From Bdellovibrionales bacterium (GTDB lineage: Bacteria > Bdellovibrionota > Bdellovibrionia > Bdellovibrionales > JAGQZY01), in the NCBI GenBank assembly GCA_964230645.1, contig CAXRHT010000002.1, positions 320,001-384,000 of the forward strand: DNA of 64,000 nucleotides. The letters are read 5' to 3'. Each line of letters begins with the position of its first letter. Position 1 is the stretch's first letter. The notes below the pieces were generated by a model, which ran no database searches, had not been told where the DNA came from, and saw nothing but the letters and a program-made list of their open reading frames with translations. Shown one piece after another: positions 1 through 64,000 of this stretch. The translations under genes and the position numbers were made by a program.

Positions 1-2
1 AA

Positions 3-1211
3 CTCGGCCATGGAATCACTCAACTTATCTTCCTGGGACAACACATAATTTACCGCCGCGTTGAAAGCGCCATCCTCATAAAGGTTTGTGCTCTCGGCCA
101 TTTCCCAGAGAGTGTTATCAGGAAGCGTGTTCCAGAAACGGTAGCTAAGCCTTGAGGCCACCGCAAATGAGGTCAATTGATGTATATTTTGCCCCATATT
201 GGTAGGTGCCACAAGATCCTGATCTTCAATTTGAAAGAGAAAATGAGGAGCCATAAAAACTCGAAATACTATTTTATTAACGGCTTCAGTATCGGAACCG
301 TTGTTGAATTCACTATAGTACTGAGCGAGTTCGTCAATGGCTGCACCACTACTATCCGTTAAGTTGAGCGCTCCCTCTCTTATGGGGCGCCTGAACGCAC
401 GACTAACAAAGTTTCTTACCCATTGATTTTTACACACTTGGGAGAGGTTATTTGGATTCGGGTTTGAGCAAGCGCCCGGATTAAGATTAATAAAATTTGC
501 AATCAGACTATTATAGTGAGTTGAGGAAAGTTCTTCGGCCAATTCGTGGGCAATGGAAAAATAGGCACTACCATGTTGACCATTAAAAACATTGTTCTCT
601 CGATCAAACTGATCAGACATATCACTTGGAACAGGGTTGGCGTTCAATGTAGCATCCACAAGTCCAATAGCGGCTTGGCTATTAATACCAAGAGAGAGCA
701 AATCAATAAGAGTGTTTTCGTACTGTCTTGCACTTAACCTTTTTGCATTTTTTCCCGGTAGATCTTCAGGCTGAATGTCCCCACTCAAGCACTCAAAAGG
801 TGAAGAGCCAGAAGGCATATTCACAACCCAACCGTAGAGCACCTGATAGTCTTCTTCAGAAAGGGGGCCTCCTCCTAGAGGCATCGTATTGTTTGAGCCT
901 GAGCCTTCGGTAAAATTTTGCAACCGAGAGATAAGACTTGAGCGGTGAGGTTTACCAGGACTAACAAGACCGGCTTCCACGTATTGACCCGCATGACTAA
1001 ATTCAAAGGAGGTGGCGGAACCTCCCGCTTTGTGACACCCCACACAGTTTTGGTTAATGACCGCCTGAACTTTTGGAAACATATCCGAGTTCAATCCACT
1101 GCCAAGTCCTATACTATCTTGCGCTGATTGAAATTCACCACAACCATTCATGGCAAAAATCCATGCAAATAAGCTAATGAAAAATATCACTGATAAATTT
1201 CGCGTACTCAT
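3..1211 (-). CDS. Heme c lipoprotein with DUF1587/DUF1595/DUF1592-type domains (partial, runs off the left edge)
   Basis: Not in the ORF track because it has no stop in the window. ATG at 1211 overlaps the upstream TAA (TAATG). Manual translation gives MSTRNLSVIFFISLFAWIFAMNGC (lipoprotein signal), CVGCH, LVSPGKP..S, TMP, KRLSARQYENTL, SRAFRRP, MAPHFLF and ASRLSYRFWNTLPD. Confidence 0.85.
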   Translation of the reverse strand, partial: MSTRNLSVIFFISLFAWIFAMNGCGEFQSAQDSIGLGSGLNSDMFPKVQAVINQNCVGCHKAGGSATSFEFSHAGQYVEAGLVSPGKPHRSSLISRLQNFTEGSGSNNTMPLGGGPLSEEDYQVLYGWVVNMPSGSSPFECLSGDIQPEDLPGKNAKRLSARQYENTLIDLLSLGINSQAAIGLVDATLNANPVPSDMSDQFDRENNVFNGQHGSAYFSIAHELAEELSSTHYNSLIANFINLNPGACSNPNPNNLSQVCKNQWVRNFVSRAFRRPIREGALNLTDSSGAAIDELAQYYSEFNNGSDTEAVNKIVFRVFMAPHFLFQIEDQDLVAPTNMGQNIHQLTSFAVASRLSYRFWNTLPDNTLWEMAESTNLYEDGAFNAAVNYVLSQEDKLSDSMAE

Positions 1212-2887
1212 TAGGAGCTCCGTGGTGGAAATGGAAGGGGGTCTTTATAAAAATGATAGTTGTAACGTGAGTATTCCTGGTTATACATATCGTTGTTACT
1301 ACCCCAGCCGCCTCCTGCATTTTGAGAACCAATGTGACCATAACCACCGATTCGAGAAATTCCGTTATTATGACTTCCTAAACGAGAATCAGTCCTCGCC
1401 TGGAAAAAACGATTAATCTCAGGATCTTCGTAATCACTTGGATTAAGCCCTAAGGCTCTGAGAATTGTTGTTAATGACCGATTGTAATGAGCTCCATAGT
1501 AAATGTGACCAAAGCGATCATTGTTGGGATCACGGCTAAAGTTATCACCGGCAAATCGAGGGTGTGGCCCTAAATTGCGGCGAGTGTAATCAATATGATG
1601 ACCTGTGGTTAGAGCCCCTCCGGCACTACCGATGAGTAAACATGGCTTATTAAAATCACTGTGAACTGTTGAGTTTTCTAGCGAGTAGTGCACGATCGAA
1701 TTATCGAGAATGGTCATCCCATTGGCCTCAACCGTTCCATCCAAAGCTGTTAAAAGAGGCGCTAGAAATTCACTCACAAAAATACCTTGAATATCCGCCA
1801 TATACTGGTGATTGGGAATATTGTTGTAAACAACCGACCAAGGTTGATGGCTATGCCCCTGATGGAAATCTTCGGAAGGGTGACGATCAAAATGCCCGCT
1901 CATAATATAACTAAAATCAAAAACCCGGTGAATATCGCAGGCCGCAGCCGCCGCATAAATTTGCGCGTACATATTATAAGCATAGCCGTGACTTTCGGGA
2001 TTGTAGTAATAAGAATTAGGGACACCGTCATTGCGAGCTCGGTCCGTGTTAATTTCACTGTAACTGCAGCCTTGGGTCGTTTGTGTAATGCCAAGACTTT
2101 TTTGAGTGTCTGAAATAATATCCATGACGTTGTTAAGAATTTGCCTATCAGTAGAACTGATTTTACGACCATTGACCACTTTGCGATAATCTTCAATCAC
2201 TGCTGAGAGAATATCTCTTCGAGGATGTTGTACCGTAGTACTTGAGCCATTTTCTGGCACGGGAACACCATTAGGATTAAAAAGAGCGTTAAATAAACGA
2301 TCAGGCTTGATCCAATCGCGACTGGCCGCTCGGCTAACATTGCCATCCGCACCCCTAACGTAAGAGCGATTGTTACCCACATTTAAGGGATCGTTCACAT
2401 GAGGGGTAAATCGTCGATTGGAAGCAAGTACTTGATCTATTGTTGGCAAGGCTTTTAAGTTCACAACCTGATTGTCATGTCCATCTGTGGCTTGAATATT
2501 TCCAAGAATATGACCACGACCGTGAGCGATACGAGAATGAAGATTGAGTCCTCTTAGAACATTCATTTTATCTAGGAAAGGATTGAGATCTCGGTTCAAA
2601 ACGCGAGAGAGCTGGTTTCTTCCCCCTGAAAGGTAAGATCTTAAACTTTGATAACGAATACTATGATCGCCATTGCCGGGATTGTAGGTTTGACTCGGCT
2701 GTTCTAAGGAGGGATGCCAATGACTGTGATGCCCGTAACCATAAGAGCCAATCAAACTAAAATAGCGTTTGATCGTCTGAGTCTGCCCCCAAGCACTGCG
2801 CGGAAGTAGAGAGGTCAACAAGGGAATGGGAAGCATTGCTCCACCGGACCCATACAAAAACATTCTTCGACTAAATTTTTTACCCAT
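1211..2887 (-). CDS. DUF1552 (HXXSHH) family protein, Tat-exported
   Basis: Tat signal SRRMFL..G...P.L; TIDQVLA; DFHQGHSH; TILDNSIV; GSAGGALTTG; adjacent to a DUF1592-type gene. Confidence 0.85.
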   Translation of the reverse strand: MGKKFSRRMFLYGSGGAMLPIPLLTSLLPRSAWGQTQTIKRYFSLIGSYGYGHHSHWHPSLEQPSQTYNPGNGDHSIRYQSLRSYLSGGRNQLSRVLNRDLNPFLDKMNVLRGLNLHSRIAHGRGHILGNIQATDGHDNQVVNLKALPTIDQVLASNRRFTPHVNDPLNVGNNRSYVRGADGNVSRAASRDWIKPDRLFNALFNPNGVPVPENGSSTTVQHPRRDILSAVIEDYRKVVNGRKISSTDRQILNNVMDIISDTQKSLGITQTTQGCSYSEINTDRARNDGVPNSYYYNPESHGYAYNMYAQIYAAAAACDIHRVFDFSYIMSGHFDRHPSEDFHQGHSHQPWSVVYNNIPNHQYMADIQGIFVSEFLAPLLTALDGTVEANGMTILDNSIVHYSLENSTVHSDFNKPCLLIGSAGGALTTGHHIDYTRRNLGPHPRFAGDNFSRDPNNDRFGHIYYGAHYNRSLTTILRALGLNPSDYEDPEINRFFQARTDSRLGSHNNGISRIGGYGHIGSQNAGGGWGSNNDMYNQEYSRYNYHFYKDPLPFPPRSS

Positions 2888-3212
2888 AACACCAACCCAT
2901 ACTCTTAAGAATGCAAATCGGCGGCCGAGTCAGATATGTTTAATTTCTATTTGAACGTATATAAAATTGCCATGTTGAATTTTTTTACAGTTTTTTAATG
3001 TTCTAATTTGAGACCATTTACTGTGTGGTACTATTTGTGATTTCCTCACCATTCCCCCCTGTTCAGCAATTTTTTTACTGAACAATTTTTTAACAGTGAT
3101 CAACAAGGAATGTCGCTTGGTCTTTCTATCCCCCTATCTTGAAGTAAAAAGGCTTCTAAACCTCTGATATTGGATCTCAGAGCCCATTCTTTAGGAGAAT
3201 TAGGACTTCTTC

Positions 3213-3228
3213 TGGCGTAAAGCTTGCA
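3213..3228 (+). promoter_or_regulatory. Putative sigma54 -24/-12 promoter
   Basis: TGGCGTAAAGCTTGCA has GG-N10-GC spacing with TGGC and TTGCA and lies just upstream of the ATG at 3241. Confidence 0.5.
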
Positions 3229-3240
3229 TCTCATTATGAT

Positions 3241-6200
3241 ATGCTTCGTTTTCTAGTCTTACTTTTTATTGGGATGAGTCTGTCACCACAAGCTTTTGCT
3301 CAACCCATCGACACTCACCTGGATCTTCCCCAGGGCCGTGTGCGCTACCAAGAAGCTCACCCCAGAGAAGTCAGACTTCAAAATGTCACAGTCAATGGGC
3401 GCACCCACACAGTTAAAGCCTATGGAACCATGTACATCTCGTTTATGGCCTCAATGATCGCCACCGAACTGGCTTACTGTAACCACCACCTTGTTCCCTT
3501 TATTGCTAACAACGAAGAGACTCCCAACTGTCGCGACGAACTCTTACAAATGCTTCTTGATCCGGGGATGAACCTTGGAATCATTGCCATGACCTTTACC
3601 TCCCTTGAGTTTTACCGCAGGGGAGATCGAGTTTTAAAGCGCTTTTTGAATCAGCTTTTGACAGAGAGAAACTCAAACGGAACCTTTGCCACAGGACGTA
3701 CGAGAAAGGCCTTACGCCTTTCGCAAACTCTTTCACGCACCCTCCTCCAACACCTTTCCATGGGAGCGGGAATGATGGTGCAAACTTCTATTGCATCCTC
3801 TTGGAACGCACCAAAAATGCGAGAATGCTTTGCCACCATAAAAAATGGCGTCAAGCAAAGCCTCAGTCGAAACTCCATCAATACCAACGAAGAATTACAA
3901 CAAGCAGAAAATGCCGAAGATATCGTTTCCACTGCAGTGGATGAGCAAATGGAGTCAAGTCCTTGTGAACAGGCAAAGGAACACTACTTTGATGCGGAAC
4001 GAGGAACACTCTCGGAGCTTGCCGTGACGATCATGTCTCTTGGAGCCTCCACTCTAATCTCGGGAACTATGGTCACCGGTCTTCGTTTTATTGGTATTGC
4101 CATGCTTGGCATGAGCCCTGTGGGAATGGGTGTCACTGGAGGCCTGATTGTCGCAAACTTTTCTATCGAAATGATTGATCGAATTCTTGAGCCATATATT
4201 CGCGCCTTTTACCATGCCTGGAATTCAAGACGATTGATGAAAAATGCTTTTGCCAATCTCGTCGAACCTCTCGATTTATACTCCGGGGATCAAAAACTTA
4301 TAAGGCAGCAAGAGTACGAGGTATGCACCAGAGGGGGCCCGCAGTTTACTTGCTATGAGAGCGAAACAAGATCGCGCACCCACTTCCCCCTCCTCGATGC
4401 CCTCGATGACTATAAGTACGCCCTAGACTATCGGCGCGAGGCCAAGCTCAACCGATTTATTGAAAATCACGGGCGTTGGGAATCAAAGGTTTCCACCATG
4501 CTCTCGGTCTTTAGTCAATTTCAAGATCTAATGAGAAAGCTTTATGAAATACGGGAACAAGTGGCTCAACCACAAAGTCTTGATACCTACTATAACTTCT
4601 ATCAGCCGATTACCTATGTGGAAGATCTCGATTTTAACACCGAACTTGATTTACCCACTGGAGGCAGTCAATTCAACGCCCGTCAACTTAGTGCCATTTA
4701 TGAAATTCTTAACGAGTTCCGCTCTCAAATATCTCTAAACTATTATGACCAAAATCGCATGCTTCGACTGTTATTTGAAGAACTGCATGTGCGTCTCCAC
4801 CAGAATGATTCTGAAAAAATCTTCCTCACCCTTTGGCGCTTAAAAAACATGGTGGCTGATCTTAAAGCGCGCGCTAATATAATGTCCACCCACATCCAAA
4901 CGGGTGTCGACTTCAGTCAAAGTGATTTTGAAAGAATTGAATCCGTGATTACCAACCTCTTCACATCTTTTACTCCGCAAACTCTGCAAGCCTTTTTATT
5001 GTTCGAATCGGCTCAACTCCCCGTTCTGGAGGAAATTTATCCAGAAGAAGAGACCCCTGATCCGAACTCCCCCGGGGTACAGAACCAGTTGAGGCGGGGC
5101 GTGATGATGACCTCTGAACCCATTAAATCTCTGCTTGAAATGAACAAAGACGACAATGTTCCCTTCTATGAAAATCAACGGCATTTTTTAAGAGAGCAAG
5201 TCTCTTTACCTTTTCTTCCCGATAATTCCGAGGGGGGTGTAAAATATGGTATTGAGGCCAAAACAGTGCCTTCAAGAATAGTCACCCATTTGGTGTGTGG
5301 TGATTTTAACGACACCCGATTTTATTACAATGATGGGCGTAATGACACCCTCAGCTTTCCCAATATCTTAGCTGAACCGGATAAAATGGACTGTGATTAC
5401 AAAAACGAACACTATGGAATTTGGGATCAAACCCAAATTCCTGAGGATGTTTTTATGATTAATCCTCTTAATCAGGAAATACGCAAGTTCCTGAGTGATG
5501 AAAGCAACCATCGCATTTACAGTTTTGATGGGCGCGAACATTTAGGGCTGCTTTCGGTGTTAGTTGATCCTCGGGTTGAGCTTCGCTGGGAGAATTTTCA
5601 GGATTTTTCTACCTACTGGAATGAAACCATGGGCCCGACTCTTTTGCGATATCTCTTGAGAGTCCGCCAGGAGTACTACGTAACTCTTGATGACTATTTT
5701 AACATCAGCACTCAGTGCGATAACTTTGAAAACTCTTTACTAAGATCGAACTGCCAATTTTGGCGCTCGGAAGTGGATATTACGACTCCCATCAGCGAAA
5801 ATGAAGTCGACCAAAGAGCGCAAGCCTTTCGAGCCAGTCGTGAATCCGACGAATCCTACTATTCTATGGTGGGAGTGGCCGAGTCTTTTGCAGAAGAGGC
5901 AAGAACCTATGCCTATATTAGTCGCAGGCTTTTTGGTGCAGAGGATGAGCTCACAGCCTTCCTCAATACCTATATTCCAGCCATCAATGAGATGGTGCAC
6001 TTCCTTGATATTTCCAGACGTGATTTGCAATTTGATATCAGTGAACTCAGTGATAGTGAAGTGAATGCAAGACTCAGTAGTGACCCAGCCATCGAGGTGA
6101 TTGGGCAGCAGAATTTTGAAAATTTTATATCCTCCTACCAAAATATATACGCTCACCTTATGCAGGCGAAAAATCAGTGGCCAGCGGTGAGTGGCGAAAA

Positions 6201-6360
6201 CCCGAGCGAGGAGCAACTGGAGACTCTCTCAGAGCTTGAAAGTCAAAATAGAATCAAAGGTGAATTGATTACAAATCTGGAACAAAGTTTGCAATTCACT
6301 GTAGAAACATTATTAGAGAAGTATATTGGTGGAGACCGTATTATCTACCTAGAAAATTAA
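3241..6360 (+). CDS. Large secreted hypothetical protein (1039 aa) with Gly-rich hydrophobic segments
   Basis: Long ORF, Sec signal ending AFA, hydrophobic stretch LAVTIMSLGASTLISGTMVTGLRFIGIAMLGMSPVGMGVTGGLIVA. Confidence 0.85.
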   Translation: MLRFLVLLFIGMSLSPQAFAQPIDTHLDLPQGRVRYQEAHPREVRLQNVTVNGRTHTVKAYGTMYISFMASMIATELAYCNHHLVPFIANNEETPNCRDELLQMLLDPGMNLGIIAMTFTSLEFYRRGDRVLKRFLNQLLTERNSNGTFATGRTRKALRLSQTLSRTLLQHLSMGAGMMVQTSIASSWNAPKMRECFATIKNGVKQSLSRNSINTNEELQQAENAEDIVSTAVDEQMESSPCEQAKEHYFDAERGTLSELAVTIMSLGASTLISGTMVTGLRFIGIAMLGMSPVGMGVTGGLIVANFSIEMIDRILEPYIRAFYHAWNSRRLMKNAFANLVEPLDLYSGDQKLIRQQEYEVCTRGGPQFTCYESETRSRTHFPLLDALDDYKYALDYRREAKLNRFIENHGRWESKVSTMLSVFSQFQDLMRKLYEIREQVAQPQSLDTYYNFYQPITYVEDLDFNTELDLPTGGSQFNARQLSAIYEILNEFRSQISLNYYDQNRMLRLLFEELHVRLHQNDSEKIFLTLWRLKNMVADLKARANIMSTHIQTGVDFSQSDFERIESVITNLFTSFTPQTLQAFLLFESAQLPVLEEIYPEEETPDPNSPGVQNQLRRGVMMTSEPIKSLLEMNKDDNVPFYENQRHFLREQVSLPFLPDNSEGGVKYGIEAKTVPSRIVTHLVCGDFNDTRFYYNDGRNDTLSFPNILAEPDKMDCDYKNEHYGIWDQTQIPEDVFMINPLNQEIRKFLSDESNHRIYSFDGREHLGLLSVLVDPRVELRWENFQDFSTYWNETMGPTLLRYLLRVRQEYYVTLDDYFNISTQCDNFENSLLRSNCQFWRSEVDITTPISENEVDQRAQAFRASRESDESYYSMVGVAESFAEEARTYAYISRRLFGAEDELTAFLNTYIPAINEMVHFLDISRRDLQFDISELSDSEVNARLSSDPAIEVIGQQNFENFISSYQNIYAHLMQAKNQWPAVSGENPSEEQLETLSELESQNRIKGELITNLEQSLQFTVETLLEKYIGGDRIIYLEN

Positions 6361-6392
6361 CACTTATTTTGTGGAAGAAGAAGGAGACATAA

Positions 6393-7007
6393 ATGACGCT
6401 CAAAAATAAGGCCCTTGCAACAATCGCTGTAACTTTACTAGTTGCAACCCCTGGATGGACCACACCCCGCCCTGATGGTAACGGACAAGCTCAGGCTGTC
6501 AACGTTCACAATGGTGAGCAGGTGTCTCAAGCTCTAGCCTCCTCAGGCCTTGATGTGCAAAACGTGGATGGAGCCAGGCTATATGAGGCCATGCAGACTG
6601 GAAAGATCTCTCAGGAGGCTTTACAGAGGTTTCTTGATCCGAGTCTGAGTGACGAGTATAAACCCCTTGCTTCCCAGATCATTCAAGCCACCGTCAATCT
6701 TGAAGCCGGTCTCAACACCACCCGTTTCTCAACTCCAAGTAGTGAGGGTGGAAGCAATATCCAAGACTCTCTTGGAAGAATCACTGAACTTACAATCCAA
6801 AAAATGAATGGACAACAAACGGAAATTAGCACGGCAAAAATGATGGCCGTTTCAGAAGTCATCAATACCTACGCTCAAAGTGCTAAGTCAGAAGTGGATG
6901 CTGACACAGCTAAAACAAGTGCTCGCGAAATTCTTAATCGTGGCAACGACGAGCCGGTAGTAACCCCAGAGCAAGACCCTTTCGATGTGATCAAAAACTG
7001 TCGCTAA
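6393..7007 (+). CDS. Secreted hypothetical protein
   Basis: AAGGAG RBS, signal peptide, followed by a terminator. Confidence 0.85.
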   Translation: MTLKNKALATIAVTLLVATPGWTTPRPDGNGQAQAVNVHNGEQVSQALASSGLDVQNVDGARLYEAMQTGKISQEALQRFLDPSLSDEYKPLASQIIQATVNLEAGLNTTRFSTPSSEGGSNIQDSLGRITELTIQKMNGQQTEISTAKMMAVSEVINTYAQSAKSEVDADTAKTSAREILNRGNDEPVVTPEQDPFDVIKNCR

Positions 7008-7024
7008 TTATTTTTGCTACAATT

Positions 7025-7070
7025 AAAAAAAAGCAAGACCGAATTCCATCAAGGATTCGGTCTTTTTTTT
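7025..7070. terminator. Bidirectional intrinsic terminator
   Basis: A-tract, AAGACCGAAT/ATTCGGTCTT stem and T-tract between convergent genes. Confidence 0.8.
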
Positions 7071-9642
7071 ATTCAAACAGAGTCTCTAGAGTCTCGTTCA
7101 AATCAAGACTTTCTTGATCGACGAGTCTTTGAACATTTTCGATCTCCGCCGGACTCCAAAATGTGGAATAGGCTTCCGCACCATCTAATAGAGAGACATC
7201 AAGGTCTCGTCCCGGGCTATTGCCATCCTGGTTGGGCTCTCCCACGGGCTCTTCAATCAAGAGATCGGGCCAAACACCTTTTTGATTGCGGCTTATTCCT
7301 TGAGGACTGAAGAATTCTAAAGAGGTCACAAGAAGCCCCATTTTCTTACCATCCGAGAGTTCAAGGGGTGAGTAGTATTGATTCACCAGTTTACCAAAAC
7401 TGCGGGTTCCAAGGGTGAGGGAACGTCCTAGATCCTTTAGGTTACCGGCAACGATTTCAGCGGCACTCTTTGATTTCTCATCAATAAGAACCACCAAAGG
7501 CAATTGATCATTCAAGAATAACTCAGGATCAGCCTGAAAGTCTCGCACCTGATCACTAAAACGAGAACCCATGGTGTAAAGGGCGATGGGGGTGTTTTTA
7601 ACAAATAAACTCATCACATTCATCGCTTCCTGGGTGTTGCCACCAGGGTTACCTTGCAGGTCAAGCACCAGAGCCTCAATCTCTTCTTCGTTTAGAATCG
7701 TTTGAATTTTTTGTCTTAACAAGGCCGCAAGACCAGCTTCAAATGAGGCAAGCTTAATCACAAGAGTCTTTTTTGCAGCGATCCTTTCTACCTGCAATTG
7801 GTAAAAAGAATCCAGAGGGTCAAGGGCGCGAGCCTGAAATAAGAACTCACTCTTCTCCCCCAAAGAGTTTTCGACCACCAATTCAAGAGGTGTCTCTTTA
7901 TCAACAAGAAGACGGTCGAGAGAATCATAACTTAAATTCTTTGCCTCCTCCCCGTTGATCTCGAGGATCTTATCCCCCACCTCAATCCCGTAGATTTGAT
8001 TCACTTCCGGGTGAACCTTGGCAAAATAATGAGCGCCACTCACGCCGGTTTGAATGGACACGCCATAGTAAAGGCCAGAAGAATGACCATTGAGTGTGGC
8101 CTGGGTTTGTTGATTGTTCTCAAACACCACTGAGTAATCATCCTGAGATGCTAGAGCTGCGGTCACAAACCACTCGGCATGGGAGAGTCGATCAAGAGAC
8201 TTGGTAAGGTATTGTCTAAGCTGTCCACTGGAGACATCAAGGGACGACGCCGGCGAGTGACCTTTGATGGGCTGACTTTGCATTTTATCTAAAATCTTTT
8301 GTTGTAAAGGCGATAGTGCCCCTAAGCTCTCCACCTGAAAATTATTTTGCTTCAGCTTGTTAAAAAGGGCTGTGACCTCAGCCGTCTTTACTAGAAATTC
8401 CTCTCGGAGCTCCTCAATAAAAGGAAGAAGAGCGGAGCAGTCCCCGGCTCGTCCCTTTTCAAATTCATTCATTAATTGCGCTAGCATGGGGTCATAGGGA
8501 TGAGGGCTTCTCATCGCCGCGCTGTATTTCTCCCGAGTCTCTAAACTCAAAAGAATTCCCTCGGGATCTGCTATAAAAGCAAAGTTTTTAAAAAAGCGAC
8601 GGTACTCCTCGATGTCCTTTATACCGAAAATACTGCGCTCAAAATGAAACTTCAGTACGAGGCTAAAATTGTTGCCAAGATTCCCGCAGGAAAAGCTTCC
8701 ACCACGAGGTCCATCCGGAAGTACAGAAGAAGGTTCTTCACTTTCTGCATGGCTAAGATCAAGAGTATTGGCGAGTTCCATGGGAAAAGGAGTGCCTGGA
8801 GTGGGCTGATAAATGGGATCACAAATTTCTTTTTCCACTCTTTCAACATAGCGACAAAGAACGCCATCGATTTCTTTAAGACGCAGTAGGTTTCCTTCAA
8901 TTACATAAAGAAAACTTTGTTTGGCGGTGTATACGTTGTCGGCCTGAGCTTCCACCTTAATTAAAAGAGCCGCAATAGGCTCATCCAATGGTTTAGCAAC
9001 CGATCCTGCCCACTGAGTTTCACTTATGTGCCAAGACCCACCATTATCTAAAATCAGTTTTCTAAGATCGCCGAGAGTTTTTAAACCCGCCTCTGTTGCC
9101 ACGTCTTCGGCCACGGGATTTTGTAGAGGCACAATCTCTTTTCCCCACGCCTCTGAGAGGGCCTCAATGTCCACGTTTTCATCTTCAAGAAGGAAGAGGT
9201 CACCATAGGCTGAAGCTGGCATCCCAAAAGTTTCGCAGCGCCAATCACTCTCCCACTCACCTTCCTCGTTGATGGCCTCACCCATCACACAATCTTTTGA
9301 TTCCACGAAAACCAACTTAATAAGACCAGGAAGAAAATTGATATAAGTTAAAGTCTGCATCTGGCGGGAGCCATTTTTAATACCGTCGGTCTCTAAAACA
9401 TAGCCTGAGTATACCTGATCGCGGTACTCGATATTTTCTTTGGTGCTCCAGCGATGCTCATAATTGGGATTTACGTCTTCCCACCTCTTAAAAAACTGCT
9501 CAAGACTAGAGAGACGAAAGTTCTCGGCTTGATAAAGAGCAGGAAAATCCTCTCCCGCCAACGAATAATTTGTGAGCAACAACGTTAATACAATAATTGT
9601 GACATTTTTAAACACCCAAGACTCCCAATAGTTTGATCCCAA
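7069..9642 (-). CDS. S41 family C-terminal processing peptidase with PDZ domain and long N-terminal extension
   Basis: GIEVGDKILEING (PDZ), LVLDLQGNPGG, KSKSAAEIVAG (catalytic Ser), RSFGKLVNQ (catalytic Lys), GVWPD. Start codon uncertain. Confidence 0.85.
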   Translation of the reverse strand: MGSNYWESWVFKNVTIIVLTLLLTNYSLAGEDFPALYQAENFRLSSLEQFFKRWEDVNPNYEHRWSTKENIEYRDQVYSGYVLETDGIKNGSRQMQTLTYINFLPGLIKLVFVESKDCVMGEAINEEGEWESDWRCETFGMPASAYGDLFLLEDENVDIEALSEAWGKEIVPLQNPVAEDVATEAGLKTLGDLRKLILDNGGSWHISETQWAGSVAKPLDEPIAALLIKVEAQADNVYTAKQSFLYVIEGNLLRLKEIDGVLCRYVERVEKEICDPIYQPTPGTPFPMELANTLDLSHAESEEPSSVLPDGPRGGSFSCGNLGNNFSLVLKFHFERSIFGIKDIEEYRRFFKNFAFIADPEGILLSLETREKYSAAMRSPHPYDPMLAQLMNEFEKGRAGDCSALLPFIEELREEFLVKTAEVTALFNKLKQNNFQVESLGALSPLQQKILDKMQSQPIKGHSPASSLDVSSGQLRQYLTKSLDRLSHAEWFVTAALASQDDYSVVFENNQQTQATLNGHSSGLYYGVSIQTGVSGAHYFAKVHPEVNQIYGIEVGDKILEINGEEAKNLSYDSLDRLLVDKETPLELVVENSLGEKSEFLFQARALDPLDSFYQLQVERIAAKKTLVIKLASFEAGLAALLRQKIQTILNEEEIEALVLDLQGNPGGNTQEAMNVMSLFVKNTPIALYTMGSRFSDQVRDFQADPELFLNDQLPLVVLIDEKSKSAAEIVAGNLKDLGRSLTLGTRSFGKLVNQYYSPLELSDGKKMGLLVTSLEFFSPQGISRNQKGVWPDLLIEEPVGEPNQDGNSPGRDLDVSLLDGAEAYSTFWSPAEIENVQRLVDQESLDLNETLETLFE

Positions 9643-9942
9643 TAATGCTCAATCTTTAATATTTCCCATAGATTGATGAATAGGCCTTTGTCTAAAACCC
9701 TCCCCCCATAAAAACAATGCATGCTTTTTTATAAAGGCAATAATGATCCCTTATAGAGGTTCCCTGGGCCTTGTGTGTCCTTTGACCCTGTCGCCTTCGG
9801 AGCTTTGAATTTATTTTAGAAAAATTTATAATTTTTATTTCGTACCCCATCGCTGCGAAAAGCCGAAAAAAGAAACTCGCTATAAGTCGTTGCAGCCAAT
9901 TCTATACTACATACCGAGGCCTTCAGCGGTTATCATACTCTC

Positions 9943-11121
9943 ATGACCCAAGAACCCTCTATTGCCATTATGATCCACGACCTGAAAAGCGTGGAAGGTC
10001 ACAGCTCCTCGATGCTCGAAATTGCAAAAAGGTTGAATAAGAAATTCCCTCTTGAAATCCACTCCTACACTCTTGAAGATGATCCTGACTGGGGTAATAT
10101 TCAGCACATTCCCTATGAAAATCGGATGAGTGGATCGAAAATATTGAAATCTCTGAATTACCACTGGAGCAGTTGGAAAAAATTGAGACAAAGCGAAACT
10201 CGTTGGGTGCAATCAACCGGAGTGTCTTCATTCAAATGTGATGTGATTCATGTTCCTTTGATCAATCATACTTGGGCTAGAGTGAAAGACAAAATTACTC
10301 CTTTAAGTCATCAGAATCTATTCAGTAAAGCCTTTGACGAGTCTGTGAGTTCCTACAAACTCTACTTAGAAAAAAAGATTTTTCAGAACGATAAAAAATT
10401 TATCGCCGTTTCTCATGCTGTCAAAAAAGAGCTCATGGAATTTTTTGATATTTCCTCAGAGAATATTGAGATCATATACTATGGCGTTGACTCCGATCAT
10501 TTTATTCCATGGTTTGGTTTCGAAGGAAAAAGGCAAGAGATCCGTCAGCAGATGGGCTTAAAGGAGTCAGAGTTTGTCTTACTGCAAATGGACGCCTTCA
10601 CTCCCCGACGAGGCTTGCTGCAAGGCTTGCAGGTGCTTTCCGTCTTAAAGAAAAATAAACTCGATCAGGTTAAATTATTGGCCGTCGGTGATGGCGATCA
10701 GCGGCTTTTTGAAAGGTGGGTTGCAAAGTTGGATCTTAAAGATCGAGTGATTTTTGAAAGCCCGAAGCGCTCCTTGCGCGACTATTATTGGGCGGCCGAC
10801 ACTCTCTTCTTTCCCAGTTACTATGAGCCCTTTGGACTCTATGCCCTAGAGGCTCTTTCTTGCCAACTCCCCGTAGTGATCAGCCAGTGGGCAGGATGTG
10901 CCGAATTGATGAAAGACCATGAGTCTGCTTTGTTTATCGACCCTTTCTCACGTCCTGAAAAAATCTCCAATATTCTCCTTGAAGTCATTAAAGACCCTGA
11001 AAAAGCCAAGAGACTTGGTGAAAACGGCCGCAAGGTCGCAGAGAATAGGAGCTGGGACCAAGTGGGTTTTGACTATATCCGTTTTTACAAAGATCTGAAT
11101 GAAAAAGAGCCTAAAGAGTAA
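9943..11121 (+). CDS. Glycosyltransferase family 4
   Basis: IAVSHAVK, IYYGVD, FPSYYEPFGLYALEA, SWDQV. Confidence 0.9.
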   Translation: MTQEPSIAIMIHDLKSVEGHSSSMLEIAKRLNKKFPLEIHSYTLEDDPDWGNIQHIPYENRMSGSKILKSLNYHWSSWKKLRQSETRWVQSTGVSSFKCDVIHVPLINHTWARVKDKITPLSHQNLFSKAFDESVSSYKLYLEKKIFQNDKKFIAVSHAVKKELMEFFDISSENIEIIYYGVDSDHFIPWFGFEGKRQEIRQQMGLKESEFVLLQMDAFTPRRGLLQGLQVLSVLKKNKLDQVKLLAVGDGDQRLFERWVAKLDLKDRVIFESPKRSLRDYYWAADTLFFPSYYEPFGLYALEALSCQLPVVISQWAGCAELMKDHESALFIDPFSRPEKISNILLEVIKDPEKAKRLGENGRKVAENRSWDQVGFDYIRFYKDLNEKEPKE

Positions 11122-11377
11122 GCTCTTTATCAATAAGGGGGCTTTAAAAAGTTCAATATTTAGGCATCCTTACTAAAAATTACCCCCCTTTCTTTACATT
11201 AATTGTAAGACCCTGTAATTTCAGTTAATTTTTAAACCCTTAGCTCCCTTTAAATTGGCTCTGAGACTGTTTTTTTCAAGAGTGACCCGAAGGCTGTTAG
11301 GGTATTGTTAAGACGGAAAATCATTTGGACATAAGGCCGTAGGCTATGATTTTCTTTTCTTAGGGGGAAATTTCTAC

Positions 11378-12265
11378 ATGGGACTCAAGACAACTGTTGC
11401 TTTTACCTCACTGCTTGCACTGCTCCTTACTTTTCAGCCAGCTCACGCAGCACCTTCTAAAGTTAAAATTTCCACACTCAATCTTAAATGGTACGGTATC
11501 GGTGGCTTCATGTGGAATGACGCTGAAGATGAGTTCCGTAGAGAGAATATAAAAAAATTTATTGATCAGGTTCTTCACGACAGTGAAATCATTGTCTTTA
11601 CTGAAATCGTTGAAACCGCGGACCTCAAAGCGCTGATGCAAGACCGAATGGATTGTGTCACCTACGAAGGCGAATGGAGTCGTCATCAGCATGTGGTGGC
11701 TTGCTTTGAAAAAGACAAGTTCCGCGCTGAGAAGTTCGATTCTGATTATATTATTTCCGAAGCGGCCCTTGGTAGCGGTGGCCTGCGCCCGGCCCTACAG
11801 GTCAAAATTTGCGAAAAAAAGGGAGAGTGTTTTCTGCAAGTTCTTGGTGTGCATTTGGCCGCTAAGAACAAAACGGAAAAACGGGCCGAACAACTGAAAA
11901 CTGTGAATGAAAACTTAAAGCGTCAAACCAAGCGTCTTCCCACGGTCATTGCTGGAGACTTTAATTCCTACATTAAAGAACAAACCGGTGGTGACAAAGA
12001 TGATATGGAAATTTTTGAGGAAGTCCTATCTGAAGACCTTGTTCCTTTTCGCTCGGTGACCAAACATATTCCCACCTACAACTCCGGTGAACGTGGTCGT
12101 GCTTACGATCATATTGTTGTCTCTCAGGGGATATCGGTCAATCGAGTTTGGGGCTATGAGGCCTGTGCCAAAGAGCCCAATTTAGAAAAGAAGTTTATCC
12201 CTTATGGAAGTTATAGAAGGTACTACACCGATCACTGTCCTGTTACGGCAGAGATTGAACTCTAA
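11378..12265 (+). CDS. Secreted endonuclease/exonuclease/phosphatase (EEP) family protein
   Basis: Signal peptide; TLNL, GVHL, AGDFNS, YDHI and TDHCPV motifs. Confidence 0.9.
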   Translation: MGLKTTVAFTSLLALLLTFQPAHAAPSKVKISTLNLKWYGIGGFMWNDAEDEFRRENIKKFIDQVLHDSEIIVFTEIVETADLKALMQDRMDCVTYEGEWSRHQHVVACFEKDKFRAEKFDSDYIISEAALGSGGLRPALQVKICEKKGECFLQVLGVHLAAKNKTEKRAEQLKTVNENLKRQTKRLPTVIAGDFNSYIKEQTGGDKDDMEIFEEVLSEDLVPFRSVTKHIPTYNSGERGRAYDHIVVSQGISVNRVWGYEACAKEPNLEKKFIPYGSYRRYYTDHCPVTAEIEL

Positions 12266-12284
12266 ATTCTAACAAGGAGTAAGG

Positions 12285-13208
12285 ATGCTCAGAATTTTCA
12301 GCTTGTTTTTCATCATCAGCATGGCACCGCACCTCAAAGCGGGCGACATTATCGCCGAAAACCAGACCTTTTACTACGGGGCGGGCTTTGAAGCCGGAGA
12401 GATTCAAAAAATGGCTCAAACATTTGAGCCCACCACCAAAATGAGCTCGGACGCTCTCAATCCTTTTTTCCGTGGAGATTTTAAAAAGAAATTGCACCAC
12501 ATCCTCAGAAGCTATCATATCTCACGTGCCGGAGACTTTGATGAGATTGTGGAGTTTTGCCACATCGACGATGACGATCGCTGCTACAACCATTTGCGAT
12601 TGGGTTACAAAACGGCCCGCCGTAACCTTTTTGGTTTTCTTCATCTCGAAGGCACAAGCAACAGCTCTTATAAAATTGAAACTCACTACTGTGGTGAGTG
12701 GTACACTAACAACGACTTTCCCGGTGGCAATAGCCTGGGCCCTATGAAAATACCATCGGCTAATATCGTCAACACCGAGCACACTCATCCGCAGAGCCAT
12801 TTCACTAATAAATTTTCTAAGAGCCTGCAAAAAGGCGATTTACACGCTCTTTTCCCTACCGTGTCCAGCGTTAACTCCACCAGAGGCAATGAACCCTTTG
12901 GTGAAGTGGTTGAGGTGATCAATGCTCCTTGTGCAGAGTCAGCCTTAGGCAACAACAAATACCATGAGCGTGTTTTTGAGCCCGCTGAAAGAGTAAAAGG
13001 TAACGTTGCCAGAGCCAAATTTTATTTCGCCACTCGCTACGACGTCAAAATCTCGGAACACGAGGAGGAAGTCCTAAGAGCCTGGCACAAACAAGACCCT
13101 GTTGACCGCGAGGAAAAAGAAAGAGCGCAACTCATTTTTGAAATCCAACATGTGCGCAACCCTTATATCGATCACCCCGAGTGGGTCGATCAAGTCGAAG
13201 ACTTCTAA
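12285..13208 (+). CDS. Secreted endonuclease I family nuclease
   Basis: NTEHTHPQS, DLHALFPT...NSTRGN, FEP...KGNVARA.FYF..RY, W...DPVD..E..R, RNPYIDHP. Confidence 0.9.
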   Translation: MLRIFSLFFIISMAPHLKAGDIIAENQTFYYGAGFEAGEIQKMAQTFEPTTKMSSDALNPFFRGDFKKKLHHILRSYHISRAGDFDEIVEFCHIDDDDRCYNHLRLGYKTARRNLFGFLHLEGTSNSSYKIETHYCGEWYTNNDFPGGNSLGPMKIPSANIVNTEHTHPQSHFTNKFSKSLQKGDLHALFPTVSSVNSTRGNEPFGEVVEVINAPCAESALGNNKYHERVFEPAERVKGNVARAKFYFATRYDVKISEHEEEVLRAWHKQDPVDREEKERAQLIFEIQHVRNPYIDHPEWVDQVEDF

Positions 13209-13239
13209 TCAAATAAGAAAATAAAAATTTAGTTTTGAT

Positions 13240-13268
13240 AAAAAGGACTCCCAAAGAGTCCTTTTTTT
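13240..13268 (+). terminator. Intrinsic terminator
   Basis: AAAAGGACTC-CCAAA-GAGTCCTTTTTTT after the nuclease gene. Confidence 0.8.
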
Positions 13269-13299
13269 ATACCCAAAAGGAGCCAAGCTTCTTTTTCCT

Positions 13300-13378
13300 A
13301 GTGTCATCCTGAGCGGAGCGAAAGAGTGTCATCTTGAGCGGAGCGAAGGAGTGTCATCCTGAGCGGAGCGAAGGATCT
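13300..13378 (+). repeat. Three tandem 25-bp REP-like units
   Basis: AGTGTCATC(C/T)TGAGCGGAGCGAA(A/G)G at 13300, 13325 and 13350; the last continues with ATCT. Confidence 0.9.
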
Positions 13379-13636
13379 TCTTACTGTAAAGGCGCCAAGC
13401 ACCTTTTTGGATATTTTAGGGCTTGTAAAAAAAGTTTACGATTGGATCTCTTTGGGGTGTTTAATGTTTTTACAGTGAAAAGGGTCTTAAAGAGGTATAG
13501 AGCCTAAAGCGACAATGAGGGGCACCTCCTGACACTTTTATTAACTTGTTTACAATTTGCCTGCAAAAAAAACAATCAAAGCTTCAAAGCCACTATAATA
13601 GGGACAAGCCAAACGGATAAGATTTTGGAGGACAAA

Positions 13637-14011
13637 ATGAAAAACAAAAAATTCTTTGGAATGAGTTTACAAATGATTGTTGCGATAACTGTGCTATTTG
13701 GAGTTCACTCAACCTCCCAGGCCAATACGGAAGCTACATTTAAACCGATTTACAAGGTCGACCGTTGTGACTGTCTAGGGTTTAGTGAAGATATCCCTAC
13801 TTTCCTCTCCGATCTTGCGGGAACACAAGATCTTGGAATTTACGGAGAAGGACCAAGCCTTGCTCAAGCCGAAAAACAAGCACAACATATGTGTAAGGAA
13901 ACCTACCGCTCGTATGCCAGCGCCTCAGTCTCTGAAGATGTTAATTCTGTGACTCAATCGGGTTGTCAAAAGCTACAGAGCACGCCTCACGGTGAGTGGG
14001 TCAGTCTTTAA
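13637..14011 (+). CDS. Small secreted Cys-containing protein
   Basis: GGAGG RBS before ATG 13637, signal peptide, CxC motif. Confidence 0.8.
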   Translation: MKNKKFFGMSLQMIVAITVLFGVHSTSQANTEATFKPIYKVDRCDCLGFSEDIPTFLSDLAGTQDLGIYGEGPSLAQAEKQAQHMCKETYRSYASASVSEDVNSVTQSGCQKLQSTPHGEWVSL

Positions 14012-14037
14012 TGACCCAATGGTCAGAATTACCGACT

Positions 14038-14061
14038 AAAGTCCTTTAAACAAAGGACTTT
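14038..14061 (+). terminator. Probable terminator hairpin
   Basis: AAAGTCCTTT-AAAC-AAAGGACTTT. Confidence 0.55.
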
Positions 14062-14184
14062 CTGTCCTTGGCTGTCTAGTAAAATGGCAGCTAAAGTTAA
14101 AATAATTACAAGCTAGTTAACACACTCCACTTGCTTCCTAATTTTTGTGTTAAATTAAGAGGCAATTACGATAGGGGTAAAGAT

Positions 14185-14604
14185 ATGAAGCTATTATTTA
14201 TAACTCTTTTTACGCTCGTTTTTTCTATTTCTGCTCTCGCAGGAAGTGACTCTAAACGCGTTATGTACGCCGAGTGCGCCTGTGAAGTGAGTAACCAAGA
14301 TATGGTTCCGATCAACCCGGGCCATCAAGCCGTGGCCAACCCTTTTATGGGACTGGCTGGAAGTACTGAGCCTTATTTCTCTGCTCGAGGTTCTTGGAAT
14401 ATTCAAGAGGAAGACTGTGACACTGATTCAAATGGTGAGCCCAATAAAGCCTGTGGACGTGCGAAGTTCCGCGCTGAAATGAGAGCCATGGGAAGCTGCT
14501 GGGATATTGCCGAGCGCTACAACCCGAACCTTATGAGAAACGAAGTTATGGGACTCGGTGAGCTTGTTCCTGACTCTTGCCTTTTTGCTATCGAAGAAGA
14601 GTAA
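14185..14604 (+). CDS. Small secreted Cys-containing protein
   Basis: ATG 14185 starts the signal MKLLFITLFTLVFSISALA; CxC motif. Confidence 0.8.
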   Translation: MKLLFITLFTLVFSISALAGSDSKRVMYAECACEVSNQDMVPINPGHQAVANPFMGLAGSTEPYFSARGSWNIQEEDCDTDSNGEPNKACGRAKFRAEMRAMGSCWDIAERYNPNLMRNEVMGLGELVPDSCLFAIEEE

Positions 14605-14628
14605 AAAGAGAATGAAATTCTAGTTATT

Positions 14629-14658
14629 AAAAAAAGGAGCTTTTTAGGCTCCTTTTTT
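14629..14658. terminator. Bidirectional terminator
   Basis: AAAAAAAGGAGC..GCTCCTTTTTT between convergent genes. Confidence 0.8.
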
Positions 14659-15565
14659 ATTGTTTTCGCACTACCGCAAAATATATGGGGCCCCATCCTT
14701 CTTGATCAGGAAGATACTGCCGACCGTACTCAGTTTTCTCTGATTTTTGATACTCCGGTGATTCAAGTACTTTTACCTCACCCTCTTTTCGCTTTAAGAG
14801 TTTTGCAATGACTTGATCGTTTTCATAGGGCGAAATGGAACATGTGCTATAAACGATTCGTCCTCCCGGTTTCAGGCTACTAAAAGCTGAGGCCAGAAGA
14901 GAGTACTGACGAATGCCAAAGTTTTTGGAACGTTTTTCTTTCCACTCAGCCAATTCCGTTTTTTTCTGGACTACGCCCCTTTCTCCTGAACAAGGAGCAT
15001 CCAACAGAATGCGATCAAAACACTCTTTTTTAAACAAACCGATTTTTGACCCATCAACACCCGTTATCTCAATACGCTGCCGTATTTCTTTGGGTAAATG
15101 ACCCTTAAAAACGCTCATCATACGATGGCGTCTTTTCACAGAGAGTTCATTGGCCACCATCTTTCCGCTAAGATCAAATTCCTCTGCAGGATTAAATAAA
15201 CTCTCTAATAACACCAATGTCTTACCACCAGGAGCGGCACACATATCGAGAACTTGATCTCCTCTTTGAATGTCCAAAGCTTTGGCAGGAGCTAGGCTCG
15301 CAGGGTCCATGCGGTAGTAAGGTTTGATCTCTTGATTCCATAGGCTTGGATCAAAATTTTCAAGGATCTTAAAACAATGGGGCCACTCGGAAATAGCCTC
15401 CCCCACTCCCAGTTGCTCGGGATTTTTAGGAAGAGACGCGAATAAGTTTTGTCTGGCTACTTTTTCGTCTTTATGAAAGAGGGCATCAAAAATTTCAGGC
15501 CAGCGCGAGCCATAAACTTGAGTGAAATACTTTTCAAAAGCCTCTTCCCCTTTTAAGGCTTTCAC
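14657..15565 (-). CDS. RsmB/RsmF (NOL1/NOP2) RNA m5C methyltransferase
   Basis: VLDMCAAPGGKT, ILLDAPCSGE, VYSTCS...EN. Confidence 0.92.
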   Translation of the reverse strand: MKALKGEEAFEKYFTQVYGSRWPEIFDALFHKDEKVARQNLFASLPKNPEQLGVGEAISEWPHCFKILENFDPSLWNQEIKPYYRMDPASLAPAKALDIQRGDQVLDMCAAPGGKTLVLLESLFNPAEEFDLSGKMVANELSVKRRHRMMSVFKGHLPKEIRQRIEITGVDGSKIGLFKKECFDRILLDAPCSGERGVVQKKTELAEWKEKRSKNFGIRQYSLLASAFSSLKPGGRIVYSTCSISPYENDQVIAKLLKRKEGEVKVLESPEYQKSEKTEYGRQYLPDQEGWGPIYFAVVRKQ

Positions 15566-16392
15566 TGGGTACTCTTCTCTCGGCCTATTTTAAGGGAGTT
15601 AATAATTTCAACGCGATCCCTGATGGACTCAAGCCCCGCCTTTTTAACCGCGCGGTGAAGCTCTTTTGGAAATTCGGACTTGAAGGTCAAAAAAGCTTCC
15701 GAAGAAGTCCAAACTCTGAAAACCACCACTATACAATTCTCTTTAAACTCACTGACATAAAAATAAGGGGCCGGTTCATTAAGAGCGAGCGAATTTCTGG
15801 AGGCTACGTCCATAAATATTTTCTCGGTCTGACTTATACTCTCTTTATTGGAAATTAAATAAGTCACATCAAGACGACGGATCGGAAAATAACTGGTGTT
15901 ACTCACCGAACTTCCAATGACAGATTCATTGGGAATTCGCACCATCAAGTTATCTAATGTCCGCATGGTTAGAGAGAGAAGATTGCGCGAGACCACCTCG
16001 CCTCTAAAGCCATTGATTTCAATGATATTTCCCACCACAAAGGGACGCTCAAAGAAAAGAAAGAAACCACTGATTAAATTGGAAATTGGGGTTCTTGCCG
16101 CAAACGCGATAGCCAATGTTAGAACACCGGCAGCTCCTAGAATCATTTTTAAATTGATATGAATAAGCTTTAAAAACAAGAGAAGTAGGATACAGTTATA
16201 AACATAAATAACGAATTTTCTTACACTTAAAGCGGCTTGTTTGTCCTTGCGGTGACGGACAAAAAATTCAAAAATTTTATCAAAAAATTTGAGAACGACC
16301 TGACCAATGAAAAGAAATAAAAAGCCAACAAACAAATCTTTCCAGGGTAGGTCGGTTTGAATTTCAGTAAATGCGCGTGTGAGTTCTTCCAT
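15562..16392 (-). CDS. Small-conductance mechanosensitive channel (MscS family)
   Basis: Three TM segments, SNLISG..LF.ERPF.VG..I, IPN. Confidence 0.9.
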   Translation of the reverse strand: MEELTRAFTEIQTDLPWKDLFVGFLFLFIGQVVLKFFDKIFEFFVRHRKDKQAALSVRKFVIYVYNCILLLLFLKLIHINLKMILGAAGVLTLAIAFAARTPISNLISGFFLFFERPFVVGNIIEINGFRGEVVSRNLLSLTMRTLDNLMVRIPNESVIGSSVSNTSYFPIRRLDVTYLISNKESISQTEKIFMDVASRNSLALNEPAPYFYVSEFKENCIVVVFRVWTSSEAFLTFKSEFPKELHRAVKKAGLESIRDRVEIINSLKIGREKSTQ

Positions 16393-16393
16393 T

Positions 16394-17209
16394 TTACCTC
16401 ATGATCTCAGTGGCTGACTTAAAAATTGTCTTAGGAATTTTATCTCGAGGGTTTTGTATAACGGCCGCTCCCTCACCCAATCGAGTGGGTTTAAATATTT
16501 CTAAGTCCTTGATTCTCCCGTTGGAATCAATGCGAATGGACAAAGAGGACGTGATAAAAAGACCTCTTTCATCTTGATAAAGTGTTAGATAGTTCACCGG
16601 AATTTTAAGCTTCTCAATGGGAATGGGGGTCTTTGAACTATTGTGCACATAAAGATGGGTCATGGCTCGATGAGGCCTAAAAGGCAGATTCTTTTCCTTA
16701 AGAGCGGCGTGAATGCGTGTGAAAAAACAGAGTTCTCCCGTGGTTGGTGTTTCTCCAAACCAGGTTTTCACCCGGTTGAGCACAGGGATTTCATCGATCA
16801 CCTCTGTCGTCTCCGCATCACTGAGGCGAACGCTCATAGGTGTGCTCAAATAAATTTTGGCTTTCTCACCAGGGAGCACCATAAAGGTGGTATCCGGCTT
16901 CACTACAAAGGGTCTCTCGCCCAGACAAGGCGCTACTCTTAAAGAGGGGGCTTTTTTAGAGTAGGCAAAACGTTTCTCAGTGAGAAGTGTATCTGGGTAC
17001 ATGCCTTCAAAGGGAAATTGATAATGAAAGGAGGAGTCCATCCAATCGTTGGAGGTCATCCACAAAACGCGAATTTCGTTATCAATTTTTTCCAGGTACA
17101 GATCGAGTGGGCCAAAACGCAAATGAAAACTCTCTCGTTCTTTCATTTCTAGGATCGTTTGAAAGACCTTTAATTTTTCCGCTTCACTTCTTTTCAACTG
17201 GGACTCCAA
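16394..17209 (-). CDS. DUF432-like protein
   Basis: RPFVVKP, TWFGETPTTGELCF, LPFRPHRA, IPV..L.LY; upstream of mscS, a common context for this family. Confidence 0.65.
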   Translation of the reverse strand: MESQLKRSEAEKLKVFQTILEMKERESFHLRFGPLDLYLEKIDNEIRVLWMTSNDWMDSSFHYQFPFEGMYPDTLLTEKRFAYSKKAPSLRVAPCLGERPFVVKPDTTFMVLPGEKAKIYLSTPMSVRLSDAETTEVIDEIPVLNRVKTWFGETPTTGELCFFTRIHAALKEKNLPFRPHRAMTHLYVHNSSKTPIPIEKLKIPVNYLTLYQDERGLFITSSLSIRIDSNGRIKDLEIFKPTRLGEGAAVIQNPRDKIPKTIFKSATEIMR

Positions 17210-19266
17210 TCCGACAATACCACTCGCTGCCCGTTCTTCTTAGGCCTTGTACAGCCTACAAGAGAGGCCCGAGAGTAACCCCGAGCCTTTAAGTCTTTTA
17301 GAGCATTTACCCAATTTTTTGAAGAAACACCGAATACAAGGGAGCCTTGACTCATTGAGTCCCAAAGAACAGAGTTGGTGCGAGAAACGTCTTCTCTTTT
17401 AAAAGCCACATCACCCGCCACTTTCGGCCAATTGGCATCGATACCGGGGTGATTGACGTTCTGATGAAAGAGAGAATCTGTCCCCTCCCAGCGAGGGACC
17501 TCCCTAAAATTTAAAATCATCTGGTGGTGTGTTGGTATATGACGAAGACAATGGTAGAGAAAGCCCCACTCTTCAACGACAAAGGCCGCACTCACCTCAT
17601 GCTCAGCAATAAAAGATTGAAAATCCTTGAGGTCAAAAAGCAGGGGGTAATCCAGCGTCTGTTGAATCCAACGGGAGTCAAAGCCCGACTCTAAACGTCC
17701 TGCCCAAAGAATCCCGTATCCAAGGGGTCTGGTCATTAAAAGGTAATCATGTGAGTTCATCTTTTTGCCCACTTTAAAAAGGGGCTCCCCTCCAAGAGTG
17801 ACACAGAGTTGCCAGTGACTTCCATTGAAAGTGTCCCCTCCATCCATGGCGATCCCTTGCGACTCACAAAAGCTCTCTAGGCTATGGAGTGTGGTTTCAA
17901 AAATATGGCGGGTCATCTGGCTTTCCTGACTCGGCAGAGTTAAGAAAAAGCGCAAGTGGGAAGCCTTCATACCACGCGAAAGACTTTTTAGTAGAGCCAT
18001 TTCACAAATCTTTAAGGTAGACTGAAAATGATTACCCCAAGAGTTGAAACCATGAAAGGTGGTCAAAACGTAATTTTGATTTTTTGTAGACTTCGAAGAA
18101 CTTTTGCCGCGCCAGGGTCTGGACATATGATCAGCCTGATCTTTGAGTTTCAGTTCGACCTTTTTTTTAGCTTCATCAAGAACCTCAATGGAACGGAGTT
18201 CTTCAAGTTTTTTGCTCTTTCCCTGCTGCCAAGCTTTGAGCCCTTCGGTTTTGCCTGCTAGCAACGAAAACCCCTTCCACTTTTCGCCCACCAATTGCGG
18301 ATCATAGCATTGTCGTAGCTCGCTGATTTTTTGGCTTTTGCGAGAAGAATCACTAAAAATATTATGTAACAAAACTTCTGCTAAATGCGAGGGTTCATAA
18401 GCGGAAAGCCACTGTTTCTTCTTGCGCAGTAAAACGTTCTTACCGCAAACCGATAGATTCGGGATCGAAATATGAGAAAGATCCTCTTCCACCTCTATAA
18501 AGGGAGCTTCACTTTGTAAAAGTCTTCCTAGAAAATCCTTAGGTTGCCAGTGACTCAAAGGGATCAAAATATCATAGCTTAAAGCTTGCCCCCCTTCTAA
18601 CTCTAAGCAATGGGGCTTGTCGGCAATGACCTGGGCCCCGCCGAGCACACGCACTCCTTTTTTCTTTAAAACTTGGATTTGTTTTTTGTGGTGAGAGCTG
18701 AGGTTTTCAAGAGAGTCTTCTTCCAAAATAACGATATCGCAATTTTCACAAGTCTCTTGCAAGCGATGAGAAAAAACCACAGCCAACTCAATACTTAAAT
18801 GAGTCAAGCCCGTCATCACCACACGCACTTCACGAGGGCAATGACGGTGAACCTCTTTAAAGAACTGATTGAGTTTTTGATAAAAGACTTCTGGGTCAGT
18901 GAGCTTAATTTTAGAAGGGTCTTGGTGGGCCGAACGCTCAAAGGTAGGCTCACACTGAGTTTCAAGACTGAGGTGCTTGAAAGCCAAACTGCCATAACTT
19001 TCCAATTGAATAATTCCTTCTTCTCGATTGATCTGCAGACAACGATCTTCGAGGTATTCGACAGACTTACGTTGACAAGCGGTCCATAAATCCAAACTCA
19101 CATCGAGCCTTTGTTTCTCACTTAAACGATAGGGAAGAAATTCGAGAGGGAGAAGTTTTGGTTTTTCAGAGATCAAAAGGATTTGTTCTGCCATCTTATC
19201 AGGCTTAATTCCTTGAATCACTTGATAGTGGTTAAAACCACCTCCTAATAAAACAACCGGTTTCAT
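17194..19266 (-). CDS. Degenerate NADH-dehydrogenase-like / selenophosphate synthetase (SelD)-like fusion
   Basis: N-terminal VVLLGGGFNH; C-terminal GGDTFNG, DYLLMTRPLGYG, WDSMSQGSLV and ASLVG. Start placed at MKPVV. Confidence 0.7.
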   Translation of the reverse strand: MKPVVLLGGGFNHYQVIQGIKPDKMAEQILLISEKPKLLPLEFLPYRLSEKQRLDVSLDLWTACQRKSVEYLEDRCLQINREEGIIQLESYGSLAFKHLSLETQCEPTFERSAHQDPSKIKLTDPEVFYQKLNQFFKEVHRHCPREVRVVMTGLTHLSIELAVVFSHRLQETCENCDIVILEEDSLENLSSHHKKQIQVLKKKGVRVLGGAQVIADKPHCLELEGGQALSYDILIPLSHWQPKDFLGRLLQSEAPFIEVEEDLSHISIPNLSVCGKNVLLRKKKQWLSAYEPSHLAEVLLHNIFSDSSRKSQKISELRQCYDPQLVGEKWKGFSLLAGKTEGLKAWQQGKSKKLEELRSIEVLDEAKKKVELKLKDQADHMSRPWRGKSSSKSTKNQNYVLTTFHGFNSWGNHFQSTLKICEMALLKSLSRGMKASHLRFFLTLPSQESQMTRHIFETTLHSLESFCESQGIAMDGGDTFNGSHWQLCVTLGGEPLFKVGKKMNSHDYLLMTRPLGYGILWAGRLESGFDSRWIQQTLDYPLLFDLKDFQSFIAEHEVSAAFVVEEWGFLYHCLRHIPTHHQMILNFREVPRWEGTDSLFHQNVNHPGIDANWPKVAGDVAFKREDVSRTNSVLWDSMSQGSLVFGVSSKNWVNALKDLKARGYSRASLVGCTRPKKNGQRVVLSDWSPS

Positions 19267-19477
19267 GACAATCCCTCTTCTCGCCTCCTCTGTTTTCAAA
19301 ATCTTAAAAAACAGAGTCACGACTTTCTGTTAGCTGCCGTTATTCTACCGAAATCACTGGGAGTTTCTAAGAGTTAGGAATTGATCATGGTCCTTGGTCT
19401 AGCCGAGCTGCCTATTGTTTACACTCGGAGTATGAGAACTTCTCAGGGGAAGAGTTTTAACTCACTTTTCCACTTTC

Positions 19478-19511
19478 AAAAAAAAAGGTTTCCTTTGATG
19501 GGAAACCTTTT
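19478..19511 (-). terminator. Intrinsic terminator
   Basis: AAAAGGTTTCC/GGAAACCTTTT stem with an A-tract on its left, downstream of the 19538..20089 gene. Confidence 0.7.
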
Positions 19512-19537
19512 GGGTTCTGATAATTTTAAAATTAAAC

Positions 19538-20089
19538 TTAGCGAATATTTCCCTCATTCATACAAGAGGCCGCAGGATTATCAGCGATCTGACGAGCTTT
19601 TTGATTCATATTGGCTTGTTGCTCAACCATTCCAACAACACAAGAAGAAGCCCCATTTAAACGAACCACGACAAGTGTGTCTTGAGCTTTTGATTCGCCC
19701 GTTTCAGGGTTGTAGGTATCTAGGTTTAAGCGATAGATCAAGGCCGTGTACTCAACCTGATAGCTATTCCAGTCACTTCCTGTTCTTTTATATCTCCACT
19801 CAATTTTAGAGGAACCCATATCATGGAACTGCATTGGTTTAAGAGTTGGGATTCTTACACCTTGATAGGAAAGATCCAAGTTGTAGCGGATATCGCCGCC
19901 AGTGATTGTAACCTTGTATCCACCCATAGCCGGACACTCTCCAGTATAAAAATCGATGGGACCATTATCCATTTCACTTGAAGTGACAGTCACACAGTCT
20001 TTAACGTCGACAGAGGTATAAACCGATTGCGTCTGAGCGCTTGCGGAATAGGCCACTACACTTAATAAGGCAATTAGGATCGCTTTCAT
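19538..20089 (-). CDS. Secreted hypothetical protein
   Basis: AGGAG RBS, signal ending ASA, SVYTS...C...C.AMGG...GD.R...KIEWR. Confidence 0.85.
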   Translation of the reverse strand: MKAILIALLSVVAYSASAQTQSVYTSVDVKDCVTVTSSEMDNGPIDFYTGECPAMGGYKVTITGGDIRYNLDLSYQGVRIPTLKPMQFHDMGSSKIEWRYKRTGSDWNSYQVEYTALIYRLNLDTYNPETGESKAQDTLVVVRLNGASSCVVGMVEQQANMNQKARQIADNPAASCMNEGNIR

Positions 20090-20278
20090 TCATTTCTCCT
20101 TTGGATTTCTTTTAGTAGCAACATGAACCAGTCTCAGTAAATTGACTAGGGCTTTCTCATTGTTTGAAATTTCCACAAAGAAGAGGCTCTTAGGCGTAGT
20201 AGAATTGACTAGAAATTTGACACTCTCGTCACTGGGGAGCTTCTTTCCCAGGGAACTAACAAATTAGAGCTTCAACCC

Positions 20279-20656
20279 CTAGGACTCTTTCCTGAGGACG
20301 TTATAGAGAAAACAGCCCCAACCTATTAAGAAAAAGCTTCCACCAATGGGTGTTATCATAGCGGCTACTCTTAATTGCGCCAGAACATATACGTAAAGGC
20401 TGCCACTAAAAACAAGTGTTCCAAAAATAAAGAAGACACCTGTCCATTTTATTAAGACCTTGGGGTGCTGACTATTCCACAAACCGAGAGCTAAAAGGGC
20501 AAAGGCATGAAAGCCAAGATACTCATTGGCCGTAGCAAGAGTGTCGAGTTTTTCTGGGGTCAGGATTTTTTCAAGCCCGTGTGCTGCAAAGGCTCCCAGT
20601 GCGACAAACAAAAAACCAAAAACACATCCCCACACCAACCACAATTTTGCCATCAC
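20279..20656 (-). CDS. DUF423 (YgdD/TMEM256) membrane protein
   Basis: GAFAAH, FSGSLY, TPIGG. Confidence 0.9.
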   Translation of the reverse strand: MMAKLWLVWGCVFGFLFVALGAFAAHGLEKILTPEKLDTLATANEYLGFHAFALLALGLWNSQHPKVLIKWTGVFFIFGTLVFSGSLYVYVLAQLRVAAMITPIGGSFFLIGWGCFLYNVLRKES

Positions 20657-21927
20657 TGATCTCCAAAAAGAGGCTCAAACTTCTGCCAACATTTATAATA
20701 ATCTTTATCTAACAAATCAGAATTCATCGCTTGTTCGGTGGGTTGAAAAACTTGTGAGGTTTCAAACATAAACGCCATGGTCTGATCCACTTTCTCAGGT
20801 TTATCATCACCTTTAATGGCTTTACTAAAGGTTTCTGTATCCGGTCCATGAGCCGACATTCTGTTATGAAGGCTTGAGCCGCCGGGTAAAAAACCCTCCT
20901 CTTTGGCGTCGTATACGCCCTCAATTAACCCCATATACTCATTCATAAAATTGCGATGATAATAAGGGGGTCTAAAAGTATTCTCGCCCACAAGCCAACG
21001 GGGAGGAAAAATGACAAAGTCCACATTGGCAAGCCCTGGGGTGGAAGTGGGAGAGGTTAATACGGTGTAAATAGAAGGATCGGGATGATCATAAGAGACA
21101 GTTCCCATGGTATTAAAGTCTCGTAAGTCGTATTTGTAGGGAGAGTAGTTACCATGCCAGGCCACAACATCGAGAGGAGAGTGCCCCACTTCATACTGCC
21201 AAAAAGAGTGATGGAATTTCGAAACCACCTGATGGGTTTGTTTTTTATTTATGTAATGAGCCACAGGAAATTTAAAGTCACGTGGGTTGGCCAGTCCATT
21301 GGAGCCAATGGGTCCGAGGTTAGGAAGAGTGAGAGGGGCTCCCATATTTTCCCCCAAATACCCCATACATAGGCCTTTTTGTTTCGGATTGACTTGAAAT
21401 TTAATTCCGCGCGGAACCACCACAATTTCTTGAGGACCGGCTTCAATCACTCCCAATTCGGTGACAACAGAGATCTCACCTTTTACAGGAATAAAAACCA
21501 ACTCACCATCAGCATTATAGAAAACTCTCTCTCCCATGGATTTATTGAAAGCATAGTTGTGAACGGCGACTTTTGAATCGGCGGTGGTGACCATAGAAAA
21601 AACACCTTCGACAAAGTCTGTTTCACTTTTTGGCTCGTCCATAGGTTTCCAACGAAATCGCTCAGGACTTGCTGGCCGCTCATTTGCAAACTTTGAAGTC
21701 CAAGATTTTTGAACAAAGGGCGAATAGGGACCATGGAAGGTGGAAGGGTGAATACGGTAGAGCCAAGAGCGAAGATTCTCTGATCTTTGCATAGTAAAAG
21801 CACTGCCAGAGAGCTGCTCCGGTATGAGACCTTTTAAAGGCTTACGAGGTGAATTTTGCCCCTCAGGCAAACAACCCTCTATGGCCTCTGTTTCAAAAAA
21901 ATTACCAAATCCTGTTTGATAGTGCAT
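20653..21927 (-). CDS. hmgA: Homogentisate 1,2-dioxygenase
   Basis: EQLSGSAFT, RSWLYRI.P, DVVAWHGNY, DHPDPSI.TVLT, FRPPYYHRN, SLHN.MSAHGPD, MAFMFET. Confidence 0.97.
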   Translation of the reverse strand: MHYQTGFGNFFETEAIEGCLPEGQNSPRKPLKGLIPEQLSGSAFTMQRSENLRSWLYRIHPSTFHGPYSPFVQKSWTSKFANERPASPERFRWKPMDEPKSETDFVEGVFSMVTTADSKVAVHNYAFNKSMGERVFYNADGELVFIPVKGEISVVTELGVIEAGPQEIVVVPRGIKFQVNPKQKGLCMGYLGENMGAPLTLPNLGPIGSNGLANPRDFKFPVAHYINKKQTHQVVSKFHHSFWQYEVGHSPLDVVAWHGNYSPYKYDLRDFNTMGTVSYDHPDPSIYTVLTSPTSTPGLANVDFVIFPPRWLVGENTFRPPYYHRNFMNEYMGLIEGVYDAKEEGFLPGGSSLHNRMSAHGPDTETFSKAIKGDDKPEKVDQTMAFMFETSQVFQPTEQAMNSDLLDKDYYKCWQKFEPLFGDQ

Positions 21928-22080
21928 GGCGACCTCAATTTTAAAATTTTTGCTGGAGCCTGGTATCGGGAGCAAATATTAGGGGAAATAGGGGGTCTCG
22001 TCAAAGCATGGAGGGCCTGAGCCCCTTCTTTTTTAGGCGAGGATTGATTTAATACCCAATTCGGCCTAAGACAGCCTTCT

Positions 22081-23325
22081 ATGAATTACCGCCAGTTACT
22101 TGCTCAAAATCCTCGCTCTATCGGCTTTGGCTTCCTCCACACCTTTTTTTCAGGCTATGGCCAGACCCACTTTATTTCTCTATATAGTCCCCTCATAATG
22201 TCCACATTTGCGCTTTCTAGCAGCGAATACGGCTCTGTTTACTCTGGGGTGACACTTATCAGTGGAATCCTTATTAGCTTTATTGGCCCTTACATTGATC
22301 GCCACGATGCCCGAAAAATGGGACTCCTGATTGGTGTTGGCCTGATCCTCGCTCAAACCCTTTTAGTGAGTTTACAAAGCCTTGTTGTGGTAGCCATTGG
22401 GATCTTGGGTCTGAGACTTTTCGGACAAGGTTTAAGCTCCTCTCTTTCCTCTATCGCTGTGGCTCGCTATTTTAACAACCAAAGGGGAAAAGCTTTGGCC
22501 TTAAGCCAATTGGGTTTTCCCGTTTTTGAAGGACTTATCACTCCCCTTGGTGCTTTTCTTCTTCCACTCCTTGGCCCCCAAATGTTTGGAGGCCTCATTG
22601 TTTTAAGTCTTCTTATTTTTCACATACCGATGAATTGGCGCATCACTGGAAAATTAAAAGACTTCAACCTGCCGGCACTGAATGAAGAAAGCTCAGACCC
22701 AAGGGATTTCAAAAATCAAGGTTGGACCCGAGGCCGAGTCTTTAAACACCCCACTGTTTATTTTTTAATTCCCCACGTATTGATGCCCCCTTTTGCTTTA
22801 ACAGGGGTCTTTTTTCATCAAGCGGTTTTAGCTGAACAAAAAGGTTGGTCATTAAGCCTTATGGCCTCAGGCTTATTCTTTTTTGCCATTGGAAGGATTT
22901 GCAGCTCGTTTTTGACAGGCCCCTTAGTGGACAAACTGACCGCCGTTAAATTATTTACTTTTTACCAATTCCCTTTGTGTCTTGGTTTTTTAATTTTCTA
23001 TCTCACCGACTCTGTTTGGGCCCCTGGTCTTTGTTTTTTACTTTTTGGTCTGGCTGTAGGAAGTGGTGGTCCAATCAAATCGGCCATTTGGGCGGAACTC
23101 TATGGAGTCAGGCACCTTGGCGCTATTAAAAGCTTGTTCGCAACTTTTATGATCTTTTCAACCGCCGCAAGCCCTGCCCTTTTTGGTTTTGCTATTGATC
23201 ACTGGAATCGGCCGGACACCTTATTTTTTAGTCTGTTTTGCTTAAGTCTTCTTACAACACTTCTAGCCTTTATTGGGCTAAAGATTATGGCTGAGGTAAC
23301 AGACTTTAACAAAAGTGATTTTTAA
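22081..23325 (+). CDS. MFS transporter
   Basis: About 12 hydrophobic segments; GPYIDRHD, RGKAL, WAELYG.RHLG.I. Confidence 0.9.
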   Translation: MNYRQLLAQNPRSIGFGFLHTFFSGYGQTHFISLYSPLIMSTFALSSSEYGSVYSGVTLISGILISFIGPYIDRHDARKMGLLIGVGLILAQTLLVSLQSLVVVAIGILGLRLFGQGLSSSLSSIAVARYFNNQRGKALALSQLGFPVFEGLITPLGAFLLPLLGPQMFGGLIVLSLLIFHIPMNWRITGKLKDFNLPALNEESSDPRDFKNQGWTRGRVFKHPTVYFLIPHVLMPPFALTGVFFHQAVLAEQKGWSLSLMASGLFFFAIGRICSSFLTGPLVDKLTAVKLFTFYQFPLCLGFLIFYLTDSVWAPGLCFLLFGLAVGSGGPIKSAIWAELYGVRHLGAIKSLFATFMIFSTAASPALFGFAIDHWNRPDTLFFSLFCLSLLTTLLAFIGLKIMAEVTDFNKSDF

Positions 23326-23327
23326 GT

Positions 23328-23867
23328 TCACTCACCACAAGACTGAAAATGACGATCTTCTATGCTTTGAAGCAAGGCCAGCAGTGCCTCATTGTTTTTA
23401 CAAAGTTTTGTGGGAGCCCGTGGACATTCGTTGCCTCGTCCCAATGCCACCTTATGATTATCAATGGATAAGAAAAGCTCTGCATGAGGATAGGCTAAGT
23501 CCATAGTGCATACCACCTCATTACTGGCAGGCGTGATCGGGACGTCTTGACAAATTTCAGCCCCTTCAAGGAGTTGCCGCAAGTCTTTTGTCATTCCCTG
23601 GTCCAAACACAGTCCCATCCAATTGCCTGTCGGATCTCTTAAAACCTCACCGGAATCAAGATCGATATCAATCCCATCTTCTACAGCCTGATACAACCTT
23701 GTCGGGCGTAAGTTAACGGGCTTTGAAACATCCACCACTCCGGCTAATGTTTTTTCTTGAGTCTTTTCCGGTTGAAACTCACCTGTCTGGTGATTTTGGT
23801 TTTCTGCGCAATTTTGATAGGAAACAAAACTTATGATGGCAAGTGCGAGAAGAATAACGATTTTCAC
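23328..23867 (-). CDS. Lipoprotein, hypothetical
   Basis: Signal ending YQNC; several Cys. Confidence 0.8.
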   Translation of the reverse strand: MKIVILLALAIISFVSYQNCAENQNHQTGEFQPEKTQEKTLAGVVDVSKPVNLRPTRLYQAVEDGIDIDLDSGEVLRDPTGNWMGLCLDQGMTKDLRQLLEGAEICQDVPITPASNEVVCTMDLAYPHAELFLSIDNHKVALGRGNECPRAPTKLCKNNEALLALLQSIEDRHFQSCGE

Positions 23868-23880
23868 TTTTAATCCGTCC

Positions 23881-24603
23881 TTAGTTGTTAAGAGCGCCTA
23901 AATTGATCCATTGAGCCAAGGCCTGTAATTCCGCTTGAGTTAGGGGTGTGTCCCCACCACGAGGTTCAGATCCATTGGCGGTGTGAATGAAAACTCCACT
24001 GGCACCGGCATTTCCTGGGACCACGAGCCCTGTATTAATGGTGTTGACGTAACTGGTGTAATCGATGCTCGGCGCCTCTGCATCGCTTGCATGACAACTG
24101 ACACATTTGGGTTCAAATACGTTTTCAAATAAAGAAGTATAAGTGGGTTGTACACCCTCACCCACTCCAATAAGACCACCGTTAGCGATCAATTCATCGG
24201 ACCACGCTTTGATGGCCTCTTCGAGATCATCAGCTCTAGCTTGCGGAATGCCGCGACCATTATGACTGCCGTCGCGAATTTTCTCTACCATTTCCGAGGA
24301 GGCCGGATCTCTTAGGTTCACCAGACCAAAAGAGATGGTAACATCATGGGCAAAATTCATGTCACTGACAGAATGAAGGGGCTGCTGATTCACACCATGA
24401 CAGTCTTTGCAGGAACCCTCTTCTTGAGTGAGTGGATAAAGAGTGCGTTCATAAGCCACCAGAGATTTGGCCATATCAACGTCATCACTGGTTGTGCCTT
24501 CACTGTCCTGAATCACTGTGTTCAGTTCTTCATGTCGGGCGGAGCAGTTTTGAAAAAGCAAAACCGCTAAAGCCACCCCAAACATCCAAATGAAGCCTTT
24601 CAT
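23881..24603 (-). CDS. Di-heme c-type cytochrome lipoprotein (planctomycete cytochrome c-like C-terminal domain)
   Basis: FQNC signal; CKDCH and CVSCH; LVVPGNA..S...L...ELQAL..WI..GA. Confidence 0.85.
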   Translation of the reverse strand: MKGFIWMFGVALAVLLFQNCSARHEELNTVIQDSEGTTSDDVDMAKSLVAYERTLYPLTQEEGSCKDCHGVNQQPLHSVSDMNFAHDVTISFGLVNLRDPASSEMVEKIRDGSHNGRGIPQARADDLEEAIKAWSDELIANGGLIGVGEGVQPTYTSLFENVFEPKCVSCHASDAEAPSIDYTSYVNTINTGLVVPGNAGASGVFIHTANGSEPRGGDTPLTQAELQALAQWINLGALNN

Positions 24604-24759
24604 GAACGCCCCCAAAACATAGAAAAACCGCTGGAAATATTATTTCGCGGAACAGCTTTAAGTATCTCACAATTCTGGGGAATTTACGAAATTCTAGACT
24701 CCTGGCTGGCTTAAAAAGAGATACTCTCGCCCGAGCCAATCTTATTTTGAAACAAAGTT

Positions 24760-24793
24760 AAAAAAAAAGCCCGCTTTGGAAAACAAGCGGGCT
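24760..24793 (-). terminator. Intrinsic terminator
   Basis: A-tract plus AGCCCGCTT/AAGCGGGCT stem downstream of the DUF885 gene. Confidence 0.75.
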
Positions 24794-24823
24794 GTAAAGG
24801 TCTATAAAAATTGACAGGTTTTT

Positions 24824-26659
24824 TTATAAATTCGCTGTCTTTTTCGTAGGTTTAGGCTTTTCTTTTTGAATGTATCGATCCACCTGTCTTTCTAAAATAT
24901 CAAGGGGGATTGAACCACTGGTCAAAATAGTTTCATGAAATTTGCGAATATCAAATTTTTGCCCCAAGGCTTTAATGGCTTTGCCACGCAGATCGAGGAT
25001 TTTTAACATTCCTGTCATATAGGCTGTGGCCTGACCAGGCATCACGATATAACGATTGATTTGGCGGACGTTATCATCATGGTCACTGGGTAGATTTTCA
25101 TCAAGGTACTTGATGGCCTCTTCTCTGGTCCACTTTTTCCAATGCAGCCCTGTGTCCACGACGAGTCGACAAGCCCTGGTGAGTTCCATTGAGAGTCGTC
25201 CAAAATCAGAATAAGGGTCTTTGTAGTATCCATACTCTTTTGGAAACCTTTCTGAATAAAGCCCCCAACCCTCTATATAGGCCGTGTAGTGGGAGGTTCT
25301 ACGGAACAAAGGCTGTTTGTCCATTTCAAGGGCGATGGATAACTGCATATGATGCCCAGGGATACCTTCATGGTAAGCCAAAGCCTCGGCCTCCCAAGTG
25401 GGTACAGCTTTCATATTATAGAGGTTTACATAATAAGCCCCGGGCCTAGTTCCATCCAAATCGGGTGACTGATAGAAAGCCAAGCCCGCGCTTTTTTCGC
25501 GATAAGGCTCCACCGGTCGCACTTCGATAGGGGCTTCCGGCTTGGTGATAAAAAATCGATCCAAATCCTTTCTCATATTGTCGATGAGGCTCTTAGCCTT
25601 TTTCAAATACTTCTGCTTACCGGATTTGTTATTGCTATAAAAAAACTTGGGACTTGTTTTCATATATTGAAAAAAGGCTTTCAGATCTCCTTTAAAGCCC
25701 ACCTGTTTTCGAATAGCATTCATTTCTTTATGAATGCGCTTCACATTTTCCAAACCATTCTCATGGATTTCTTTGGGAGAAAGATCGGTTGTCGTCATTT
25801 GCCTGAGGCGAACTTTATAAAACTTCTCGCCTTTAGGAAACTTCCAAACACCGTGATCTTTAGTCGCTCGCTTTTCTTGCTTCTTTAAAAAAGCGATCAA
25901 TTGCTCATAACCGGGCTTAACCGAGTTAAGTAGAGCTTTTCGACCTTTCTCCTCATACTCTTTGTTCTTCTCTTTAGAGAGCTTTAGAGATTTTAACTTC
26001 TTTTTAAAATCATCATAGAGAGGTGAGTCCTCTTTGGAGTTATCAAAGGGTTTTCCTGAAATAATATTTTTAGAATCCGAGAGAACAAGAGGAAAGACAA
26101 ACTTCGGCGGAATCACACCAATGTTTTCTGAGCGCATCAGTTGGTTCACCACTTCAGCCAAAGTCGTTCGAAATTGATTCAAGCGTGCTATGTAGTTTTG
26201 AAGATCTTTTTCTTTCTTCACCTTATGGAGATTCATCATTAGGTCCGCCAATTCCGTTTGAGTTCCAAACATTTGATTGACGATGTAGATATGATCATTC
26301 CACTGGATCTCTTCGATTTCGGTTTCTAAGTGCGCTTTAAAAACATCATAATTGAGCTGATCATCAGAATTGAGCTCAGAGCGATCAAAGGTATTTAAAA
26401 TTTTTAAATGCTTTTTGAGCATTTGCTGAGTTTCCTCTTCATAGGCTTTGGAGCGATTGGAAAGCTGATCTTGCTTGCGATCAATACCGTACCAAGTCAG
26501 ATACTCAGGATAACGATCGAGGTATTTGTTATAGCTCCAGTCATAAAAAGAATTGAGTTTTTCAAGCTCCGTGTCTCCTTTTAAGGGAGGGCGACTCGGG
26601 GCACAAGCGGCGACGAGAAAAGCTAAACTTAACAAAATAGAAAAAAACGAATGGGTCAT
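24824..26659 (-). CDS. DUF885 family lipoprotein (metallopeptidase-like)
   Basis: LVAAC lipobox; HEGIPGHHMQ, EGWGLYSE, RLVVDTG.H, PGQATAY. Confidence 0.92.
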   Translation of the reverse strand: MTHSFFSILLSLAFLVAACAPSRPPLKGDTELEKLNSFYDWSYNKYLDRYPEYLTWYGIDRKQDQLSNRSKAYEEETQQMLKKHLKILNTFDRSELNSDDQLNYDVFKAHLETEIEEIQWNDHIYIVNQMFGTQTELADLMMNLHKVKKEKDLQNYIARLNQFRTTLAEVVNQLMRSENIGVIPPKFVFPLVLSDSKNIISGKPFDNSKEDSPLYDDFKKKLKSLKLSKEKNKEYEEKGRKALLNSVKPGYEQLIAFLKKQEKRATKDHGVWKFPKGEKFYKVRLRQMTTTDLSPKEIHENGLENVKRIHKEMNAIRKQVGFKGDLKAFFQYMKTSPKFFYSNNKSGKQKYLKKAKSLIDNMRKDLDRFFITKPEAPIEVRPVEPYREKSAGLAFYQSPDLDGTRPGAYYVNLYNMKAVPTWEAEALAYHEGIPGHHMQLSIALEMDKQPLFRRTSHYTAYIEGWGLYSERFPKEYGYYKDPYSDFGRLSMELTRACRLVVDTGLHWKKWTREEAIKYLDENLPSDHDDNVRQINRYIVMPGQATAYMTGMLKILDLRGKAIKALGQKFDIRKFHETILTSGSIPLDILERQVDRYIQKEKPKPTKKTANL

Positions 26660-26789
26660 TAAAAGCTCCTTAAGATCCACCCATATTGAAGGACATAGGG
26701 CATTTCCGCATTGCTCAACTCGTCAAAACCCTGAGCTGATTCTTGCTTTGGAGCGGTGTTTCTGGCACTCTTTTTTATCGAGGTGGGAA

Positions 26790-27029
26790 ATGATCGAGAT
26801 GAAAACCCAAGAGGACCTGCGTAATTCCATTCAAGCCATTGTGGTGAAAGATTATGGCGACTTTAAACGTAAAGTCGTTACCTACTTAAATCGCTACTCA
26901 GAAAACAATCAACTCTCAGAAGAACAAGAAAAGCATATGTTTTTTATGAAGTGGTACATCCAATACCACCCCACCCATGAACTCAACGAAACAAAACTAT
27001 GGACGCTCAACCAGATTGAAAAACTATAA
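26790..27029 (+). CDS. Small hypothetical protein
   Basis: GAGGTGG RBS before ATG 26790; fills the intergenic gap. Confidence 0.6.
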   Translation: MIEMKTQEDLRNSIQAIVVKDYGDFKRKVVTYLNRYSENNQLSEEQEKHMFFMKWYIQYHPTHELNETKLWTLNQIEKL

Positions 27030-27654
27030 ACCCTCAATATTAGCCTACTTTTTAATCCTCCCTCTCTTCCCCCAAAGTCTTTGGAAGCCCATCACCTTTG
27101 ATGGTGTTCCCAAAAATCAAGTCTACTATTCAAAAGAAAAAGTAAAAATCAAGGTACAGAACTCGGCCTCCCCTCTAATTTACCCCTTTGATAAGCCTAA
27201 AAAAGTAGCAGGCCTAAGCGTTGAAGCTGAACTCATCGGGACACTTCCCCGCCTCCCCCAGGGCAAAGCTCAGGGGCTTAAAGAAACAGATGACTATGTT
27301 CTAAGGATTGGCCTCATTTTAAAAGGCGATTCAAAACTGAACTGGATGCAAAGACAAATGGCGCCTAGCTGGCTTGTTGAAATGGAAAAGCTTGTACCTG
27401 CACCTTACGGGATCAAACATGTGGAGTTTTTCACCACCTGTCTTAACTCGATTAAAAAAGGAAAACGCCAGGCTCACTATATGAATGAAAAGTTACAGGA
27501 GACTTGCGTTACGCCTTTAACCAAACCTGGAAAATTTAAAATTGAAAAAGATTTTTCTGAAAGCTTCGAAGTGCTTGGATTGTGGGTCGCATCCGACGCC
27601 GACCAATTAAAAAATCAGTTTGAAGTTCATATTCATAAAATTGAATTAAATTAA
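27016..27654 (+). CDS. DUF3047-like exported protein
   Basis: Probable TTG start; SAS.L, DDYVLRIG, GLWVASDAD. Confidence 0.6.
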   Translation: MKNYKPSILAYFLILPLFPQSLWKPITFDGVPKNQVYYSKEKVKIKVQNSASPLIYPFDKPKKVAGLSVEAELIGTLPRLPQGKAQGLKETDDYVLRIGLILKGDSKLNWMQRQMAPSWLVEMEKLVPAPYGIKHVEFFTTCLNSIKKGKRQAHYMNEKLQETCVTPLTKPGKFKIEKDFSESFEVLGLWVASDADQLKNQFEVHIHKIELN

Positions 27655-27657
27655 AAA

Positions 27658-27891
27658 CTAGTTACAAGTGAAAAGCATTTTATAAGCTTTATAAGAACCC
27701 TGTGGTCCTCCGACTCGGTCCATTCGCACACTGCGTACCACAGAATATCCGCGCCGGCAGTGATTTCTCGCTTTTAGGTGACACTGCTGCAACCAGTACT
27801 TGCAGTCAACTTGATGCTGTTGCCGGGGGGCCTCATGGCTGGCACAAGAAGCAAAAAAGAATAAAGTAGTGAGGCATAAGCTTTTTAGCAT
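27658..27891 (-). CDS. Small Cys-rich lipoprotein
   Basis: FFASC lipobox; C...C..KA...C..GY; C-terminal FTCN. Confidence 0.7.
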   Translation of the reverse strand: MLKSLCLTTLFFFASCASHEAPRQQHQVDCKYWLQQCHLKARNHCRRGYSVVRSVRMDRVGGPQGSYKAYKMLFTCN

Positions 27892-27971
27892 AACCCTATC
27901 ATCACCTAGGAAGCTTTTAAGCGCAATCCTCACTGAAGGGAGATCCTTTTTAATTCCGACGAAAGACTTGC

Positions 27972-28005
27972 AAAAAAAAGCCTTTCACTAGGAAATGTGA
28001 AAGGC
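27972..28005 (-). terminator. Intrinsic terminator
   Basis: A-tract plus GCCTTTCAC/GTGAAAGGC stem. Confidence 0.65.
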
Positions 28006-28033
28006 CTTCTTGAATTTTAGTTTGTTAATTCGA

Positions 28034-28534
28034 TTACAATTCTAATTTAATTGAAACTTCCGCATCAACAAGCTGGCAGGCTTCGTCTGGTGCTACATCT
28101 GTACCGGCAATAGGACCCGCGTTAAAAGTTAAACGAACCAAACGTGAAGAGGACCCAAGGCCTTCATCGTCTCCAAAAGTAAGAGTGGAAATGAGATTAC
28201 CGTTACCGTTCTCATAGGCTTTTGAACCATACCAGGGGCTTTTGCCTTGAGAGACGTTCTTACGTGTTTGCTTCACTACGACTTCAAAGTCGGTAGCCGA
28301 GGGGCCATACTGCCTGGGTGCATCCATCATCCAAGCCACAGCAACGTTTGCACACTGAGCCACTATTGAAGAATAAGAATCGGGCTCATTTTGACTTGTG
28401 GGTTGCGGAGAAGGCGACACACAGCTCGGTCCACCCGTTAAAGCTTTGCCATCACAATTATTACCCTCAAAAGCATTTTGACCAAAGGCCAGTGAAGACG
28501 CCAATAGAAGGGAGAGTATTAATCCAGTTTTCAT
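28034..28534 (-). CDS. Secreted hypothetical protein
   Basis: AAGGA RBS; signal ending AFG. Confidence 0.8.
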   Translation of the reverse strand: MKTGLILSLLLASSLAFGQNAFEGNNCDGKALTGGPSCVSPSPQPTSQNEPDSYSSIVAQCANVAVAWMMDAPRQYGPSATDFEVVVKQTRKNVSQGKSPWYGSKAYENGNGNLISTLTFGDDEGLGSSSRLVRLTFNAGPIAGTDVAPDEACQLVDAEVSIKLEL

Positions 28535-28792
28535 TCGTATATCCTTTTCTTTGTTTTGTTTTGCTTGCCTAGTTATATCAATAACTTAGAGAAAATCCCG
28601 TGATTTCCCACAGGCCTGAAATATTTCCTTAAATGTGAGACTAAAAAATAGACAAAAAGAGCAATTACAATAAAGTGAAAGGCTCTCTTTAAAAGAAATT
28701 CAGTATTTACAATAATAGCTGTGTCCTCGCAGACTCTGCCTTAGTTCTACTTGAAAGAACCATTCCCATAGACAGCCCCCTTAGGAGGAGCC

Positions 28793-29986
28793 ATGAAGAC
28801 ACTTTTATTTTTCTCGGTTTTATTTTACCTACCCGTTCTCATTGCTTTTGAGCCCTGTGCTGATATTTCTGCTGAGCCCACTGATGCTCCAAAGCTCTAC
28901 GAGATTGTTCCCGTAAAGAGGGGTGCGAAACTCTCTGCCGTAAAAAGCTCAACTCTGATTGACCCTCGACAAATTTTTGAAGCCGTCAATGAGAATCACC
29001 GCTTTACCACTTATCGCTGTTGGGATAAAAATCACAACACCACAGGTTTTGATCCTCAGCTTATAACAGAAATCGTAGCCCACTCAGGTCAATACAAATA
29101 CATTCGCTTTCACTCTATCCCTTGGGAAGAGCCCACAGGAGAGCCGATTAGTTTTTTTAGTCATCTCGATCAAGCACTCCTTAAAGCCTCAAATCTTCAA
29201 ATTGATTCCAACGGGAACATTGCCGGAGGTTCTGTAGCCCAGGCCGGTATGTCTATTACCGAGGAGAGATTGAAGTGGGGCACGATGGTGGGACCGATTT
29301 ACCGTGCAGGTAAGGTTTTAATTGGGCGACTAGCTAATGACCCCAATCTCCTTGAGTCTTTGTCACTTGCGGCTCCGGATCTAAACCTGACAAGCTCTAA
29401 AGTTTTAAAAGACCTTATGAGCCTACCCACTCCAGGAGAAGATCCCTATGAGGCGCTAAGAGGATTGACTCTTGTCACCGAAGGTCACGGCACCATTCGT
29501 GGTGATTATTTTATTGAAATGGAAAAACGCCATCCCGGCACGGTTGCGATTTTGACTCACTCCCCAGAACTAAAAACTCTTGATGGAGAATGGGACGAAA
29601 AGAAACTTAATGTCGTGCTCACTAGTAACGAGATCATCAATGAATTAGTGAACAGTAAACTCCTTACGGGCCAAAAAGTTTTAGGCCTTGATATTGACCT
29701 CACTATGGTCGATTCCGGCTCTATCCATTCTCTTAAAGAGGAAGGAAAAATTGATGGTGAGTTTATCGATGTTGTCACTAGGAATTTAAGTCTTGTCGAC
29801 AAGGAACTCTCTTTTGTTTTTGGTCTAGGCGATGGCATTGTGGTCTCTAAAGCCAACGACGAAATGAAAATGTTTATGGAGAAAAACTTAAGTGCTATTA
29901 TTTGTAGTGGGCGTCTTGAGGAGTTAGTGACAAGATGGTTTAAAGACTCTAATTCTGCGGACCTTAGCTGGGCTGATTGTCAGTAG
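28793..29986 (+). CDS. Family 3 periplasmic substrate-binding-like protein with insertions
   Basis: TGFD..L, GMSITEERLK, GIVVSKAN...SGRLEELVTRWF; AGGAGG RBS. Confidence 0.65.
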   Translation: MKTLLFFSVLFYLPVLIAFEPCADISAEPTDAPKLYEIVPVKRGAKLSAVKSSTLIDPRQIFEAVNENHRFTTYRCWDKNHNTTGFDPQLITEIVAHSGQYKYIRFHSIPWEEPTGEPISFFSHLDQALLKASNLQIDSNGNIAGGSVAQAGMSITEERLKWGTMVGPIYRAGKVLIGRLANDPNLLESLSLAAPDLNLTSSKVLKDLMSLPTPGEDPYEALRGLTLVTEGHGTIRGDYFIEMEKRHPGTVAILTHSPELKTLDGEWDEKKLNVVLTSNEIINELVNSKLLTGQKVLGLDIDLTMVDSGSIHSLKEEGKIDGEFIDVVTRNLSLVDKELSFVFGLGDGIVVSKANDEMKMFMEKNLSAIICSGRLEELVTRWFKDSNSADLSWADCQ

Positions 29987-30013
29987 CAAATTACGTTTGC
30001 TCACCAAAATACT

Positions 30014-30448
30014 TTAGAAGTCGTTTTTCCAGTCTTTTTGCCTCTGGCGTTTTCTCTCCCCGGTTTGCTTTTTTTCTTTGATACGCTTGTTGTGAGCGGA
30101 GCGGGGAACTTTTGTTTTCTTGCGTTTTTTGGGTTTGCTCAGTGCTTTCTCAAGAGCTTTAAACATTTTACGAACGCAATGGTCTTGGTTTTGCGGTCTT
30201 GTGCGATAGCGGTCACTATAGAAAAGAACATTTTTTTCTTTGTTAATCCTGCGTTCTAATTTTTTAAAAAGAAGACTTTTTTGCTCGTCATTAAAAACTC
30301 GGGTCTGAAAAAGAGGCCATATCAATTCCACTCGGGACTCTGTTTTATTGACCTTTTGGCCACCAGGCCCGCCACTTCTTGAATACTGGAAGTCAAACTC
30401 TGTTTTGAGTTGCTGTTTTTGTTTTTCCGACAAAATGTACTGAATCAT
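30014..30448 (-). CDS. arfB: Alternative ribosome rescue factor ArfB
   Basis: RSGGPGGQKVNKTES, R...QN, basic tail KPKKRKKTK; ATGA overlap with the upstream gene. Confidence 0.93.
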   Translation of the reverse strand: MIQYILSEKQKQQLKTEFDFQYSRSGGPGGQKVNKTESRVELIWPLFQTRVFNDEQKSLLFKKLERRINKEKNVLFYSDRYRTRPQNQDHCVRKMFKALEKALSKPKKRKKTKVPRSAHNKRIKEKKQTGERKRQRQKDWKNDF

Positions 30449-31299
30449 ACTTTGCGCCTCATCTTTAAGGGTCTTTTTGACACTAAATAATTTCCGCAAA
30501 GACAGAAAAAGACAAGAAGAACCCCACAGATTTGTAAATAGCTAAGCTTTTCGTTAAAAATCAACCAACCCAATAAAACTCCCCAAAAAAGACCGGCGTA
30601 GTTAAAAACCATCACTTTTGCTGCAGCCTCCAGCTGATAAGCAAGTGTCATGCAGTATTGGGCCACCTGTGTGAGGCTACCAATACCTAGCAAAATCAGC
30701 CAATCATAGCCCTGAGGCGTTTCCCATTGATAAGCCATTATAGGACTTACCATTGGAATCGTTATCAGCGGAAAATAGAGTATCACCACAAGCGGATCTT
30801 CAGTCGTGCGTAAATGTCGAACACAAGTATAAGCCATGGCTGCAAATAAAGCGGCACCAATTCCAAGCAGCATCCATATCCATGGAACCGGTTGTACCTC
30901 ACCCCGTACCATGACCACCCCTAGAAAGGAAAAAACCAAAAACACCCATTGTGATAAATTGGCTTTTTCTTTTAAATAAAAGTGGGCAATGATCACAGTA
31001 AATATCGGTGACAAATTAATGAGGGTCATACCCACTGCTAAGGGCACCTTCTGTAAGCAGGTAAATAGCGACAACAGGGCTATGGTGCCCAAAAATCCTC
31101 TTAAAAAAAGGACTTTTATATTGTTTCCCCAGAAGGAAGCTCCCTTTTTCCAAATAAAAAAAGAGCAAATTACAGCCGATATGCCAGCTCGGAAGACGAC
31201 GATCTGCGAGGCTGGCAGGTGTTCCAACCATTTCACCCCCACATTTATCACCGAATACAAACTTGTCGCCGCTATCAACAACCATACCGCACGCTGCAT
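30445..31299 (-). CDS. DMT/EamA family transporter
   Basis: About 10 TM segments, LSPIF...A...LKEK, second repeat ending FNEK. Confidence 0.9.
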   Translation of the reverse strand: MQRAVWLLIAATSLYSVINVGVKWLEHLPASQIVVFRAGISAVICSFFIWKKGASFWGNNIKVLFLRGFLGTIALLSLFTCLQKVPLAVGMTLINLSPIFTVIIAHFYLKEKANLSQWVFLVFSFLGVVMVRGEVQPVPWIWMLLGIGAALFAAMAYTCVRHLRTTEDPLVVILYFPLITIPMVSPIMAYQWETPQGYDWLILLGIGSLTQVAQYCMTLAYQLEAAAKVMVFNYAGLFWGVLLGWLIFNEKLSYLQICGVLLVFFCLCGNYLVSKRPLKMRRKV

Positions 31300-31324
31300 A
31301 GGACGATAAAACCACAGACTCTCT

Positions 31325-31367
31325 AATAAATGCACCTTGTTAAGGCGTCTAACAAGGTGCATTTATT
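31325..31367. repeat. Perfect 18-bp inverted repeat with 7-nt spacer
   Basis: AATAAATGCACCTTGTTA-AGGCGTC-TAACAAGGTGCATTTATT. Confidence 0.9.
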
Positions 31368-31438
31368 TTCACTTTCCTTTAAAAATGAGAGTTCACTGAA
31401 GTAGAAGATTCGCATTATTCAAAGCTAGGAGAGGACCA

Positions 31439-31717
31439 ATGGGTAAAGAAGTCACGATCGAACTCTATGGGGATGTTTTCAACTTTGAGATCGAAGACGA
31501 TGAGTCGATCTTGGATGGAGCCCTGAGAAACGATATCGATGCCCCTTACGCCTGTATGTCTGGAACCTGCAACTCTTGCCAGGCTTCTGTTGTTGAAGGT
31601 GAGGTTAAAATGGAAGACGCTGAGGCTCTTACTGACGATGAGATTGAGTCCGGTGAAATCCTCACCTGCTGCTCTTTTCCTACCACCGATAAAATTAAGG
31701 TGAAATACCCCGATTGA
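31439..31717 (+). CDS. [2Fe-2S] ferredoxin
   Basis: PYACMSGTCNSC...LTC. Confidence 0.95.
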   Translation: MGKEVTIELYGDVFNFEIEDDESILDGALRNDIDAPYACMSGTCNSCQASVVEGEVKMEDAEALTDDEIESGEILTCCSFPTTDKIKVKYPD

Positions 31718-31736
31718 TAATTTTAGCAAGCAAAAT

Positions 31737-31770
31737 AAAAAAAGCCGGTTTCAATAGCCGGCTTTTTTTT
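31737..31770. terminator. Bidirectional terminator
   Basis: AAAAAAAGCCGG..CCGGCTTTTTTTT between convergent genes. Confidence 0.85.
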
Positions 31771-31795
31771 ATTTTAAATATTTGAAAGGGCTTTA

Positions 31796-32524
31796 TTAGC
31801 TATCTTTCTTACCACCTTTTTTCTCGCTGGCTTCATCGACGATTTTCAAAAGTTCCACTTCAAATTTCAAAGCCGCTCCACCAGGAATTTTTGGTGGTGC
31901 ACCACGATCGCCATAAGCGATTTCTGAAGGACAGTAGAACTCAGCCTTAGCTCCAGGCTTCATCTTAGAAACCCCTTCCTGCCAACACTTAATCACTCTA
32001 TCCAAACGGAAAGTGGCAGGCTTGCCTCTTTCTTTCGTAGAGTCAAACACGGTTCCGTCACGAAGAGTCCCATGATAGTTCACTTCCACACGGTCTGAAG
32101 GCTCTGGGCTCTCCCCTTTTCCTTCTTCTTTCATAACGATAATAAGGCCTGAATCTGTTTTCTCAGCCCCTTCCATGCCCTCAGCTTTCTCAAGAAATTT
32201 CTTGGCTTCTTCTTTTTCTTTATCAGCAAAGGCTTTTTGTCGGGTTTTAATAAGCTGCCCTACTTTTGGAATGTACTCACGAGGGTCCACTTTACCTTCT
32301 TCGCCTTTGGCTCCATCGGTGATTCCCATTTTTAAAATCGCTAACTCTTTGTCGGAGAGCTGCAGGGTCTTCATTTTTGAGCCAACATCCATTCCGATGG
32401 CATAGACTGTTTTATCATCGTCTGTTTTTAGACTGGGGTTAGACCCACCGCCGGACTTCATTTTGTCACAGGCAGAAAGCGCTAAGAGTCCCGAAGCTGC
32501 AATTAACACGATTATGTATTTCAT
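31796..32524 (-). CDS. FKBP-type peptidyl-prolyl isomerase (FkpA/Mip-like lipoprotein)
   Basis: LSAC lipobox; YAIG; VNYHGTL.DGTVFDS; VIKCW.EG; AYG; FEVEL. Confidence 0.95.
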   Translation of the reverse strand: MKYIIVLIAASGLLALSACDKMKSGGGSNPSLKTDDDKTVYAIGMDVGSKMKTLQLSDKELAILKMGITDGAKGEEGKVDPREYIPKVGQLIKTRQKAFADKEKEEAKKFLEKAEGMEGAEKTDSGLIIVMKEEGKGESPEPSDRVEVNYHGTLRDGTVFDSTKERGKPATFRLDRVIKCWQEGVSKMKPGAKAEFYCPSEIAYGDRGAPPKIPGGAALKFEVELLKIVDEASEKKGGKKDS

Positions 32525-32819
32525 AGGTTGTTCTCCTTTTAACGATAGTCTGATGATGACCCCAAACTTTTCTATTTTCACTCGCTGACGCATCGCAAAC
32601 TCTTGATTTCACCAGCGTTTATTCGATCAAAAAGGCCAAGCCACTAAAGATTGCATATTTATTGATCACTTTAAAAAACGGAAACAGGGCTCCCCTCTTT
32701 AATGGCCCTCCTCTGAGTGGTTCAATCCTTTGACTAGAATGTCGACATTGAAATCATTATCTATACAAGCTCAAAAATTTCTCTGCTTTAATTCAGTCAA
32801 ACCAACATGGGAGGAACTT

Positions 32820-33203
32820 ATGAAATACTGGATTGTTTTTTTTATTTTAATCCTAGGGGCCTGCGCCCACCACAAAGATGTGCGTCCGGGAACAGAGGGT
32901 GTGCACTGGGTGAGTGTCAAAGGAGACGATCCAGACGCAGCGGCAGAAAATGCCCTTTCTCAAGCCAGACATTTTTGTGAAGAACAGGATTTGCGCATGG
33001 GTGTGGTTGAGGAGAAAAATGAGTACAAAGGCGATATGGATGAGAAGGAATACAACCAAGCCAAACGCACCTCCAAAGCGATCCAATCAGCCGGCGTTTT
33101 GCTCGGTGGAGAGGCTGGACGCATGGCCCGCCAAGGAGGACATGTCGCCTCCCAAAGTATCGGCCAAGGTTATCGCTACTCGATGAAGTTTAAATGCCTT
33201 TAA
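32820..33203 (+). CDS. Lipoprotein, hypothetical
   Basis: GGAGG RBS; LGAC lipobox; C-terminal FKC. Confidence 0.8.
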   Translation: MKYWIVFFILILGACAHHKDVRPGTEGVHWVSVKGDDPDAAAENALSQARHFCEEQDLRMGVVEEKNEYKGDMDEKEYNQAKRTSKAIQSAGVLLGGEAGRMARQGGHVASQSIGQGYRYSMKFKCL

Positions 33204-34024
33204 AACAAGTATTCGGCCTTTAAAAGAAACAGTTGGTAATCAAAGGATTCCAGCTCTCTTGTTTGGCCCGAGTTCACCGCCCTTTGCAATTGACGATCTT
33301 GGCTGCGAGGGCTTTGCTCCACACTGTATTCAATATTAGTTAGATATCGGTACTCAAAACTCACCTGCACCTGATCTAAAACTTCTGCACCGATCGAAGC
33401 ATAAACACCTTGGTCCCAACCTTGGGAAGCGTTTTCATCGGCGTTGTACTGCCTTCTTGAATGATTGATGACATAACCCAACTGCCCTGAAGACCACTGC
33501 GGTAAAAAAGAAAACAGTTTAAACACATCGTAACCAAGGCTCGCTGAGAACATATAGTGATCAATGTCCTCTTGATCAGTACGAGTGAGGCGATTGATAT
33601 CAGACTGCTGGAAAGTGTAAAGAAACCCACCGGATAAAATGAGATCACGCCACAGGTAGGCTCCTAGTTGCAATCCGCCAACACCACTTAGAACATCCAA
33701 ATTGCTCACTTGCGGATAATTAAAGCCTCCGCCTAAAACTCCTATGGTGTAGCTTCGGTCTTGGTATTGCTGTGGAGCTTTATAGCTAGTTTTCGTTTGG
33801 TAAATGGGCTCACTTGTATTCTCAAATTCAGAATGCATTTCTTCAACAGCGCTAGGAGCACCAGATCCACCGGGCTGAGAATTTTCCACTTGTGTTTTAT
33901 ACCACTGCTCTTTACTCACACTCGTCATATCCGCATTCGCCTGAGAGAGGACGAATGAGAATGTAAAAAATAAAAGAAGAGAAGCTCTCTTTTTTTTGTT
34001 ATTACTAGTTTTTATGAGTTTCAC
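33200..34024 (-). CDS. Outer-membrane beta-barrel protein
   Basis: Signal peptide, amphipathic strands, C-terminal AEYLF. Confidence 0.7.
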   Translation of the reverse strand: MKLIKTSNNKKKRASLLLFFTFSFVLSQANADMTSVSKEQWYKTQVENSQPGGSGAPSAVEEMHSEFENTSEPIYQTKTSYKAPQQYQDRSYTIGVLGGGFNYPQVSNLDVLSGVGGLQLGAYLWRDLILSGGFLYTFQQSDINRLTRTDQEDIDHYMFSASLGYDVFKLFSFLPQWSSGQLGYVINHSRRQYNADENASQGWDQGVYASIGAEVLDQVQVSFEYRYLTNIEYSVEQSPRSQDRQLQRAVNSGQTRELESFDYQLFLLKAEYLF

Positions 34025-34272
34025 TGGGAACTCTCCTTTGAGTAAAATAACAGGCTCTATTATATAAAACTTCCAATCTTTTAAGGGGTTTACCGATTTA
34101 ATTTGGAAAATCTACTCACCAAGGCAGTTTTTTCAATCCGAGCAAATGTGTATAAATCTTTAAATTTACTAGGGAATGTATAATTTTCTTGCTGTTTATT
34201 TTCTGTACACCTTTGGCCTCCTTTCCCCTACAACCCCCTCATTCGTTCAACTAAAAAAGGAAAGGAACAATT

Positions 34273-34797
34273 ATGAAAAAAATAATCAATGTCATGAGTA
34301 TTTTTGCTCTTTTGTCGACCTCTTTTTGTGGCCAGCAAAACCAAGTGGCTGAAGGTGCTGTTGATTCTGAAACTGTGGTTGTGAATCGTGTGCAAGAGCT
34401 ACAAGGAGAAAACGGAGAGACTCAATATTATGGTGAAGTGGGAATTGTCCACGGTGCCACCTCTCAGCAAGAGCTTAACCAAATGGTTGAAAACGATCAG
34501 GTTGAGTTTATGAGTGAAGAAGAACTTGAGGCCAGCGGAATCACTTTAGTTGAAGACGCGACCGAGACTTCTAACATGCAGGAAGTTGTTTTTTGGCCTT
34601 TCGCTTTAGCTTTTGGCTTGATCGTAGGACTAGCGGCCGGCGAAGCCAGCGCTGATTACAACCACAAGGTTTATCACCGCAATCGTCGTGTACACCGCAG
34701 AGGTCACCACACCTACAACTCTCACTCTACTTACTACCCTAGAAACCATCGTCGTCATCGCAGCAAAGTTAAGTACCACTCCACTTACTGGTACTAA
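34273..34797 (+). CDS. Exported protein with acidic N-region, hydrophobic segment and His/Arg/Tyr-rich tail
   Basis: AAGGA RBS; signal ending TSFC; followed by a terminator. Confidence 0.8.
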   Translation: MKKIINVMSIFALLSTSFCGQQNQVAEGAVDSETVVVNRVQELQGENGETQYYGEVGIVHGATSQQELNQMVENDQVEFMSEEELEASGITLVEDATETSNMQEVVFWPFALAFGLIVGLAAGEASADYNHKVYHRNRRVHRRGHHTYNSHSTYYPRNHRRHRSKVKYHSTYWY

Positions 34798-34836
34798 GAG
34801 TTTCTTAAAAATAATAATCAAAGTATTATGTTTCAT

Positions 34837-34869
34837 AAAGCCGAGAGAAAAATCTTTCGGCTTTTTTTT
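34837..34869 (+). terminator. Intrinsic terminator
   Basis: AAAGCCGAGAG..TCTTTCGGCTTTTTTTT. Confidence 0.8.
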
Positions 34870-34947
34870 ATTTACTAGGTGAGTTTTTCTTTTTTGAGGA
34901 CCAGGCTATTGAAGCATGGGAAACCGAGGACTCCGACCGAGGTTCAT

Positions 34948-34975
34948 AGGTCCTTCGGCTTCGCCTCAGGAGGAC
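34948..34975 (-). repeat. REP-like unit (same family as 13300 and 61656)
   Basis: AGGTCCTTCGGCTTCGCCTCAGGAGGAC resembles AGATCCTTCGCTACGCTCAGGATGAC. Confidence 0.7.
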
Positions 34976-35115
34976 ATTTCATTTTCTAAAGTTTGCCGCT
35001 TAGAAGAGGACATTTAATTTTGTAAAGTTTGCCGCCTAGAAGGGGACATTTAACCTTCTAAATTTTGACACCTATAGGGGGACATTTAACCTTCTAAATT
35101 TTGACACCTAGAAAA
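34972..35115. repeat. Four tandem 36-bp repeats without spacers
   Basis: Units begin GGACATTT at 34972, 35008, 35044 and 35080. Confidence 0.9.
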
Positions 35116-35220
35116 AGAAAGAGAATTTCGGGTGTTCATTGTTTGGACAGTCATTATAAATACTTTTCATCATCTCCCTCATTTTGAAATCTTACCTCAA
35201 ACCTATGGTAATTTGAGGCA

Positions 35221-35925
35221 ATGAACGAAAATCAATCTCAGGCTCAAGCCCCTAACAGTAGGCACTTCAATAAGCTTCTCTTTGTTTTGATTTTGCAGTT
35301 TTCTGTTCTCCCCGCTCACAGCTCTCCTATTTGTAGCGAAGTTTTCAAGGTGTTTCCACTAGTCGATCATATTCGTACTTTTAGAGAACAACAGATTATG
35401 GAAACCCCCGAGGTTTTTCGCTTTCGCTCGAGCGCTAACAATCGCTCGCGTATCACTGTGAAGGTGGATACACGTCTTGGTAAAAGTGCCTCAACGGTGT
35501 ATCTCACCAGCGATGGTCGCCATGTAGTGAAGCAGTATGAGGCCAAACGACGCATTTTTTTATATGAAATCCTTGTGACCGAATTTCTTATCGAACAAGG
35601 CCTTGATGTGCCTGCTGTGGTGGACTATTCCAGCAATGCTTTTGAACCCAACGGAGAACCTGTTTATGTCATCAAGGAGTACCGCCCGGGTCTTGACTGG
35701 GGCGAAAGAGAGCAGGTGGGTGTCCCTACTGATAGCGAGTTCCAACGTAAGCGAAAAGAGTTCAAGGAAGCTATGAAAGGTTTTGTGCGATGGCTTGCTG
35801 AGAATGAACAAGGAATTTACTACCTTACAAAAACAGCGGCTCTCCATCACCTCAATGAGTCTGGGGATTTTCATGCCGGCAATTGGGTCTATGGGCCTGA
35901 GGGCTGGATTCTTATAGATCCCTAA
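35221..35925 (+). CDS. Protein-kinase-like fold protein, probably secreted
   Basis: RLGKSASTVY, VVKQY, E..VTE.L, VIKEYRPG, GDFHAGNWV, WILIDP; N-terminal hydrophobic signal. Confidence 0.7.
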   Translation: MNENQSQAQAPNSRHFNKLLFVLILQFSVLPAHSSPICSEVFKVFPLVDHIRTFREQQIMETPEVFRFRSSANNRSRITVKVDTRLGKSASTVYLTSDGRHVVKQYEAKRRIFLYEILVTEFLIEQGLDVPAVVDYSSNAFEPNGEPVYVIKEYRPGLDWGEREQVGVPTDSEFQRKRKEFKEAMKGFVRWLAENEQGIYYLTKTAALHHLNESGDFHAGNWVYGPEGWILIDP

Positions 35926-35928
35926 CTG

Positions 35929-36933
35929 TTATTTAAAGACCTTGATCAGGTAAATTAAACTTGGAAATATAAGCCCACTACCAATTACGAGAGCCATTAC
36001 TAGCTGCCATAAAGTGGGCTCCGGAGCTGCCGCTTGATAAAAAGACATCGCTCCCTCTTTGGTAAGGATCAGATGAGGCCAAGTAATACTAAACCAACCA
36101 AAAAGAATGAGGGAAACCTGAGCCGCAGCGATTACTCTTAGGAGCCAAGCCGAATCTTTTTTAATCCGTATCCATAAACCAATAAATAGGAGAGTGGCTA
36201 ATACCAAACAAAACATTGCAAAACCACTGGATAGAAATTCCTGGATAAGACTTCTTTTTTCTAAAAAGGAACTTAAAAATAACAGGCCACCAATGACAAT
36301 GAGACTAATATTTAACCTTTTTGCCACTCTTATAAAATAAGCCTTTAGTTCCTCATCTTTGGTTTCTCCAATCATGTAAACACTTGCTAGAAAACTAAAG
36401 ATCGCTAAAGTAAAAAGACCCATAACAAAAGGAAACACACCCAGCCATGGCTCAAGAAATATTTCAAAAGCATCCTTTCCATTTTTAGTGAGAAGACCTC
36501 GGGTTAAGCTAGCGGCAATAATACCCAGCCACAGGCTCGTCCAAACGCTTGAAAGAGAAAAAAAGAAACTATAAATTTTTTGGCTAGTCTCGTCTTTTAT
36601 GGCGTCGTAATGACGAAAAGTAAAAGCGCAACCTCGAAACACAATCCCCACCAACAAAGCGACCAGTGGGAAGTGCAACGAGACCACAATCACACCAAAG
36701 GCCTTAGGAAATCCCATAAAAAGTATAACCACAAGAATAATCAACCACATATGATTGGCTTCCCACACAGGACCCATGGCACGATTGATCACCTCGCGCT
36801 GTTTTGCTTTCAAGTGCTTGGGAACAAAACACTCCATAAAACCGGCACCAAAATCGGCACCTCCTAAAATCACATAGAGGACTACTGAGGCTCCGATAAA
36901 AAGAATTAGAATATTAACGAGAGTCTCAACCAT
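35929..36933 (-). CDS. cydB: Cytochrome bd ubiquinol oxidase subunit II
   Basis: LGGADFGAG, GPVWEANHMWL, RG.AF.FR. Confidence 0.95.
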   Translation of the reverse strand: MVETLVNILILFIGASVVLYVILGGADFGAGFMECFVPKHLKAKQREVINRAMGPVWEANHMWLIILVVILFMGFPKAFGVIVVSLHFPLVALLVGIVFRGCAFTFRHYDAIKDETSQKIYSFFFSLSSVWTSLWLGIIAASLTRGLLTKNGKDAFEIFLEPWLGVFPFVMGLFTLAIFSFLASVYMIGETKDEELKAYFIRVAKRLNISLIVIGGLLFLSSFLEKRSLIQEFLSSGFAMFCLVLATLLFIGLWIRIKKDSAWLLRVIAAAQVSLILFGWFSITWPHLILTKEGAMSFYQAAAPEPTLWQLVMALVIGSGLIFPSLIYLIKVFK

Positions 36934-38209
36934 AGTGCTGCACCAATCGCTTTAAAAGCCAGGCTGTCATCGCACCTAAAAATAAATACAGGAAAAGAAA
37001 AATATAAAAATGATAACTCATTCCAGGAATGTTTGTGAGGGCTTCACTGGTTCTCATAAACCCGTAAATGATCCAGGGTTGCCGACCAACCTCGGTGGTC
37101 ACCCATCCGGCTTCAATCGCTACAAAGCCCATGGGACTTAAAAGCACGCAAGCTTTTAAAAACCAGGGGGGAAAGCTTTTTTTATAGAGAAAGAAAAAAT
37201 AAAGAACCGCAACAAGAGCCAGAAAACTTCCTATAGCCACCATCAACTGAAACGACAAATGAACAATCAACAAAGGAGGCCAGTCTTTTTTTGGAAACTC
37301 TTTTAACCCCTTCACTTCAGCATCAAAATCGTTAAAGGCTAAAAAACTGAGAAGACCCGGAATGGCGATAGCGCCCACCATTTCTTCTTTCTCGGGATCG
37401 GGAATTCCTCCAAGATAAAGGGGGGCTTGAGAAGAGGTGTGAAAATGCCCCTCCATTGCCGCAAGCTTTACAGGCTGCAATTCGGCCACCCTTTGAGCAC
37501 TAAAATGACCGACAAGAGGTTGCAGCAATGAGCAGACAGCCGCCAGTGTCATGGCGATGACAAAGGCTTTTTGATGAATTTCCTTACTTTTCTTTTTTAA
37601 GAGCAAGTAGGCATGAATCCCAGCAACAGCTAGGCCCACAGCCTGCAGGGCTGCCACTTGCATATGAAGGCTTTGGTGCAGCCAGGCGGGGTTAAACATG
37701 GCCTCAAAGGGATCCACATGGACAATCTCACCACCCTCAATTTGAAAGCCTTGTGGACTATTCATCCATGCATTAGCGGCCACCACAAAGATCCCTGAGG
37801 CAAATCCAGAGATCCCGACCATCACTCCCGTGAACCAATGCACCCAAGGGTTCATGCGGTTCCACCCATAGAGGAAAAGCCCCAAAGCCACAGCCTCCAA
37901 AAAAAAGGCCGTTCCCTCCCAAGAAAAGGGCATCCCGATGATGGGTCCTGCCCATTTCATAAAATCTGGCCATAATAGCCCCAGCTCAAAACTAAGGACC
38001 GTCCCCGAAACAGCCCCCACGGCAAATAAGATTGCCACACCCTTCATCCACATTTTGGTGAGATTCAAGTAGTTTTCATCTTTGGTTTTTAAGTATTTGT
38101 AATGGGCAATGGACATTAGAAAGGGCATTGTCATGCCAATAGCAGCAAAAATGATATGAAAGCCTAATGAAAAGGCCATAGAGAGTCTGGCTGCTAGTAA
38201 ATCACTCAT
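36926..38209 (-). CDS. cydA: Cytochrome bd ubiquinol oxidase subunit I
   Basis: FHIIF, GAVSG..LSFE.G..WP, QP.KLAAME, GW.TTEVGRQPW. Confidence 0.97.
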   Translation of the reverse strand: MSDLLAARLSMAFSLGFHIIFAAIGMTMPFLMSIAHYKYLKTKDENYLNLTKMWMKGVAILFAVGAVSGTVLSFELGLLWPDFMKWAGPIIGMPFSWEGTAFFLEAVALGLFLYGWNRMNPWVHWFTGVMVGISGFASGIFVVAANAWMNSPQGFQIEGGEIVHVDPFEAMFNPAWLHQSLHMQVAALQAVGLAVAGIHAYLLLKKKSKEIHQKAFVIAMTLAAVCSLLQPLVGHFSAQRVAELQPVKLAAMEGHFHTSSQAPLYLGGIPDPEKEEMVGAIAIPGLLSFLAFNDFDAEVKGLKEFPKKDWPPLLIVHLSFQLMVAIGSFLALVAVLYFFFLYKKSFPPWFLKACVLLSPMGFVAIEAGWVTTEVGRQPWIIYGFMRTSEALTNIPGMSYHFYIFLFLYLFLGAMTAWLLKRLVQHYG

Positions 38210-38343
38210 CGCAGGAGCATAATGACTTTTTTAGAAAGATCTGAGAAGATAAAAAGCAATGTGTTAACGTCCTTTCCACTGTTTTATTGCCTTAGCAATA
38301 AAATGGGCCATATATTTGGGGAAAAGATGAGGGGGAGAGAGTT

Positions 38344-39426
38344 TTGACCAAGGATTACCGGTATTTAAAAAAACACCTGCCAGATGACATTTTCAAGCCC
38401 AACCGGCTTTTTTTACTACCTCTGATCGGTACGGCTCTCGCAGGCTGGGCCTGTGTGGGAGTGATTGGACTCACTGAGCTTCCCTGGTACCTGAATCTTT
38501 GCCTTTCTTTACTTATCGGCTACTGCTGGTCGGTGGGAGGTCTGTTTGGCCATGAGCTCCTACATGGGGCCATTGTTCGTAGCAAAAAATGGCAAAACAT
38601 CATCGGATTTTTCTGTTTTCTCCCCTATTTAATTTCTCCCACTTTTTGGCGCTACTGGCACAATAAGCTTCATCATAGCTACACCCAGAAAATTATTATG
38701 GACCCGGATGCCTTCCCCACTCTGAAGATTTATAGACAAAGTAAATTCATACAATGGATGTTCCCCTTCACACCCGGTTCTGGAAAAAAGCGCAGCTTCT
38801 TTTATTTATTCTTCTGGTTTTCTTTCAATGCCCAGATCGCTCAACATTATTTTCGTTACCGCAATAAGATTTTTAATAAGCTCAACCACAAACGTGTGAA
38901 TGTTGAAATGGTTCTAGCCCTTCTGATCCACGCCTCGGTTCTTGTATGGCTTGGCCCCAGTCAGTGGTTCTGGGCCGTGATCATTCCTTTTGTGGTTATG
39001 AACTATATCCCTTTTTCCTACATCTCGACCAACCACAACCTAAGTCCTCTCACTAAACGCAATGATCCTTTAAGCAACTCACTCACTGTCACCAATCATC
39101 CTGTTTTGGAAGCCCTTCATATTAATTTTGGTTACCATGTGGAACACCACCTTTTTCCCACCATCTCTGGAGCTCATCTAAAAAAGGTTCACTATCTTCT
39201 CAAAAATGAGTTTCCCAGCAAGTATCAGTTCATGCCCAAGTGGCGCGCGATCAGGGCTCTGTATCAAACCTCTCGTATATATAAAAACTCGATGACGCTG
39301 GTGAATCCCTATTCAGGGAAAACTTTTGGCACTTTGGTTGAGGCCGAAGGAGTCAAAACAGAAGCTCCTCGAGACTATAAGAGCCCCAAAACGGAATTTA
39401 ATAACAGTCGGGACGTCGAAATCTAA
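38344..39426 (+). CDS. Membrane fatty acid desaturase
   Basis: His boxes HELLH, HNKLHH and HVEHH. Confidence 0.93.
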   Translation: MTKDYRYLKKHLPDDIFKPNRLFLLPLIGTALAGWACVGVIGLTELPWYLNLCLSLLIGYCWSVGGLFGHELLHGAIVRSKKWQNIIGFFCFLPYLISPTFWRYWHNKLHHSYTQKIIMDPDAFPTLKIYRQSKFIQWMFPFTPGSGKKRSFFYLFFWFSFNAQIAQHYFRYRNKIFNKLNHKRVNVEMVLALLIHASVLVWLGPSQWFWAVIIPFVVMNYIPFSYISTNHNLSPLTKRNDPLSNSLTVTNHPVLEALHINFGYHVEHHLFPTISGAHLKKVHYLLKNEFPSKYQFMPKWRAIRALYQTSRIYKNSMTLVNPYSGKTFGTLVEAEGVKTEAPRDYKSPKTEFNNSRDVEI

Positions 39427-40575
39427 TTACTTAAAATTGACTTCTTTTAGGTTTCTAAGAGCCGACTTAATGGTTTTGTTCTCTTTGGCAAAACAAAAGC
39501 GGATGAGCTTTTCGCCTTCATTTGATTTTAGGTAAAAAGGGGACATGGGGATGGTAGCCACCTGATTTTCTAAAATCAGTTTTTCACAGAACTCCCAATC
39601 TTTTATCCCAGGGGTTGAAACCACGCTGAAATAAGTGCCCTCAGGCTTAATCACAGAGGCATTGCAATCTTTCAGCCCGGAAACTAAAAGCTCCCTTTTT
39701 TGCGAGTAACTTTTTCTGAAGTCTTGCAAGTACTCTGGCCACTTTTCAAAACTTCTGGCTAGGGCCACCTGGAAAGGATGGGAGACACTAAAGCAAATGT
39801 ACTGATGCACTTTGTGAATGGTCTCTATTAAATGAGCCGGCCCACAGGCCCAACCCACCTTCCAACCTGTGAGACTTAAAGTTTTACCCACCGATGAGGT
39901 GGTCACAGTTCGCTGCTTCAATGACTCAAAAGCTGCGGTGGGAATAAATTCCTTATCAAAACTTAAATGCTCATAAACCTCATCACTTAAAATGTAAAAA
40001 TCATACTTCTCAGCCAATTGAGCAATTTCATTGATCTCCTCTTTGTCAAAAACTCGTCCCGTCGGATTATGGGGATTATTAAAAATAAGAAGTTTGGTTT
40101 TTTCACTCACCTGAGAGGCCAGCTCTTTAACGTCAATTCTGAAATCGGGAAGATGAAGGGTGACCGGTTTAAGCACCCCGCGGGCCATTTGCACCGAGGA
40201 GGCGTAAGAATCAAAAAGAGGTTCAAAGGCTATGACTTCATCGCCTGGCTCCACAAGGGCCTGTACCGTGGCGTAAATAGCCTCTGTGGCACCATTGGTG
40301 ATAAGCACCTCGTTCTCAGGATTATAGGTTAGATTATAAAGTTTTTGATAAAGAGAGGATATTTGCTCCCTCAAAGAATAAACACCAAAGGAGGGAGCGT
40401 ACTGGTTCTTCCCTTCCCCGAGAACTTTCCTGGTTTCCTCCAAAATCCACTCGGGAGCATCAAAGTCAGGAAAGCCTTGCGCTAAGTTGATGGCGCCATG
40501 CTTATTGGAAAGTTGTGTGATCGTCGAAAAAACGGATTGCTTAAGATTCTTTGCGGCGGGGTTGTGACTTTTCAT
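39427..40575 (-). CDS. PLP-dependent class I/II aminotransferase (YbdL-like)
   Basis: INLAQGFPDF, NQYAP, NNPHNPTG, SDEVYE, SVGKT.SLTGWKVG, IRFCFAK. Confidence 0.93.
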   Translation of the reverse strand: MKSHNPAAKNLKQSVFSTITQLSNKHGAINLAQGFPDFDAPEWILEETRKVLGEGKNQYAPSFGVYSLREQISSLYQKLYNLTYNPENEVLITNGATEAIYATVQALVEPGDEVIAFEPLFDSYASSVQMARGVLKPVTLHLPDFRIDVKELASQVSEKTKLLIFNNPHNPTGRVFDKEEINEIAQLAEKYDFYILSDEVYEHLSFDKEFIPTAAFESLKQRTVTTSSVGKTLSLTGWKVGWACGPAHLIETIHKVHQYICFSVSHPFQVALARSFEKWPEYLQDFRKSYSQKRELLVSGLKDCNASVIKPEGTYFSVVSTPGIKDWEFCEKLILENQVATIPMSPFYLKSNEGEKLIRFCFAKENKTIKSALRNLKEVNFK

Positions 40576-40684
40576 TGGGAAAGTATAGCATGACCGACTT
40601 TAGATGATAGACACAAGGCTCCCATAAGATCCTCAAACAAAATAGGAGACCTCACTTGGCCTCCTACTCTTTGAAATTCATACA

Positions 40685-42946
40685 TTATTTCTTTTTACTT
40701 TTTTGAGCTTGGCTACTCACCGCGCGAACGACTTTTTTCACTTCGTCCTCAGTCATAAAACTTCCCTGCAGCCTTTCAATGGCTTTACCTTGCGCCATAT
40801 AGAGCATATCTCCGTTACCAAGAAGTTTCTCAGCTCCAGGCTGGTCAAGAATAGTGCGAGAATCAATTCCAGAGGAAACCTTAAAGGAAACCCTTGTTGG
40901 GAAGTTGGTTTTGATAAGTCCTGTCACGATGTCACTCGATGGTCTTTGGGTCGCCATGACCATATGGATTCCAGCGGCTCGGGCTTTTTGAGCGATACGA
41001 GTAATTGGTCTTTCCACTTCTTGTCTTTGGGTGAGCATAAGGTCAGCCAACTCATCGATAACAATCACGATGTAGGGCATCTCTTCAAACTTCCAATCAA
41101 TTTTTTTATTCAGACGTCCCTCAACCGATCGTTTAGAACCTTTCTTTACAGCTTGGTTAAAGCTCACAATATTTTTTGACTGCATGTCGGCAAATATTTG
41201 ATAACGCTTATCCATTTCTTTTTCCGCCCACAATAGAAGATTTTTTGCTTCCTCAACATCGGTGATCACTGGCTTAAGTAAATGAGGGATGCCGTTATAA
41301 GGACTTAGCTCAATCATCTTTGGATCGATCATAAGAAAGCGAAGCTCCTTGGGCGATTTATGAAAAATCAAACCTGAGATCAAAGAATTCATAAAAACCG
41401 ATTTCCCTGAACCAGTGGTTCCTGAAACAAGAAGATGAGGCATTTTTGTTAAATCATTGACGTGAGCATTGTTATAAACATCCACTCCAAGAGGAATCGG
41501 TAGTTCAAGACTGCGTTTTTTCATGCATGTTGTAATAAGCTCGGAAAATCTCAGCATGGCCACTTCTTTATTGGGAACCTCAATTCCCACTGTGGTTTTT
41601 CCAGGTATGGGTGTGAGGATACGAATGGCTTTAGCTCCCAGAACCAGGGCGAGATCATCGCTTAAACTCTGAATTTTAGAAAGCTTCATTCCGGCAGCCG
41701 GCTGAAATTCAAACATGGTCAAAGTCACCCCTTGATGGGCGCCAATAATTTTTCCTTTGATGCCAAAACTTTCAAGACGCTCTTTCAAAACCTCACAAAC
41801 TTCGTTGATTTCTTTTTCTGTTTTTGTAGTTTTCTTCTCTGGCTTTTCAAGAAGACAGGTGTCTACTTTCTTATAGCGTTTGGTCCAAGTTTCGATTTCC
41901 ACTTCATCTTCTTGTTGGCTGGTATCCAGATTTTCTACAGAGGCTTTCTCCTCTTTTTCTTCATCAACCTTTTCCTCAGCTGTTTTTTTCTTTCTTGATT
42001 TTGTTTTTTTAGCCTCGGTTTCCGCTATTTTTGAATTGTCCGTTTTTGTTTCCTTTGGCTTCGTCGTCTCAACAGCAACGGGTTGCTCTACTGGTGGTTG
42101 AGCCTGGTCTTGGATCGAAACTTCTTCTTCACTACTTAAATTTCCAGCATTGGGTTGAACGTTCTCTGGCGTGTGAAAATGATCTGTGGTTAGGCGTCCA
42201 CCATAATAAGGACTGGTCGCCCAGTTTTTACGATGAAAGGACTGCACATCCATGTCACGTTTAAATGTAGACTGAGAGCTATTTTGTCCGGAGGAAGCGT
42301 ATTGAGGTTTTTGATCAATAAAATCAATCACCCCTTCACCCCATGACTTCAAGGCTTGTGGTCCTTGCTCTCTGACATTTTTAAAGATCTCTTGGAAAAT
42401 ATCTTTCATCACATAAAAAGAGTGCACGATTTCCATAAAACCGGCCGAAATTCCAATGATTGAAGTGAGGCAAAATAAAATAACAAGAGCTCCGTAAAGA
42501 CCAAAGCTTTGGTAAAGGATGCCTCCGATAACAGAGCCAAACCAACCGCCATAACCGTTTGCAAAAAGGTTTGATACATTCCAGGCGTTGTAAGCTTCAA
42601 GCACAGTTAAAAAACTTGAGATGAGGAGCATTACGGTAAAATAAAGCGCGAAACTTTTAAGGTACATTTTATAACCACGCACGAGATCACGCACGTAAAG
42701 AGCTGTTCCTAAAGTCATATGCCCCATATGAAGCACGAAGATCACAAAGAAAAAATAGGTGTAGCCAAAAGAGCTAAAACCTTTTTGGATCATGGCTGAA
42801 CCTGTGCTTCCAGCGGCGTTAATGAAATTTTGAGGACTCAAGGAAAGATAGAACAATCCGCCCACAGCAATGGAGAGCGAGAAAGTTATAGTCAGCAGAA
42901 ATATGATTTCCTGTAAGCGTGTTTCTAGTCGTGATATCTTCAGCAT
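40685..42946 (-). CDS. ftsK: DNA translocase FtsK/SpoIIIE family, without the C-terminal gamma domain
   Basis: 4-TM N-terminus, PIPGK..VGIEVPN, GTTGSGKS, IDPKM.EL, IDELADLM, ATQRPS, GAEKLLG.GDML. Confidence 0.9.
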   Translation of the reverse strand: MLKISRLETRLQEIIFLLTITFSLSIAVGGLFYLSLSPQNFINAAGSTGSAMIQKGFSSFGYTYFFFVIFVLHMGHMTLGTALYVRDLVRGYKMYLKSFALYFTVMLLISSFLTVLEAYNAWNVSNLFANGYGGWFGSVIGGILYQSFGLYGALVILFCLTSIIGISAGFMEIVHSFYVMKDIFQEIFKNVREQGPQALKSWGEGVIDFIDQKPQYASSGQNSSQSTFKRDMDVQSFHRKNWATSPYYGGRLTTDHFHTPENVQPNAGNLSSEEEVSIQDQAQPPVEQPVAVETTKPKETKTDNSKIAETEAKKTKSRKKKTAEEKVDEEKEEKASVENLDTSQQEDEVEIETWTKRYKKVDTCLLEKPEKKTTKTEKEINEVCEVLKERLESFGIKGKIIGAHQGVTLTMFEFQPAAGMKLSKIQSLSDDLALVLGAKAIRILTPIPGKTTVGIEVPNKEVAMLRFSELITTCMKKRSLELPIPLGVDVYNNAHVNDLTKMPHLLVSGTTGSGKSVFMNSLISGLIFHKSPKELRFLMIDPKMIELSPYNGIPHLLKPVITDVEEAKNLLLWAEKEMDKRYQIFADMQSKNIVSFNQAVKKGSKRSVEGRLNKKIDWKFEEMPYIVIVIDELADLMLTQRQEVERPITRIAQKARAAGIHMVMATQRPSSDIVTGLIKTNFPTRVSFKVSSGIDSRTILDQPGAEKLLGNGDMLYMAQGKAIERLQGSFMTEDEVKKVVRAVSSQAQKSKKK

Positions 42947-43125
42947 AGTTTCCTCTAAAAATTGATATTATACTCTTTTATAGAGGTGCAATCCCTACGC
43001 CAGCTCAGCATGCTTTAATTTCGATTTGAAAGTGCTCGTATCCCCCCTTTGACCTTCATTGACAAAAATTGACGCCAGTACGATCAGCTCTAATGCAATT
43101 AGCATCGTCTTCCGATAGAATATCT

Positions 43126-44439
43126 ATGGTGTCGCGTAGGAAATTTCTAGAAAAATTAATAGGATCTTATGGGGTCACTAGCCTCTTTGCAAGCCCAGCA
43201 ATGGCTCAATTTGTTCCTTTCTCATTTTGGAACAAGTCCAGCCGTGACTTTCGCGTGAAGGTGGGAACTTTCGACATGGGAACATCTCTAGCCGGGACCG
43301 ACTTAAGTATTTCCGGAACTGGTTTTGAACCTAAAGCATTAATTTTTTATCAAAATGGACGTTCCAATAGTACCGACTCGTTCGGAGACGCGGACACAAT
43401 GCTTGGAATGGGGTTTGCCACTTCATCGACCTCCCAATGTTGCATTTTCAACTACCTCGACGACAGAGATGATGACACTGCGACAGCGGCGGGACGATTC
43501 CTACGAGATGATGCTTGTGTTGGATCGGCTTTAGATCGTTCCACTATCGATGGTCTAATGTCACTTAAGTCAATGGACAGTGATGGATTCACCCTCACCG
43601 TTGATGATGCGTTTTCCTCTAACAAAAGATGTCATTATGTTGCCCTTGGAGGAGCCGCGCTCGAGGGGGTCTACCTGGATAGCTTTACCGAACCAAATTC
43701 TATCGGAAGTTTTGATGTCACAGGAGTGCCTTTTCAACCCGACACAGCCGTTTTTCTATCCCAGGGAAATAGCACTGCAAATACCAACGACACGAATGCC
43801 CTTTTTGTTTTTGGAGCGGCTAACGACACAAATCAGTTTCATACGGGATTTTTCTCGAATCACTCTACGGGTCATGTCTCGAGCTATTCCCGAGGAGGTG
43901 AATGCTGGTCCAATTTTTTCAACTCGACCGGAGTAGGAGATTTCTCCTCAAGAATATCTCTGACATCGTTTCTCTCTAATGGGATGCGTTTTAATTGTCA
44001 TGAACGCACGGGCAATCGCTTGATATATTATTTAGCTCTCAAAGGACCTCAAACTCATATTGGAAACTTTCAAAGCCGAACCGACACTAATAATATTACA
44101 GTCACGGGTCATAGTGGAAAACCAAAGGGAGGTTTGTTTTTAAGCCATTGCGCCCCTGAGTCCTCACTCGCTACAACCGACCAAGGATCAAAAATCAGTA
44201 TTGGTGCTGTGGACCAATTTCTTAATCAAACAGTAGTAACCTGCACCGACACCTATAATGACGACCCCAATATCATTGGGTCTTCGGTAGGCTACAATTC
44301 TATTTATAATCAGCTCGATTATACTGGTACGCTACAGGGTTCCATGAGAATCACAAGCCTCGATTCAGCAGGGTTTTCGGCCATTATGAGTGATCCAGAC
44401 CCATCTGCCGTTGATATTTTCTATCTCGTCTTTGGATAG
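43126..44439 (+). CDS. Tat-exported beta-rich protein with three internal repeats
   Basis: MVSRRKFLEK signal, AMA|QFVPFSFW, three repeats of about 130-140 aa. Confidence 0.8.
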   Translation: MVSRRKFLEKLIGSYGVTSLFASPAMAQFVPFSFWNKSSRDFRVKVGTFDMGTSLAGTDLSISGTGFEPKALIFYQNGRSNSTDSFGDADTMLGMGFATSSTSQCCIFNYLDDRDDDTATAAGRFLRDDACVGSALDRSTIDGLMSLKSMDSDGFTLTVDDAFSSNKRCHYVALGGAALEGVYLDSFTEPNSIGSFDVTGVPFQPDTAVFLSQGNSTANTNDTNALFVFGAANDTNQFHTGFFSNHSTGHVSSYSRGGECWSNFFNSTGVGDFSSRISLTSFLSNGMRFNCHERTGNRLIYYLALKGPQTHIGNFQSRTDTNNITVTGHSGKPKGGLFLSHCAPESSLATTDQGSKISIGAVDQFLNQTVVTCTDTYNDDPNIIGSSVGYNSIYNQLDYTGTLQGSMRITSLDSAGFSAIMSDPDPSAVDIFYLVFG

Positions 44440-44488
44440 ATCTTTTCTCCAAGTTTTTTTTACCTCTATTGATTTTTTTCGATACAAC

Positions 44489-45925
44489 CTAGAGACCACT
44501 AAAATAACCAGTCCCAGATCCCCATTTGGTAATAAGATTGCCACTATTATCAGTCACTCCGAACTTTCTACCTATCGCAGTAATAATGTGAGCGTGGTGC
44601 ATTCGATTTCCGATAAAACGTCCTGTGGAAATTTGCCCTCCTAAACTTCCGGCGGTCAGCCGACAAATGCCTCGCCCGTGAGGTTGGGCGTGAGAGGACC
44701 CATTGCCCATTCCCGAGCCAAACATAATCAGACTGTTATCGAGTAAGCTCATGCCATTACTCTCTGGGATAGCGTCCATTTTTTCCATAAGGTAGAGAAA
44801 TTTCCCCACATGCCATTTGTTCATTTCAATTAAACCTCTGCGCCCATCCTCATCAACGGCATGGGAAATGAGGTGAGCATTCGTATTGGCCGCGGGTCCA
44901 TTGTAACCTGGAATTCTGTCTCGGAGTGTATCGCCATTGTGTTCGGCATCAAGCATTTGAGTGGCCACTTGGGTGAGATTGCAAGAAAGTGCTAATACCA
45001 TAAGATCAAGCATATTCTTATTGCCGAGATCCAGATGGACTCTGCCATTACTTTTGATTTCATTTTTAAAAGGGTTGGTGTTGGTAGGCACATCGCACTG
45101 CTGTGAAGGTAGAGGATTCTCAGATTCTGAGGCGATGCCTCGTTCTACCTCTCTTATACTAGTCAAATACTGATCTAATTTTATTTTATCCGAAGCTCCG
45201 AGTTTTGTCTTTAAAGTATTGGCCTGCTGATAAACAAGATCAAGAACACTTTTGCGTGACTCCGCCAAATGGTCAATCTGACTCTCCCCTCCACTGCCCG
45301 GCTGATAATTAGAGAATAACGCCTTAAATACACTCATAGAGTTGGTATGGCGAGGCGCCACCTGGGACTGAGACTTCCAGGAAACATTGGCTAAAAAGAT
45401 ATTGGAGTTACGACCAGCATCTTTACTATTTGGCCCGTAAGTCATTGGGAAGGGGGCCATGATTAGGGGTTTACAACCCAGCTGCTCAGCTATGGCAATG
45501 TCCATTGATTTTGCAGGGTAGCGCAGTTTTAAAGCACCACCCTCATCGTTTCGAGTGTTTCTAACACCGGTCAGAAAACTTGCAATATTCGACCAATGAC
45601 CATCTTGTTTGTTAGCTAAATATTCTGGGTTGTGAAGTCCGTTGAAATAATTCAATTTACTTTGAAAAGAAGCTAGAGGCGAAAGACTTCTTGAAAGCTT
45701 CCAGTCAGAGATTGACTGCCCTGGTGTGCACTCCCAATAATTTTTATTCGTACCCGGCTCCCCGTATTGGAGAGCTCCATTAGAAAACCATAGGGTAATA
45801 AAACGCTTAGGCGCCTCAGCAGCATAGGCTCGACAGGGAATCATGGCTTCAAGAAAGGGTAAAGCAATGGTAATCCCCGCTCCACGCAGGAAAGTTCTTC
45901 GATCGATTTGCCAACTTTTCTTCAT
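44489..45925 (-). CDS. DUF1552 (HXXSHH) family protein, Tat-exported
   Basis: DRRTFLRGAG..IALPFLEAM, SVLD.V, LG.SD..KLDQY..SIRE.E, HLISH, LLDNS..MFGSGM.NG..H. Confidence 0.93.
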   Translation of the reverse strand: MKKSWQIDRRTFLRGAGITIALPFLEAMIPCRAYAAEAPKRFITLWFSNGALQYGEPGTNKNYWECTPGQSISDWKLSRSLSPLASFQSKLNYFNGLHNPEYLANKQDGHWSNIASFLTGVRNTRNDEGGALKLRYPAKSMDIAIAEQLGCKPLIMAPFPMTYGPNSKDAGRNSNIFLANVSWKSQSQVAPRHTNSMSVFKALFSNYQPGSGGESQIDHLAESRKSVLDLVYQQANTLKTKLGASDKIKLDQYLTSIREVERGIASESENPLPSQQCDVPTNTNPFKNEIKSNGRVHLDLGNKNMLDLMVLALSCNLTQVATQMLDAEHNGDTLRDRIPGYNGPAANTNAHLISHAVDEDGRRGLIEMNKWHVGKFLYLMEKMDAIPESNGMSLLDNSLIMFGSGMGNGSSHAQPHGRGICRLTAGSLGGQISTGRFIGNRMHHAHIITAIGRKFGVTDNSGNLITKWGSGTGYFSGL

Positions 45926-48234
45926 TGTGATCCACCTTGTTGTGTTCGAAAGCGAGGACTAGTTACGACTTTAACGATGAGATCAACAATCCCATCATTG
46001 GAAGTCATTTCATTGGAGATGCGTTCCACTTCACACTTATCAGCCGCGACCACTGGTCTACCGAGTCCATAACTTAACATTTTTTCAGTGATACATTTCT
46101 TAAATTTGCCGGCGCCTTTGCTTCCAAGAATATCAATAAGTCCTTCATGATTACTAAAACTTCCCATTTCCGGAAGATCACCATAAGCCTCGACAGCAAA
46201 ATTATTGGAGCTATAGTGTGTACGAAACTGCCCAACCGGATCAAAATGTTCCAGTCCGAAACCAATTGGGTCCATGGAGTAGTGACAACTGGCACACTGT
46301 GGATTGGCGCGATGAACAGCAATCTTCTCTCTTACCGATAGATCCGATACATCAATACTCTCATCGACAAAATCGGCCACATTATCAGGGGCGGCTGGGG
46401 GGGAGTCACAAAGAATATCAGCGAGCACAAAATGCCCTCTTTTTATGGGACTCGTCTCATCCTCCCCAGAGGTAAGGGCTAGAATTCCAGCGTGTGTTAA
46501 CACGCCTTTGCGGCCATCTGCCCCGACAAGACTTACCTTTTGAAACTCCTCTCCATTGACACCACCAATGTTGTAAAGCTCAGAAAGGTTTCCATCGATA
46601 AATGTATAGTTCGCATTTAATATTAGAAGTGGGTTTGCATTGCTTGCAATGAGGTCATAAAAGAATTCGTCCGTCTCCTGTTTCATGGACTGTTTTAAAC
46701 TGTTATCAAAATCATTGATAACAGTTTGGGATTTACTTAAGTCCATAATTTTGTCCGTGTGAAGCCATTGACCACTAAAGTTTTCCGCAAAACGACGGGC
46801 TTTGGCATGGGTGAGCATTCTTCGGGTTTGCTGTGCTAAAACCTGTGGTTCAGTCAAGCGACCGTTTTGCGCAAGGGCAAGTAACTCCTCATCAGGAACA
46901 CTGCTCCAGAGAAAAGTGGAAAGGCGCGTGGCTAGCTCATCACCGGTGAGATCATGTTTATAATTCGGATTGTCAGGCTCAGCCACATTCACAACTTGAT
47001 AAAGAAAGTGGGGAGATAGCAGAATCGACTCTAAGGCCAGTTGAAGAGAGTTTTCAAAAGATAGACCTTTTGATAGCGCTTGATTAGCGATCTGTATATG
47101 AGACTCAATCGGAGCAAAGCTTGCTGGTTTGCGAAAAGCCTTCTCAGCGAACTGCCTCACCTTAGTCTCAATACAAGATAGGTTTTGCGGCCCTGAAGAA
47201 TTAAACTCAAGGGAGACAACATCAACTTGCCGACTCTTATCAGCCAATGCATTCTCTAAATGCAGACCAATCTTATAGTTTTGATTGGCCGAAAATGAGA
47301 AGGGAACTGAGACTTCTTGTGGGGATTCTCCATTGATAACGATCCCTGATGCCACTGTATTGTCATTGATATTTATCTTTAATAATGGCCAAACACCACC
47401 ACTTTGCTTTCCACTGGCCTTAACTTTTAACTGATTATAATTTCTGTTTAATGCGGATCCTGGAACTTCAAACACCAACCAACTGGCTTGGTCTTGAGCT
47501 TTTGTTACAGGCTTAATGTTATTGCCATTTTCAAAGAGGTAGACATAGGGGGCAGACTTACTAACAAGGGTGCCTTGATTCGAGCTTCCACAATTAAGGA
47601 GAGGGCTTGAAGGCGCATTAAGGCTTCGCTGAATAGAAGCACCTGAAAACTCAAGAAGAGTCTGCGCTAGATCCGGAGTGAACAGTTGGTACTCTCCGTG
47701 AGTTTTAAAGCCATCAGGGGCTGCACCGTCGGCGGGAAAATTAATATCGGGCAATTCAGAAAGTTCAAGAAGATCTTTGACAGCTAACTGGTACTCCTTT
47801 GAATTAAAACGCCTTAAGGTAACAGGACTAGAAGTTTTATTGGTGCACTGCCCTCCTCCAAGTCCCGCCCATTTTTTTAAAGCCAAGACATCACAGTCCG
47901 AGACTCTTTCCATAGGAGGCGGAGGCATTGGAAGGGATTGACTTTCCATTCGCTCCACAATTTTTCCAAAGGTATCAAGATTATTTTTAGCAAAAGCCTC
48001 GGATTCAAAATCGAGAAGATTAAGACCGCCGGATGGATTTTCAGCTCCATGGCACCCCACACAGTTAGATAGAATCGGCCTAACATGAGTTTTAAAATCG
48101 ATTACCTCGGGATGGCCGCAAACACCAAGGCTATTAGCACCCAACTCTGCACTGGTGTCTTTTTGAAAACCAGGACCACAGGACTGATAAAGAAGAATGG
48201 CAGGAATTATTATAAAAAGCCATCGTAATGCCAA
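45922..48234 (-). CDS. DUF1592-family lipoprotein with N-terminal cytochrome c and DUF1587/1595/1592/1588/1585-type domains
   Basis: YQSC signal; CVGCH...MPPP; RRFN..EY; LSPHFLY; ATRLS.FLWSS.PD.EL; F.GQWL; TSPIKRG; CASCH..MDP.GF.LE.FD..G; YGLGR. Confidence 0.93.
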   Translation of the reverse strand: MALRWLFIIIPAILLYQSCGPGFQKDTSAELGANSLGVCGHPEVIDFKTHVRPILSNCVGCHGAENPSGGLNLLDFESEAFAKNNLDTFGKIVERMESQSLPMPPPPMERVSDCDVLALKKWAGLGGGQCTNKTSSPVTLRRFNSKEYQLAVKDLLELSELPDINFPADGAAPDGFKTHGEYQLFTPDLAQTLLEFSGASIQRSLNAPSSPLLNCGSSNQGTLVSKSAPYVYLFENGNNIKPVTKAQDQASWLVFEVPGSALNRNYNQLKVKASGKQSGGVWPLLKININDNTVASGIVINGESPQEVSVPFSFSANQNYKIGLHLENALADKSRQVDVVSLEFNSSGPQNLSCIETKVRQFAEKAFRKPASFAPIESHIQIANQALSKGLSFENSLQLALESILLSPHFLYQVVNVAEPDNPNYKHDLTGDELATRLSTFLWSSVPDEELLALAQNGRLTEPQVLAQQTRRMLTHAKARRFAENFSGQWLHTDKIMDLSKSQTVINDFDNSLKQSMKQETDEFFYDLIASNANPLLILNANYTFIDGNLSELYNIGGVNGEEFQKVSLVGADGRKGVLTHAGILALTSGEDETSPIKRGHFVLADILCDSPPAAPDNVADFVDESIDVSDLSVREKIAVHRANPQCASCHYSMDPIGFGLEHFDPVGQFRTHYSSNNFAVEAYGDLPEMGSFSNHEGLIDILGSKGAGKFKKCITEKMLSYGLGRPVVAADKCEVERISNEMTSNDGIVDLIVKVVTSPRFRTQQGGSQ

Positions 48235-48494
48235 GATTTCACCCCACCTTTAGAGCCCAAACTTAAACTCTTTTCGTCTTGTGTCTAGTATACAACACCC
48301 ATGCTAAAAATTAATGGGTTGTCTAGAATTGAGATCTAGAAATGTCCACTAAAAAGCATTCGAGGCAAGAGAGTCTTTTATTTTTAATCTGGGAGTTTTT
48401 TTCAGATTAACGAGTAAAATATTTCGGCCATGTTTTGTACATGGGAAGATAAAATCCCACTTAGACGGGACCCATAATTTTGAAATTTTCCAAT

Positions 48495-48523
48495 AAAAAA
48501 AGCCCTCAAAAAAAGAGGGCTTT
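48495..48523 (-). terminator. Intrinsic terminator
   Basis: AAAAAAAGCCCTC..GAGGGCTTT. Confidence 0.75.
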
Positions 48524-48556
48524 AAATAAAAAATTAGCCTGCGAAAGCAACCAACT

Positions 48557-49111
48557 TTATCCTTGCTCGATATGACCTAAAGAAACCATTTCGCCATCAA
48601 CAAAGTCGACCTGAAAACGAACTTGACCACTGAGGATAAGGGCGGCTGGCTCATTGTAGCCTCCAAGCTCTAGTGACTCTACCCAAAGGACGACGGCACA
48701 AGTCACTCCTGGCTCCATAACACTGGTGTAGTTTGCGTTTTCACAAGCTAGAAAATGAGTCTTAATTGTAAACTCTTTTCCCTCAGCAATCTGTGGTAGG
48801 GCTACATCGCGACCATAAGTTCCAACGTATTGAGCCACTTGGTGAATCAGTTGAGCTTGCTCACTGGGACTCATGTTTTGAGCCTTAGGAACAAAGCTCT
48901 TTACGTCCATAGTCGCATTGGTTTTTTCCTCAGAGAGAGTGGTGAAGACGAAATCAGGGTACTGAGTTTTATAAAGTTCGGTAACGCGGGAAATATCCAT
49001 TTTTTGGAATTTTTCAATGTACTGAGCCGTCTCACTGATGCTCAAGGGTGAGTTGGCCTGAGCGCCTACTGCGAACAATAAAACGACTAAAGAAAATAGG
49101 GTCTTTTTCAT
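48557..49111 (-). CDS. Secreted hypothetical protein
   Basis: AAGGA RBS; signal ending AQA. Confidence 0.85.
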   Translation of the reverse strand: MKKTLFSLVVLLFAVGAQANSPLSISETAQYIEKFQKMDISRVTELYKTQYPDFVFTTLSEEKTNATMDVKSFVPKAQNMSPSEQAQLIHQVAQYVGTYGRDVALPQIAEGKEFTIKTHFLACENANYTSVMEPGVTCAVVLWVESLELGGYNEPAALILSGQVRFQVDFVDGEMVSLGHIEQG

Positions 49112-49189
49112 ATTAAATCCTTTGTTTGTTGTTAAGTGGGTTTAAGTTTTGCAGGCAAACTGTCTCATTTTGGGGCATCTGTCAGGCTA

Positions 49190-49211
49190 TTTTTTTACTT
49201 TAGTAAAAAAA
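49190..49211. promoter_or_regulatory. Putative TetR operator palindrome
   Basis: TTTTTTTACT-TT-AGTAAAAAAA immediately upstream of the TetR gene. Confidence 0.5.
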
Positions 49212-49239
49212 ACATTTATATTAGTTAAAAAGGAAAAAA

Positions 49240-49827
49240 GTGGATAATCTTTTCATTCAGGACTCAGCCAAACAACTTATTCTCTCAGCCGCTTTGAAAT
49301 TTCTATACGAAAATCCGTCGGATCAATTGAGTCTAGCCTCCATAGCCCGCACGGCTAAAACTTCTAAACCACGAGTGGCCTATCATTTTAAAAATGTGAA
49401 TGAGGTATTTATTGAACTCTCTATGGCTTGGGCGAAAAGTGGTAAGTTTTTTACAGACCAATACCTGGGAAAACACCTTGGCTCGAGTCCCCATGAAATT
49501 ATAATTTTGATCGGTGATGCCACCTTTGAATGGCAAAAAAATAACCCGAAAATTGCTCACATCACTCCCCTGCTAATTCATCTGTCAAAAGTGAACGGGG
49601 AGATCCGTGTGATTATGGATCAAGCGATGGTAAAAGGTGTCGGTCGGATCGAGGACTTATTAAAAAAAGAAGGGAAATTTCCTAAAAAAGAAATGAGTAC
49701 AAGAGCCTTTAGTCTTCACAATACTATTATTGGAAGTTTTCTAGCTTCTCAAATATTGACAGAAAAAGGCCGCGCCGAGCAGAGAAAAAGACTTAATAAA
49801 TCTCTAATACTTCAGCTAAAGGTTTAA
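49240..49827 (+). CDS. TetR/AcrR family regulator
   Basis: ILSAA..F......SL..IA..A..SK..V.YHF. Confidence 0.88.
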   Translation: MDNLFIQDSAKQLILSAALKFLYENPSDQLSLASIARTAKTSKPRVAYHFKNVNEVFIELSMAWAKSGKFFTDQYLGKHLGSSPHEIIILIGDATFEWQKNNPKIAHITPLLIHLSKVNGEIRVIMDQAMVKGVGRIEDLLKKEGKFPKKEMSTRAFSLHNTIIGSFLASQILTEKGRAEQRKRLNKSLILQLKV

Positions 49828-50096
49828 GTGATTTTTAGGCTGCGAAACTCTTCATGGCGGTCCATGAAGTCGGCAACGTAGGAACAACTGGGATAAACTT
49901 TTTTTCCCGTTGATTTGGCGAATTCAAGAGCGGCTTGGGCGAGCTTACCGGCGATCCCCTGGCCCCTTTGCTTTCTCGGCACATAAGTTTGGAAGATTTC
50001 TAATTTATCTTCCCCTAAATCTCTGTATTTTAAAAAAGCTAAATCTTGGCCAAACTTTAAAAAGAATTTATTTTTTTCCGAATTGTGCTTAATCAT
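49824..50096 (-). CDS. GNAT N-acetyltransferase (YjdJ-like)
   Basis: TYVP...RGQGIA..L; PSCSYV. Confidence 0.9.
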   Translation of the reverse strand: MIKHNSEKNKFFLKFGQDLAFLKYRDLGEDKLEIFQTYVPRKQRGQGIAGKLAQAALEFAKSTGKKVYPSCSYVADFMDRHEEFRSLKIT

Positions 50097-50251
50097 CCAT
50101 CCTTCCTGGGAAAAGTATTATGTTACGCCTGAAAATAGACTAAATAATAAGGTCAAACCTTCTATTAAACATAAACAGGAATTAAAGAAATTGTGTAGGA
50201 AAATACTGATATTACCACCTTCTCGAATAGAATAAGCACTGAGTAGTAATA

Positions 50252-51070
50252 TTAGTAGTAGCGCGGCATTTCGATACTATTCGGATTCTGAGAACCAGAG
50301 CGCATAAAAGTGTCCATGGGAGAATTAGGATTAGCGAGCATATTATTGAGACCGCCCATCCAACCGTTAACAAAGTTGAGCATTCCAGCCTGGTTGTCTC
50401 CTGAGATCATTTCAAAAGCCAATTGCATCTCTTGGCGTCGGTTGCGCATATAATTCGTACTGGGCTCCTCGGCGTCTTCAGAAAAAAGGCGATACTCTGT
50501 CGTTTCGAAAGAGTCGCTAAAATCCACTCGGTTAGCGGCATTAGCCTCATCATCTTCCTCTTCTTGATCTTCACCCACTCCACCCCAGTCGCCTGTGTTA
50601 GTATCTTCAGGAACATGGAAAGTACGAGGCTCTGGCGCTTCATAACTTTGCTCACCGAGAGGCGAAACCGTCGTTTCTGAGGCAAAACTTCTAAGGCTCT
50701 GGCTGATTTTTGCTTGTTTGTTTTTAAGTCTAAGACCAAATTTAGTTAGTACGGCTTTTTTAAATATATTGGAGTGTTTCACCTCTTGTTCGGAAAAGGC
50801 GATTCCGTTGAGTCTAATATAAACATCTTCTGTACCAACAAAATCAAAACGCAGATATACGCCTTTGTAGCGAAAGGCTAAGGATTGCCCTTGGGCTTTG
50901 ATGTCAGTGATCGGGACTCCTTTTTCAGCCGCACTCATTTGCTTGGCATAAGAAGGGTTGAATCGACTCATAAACTCGAAAGCTGACATCTTCTTCCCTT
51001 CACTTCGCGCTGTGAAAGCAGAAAGTCCAAGGAACATTAAAATGATAAAAACAACTCTAAACTTCTTCAT
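50252..51070 (-). CDS. Secreted hypothetical protein with acidic tract
   Basis: GGAG RBS before MKKFRVV; signal peptide. Confidence 0.8.
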   Translation of the reverse strand: MKKFRVVFIILMFLGLSAFTARSEGKKMSAFEFMSRFNPSYAKQMSAAEKGVPITDIKAQGQSLAFRYKGVYLRFDFVGTEDVYIRLNGIAFSEQEVKHSNIFKKAVLTKFGLRLKNKQAKISQSLRSFASETTVSPLGEQSYEAPEPRTFHVPEDTNTGDWGGVGEDQEEEDDEANAANRVDFSDSFETTEYRLFSEDAEEPSTNYMRNRRQEMQLAFEMISGDNQAGMLNFVNGWMGGLNNMLANPNSPMDTFMRSGSQNPNSIEMPRYY

Positions 51071-51091
51071 AGTGTCTCCACCCTTTTGAAG

Positions 51092-51107
51092 AGCAAAAAC
51101 AAGACCA
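51092..51107 (-). promoter_or_regulatory. Possible sigma54 promoter
   Basis: Minus-strand TGGTCTTGTTTTTGCT (GG-N10-GC) upstream of the RBS. Confidence 0.35.
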
Positions 51108-51331
51108 CTAAGAATCAATTTATTTCGTTATGAGACACCTGGAAGCCCCTTAATCTCTCGATGAGACAATTTGCGGCAGTCCTTTGTAGTTTTTATACAC
51201 GCTACGCCTTGGGCCTGTTCCTAAAGATTTAAGTCATCACCTCGTTCAAGAATGCAACAATCATGCTCCCAAGTTGAGCAAGATTTGGAATTAAATGGCG
51301 TTCTCATTAAGAGGGTGATAGCCTAATCGTA

Positions 51332-52900
51332 ATGAAAATTCAGCGCGAGGGCTCGCAAACAGTGAAACTGGGCACAGTTGCGCCCTTGTGGATAGCCTTA
51401 TTGGCACTCTCTCTTGTACTAGTAGTTTCAAGTGCTAAAGCGCAATTCATTCCCTTTTCCATGTGGCAACAACAAGACACTCAGACCAATGTCACTTGGC
51501 CTGATTTTCTTGGTTACAGCGAAAGCAAAACTTTTTCCGATATCTCTACGAGTATTTCGGTGGAACTCTCAGCTTCCTACAATGTCGGCACACCAACTAT
51601 CGAATTTCAAAAAAACTCCGAAGCTTGGACAGCTTTTACCCCGGGCTCACCCGCCACTGAAAATTTTAACGTTGACGACACCCTAAGATTTCGAGTGGTG
51701 GGCAATAAATTTGACTCAGCTGATATCACTGTCACGAACACCACAACAGGCAGTGCTGTTATCGACACCCTACAGGGCTCTTCGTTTTCTGGTTTTCAGA
51801 TGGAGGTTGTGACAAGTAATTCGGGAGTGAGCGGAAGCAATCAATTCCAACTGCCTCTGGTCAGTGGCGCCACCTATAATTTTGAAGTGGATTGGGGCGA
51901 TGGCAGTCACGATGTGATCACAGCCTTTAATGATCCTGAAGCTCTTCACACCTACCCTTCTTCTGGTGCTTACACCATAAATATCCGTGGCACTCTGGAG
52001 CGTTTGTACTTTAATAATGGAGGGGATGCCGCAAAACTTACCGACATTAGCTCATGGGGTGAGATTTCTTGGTCGAGTATGGACAGCGCTTTTTACGGCT
52101 GCAGTAACCTTAATGTCACCGCCTCCGACGCGCCTGATTTATCCTCTGTGACCGAGCTTTCAAGTATGTTTTGGGGAGCGACCTCCCTGGTTGGAACCGC
52201 AGCCTTTAATACTTGGAACACCTCAAACGTTACTGATTTCCAGGATTTGTTTCGTGAAGCCAGTTCCTTCAATCAAAATATCGGTTCATGGGATATGTCG
52301 AGTACTGTTCATGCCCACGGCATGTTTCGTGAGGCCACTTCTTTCAACCAAGATATTGGAGGCTGGACCTTTTCAACCGATCTGCGAGGAACTGGTGAGA
52401 TGTTCAGAGGTGCCACAGCCTTCAACCAAAACATAAACGCTTGGAATGTCGCCGATGCGACGAATATGAATCAAATGTTTCGAGACGCTGTTTCGTTTAA
52501 TCAACCCCTAAGCTCCTGGGACGTTTCCAGAAATCAACGCTTTAACTATATGTTCAAAGGCGCTACAAACTTTAATCAAGACATTAGCTCCTGGAACACT
52601 TCGAGCGCGATCACTTTTGAAAATATGTTTCAAGATGCCGTCAATTTTAACCAGAATATCGGCTCTTGGGACACCTCTTTAGTAGAAAACATGAAACAGG
52701 TTTTTGATGGTGCCTCAGCCTTCAATCAACCCATAGGAGGCTGGAATACAGCCTTGGTCACCACTATGGAACGAATGTTCCGTGATGCTTCCGTTTTCAA
52801 TGCCGACTGTAGTGGCTGGAACACTACTAATGTCACGAACTCGACGGATTTCGACCAGAATGCCTCAGCATGGCAGGCAGGAAATAAACCCACCTTCTAA
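51332..52900 (+). CDS. BspA-type / DUF285 repeat surface protein with PKD-like domain
   Basis: VDWGDG; about nine 25-aa repeats MF..A..FNQ.I..W.TS; signal then AQFIPFSMW. Confidence 0.9.
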   Translation: MKIQREGSQTVKLGTVAPLWIALLALSLVLVVSSAKAQFIPFSMWQQQDTQTNVTWPDFLGYSESKTFSDISTSISVELSASYNVGTPTIEFQKNSEAWTAFTPGSPATENFNVDDTLRFRVVGNKFDSADITVTNTTTGSAVIDTLQGSSFSGFQMEVVTSNSGVSGSNQFQLPLVSGATYNFEVDWGDGSHDVITAFNDPEALHTYPSSGAYTINIRGTLERLYFNNGGDAAKLTDISSWGEISWSSMDSAFYGCSNLNVTASDAPDLSSVTELSSMFWGATSLVGTAAFNTWNTSNVTDFQDLFREASSFNQNIGSWDMSSTVHAHGMFREATSFNQDIGGWTFSTDLRGTGEMFRGATAFNQNINAWNVADATNMNQMFRDAVSFNQPLSSWDVSRNQRFNYMFKGATNFNQDISSWNTSSAITFENMFQDAVNFNQNIGSWDTSLVENMKQVFDGASAFNQPIGGWNTALVTTMERMFRDASVFNADCSGWNTTNVTNSTDFDQNASAWQAGNKPTF

Positions 52901-53769
52901 TTTAACTGAGACAAATAAAGCCAAAGGGCTTTCTTCTCCATATCACTAAACTGCTTTAGTAGGTTCACTGGCATGGGGGCGCGAATGTTTTTTCCAGTCA
53001 AAGGAGAAACACCCGTCTCCATCATTTGATAGAACTTCTCTTCTGTCCACTGGGGTTGAGCTCCGAACCTAATGCTGGTTGCCTCGGGCCAAGAAGGGTC
53101 ACCACCAGGAATAGCTCCACCGCGATAATCACTTCCATGGCATCCTACACAGGTTTTGGCGAGATACTCTCCAAATTCGAGGCTTGCGGCCTCTTCAGGC
53201 TTATCGGCAAAACCCTTTTTCATGTCGATATGATGGGCAGGAAACATCACCGGCATTTTATTCAAACTCGCAAGGATTCTCGCCACAGGGCCAAAATGAT
53301 TTTCAGGACTTGGCTTTGGTACACTTTCTACACTTCGTATATAAGCAATTAAAGCAGCCGTATCCGATTTACTAAGAGCTTCGTAGTCAAATGAAGGCAT
53401 GAATTTCAAAGATCGGCCCGTAGGATGAACTCCGTAGCGGATAGCCTGCGCGATTTCTTCATCACTCCACTGCTCCAAGTTGAAAGGCGTTATATTGGCA
53501 CCGTGTATCGTCCCCATCGCAGGGGCATCCATCACCAGAACTCCAGCTAGGTCCTCTCCGTGACAATCGATACATCCATTCCGGACGGCATAAATTCTCT
53601 GCCCCAGCTTTCGATCGGCTTTTTTAACCTCCTCGGTTATCGAAAAATCTCGAAGCTCATCACTGAAGTCATGATTTCCAAGGCTTTGAAACTGATAAAA
53701 AACAAATGCCGAAAAAATGACTAGAACAATAAACAGGCTCGCCAATAGACAGACGATAATTTTCTTCAT
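52897..53769 (-). CDS. Membrane-anchored di-heme cytochrome c
   Basis: CIDCHG.DL.G, NITP, MP; CVGCHG, MP. Confidence 0.9.
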   Translation of the reverse strand: MKKIIVCLLASLFIVLVIFSAFVFYQFQSLGNHDFSDELRDFSITEEVKKADRKLGQRIYAVRNGCIDCHGEDLAGVLVMDAPAMGTIHGANITPFNLEQWSDEEIAQAIRYGVHPTGRSLKFMPSFDYEALSKSDTAALIAYIRSVESVPKPSPENHFGPVARILASLNKMPVMFPAHHIDMKKGFADKPEEAASLEFGEYLAKTCVGCHGSDYRGGAIPGGDPSWPEATSIRFGAQPQWTEEKFYQMMETGVSPLTGKNIRAPMPVNLLKQFSDMEKKALWLYLSQLN

Positions 53770-53840
53770 CGATTCCCTCAATTTTAGATTTTCCAAAATT
53801 TTAGGACAAAGAGTTTAGAGAATCTATCATTAAATTATCT

Positions 53841-54341
53841 CTAGAGATGCCCCGTGAAACACTGCACCCATTTATTGCCGCTCATGCCGATCCCTGAGTA
53901 CCTAAGGTTGGGATTGAGGATATTAGCACGGTGACCGCTGGAGCTCATCCAAGCTTCCACCACCTGGAGAACCTCGGAGCCGGTGGCAATATTTTCTGCT
54001 CGAAAACCACCAATCCCAAAGCGATCCATGCGCTCTGAAAAAGTTTCTCCAGGGCTGTCATGGGAAAAATAGCCGAATTCGTTCATATGTTCGGCATGAT
54101 ACTGGGCCGCCTGCACACAATTTGTGGAAGGAGAAAAAGGCTCCAAGCCGCGCGAGACTCTCTCCTCATTGATCAACTGGTGCATTTCACACTCTCGCTC
54201 ACCCATCTCAGCACAAAGTAAGCGTCCAGACTCCGAGTACTCCCCTTCGGATTGCAACTCATGAGTGCCTGAGCAACCCAAAAAAATTATTAAACTACTA
54301 AGTAACAAAACAAAAACTTTCACAACTGAGAAGAATTGCAA
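53841..54341 (-). CDS. CAP (SCP) domain lipoprotein
   Basis: FLGC lipobox; IN.ER, H...M....YFSH, ENIA, W..S.GH..N.L. Confidence 0.92.
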   Translation of the reverse strand: MQFFSVVKVFVLLLSSLIIFLGCSGTHELQSEGEYSESGRLLCAEMGERECEMHQLINEERVSRGLEPFSPSTNCVQAAQYHAEHMNEFGYFSHDSPGETFSERMDRFGIGGFRAENIATGSEVLQVVEAWMSSSGHRANILNPNLRYSGIGMSGNKWVQCFTGHL

Positions 54342-54511
54342 AAACCATTCTCAAAAACGAGAGCTCAATTGGCTTTATTTTCGAATTGAAGGAAGTTTTT
54401 CTCCCTTTTTTGTCTAATGAAAAAAGAGAAGACAAAAAAAGCCAAACAGTTCTCATAAGTTTGGACATTTTATTTTGATTAATCGCAGGAAAGTGCCTAC
54501 CTTAGGAATCT

Positions 54512-55702
54512 ATGAATTTTAGCTTCAGTGATCTTTTGCTTTTTTCGGGAATTTTCCTTTTCTTAGGAATCATTGTGACCAAACCCTCCCAGCGTTTTGG
54601 TTTCCCTGCCTTGATTATCTATATGGCCGTTGGATTTGTTTTCGGAAATGGTGGTGAATACGACTTTCTTTTCGATTTTCCAGAAGCGGTCAGCGCCTAC
54701 AGCCAACTTGCCATAGGCTTTATTGTTTTCATTGGAGGGCTTTCTACCTCCATGGATAAAATCCGCTGCTCTTGGAAAGAGGGAGTTTCACTGGCCAGTG
54801 TCGGAGTTTTTGTGACCACCCTTCTTGTAGCCGCCTTCACTTCCGTCTTCTTGGGATACAGCCTAGAGGTGGGCCTTCTTATTGGAGCGGTTTTATCGGC
54901 CACCGATTCGGCCGCAGTTTACGCTATTCTTGAATCTAAAAAACTTAAGCTCAAAGAAAATACGGCCGAAACCCTGGAGCTTGAATCCTCCACCAATGAT
55001 CCCATGGCTTTTTTCCTGACCCTCGCACTGACCCTTGTGCTTGCTCAAGGTCAGGGAGTGGGCTGGCATTTACTTCTTCCCTTTTTACAGCAAACAGCTT
55101 TTGGTTTTTTCCTTGGAATTCTGTTCGGCTCTTTTTTCTCCTACCTTCTTGACCGCCTCAATTTAGAAACCCCAGGTCTTTATCCTGTCCTAATATTGTC
55201 TATGTGTTTTGTTCTTTTAGGCCTCTCCCCTCTGATTAATGCCAACTCGCTGCTGGCACTTTTTGTGGCTGGAGTTTTGATACGAAAAAATCTTAACTTT
55301 GAAAAATTAAAATTTGATAGTTTCTTTGAAAGCCTGTCTTGGTTGATGAGGATTTCACTTTTTATGGTTTTGGGACTTCAAGCCGACCCCCCACGTATGC
55401 TAGAGAATATCGGCATCTCCTTATCTATCACTTTGTTTTTAATTTTTATCGGCCGACCCATTGCTGTTTTTGCCAGTCTTGTCTTTTCTAAATCAAGTTT
55501 TAATAAAAAACTTTTTATCTCTTGGGTGGGCTTGAGAGGGGCTACTCCCATTGCCTTTGCACTCATTCCATTAACCTACGATCTTGAAATCGGAGACTTT
55601 CTCTTTGATGTGGCCTTTCAAGTGGTATGTTTGTCTGTCTTTTTACAGAGTGCCTCTTTAGATTGGATGGCCAGAAAACTTAAGCTCGTGCAATCGGCAT
55701 AA
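54512..55702 (+). CDS. K+/H+ antiporter (NhaP2/CvrA-like, membrane domain only)
   Basis: F.GGL.T, SATD.AAV, LELES.TNDP, W.GLRGA.PI. Confidence 0.9.
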   Translation: MNFSFSDLLLFSGIFLFLGIIVTKPSQRFGFPALIIYMAVGFVFGNGGEYDFLFDFPEAVSAYSQLAIGFIVFIGGLSTSMDKIRCSWKEGVSLASVGVFVTTLLVAAFTSVFLGYSLEVGLLIGAVLSATDSAAVYAILESKKLKLKENTAETLELESSTNDPMAFFLTLALTLVLAQGQGVGWHLLLPFLQQTAFGFFLGILFGSFFSYLLDRLNLETPGLYPVLILSMCFVLLGLSPLINANSLLALFVAGVLIRKNLNFEKLKFDSFFESLSWLMRISLFMVLGLQADPPRMLENIGISLSITLFLIFIGRPIAVFASLVFSKSSFNKKLFISWVGLRGATPIAFALIPLTYDLEIGDFLFDVAFQVVCLSVFLQSASLDWMARKLKLVQSA

Positions 55703-55730
55703 AAAAAGGAGCTTTTAAAAAGCTCCTTTT
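55701..55730. terminator. Bidirectional terminator
   Basis: AAAAAAAGGAGCTTTT-AAAAAGCTCCTTTT between convergent genes. Confidence 0.8.
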
Positions 55731-55768
55731 GCATAACTTAAAAAGGTTAAATTCTAATAGAGATGACT

Positions 55769-58237
55769 CTACCCCTCATAATCAGTTGGGAAAGCCACCT
55801 CTCCTCTGCGAGCAAGATATTGCTCTTGAGTGAATGAATCCACTTGGATGGCGTCATTACGCATTTCCTGAGCTTTGCTGAGAGTCTCATACTCCTCTTG
55901 AGTGATAACCTTTTTCTCTAAAGCAAGCTCAATGAGCTTGGCCACTCTTTGTTTGGGAAGAGTTTTGGCTTTCACAGCGTTTCTAATTTTCTTCTCAATG
56001 GACTCGGCCTTTTTCACCATTTTAAAAGTGTTATCCAAACGAGTTAGAGCATCTTTTGGATTCTTTGACATAAAGATTCCCTGAGTCAGGCGATCTCTTT
56101 GCTCAGAGTCCTGTTGGATAAGTTTTGCTACTTGATGAGAGACTTTATCGGAAGTGTCGCCAGTGAGAGCATTAAAGCGCGTCCACCATGTGATCGGTCC
56201 TCTAAACAACCACCCCAGCCCTGGAACAGGAAGGTTCTCAAAAATCCCCTCAAAGGATCTTTGAATCTCCTGAAAACCGTAATCCACAGCGAACTGAACC
56301 ACAGGAAGGTCTTCTTTCTTGCGGCCCTCTTCTTCAAAGCGACGTAGCACACAGGTGTTCAAATACATCCAACCTAAAATATCGGCGTATCGTCCGGTCA
56401 ACTTTCCTTTTGTTTTTAGGCCTCCTCCGAGAGTTCCCATAGCAACATCAGACATAAGTGCAAACACAGCCGAAGACCAAGCCAATTTCTGATAAGCCCT
56501 TTTCATGGGCCCACCAGGAGTGGAGACTAAATATCCACGAGTGATAGAAAGGAGAATGGTTCGACATAAGTTTGCAACCACATGTCCCACATGCCCCCAG
56601 AAAGCCTTATCAAAACCTTTCAGGTCGTTGTTTTCAACGGCTGATACTTCTTTATAGGCGTAAGGGTGAGCTCTCAGAGCCCCTTGACCGAAGATGATCA
56701 AAGTACGGGTCATAATGTTGGCCCCTTCAACTGTAATCCCAATGGGGGCTGCGATATAGGGGTGAGCCATTACGTTTCTTGGACCACGAGAGATCCCCGC
56801 TCCTCCAAGAATATCCATGGAATCATTGACCACCTTTCTCATCATTTCAGTGCTGTAGTACTTAGCAATCGCGGTCACAACAGGAGATTTTACCCCACTA
56901 TCAATGGAGCCTGCGGTAAAAATACGACACGATTCCATAATGTAGTTCATACCCACAATGCGAGCCAGAGCCTCTTCCACTCCCTCAAACTTCCCAACAG
57001 GAAGACCAAACTGCTTTCTATTGGTGGCATGGGCTGAAACGGCACGGCTAGCAAATTTACCCGCACCGGCTGATTGAGATGGTAAGGAAATACCGCGACC
57101 AGCCGTGAGGCAATCCATCAGCATGCCCCAACCTTTTCCACAGCCATCAATTCCACCAACAACCACATCTTCAATGGCCACTTCAACGTTTTCCCCTTGA
57201 GTGGGACAGTTGAAAAACGGCACGCCGAGAGGATCGTGGCGCTCGCCTGTAATTACCCCTTTGGTGTCTGTCGAGATCAATGCACAGGTGATTCCAACAT
57301 CTTCTCCTTTACCGAGAAGATTTTCCGGATCTCTTAAGCGAAAGGCCACTCCAAGTAAAGTCGACATGGCTGCCAGTGTGATCCAGCGCTTGTTCCAATT
57401 CATGCGGATATAAAGTCGACCATCATCGCCTTTGTAAACGACAGCGTCAGATTGAATGGATCCGGCGTCACTTCCTGCATGGGGTTCTGTGAGAGCAAAA
57501 CAAGGGATCTCGTCACCTACCGCTAGTCGAGGAAGATATTTTTTCTTCTGCTCTGGCGTTCCATAGTTATGAAGAAGTTCAGCAGGCCCCAGGGAGTTTG
57601 GCACCATGATAAAGACACTCAAACCAATCGAACGAGTCGAGAGTTTGCAAATGGCTTCCGAGTGAGCCAAAGCCGAGAATCCAAGACCACCGTCTTCTTC
57701 GGGAATGATCATTCCAAAAAACTTTTCTTTTTTAATAAACTCTAAAGCCTCATCAGTGAATTCTCGGGTCTCCCAAAGTTTCCAATCGTCCACCATTTCA
57801 CAAAGAGCGTCGACTTTTTCGTCCACAATTTTTTGTTCTTTATCAGTGAGTTTGGGAAAGGGCTCTTTTAAGATTTTTTTGAAATCAGGTTTACCTGAGA
57901 AAAGATCACTTTCAATCCATACCACTCCGGCTTCAAGAGCGGTTCTTTCCGTATCAGAAATTTTAGGAATGAGTCCTAAGTTCTTAAAAAGCGAAAGCAC
58001 TCCGGACGAGACCAGAAAACGACGAATGGGAGTATTAAACACCAAAGCGATGACTGCAAAAATAATCAAAGCAACAGGAGGTGCCCCCCACAAATAAAGG
58101 AGACCCAAGGAGACAAGAGTCCAAACAAATAAAGGAGAAGCGAAGTATCCTAAAAACAATAGAACAAGTACACTCAACCCAATAAACCAACCACAATATT
58201 CACCGGCAAAAAATCCGTAGTACATTAAATTTTCCAA
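55769..58237 (-). CDS. fadE: Long-form acyl-CoA dehydrogenase FadE
   Basis: ISDTE..ALEAG, VPNSLGPAELL, CFALT.P.AGSDA, KRWITLA, GRGISLP, ITVEGANI.TR...IFGQGA.R.HPY, I.VD.F. Confidence 0.95.
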   Translation of the reverse strand: MENLMYYGFFAGEYCGWFIGLSVLVLLFLGYFASPLFVWTLVSLGLLYLWGAPPVALIIFAVIALVFNTPIRRFLVSSGVLSLFKNLGLIPKISDTERTALEAGVVWIESDLFSGKPDFKKILKEPFPKLTDKEQKIVDEKVDALCEMVDDWKLWETREFTDEALEFIKKEKFFGMIIPEEDGGLGFSALAHSEAICKLSTRSIGLSVFIMVPNSLGPAELLHNYGTPEQKKKYLPRLAVGDEIPCFALTEPHAGSDAGSIQSDAVVYKGDDGRLYIRMNWNKRWITLAAMSTLLGVAFRLRDPENLLGKGEDVGITCALISTDTKGVITGERHDPLGVPFFNCPTQGENVEVAIEDVVVGGIDGCGKGWGMLMDCLTAGRGISLPSQSAGAGKFASRAVSAHATNRKQFGLPVGKFEGVEEALARIVGMNYIMESCRIFTAGSIDSGVKSPVVTAIAKYYSTEMMRKVVNDSMDILGGAGISRGPRNVMAHPYIAAPIGITVEGANIMTRTLIIFGQGALRAHPYAYKEVSAVENNDLKGFDKAFWGHVGHVVANLCRTILLSITRGYLVSTPGGPMKRAYQKLAWSSAVFALMSDVAMGTLGGGLKTKGKLTGRYADILGWMYLNTCVLRRFEEEGRKKEDLPVVQFAVDYGFQEIQRSFEGIFENLPVPGLGWLFRGPITWWTRFNALTGDTSDKVSHQVAKLIQQDSEQRDRLTQGIFMSKNPKDALTRLDNTFKMVKKAESIEKKIRNAVKAKTLPKQRVAKLIELALEKKVITQEEYETLSKAQEMRNDAIQVDSFTQEQYLARRGEVAFPTDYEG

Positions 58238-58399
58238 AAGTCATTCCTCCTACGACTGCTTCCAATTGTACAACAAATGCTTGGATTGTCAGGTGTTTCG
58301 CAATAGCAAGCTGCATTAGTTACAAGCTATAACAAAACAATTTTCGTGTAAAAAAAGTCACAGATGACGTCACCCTTTTTTTAAAGTAGTTCTCCTTTC

Positions 58400-58804
58400 A
58401 TGAACGTTGTCTGCGCTCTACTCATTCAAAGAGGTCGAGTTCTTTTAGCAAAAAGGCCGGCCCACAAAAACAAAGCCCACCACTGGGAGTTTCCCGGAGG
58501 AAAAATCCATCCGGGCGAAAATGAGATAAAAGCCCTCGCACGAGAACTCCTTGAAGAACTAAAACTCCAGGTTGATGTGAAGAAATTTAAAAAAATAGGA
58601 GATCTTGAGGATAAAAATCTTCGCCTTCACTTTTTCTATTATTTTTTGCAAGAGACCTTGAGCCCCCAAGAGCATTCCTCCCTAGGATGGTTTAAAATCG
58701 AGGACCTTAAAAACCACCGCCTCTGTCCCCTTGACCAAAAAGCCTGCCGTCTCTGGGAGAATTCCTTGAAAAATCTCCTCACCCAGAGCCTTATAGAAAC
58801 TTAA
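58400..58804 (+). CDS. NUDIX hydrolase (MutT/NudG-like)
   Basis: WEFPGGKI..GE....AL.REL.EEL. Confidence 0.92.
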   Translation: MNVVCALLIQRGRVLLAKRPAHKNKAHHWEFPGGKIHPGENEIKALARELLEELKLQVDVKKFKKIGDLEDKNLRLHFFYYFLQETLSPQEHSSLGWFKIEDLKNHRLCPLDQKACRLWENSLKNLLTQSLIET

Positions 58805-59050
58805 TGGTCCACTTTGGCACCATTAAGTATTCTTAATGATACCTCATCTATAAGAATAATTTTTGCTAGAGCTAAAAAATGGTTATAAGAAACTTGTTAA
58901 ACACATTGAAGAAACATTCGTTAGACGGACGTTTTGAAAATGACCCCAACGAGATCCCCCCAATAGATCTCAATTGTTTGTTCTCTCGGTGGTGTCCCCC
59001 ACCGGGAGAGTCCCCTTTCCCCAAAAAAAACAAAACTAACCCCAATCCCC

Positions 59051-59138
59051 AGTATCCAGAATACCGTCTCCGGCATACAGTATCCGGGGAAAATCCTGGA
59101 TCCAGGATACCGGGCCCTGAATCCAGGATCCCGGGAAA
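59051..59138. repeat. Degenerate heptanucleotide tandem repeats
   Basis: AGTATCC AGAATAC CGTCTCC GGCATAC AGTATCC ... TGGATCC AGGATAC CGGGCCC TGAATCC AGGATCC. Confidence 0.75.
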
Positions 59139-59360
59139 ATATCAAGAATGCCGGTCACTGGGGCCGTTAGGTTCCTGACTCAATCCCCGCCACCCCTTTG
59201 ACAGGCCTTAGGACCTAAAGCTTCACTTTCAAAGCCTATCTCCAAATTACCGAGATCTTTGCTTTTTTAACACTCTGTGTTTTTACCTTTAGCCCTCCTC
59301 CCTAGGTCAAGGGGCGATTCTTGCAACTCCTCTAATTTGTGACAAATTTGAGGAGGTCTC

Positions 59361-59564
59361 ATGGACGAGATGACTAGAGAAGAGATAATTAAACGCCACC
59401 GCCGCTACCAGAATTTCATGCGCTCAATCAATTGCTGCCCCCTGTGCTCCAATCCATTGACGCTCATCCATGAAATCGATGAAGAAGAGGAAACGATCAA
59501 GGAAACGGCCCATTGCGATCAGTGTGATCTAGAAACCCGTAGGAAGGATCACTCACGCCATTGA
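59361..59564 (+). CDS. Small zinc-ribbon protein
   Basis: GAGGAGG RBS; CPLC...CDQC. Confidence 0.8.
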   Translation: MDEMTREEIIKRHRRYQNFMRSINCCPLCSNPLTLIHEIDEEEETIKETAHCDQCDLETRRKDHSRH

Positions 59565-59687
59565 TATTTCAACAATCATTTTATAGGCCTTCTCAATAAG
59601 AAGGCCTCCCCTTCCCCTGTAAGAGTCCACTGGGCCTCTACACTTTCTGCCTTGCCAGATTCCCAGTGAATCTTTAAACTCCCATCC

Positions 59688-60314
59688 ATGAAATTAACAA
59701 ACCTTATAATTATGTGTTTTATGGGCTTTTTAATGGGCTCAAATCTTGCTCAGGGCGCTGAGAAATCAACCCAACCTAAAAAAACGACCCAAAACAAAAA
59801 GGAGTCCCCAGTGAAAGTTCTTATTAAAACCAACAAGGGATCCATCACACTTGAACTCAATCAAGAAAAAGCTCCCATCACCGTCAAAAATTTTCTTAAT
59901 TATGTCGACCGAAAATTTTATGACGACTTGGTTTTCCACCGTGTGATCGATGATTTTATGATCCAAGGGGGAGGCTTCGATAAAGACCTAAAGCTTCGCC
60001 CCACGGATGCTCCCATCAAAAATGAGGCTGCTAACGGCTTGAAAAATGACAAGGGAACCGTCGCCATGGCCAGGACCCCAGACCCCGACAGTGCCTCCTC
60101 CCAGTTTTTTATCAATCTCAAAGACAATGACTTCCTCAACTATAGCGGCCCCCTTCCCAGTCAAATGGGCTACGCGGTTTTCGGAAAAGTGGTAGATGGC
60201 ATGGATGTGGTCGAAAAAATTGGTAAAGTGCAGACGACTGCCTCGGGACAAATGAGAGATGTGCCGGCTGAGCCCGTTATTATCGAAAGCATCCGTAAGG
60301 TCGAAGAGTCTTAA
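59688..60314 (+). CDS. Cyclophilin-type peptidyl-prolyl isomerase, exported
   Basis: AP.TV.NF, FHRVI..FMIQGGG, GTVAMART, SQFFIN, YAVFGKV. Confidence 0.96.
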   Translation: MKLTNLIIMCFMGFLMGSNLAQGAEKSTQPKKTTQNKKESPVKVLIKTNKGSITLELNQEKAPITVKNFLNYVDRKFYDDLVFHRVIDDFMIQGGGFDKDLKLRPTDAPIKNEAANGLKNDKGTVAMARTPDPDSASSQFFINLKDNDFLNYSGPLPSQMGYAVFGKVVDGMDVVEKIGKVQTTASGQMRDVPAEPVIIESIRKVEES

Positions 60315-60338
60315 TTCATTTAAAGTCGGAATTTTCTC

Positions 60339-61064
60339 ATGTTCAGTGGTATTGAAGATCAAATTGCAGCCTGGTTCCTACAAATCGCCTACCAACCCTA
60401 TTTGGTATATGGCCTTGTCATTGGACTGATGTTTGCCTCAAGCTTTGGTCTTCCACTCCCTGAAGAGGTCACGATCATTAGTGCGAGCCTCACAGCCTTT
60501 ATGGCCACCCACCCTCTTCGTTACCCGCCACCTAGTGAGGGAGCTGTGGGAGTCAACCCTTACACCTTGGCCTGTATCTGCCTTTTTGCCGTTTTTGTGA
60601 GTGATTTCGTTATTTATTGGATTGGTTCGTTTTTTGGCTACAAACTGATGCGACATCCCCGCTGGAAAGATAAATTCCAAGGACGCTCATTTAAGACGGT
60701 GCAAAAATGGATTCAGAACTATGGAACTCTGGCTCCTTTTATTTTCCGCTTCACCCCTGGGCTACGCTTCCCGGGGCATATGATGTGTGGAGCCATTGGA
60801 CTTCCTCGTTGGAAGTTTGTCTTGGTGGTCGGTCTCGCGGCCCTTTTCACTGTACCAACACAAGTGATCTTAATTAGCATTTATGGAGAGGTGATCCTCA
60901 ATCTTCTGAGTAAAGTGAAGACGGTGATCGTAATTGGAGCCTCGGTGTTTTTTGTGGGCTACCTGATTTATAAGTGGAAGTTTGAAAAAGAAAAAATCGA
61001 AGAGGAAGTGGCAGAGCCGCATCCCCCTGGGAAAATTCCCAAAGAAAATCGGCCCGACCTTTAA
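60339..61064 (+). CDS. DedA family membrane protein
   Basis: GLPLPEE, SDF..Y..G, RFTPGLR. Confidence 0.92.
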   Translation: MFSGIEDQIAAWFLQIAYQPYLVYGLVIGLMFASSFGLPLPEEVTIISASLTAFMATHPLRYPPPSEGAVGVNPYTLACICLFAVFVSDFVIYWIGSFFGYKLMRHPRWKDKFQGRSFKTVQKWIQNYGTLAPFIFRFTPGLRFPGHMMCGAIGLPRWKFVLVVGLAALFTVPTQVILISIYGEVILNLLSKVKTVIVIGASVFFVGYLIYKWKFEKEKIEEEVAEPHPPGKIPKENRPDL

Positions 61065-61070
61065 AAAATT

Positions 61071-61508
61071 CTACTGGCAAATCACCTGGCTATTGCCCTC
61101 TTCCTGGCAAATTAAATAAGCTTCAATGGTATTGTTTTCCGTTAAACCTAAAATATCGGCGTCAAAAGCTTTTCCATCGGTTCTTGAAATCACGATTTTT
61201 TGAGTCTCAACTCGGGTCCAAGAAACAAAGTTGGCTTCTGGATTCTCCTCACAGCCTCCTTTATTTTCGTTAACAAGGCTGTTTGTTTCAGAAAAATTGT
61301 ACTCAACGTTTTCATCATTGCTAAGGTCGATTTGAGTGTCGACACTGCCCTGATCTCCCCAAACTCTCTTAGTCACAGTTAAAGTGTTTTGGATATGGCC
61401 GTTGGTGGTCTGAACGGTACCTTCAGCATTGCTGCAATAGACTTGGTAAAATGAAGCTTGAGCCTGAAGGCTTGCGAAAGAAAATAAAACAATTGTTAGT
61501 AATTTCAT
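61071..61508 (-). CDS. Secreted hypothetical protein
   Basis: AAGGAG RBS; signal ending AQA; four Cys. Confidence 0.85.
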   Translation of the reverse strand: MKLLTIVLFSFASLQAQASFYQVYCSNAEGTVQTTNGHIQNTLTVTKRVWGDQGSVDTQIDLSNDENVEYNFSETNSLVNENKGGCEENPEANFVSWTRVETQKIVISRTDGKAFDADILGLTENNTIEAYLICQEEGNSQVICQ

Positions 61509-61655
61509 AGGATTCTCCTTGGTTTTGCTTTGACCTCTACTAGCAACAATACAGAAGAAGGAAAGCCAATTTCAAGGAAACGTAATTTGTTCACCTTAGT
61601 TTGTTAGAATTTCGCGAATTTAAACAAAGGTAATTTGTTCACTTTAGAGCGAATC

Positions 61656-61827
61656 GTCATTCTGAGCGTAGCGAAGAATCTATCACCACTGACTTCACGT
61701 CATCATTCATAGTCCTCGGCAACAGATCCTTCGCTACGCTCAGGACGACATGGTGACATACAGATCCTTCGGCTACACTCAGGACGACATGGGGAAATAC
61801 AGATCCTACGGCTGCGCTCAGGATGAC
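61656..61827. repeat. REP cluster: one inverted pair plus two extra tandem copies
   Basis: GTCATTCTGAGCGTAGCGAAGAATCT (61656-61681) pairs with AGATCCTTCGCTACGCTCAGGACGAC (61724-61749); further copies at 61762 and 61801. Confidence 0.9.
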
Positions 61828-61842
61828 ATGGGGAAATAAGGA

Positions 61843-62964
61843 CTAAAAGTTAAAACCAGCACCCATTTGAGGGTCCATATTGAAATGAGAACTCCCTGTG
61901 ACTTGATTGGTGAATTGAAAATACACATAAAAAGGATCGTAACCGACCTCTAGACGCGGTAGCAGTTCCACTTCAACATTATTATAGCCTGACTCCACAT
62001 AGTAAGGTGTGAGCTTCTGAGGAGCCGTTCTTCGCTCTAAGGCAAACTGCTGGAAGTAGTAGTGCACTCTCACACCTAATCCAAAAGAAAAATCCAAAGA
62101 CAAAAGATCAAAGGGAATCTTTGGCATCAGTGTCAGATGAGCTGATTGAAAGTTCACCGAATTCTCACTGGGAGTCAGTTGATCGTAAGTCACAAAAGAC
62201 TGATCCGGGTTATGAGGGTTGAGTCGATATACGTAACTGAGCTCTTTTTGCATATAGCCCAATTGCCCTCTCAAACGCAGCCAAGAAGCGATCGGCATTT
62301 CTGCAAAAACGGAGACATCAAAACCACTTCCGCCGGAAACAGAATCGACAAAAGGACTATCGAAGGTGTCCTCGTTCACATCGACATTGTTTGGAGGAGT
62401 GGGTGTGATAAGGTTTTCAAATGGTTTCTTGGAAGTGGAGAGAAGATAGCCCCCCTCGATTCCAAAGCTCCAACCCTTCTTCTTGCCTTCCCCCTGTTCT
62501 GCGACCTTATTATCTTCTTTAGGACTAGGAAGCTCATCAGGAAGTGAGAGCTCCTCTTTTTCAACGAGTTTTTCTTTTTTCAAAGCGGGCTTTACACCCT
62601 CCGCAAGGCTTTCTTGATCGGGCTCTGAGGGAGCAGCGAGTTCACTCAAGGGATCTCCAGCAAGTGAGCAGAGGTCACCTTCTTCCAACCTCACGGTTTT
62701 TGCTAAAAGCCAAAAAGGCTGACCCTCTATTTTCGTCTTTATGGCCACTTGATTTTTACTGTAACCAAGAAAAGGAAAGATTTGGTTCTTAAAAACTTTC
62801 TTCTTTTTGCGGGTGATGGCCCTTAAGGCCACAGAGTCTTGCTTGAGGATCGCACAGTTTTCCAACTCGGCTCTGGCTCCTTCTGGAAAGATCAGGAGAA
62901 TGAAAAAGAAAACCCCCATGGCTTTGAGAAAACCACGGGGTATTTTATTCAATAAAAGAGACAT
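61843..62964 (-). CDS. Outer-membrane beta-barrel protein with N-terminal extension
   Basis: Signal peptide, charged linker, amphipathic strands, C-terminal GFNF. Confidence 0.75.
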   Translation of the reverse strand: MSLLLNKIPRGFLKAMGVFFFILLIFPEGARAELENCAILKQDSVALRAITRKKKKVFKNQIFPFLGYSKNQVAIKTKIEGQPFWLLAKTVRLEEGDLCSLAGDPLSELAAPSEPDQESLAEGVKPALKKEKLVEKEELSLPDELPSPKEDNKVAEQGEGKKKGWSFGIEGGYLLSTSKKPFENLITPTPPNNVDVNEDTFDSPFVDSVSGGSGFDVSVFAEMPIASWLRLRGQLGYMQKELSYVYRLNPHNPDQSFVTYDQLTPSENSVNFQSAHLTLMPKIPFDLLSLDFSFGLGVRVHYYFQQFALERRTAPQKLTPYYVESGYNNVEVELLPRLEVGYDPFYVYFQFTNQVTGSSHFNMDPQMGAGFNF

Positions 62965-62969
62965 GACAT

Positions 62970-63998
62970 TTAGTCGGTCACTGGATCGTAGCACTGTTGA
63001 ACATCTATGTTGGCAAAATCGGTCATACGGTGAAGCTGTCTAAAGAAAGGACTACCATGAGAGGCGTCTTTTCCGTAAAAAGGTTTCGCTTTTGAGGTTA
63101 ACTCATTGGCGTGCCCATAAGCAATGGGTTGATCTTGTAGCATCCAGTAGTCCTCAGTCAACTGAGTCGTTTTAGATGAAACATTTCGAGCCATAGCTTT
63201 GGAAGCCGAGTCTTGTTGACCTTTGTAGTAACGCATGGTCTTTTTCTCGTCCTCAGAAAGCTTGCGAGTTTTAGCCACATAAGCCGCACCCGACTCCTTA
63301 CAGAAGTTGGTGACTTTCTCTGTGCTGTAACCACTTAAGTAATGCATGATATTGGCATTTGGATTCGGGCTCTTCCACTCCCCTTGACCATCGGGCCCAT
63401 CCCAAAGTCGACAGGTAAAATGAAATCTCATACACTGCGGAAGTCCGTGAGTTTTACTATAAGGACGACCGTAACGAAGAGCCAGTCTTCCACGAAGCTT
63501 CGTATCAGGGATTCCAAAACGGTGAACCGTGTGACGAACTCGGTAACCACATCTTCTAAATTTACCAGCAGCCACGTCAGCCGCACTCTCGGCAATCGGA
63601 TGGTGGTTAGAATTCCACTTCCAATAAGGCATTAAACGCTCATGAGCCCCTCTGTATCTTGAGTAACTCAGGCGGTAGGCATAAAACTTCCCATCTTTAC
63701 TTGGCACCATCACAATATCATTATGAATCGGACATTGGGTTTTGGAGTCTTCAGGATAGCTAAAGCGTGAACCAATTCGGGCCACTTGGTTGCGACCGGT
63801 GACTTTGAAACCACACTGACCGCCACAGCTTCCTTCAATCTCAAGAGCCTTTACTCGCTTTAAGTAATCGTTCGAAGCCTTGTTGATTTCTTCGTGAGAG
63901 TAAACCACATTGAAACCTGCAATATCCGCTTTGAATTGCGAAGGGTCCTCGGGGAACTTTCCACGAACACGCAATCTGGTTTCTACATAACGGCGCTT
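62970..63998 (-). CDS. Hypothetical Cys-containing protein (partial, 5' end outside the window)
   Basis: The frame stays open to the right edge (KRRYVETRLRVRG...). Confidence 0.75.
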   Translation of the reverse strand, partial: KRRYVETRLRVRGKFPEDPSQFKADIAGFNVVYSHEEINKASNDYLKRVKALEIEGSCGGQCGFKVTGRNQVARIGSRFSYPEDSKTQCPIHNDIVMVPSKDGKFYAYRLSYSRYRGAHERLMPYWKWNSNHHPIAESAADVAAGKFRRCGYRVRHTVHRFGIPDTKLRGRLALRYGRPYSKTHGLPQCMRFHFTCRLWDGPDGQGEWKSPNPNANIMHYLSGYSTEKVTNFCKESGAAYVAKTRKLSEDEKKTMRYYKGQQDSASKAMARNVSSKTTQLTEDYWMLQDQPIAYGHANELTSKAKPFYGKDASHGSPFFRQLHRMTDFANIDVQQCYDPVTD

Positions 63999-64000
63999 AA

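Follow-up and report, generated by a model that had tools for sequence, protein, structure and literature searches.

The window analysed here, a 64,000-nucleotide stretch of a Bdellovibrionales genome (labelled G000), raises the question of why two exported proteins with unrelated bodies begin with nearly the same eight residues. The initial annotation had described this octapeptide as a common tag on both proteins, and both open reading frames and their sequences proved to be as given there. The first frame, on the forward strand at 43126..44439 (head 1), reads MVSRRKFL...PAMA followed by QFVPFSFWNK. It comprises a predicted twin-arginine (Tat) signal peptide (43126..43206; SRRKFL to AMA, alanine codon at 43204), the tag QFVPFSFW (43207-43230; profile E 7.4e-10, the sequence itself being in the profile) and a body (43231..44439) with three internal repeats by consensus, which is predicted to be all-beta (pLDDT 94). 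This body matched no Pfam or PHROG family, and comparison with PDB folds gave no convincing match (best TM 0.24). The tag is absent in 119 homologues of the body; in two of them (2/119) the body is fused directly behind a phage-type tip domain. The second frame (51332..52900, forward strand; head 2) reads ...SSAKA followed by QFIPFSMWQQ. Its predicted Sec signal peptide (51332..51442) has a hydrophobic stretch and ends in AKA, with the alanine codon at 51440; the tag QFIPFSMW (51443-51466; profile E 3.5e-9, the sequence again being in the profile) precedes a body (51467..52900) composed of a spacer, a PKD-like domain and DUF285 repeats, the PKD match in the Pfam scan being weak and below the cut-off. 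The unrelatedness of the bodies and the difference between the signals, both noted initially, were confirmed. Both cleavage sites were placed by eye from A-x-A and are predictions; they put the motif Q-F-[IV]-P-F-S-[FM]-W at mature position +1 in both proteins, outside the signal peptide.

The strict motif would be expected 0.00005 times by chance in the long ORFs of the genome. The tag occurs there on the two window proteins and three more, that is, on five different bodies, and a broad regular expression returned 42 candidates of which only these five were accepted. The looser pattern [IVM]PF[SGA][FM][WFM] is found five times in 3218 ORFs of at least 150 aa, in every case within the first 60 residues (5/5, against 0.09 expected), an enrichment that is flattering because the pattern was derived from the same five proteins. 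At the DNA level, four of the five degenerate codons common to the two window tags differ synonymously, a pattern that indicates selection for the peptide and not recent copying of the DNA. None of the five genes lies directly downstream of a fibre gene, and such orphan genes, far from any fibre, retain the tag. The possibility that the window genes belong to a conserved operon was rejected, their neighbours being FtsK, DUF1552/DUF1592 genes and a cytochrome c. The assembly gave no match to 16S rRNA.

Of 384 genomes from the order, a profile search detected the tag in 39 (E under 1e-3), at up to 21 copies per genome, and in none of 164 from the phylum's other families, so that the proteome scan suggested initially does not confine the motif to the two window proteins. 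The tag is broader than the octapeptide first described: the proline is invariant, the last aromatic residue usually falls at about +8, and K or R follows the octamer in 21/31 aligned tags. Only about ten residues are common to the tagged proteins. Their bodies, of about 150 to over 2000 aa, are of at least ten kinds and stand behind both Sec and Tat signals. Five tagged proteins contain a glycine-rich domain (PF21722 matches), which we take to be gp38-like, and the Pfam scan of tagged proteins found no folded gp38 N-terminal attachment domain. A DNA scan of viral contigs for the exact tag gave 0/47 matches at a signal-cleaved N-terminus.

Tabulation of the passenger domains and gene neighbours, as had been proposed, linked the tag to one type of fibre tip, a 105-residue XD1-like, non-S74 domain at the C-terminus of mosaic adhesive trimer (MAT) fibres, here called T. 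G000 encodes eight MAT-like fibres, namely three with S74, three with T and two with cysteine-rich tips. The three T fibres (frames of 2232-3249 aa) share their N-terminal region with other MAT-like fibres, and one MAT-like N-terminal query matched solved MAT structures at E 3e-31; like MAT fibres, they have a signal peptide, a conserved beta-rich domain at the N-terminus, a long fibre and a variable tip. Neither window protein was among the matches listed in G000 for three MAT fibre queries, and neither has the conserved MAT N-terminal domain, the predicted mature chains beginning instead with the tag. T belongs to no Pfam family. Its model superposes on residues 78-180 of CBA120 TSP4 with Z 6.4 (rmsd 2.8, 85 aligned residues), which is below the tool's caution level of Z 8, and Foldseek related it to XD1-type folds at E 0.08-0.67. 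The XD1-type neighbours of the model are gp9, gp10, CpaA and StcE, the same neighbours that are listed for XD1 in the accessible part of PMC8825819. The tip of Bd2133 (8OND/8OK3) was not among the matches listed for T, by sequence or by fold. A domain found at the end of phage fibres is homologous to T (hhalign probability 96, E 4.3e-9), and the fold of T gave 112 viral matches at E up to 1e-3; a direct sequence search for T in viruses and phages returned nothing usable, and neither T nor the phage tip has a sequence match in the PDB.

The genetic evidence rests on a tag score, a matrix built from 28 tags and applied to the gene after the fibre, with a value of 0 or more taken as a pass. This gene passes at 33 of 70 loci with T and at none of 25 with S74 (Fisher 3.6e-6; 25 of the 30 S74 loci were parsed and five were not), and the S74 fibre end was accordingly rejected as the partner of the tag. 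Without the three seed loci the count is 30/67, and of 40 T loci lower in the ranking, 16 pass the matrix and 27 were judged tagged on visual inspection. Bodies resembling head 2 lie directly behind T fibres in two genomes (G075 and G005). At the genome level, T is present in 25/25 genomes with a tag at E up to 1.4e-5 and in 30/39 at E under 1e-3, against a background of 177/384; when the genomes that seeded the T model are left out, the figures are 19/19 for the strongest tags and 23/32 at E under 1e-3. The p-values are overstated because the genomes are kin. A related arrangement is seen in viral loci with the phage-type tip domain, where the next gene was read as beginning with a short hydrophobic peptide in 7/21 cases, with N-terminal types such as MIPG, MMPPFF, MFGAS and MTFFS; in phage BDU-MI-1 the gene after the tip begins MFLPFRPF.

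Other results temper this association. The next gene falls below the tag score in 37/70 T loci, including all three in G000, and nine of the 39 tag genomes have no T, most of them fragmented, but one (G323) 99% complete. As the tag is found in 39/384 genomes and T in 177/384, docking on T would require divergent tags or self-sufficient tips. Over 33 adjacent pairs, tip similarity and tag similarity did not co-vary (rho -0.04, permutation p 0.70), nor did they when only unrelated bodies were compared (rho -0.06, p 0.81). Complex prediction for three copies of one G000 tip (L233) with the first 30 mature residues of the 43126 protein scored 0.05 and 0.09 against a mark of 0.32, in a set-up unlike the tool's calibration and with controls not folded, and so counts neither for nor against docking.

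Since unrelated exported proteins carry the same tag and tagged genes follow one tip type, the tag likely clips exchangeable heads onto fibres. We consider it probable that it is a docking peptide, which plugs separately exported binding proteins onto certain trimeric MAT fibres at their C-terminal tip. Signal peptidase I would free the N-terminus of the tag, its aromatic residues would attach to the outer face that the T trimer leaves free, and the head, displayed at the fibre end, would recognize prey or surfaces. Genes far from fibres, including both window genes, may act in trans as an exchangeable pool of heads; G000 has five tags to three T fibres.

Precedents for such docking lend the reading support by analogy. 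In the accessible parts of the work on T2/T6/S16-type phages (PMC12032242; bioRxiv 10.64898/2026.05.12.724579), gp38 is likewise a separate variable head, encoded after the fibre gene and attached to gp37 by its N-terminus; a head gene directly downstream of the fibre gene is found in the 33/70 T loci. gp38 differs in having a folded attachment domain where the tag is an element of about eight residues, and gp37 in its S74-processed end, in contrast to the non-S74, XD1-like end of T fibres. Unlike gp38, the tagged proteins are exported from a cell by Sec or Tat, and most are encoded far from fibres. The initial statement that gp38 docks through aromatic residues found no confirmation, the relevant passage of PMC12032242 describing electrostatic contacts. 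A second precedent comes from Klebsiella podophage KP32, in which, according to the available portions of PMC13352976, a T4 gp10-related branching domain binds a short N-terminal docking peptide (29 aa deleted) that can carry foreign bodies. That domain lies inside its chain, close to the anchor, and links the tailspikes of a virion, whereas T is a C-terminal tip on a bacterial surface fibre, and no sequence similarity has been shown between the KP32 peptide and the tag. T probably shares its fold with XD1 of CBA120 TSP4 and with T4 gp9 and gp10. In TSP4, XD1 is internal, and PMC8825819 describes it as a spacer to which no trimeric partner binds on the axis, which counts against docking; T ends its chain, so one trimer face would be free.

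The initial annotation had left docking and sorting side by side. Docking is well supported by genetics, with T as a specific candidate partner, and sorting is weaker because none of 25 S74 fibres is followed by a tagged gene and because phage homologues, which are not exported, have a similar gene order. As a sorting signal, the tag would direct a second step of export through the outer membrane, perhaps one that T-type fibres use too. Such a role would be analogous to that of the N22 peptide of curli CsgA, an outer-membrane sorting signal, and would suit the tag's constant place at predicted mature +1, the wide range of body sizes and the use of both Sec and Tat substrates, which alike need a second step. 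Nevertheless, the link is to a tip type and not to fibres generally, the genes behind phage tips often start with similar N-termini, and no transporter recurs in the gene neighbourhoods of 26 tag loci, which makes sorting unlikely. It is also improbable that T is itself a glycan-binding adhesin and that the tagged genes are co-inherited adhesin cassettes, their common start being left over from gene shuffling. In StcE and CpaA, to which the T model compares at Z 4.3 and 4.8, the XD1 fold is a glycan binder (PMC8825819), and the lack of overall tip-tag co-variation and the many T fibres without a tagged neighbour agree with such cassettes; a relic would hardly have kept just eight residues behind wholly different Sec and Tat signals, with synonymous codons changed and orphan genes still tagged. 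F/W-rich stretches with K/R are typical of interfacial anchors, so that the basic residues after the octamer would fit a direct membrane anchor or self-assembly motif with no protein partner. This is very improbable, as it does not account for the order of genes after T tips, for the presence of tag and T in the same genomes or for the invariant proline and fixed register.

It has long been asked how predators of the Bdellovibrio type recognize such varied prey, and published work answers with a large number of fibres that have their tips fused to them. In the MAT fibres of Bdellovibrio bacteriovorus, as presented in the accessible passages of PMC10769870, each tip is the adhesin itself, whereas the tagged proteins here are not fibres; the main text contains neither "gp38" nor "operon", and the passages found mention no separate head protein. 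Table S1 of that work (Caulton et al. 2024) likens the tip of Bd0726 (1959 aa), a non-S74 type, to XD1 of CBA120 TSP4, the region that the T model matches. T may therefore correspond to the Bd0726 tip, an identity inferred from fold and length and not from the Bd0726 sequence. A literature search, with subscription papers mostly outside it, found no paper on docking or branching in Bdellovibrio or on bd0726/bd0727. With plug-in heads, prey recognition would gain a second layer, a MAT tip of unknown function would be explained, and in each genome dozens of orphan lectin-like and propeller proteins would acquire a role. Whether predatory Bdellovibrionales assemble their adhesins combinatorially is, in our judgment, evenly balanced: heads exported by Sec and Tat, up to 20 or more in number and dispersed in the genome, would compete via an eight-residue N-terminal plug for the universal XD1-like socket of a few fibres, expression rather than recombination could reset prey range, and in environmental phages the same socket and plug would recur very commonly as a tail-fibre module without a name. 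One genome (G101) has at least 21 profile matches, compared with five T matches. An eight-residue surface-display tag would also be a useful tool. The system would be testable in a laboratory strain, since in genus g18 the genomes have just one T fibre, next to a tagged gene; in each of five g18 genomes, a T fibre of 1708-1964 aa precedes a gene that carries a variant of the tag. As a separate observation, made after the fact, IPF tags are common to the seven tip pairs of highest similarity whose bodies are unrelated.

The aromatic octapeptide (the tag) at the predicted mature +1 position of unrelated exported proteins is a real feature. Both open reading frames and both tags of the initial annotation, QFVPFSFW in 43126..44439 and QFIPFSMW in 51332..52900, were borne out on reading the window sequence. 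A six-frame matrix scan of the genome (G000; 3.78 Mb in three contigs, C1-C3) placed five tagged ORFs, themselves the seeds of the matrix, at 28.5-35.9 bits, the next ORF scoring 17.2. Besides the window genes, these are C1:710891-711586 (DUF1554-like body, below cut-off), C3:688777-689925 (twin-arginine signal, RCC1 repeats) and C3:694367-695089 (Lcl C-terminal domain). The core tag pattern occurs five times in the 1.17 million residues of G000, always directly after a predicted signal peptide. Among 31 aligned tags, chosen by the pattern itself, Q1 is kept in 29, P4 in 31, F5 in 30, F7 in 28 and W8 in 29; the N-terminal Gln (+1) may form pyroglutamate. Tagged bodies contain Kelch, FG-GAP, RCC1, NHL, DUF5122, DUF6242, glycine-rich, Calx-beta, PKD with DUF285, DUF1554 or Lcl domains, and several have no family. 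Very large tagged proteins (1000 to over 2000 aa; L096, L128, L232, L123, L174, L253, L259), several with Calx-beta and RCC1 repeats, indicate that the tag is not restricted to small heads.

Across 185,579 genomes, the exact DNA pattern for QF[IVM]PFxFW returned 88 stretches, seven of which encode the start of a long ORF's product after signal cleavage; six of these have titles, all in Bdellovibrionales or Bdellovibrionaceae. Relaxing the pattern yielded 46 matches in the 384 genomes searched within the order, against 10 for the reversed control; 28 of the 46 lie at mature +1, spread over 15 genomes. A profile combining the end of the signal with the tag reached E under 1e-3 in 39 of these 384 genomes, and all 15 new loci inspected carry true tags; none of 164 genomes from families f14-f35, drawn from the phylum, matched it. 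At least 21 profile matches fall in one genome (G101; 21 of 52 candidates scored, nine inspected) and 10 in another (G106).

No ordinary gene recurs among the neighbours of 26 tag loci, where two tagged genes lie directly behind fibre genes of the mosaic adhesive trimer (MAT) type with a 110-residue C-terminal domain in common (44% identity). Of the eight MAT-like fibres in G000, three end in this domain (T), which is present in 177 of 384 genomes, including 25/25 with a tag at E up to 1.4e-5 and 30/39 with a tag at E under 1e-3. Tagged genes were seen by eye behind 21 of the 30 best T matches and 27 of 40 lower-ranked ones, and an explicit score on the next gene was passed at 33 of 70 T loci versus 0 of 25 fibres ending in S74 (30 loci, five unparsable); as the genomes are kin, p-values on such counts overstate. 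Tags downstream of T are broader than those of the window (FRTTIGFW, QYNLGAFW, QFGRFSFW, GGTIPFGFF), usually keeping an aromatic residue near +8 and then a basic or polar one. In five genomes of genus g18, the gene downstream of a T fibre encodes a signal peptide plus a tag variant. In G000, no fibre gene adjoins any of the five tagged genes; the MAT gene closest to the window genes is about 85 kb off, and T fibres are far further.

At L306 (G111:C1:2387-3800), T is internal: about 170 in-frame residues that resemble an Lcl domain come after it. A tag variant is still present in the gene that follows. One genus g1 T-fibre lineage (L267, L276, L277, L278), to which G000 C2:1716384-1723082 belongs, has behind the fibre not a tagged gene but a shared gene for a membrane protein that looks like a transporter by eye. 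At L208:347-1866 (G272), a T fibre precedes a gene without visible signal peptide and then a short twin-arginine tagged protein of TTQV repeats, which may serve as an adaptor instead of a head; L310 encodes a similar protein.

The structure model of T (pLDDT 85.6) gave middling matches to CBA120 TSP4 residues 78-180 (Z 6.4), the Pa223 capsid spike (Z 7.3) and a Solidus tailspike end (Z 6.9), and weak Foldseek rows for T4 gp9 and gp10. Since the structures matched are the XD1 neighbours named in PMC8825819, and a tip resembling XD1 is assigned to Bd0726 in Table S1 of PMC10769870, T is probably the Bd0726-type tip. The T profile matched 2173 cluster representatives and 112 viral models, and its alignment to a phage fibre-end profile had a probability of 96. 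At 7 of 21 viral loci with a phage-type tip, all found via one shared word and thus not a fair sample, the next gene was judged by reading to begin with a short hydrophobic peptide; two precede genes ending in PAFLLFLD (L369, L370), two are cut off and the others show neither. In phage BDU-MI-1 the tip gene overlaps a glycine-rich gene starting MFLPFRPF, and the corresponding start in Vp_R1 is MLNSFSMN.

The tag is absent from all 119 other homologues of the 43126 body, of which 71 start directly with MA plus a hydrophobic residue or Ala, 10 carry an LLGVG-like C-terminal tail and two have a phage-type tip fused in front. It follows that the body is a mobile module, to which signal peptide and tag were added in this lineage. 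Many of these homologues (P0004-P0122, of window 43207-44436) end in short hydrophobic tails of LLGVG, FFxF or NPLIG types; such tails and the PAFLLFLD ends are possibly a C-terminal version of a docking peptide.

We infer that tag and T probably interact. Export of the head most likely runs through Sec, or through Tat in folded form, and cleavage would leave the tag as a free N-terminus. The tag would then attach to the T trimer on its distal face, so that the fibre end displays a docked head at the surface, presumably for prey recognition. The ancestral order would be that of neighbouring fibre and head genes, with orphan head genes forming a pool that acts in trans. Against docking stand the spacer role described for XD1 in phages and its glycan-binding relatives (PMC8825819), the absence of a scoring neighbour at 37 of 70 T loci and that of a T match in 9 of 39 tag genomes. 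Across 33 adjacent pairs, moreover, similarity between tips does not track similarity between tags, which fits a promiscuous socket and equally fits no interaction. Gene order and co-occurrence tie tag to T. Among the rival explanations, an export signal, in keeping with the position of the tag directly behind the signal peptide, is unlikely, linkage of tag and T without binding slightly more so, and a membrane anchor, given the aromatic character of the tag, very unlikely. A fibre with a separate head is already known from phages; a literature search found no paper applying this logic to MAT fibres, and the portion of a 2026 review covered (PMC13689555) still gives fibres their own tips.

Several other genes accompany tagged ones. 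A TPR protein whose C-terminus looks by eye like a glycosyltransferase is repeatedly encoded near them and directly behind T fibres (L002:8824-9990; L152:2198-3337; L298; L329) and might glycosylate fibres or heads. The window also encodes an FtsK-like protein (40685-42946, minus strand) with a four-helix N-terminus and alpha and motor domains, no gamma domain being seen in a Pfam scan. A DUF1552 and DUF1592-type gene pair (window 44489-48234, minus strand) adjoins a tagged gene, and similar pairs beside tagged genes in two other genomes (L217:5435-8920; L097:2219-5589) may be chance. Genes resembling helix-turn-helix regulators are often near tagged genes, at L213, L214, L215 and L218 (all in G101), L001:14030-14506 and L002:16647-17030.
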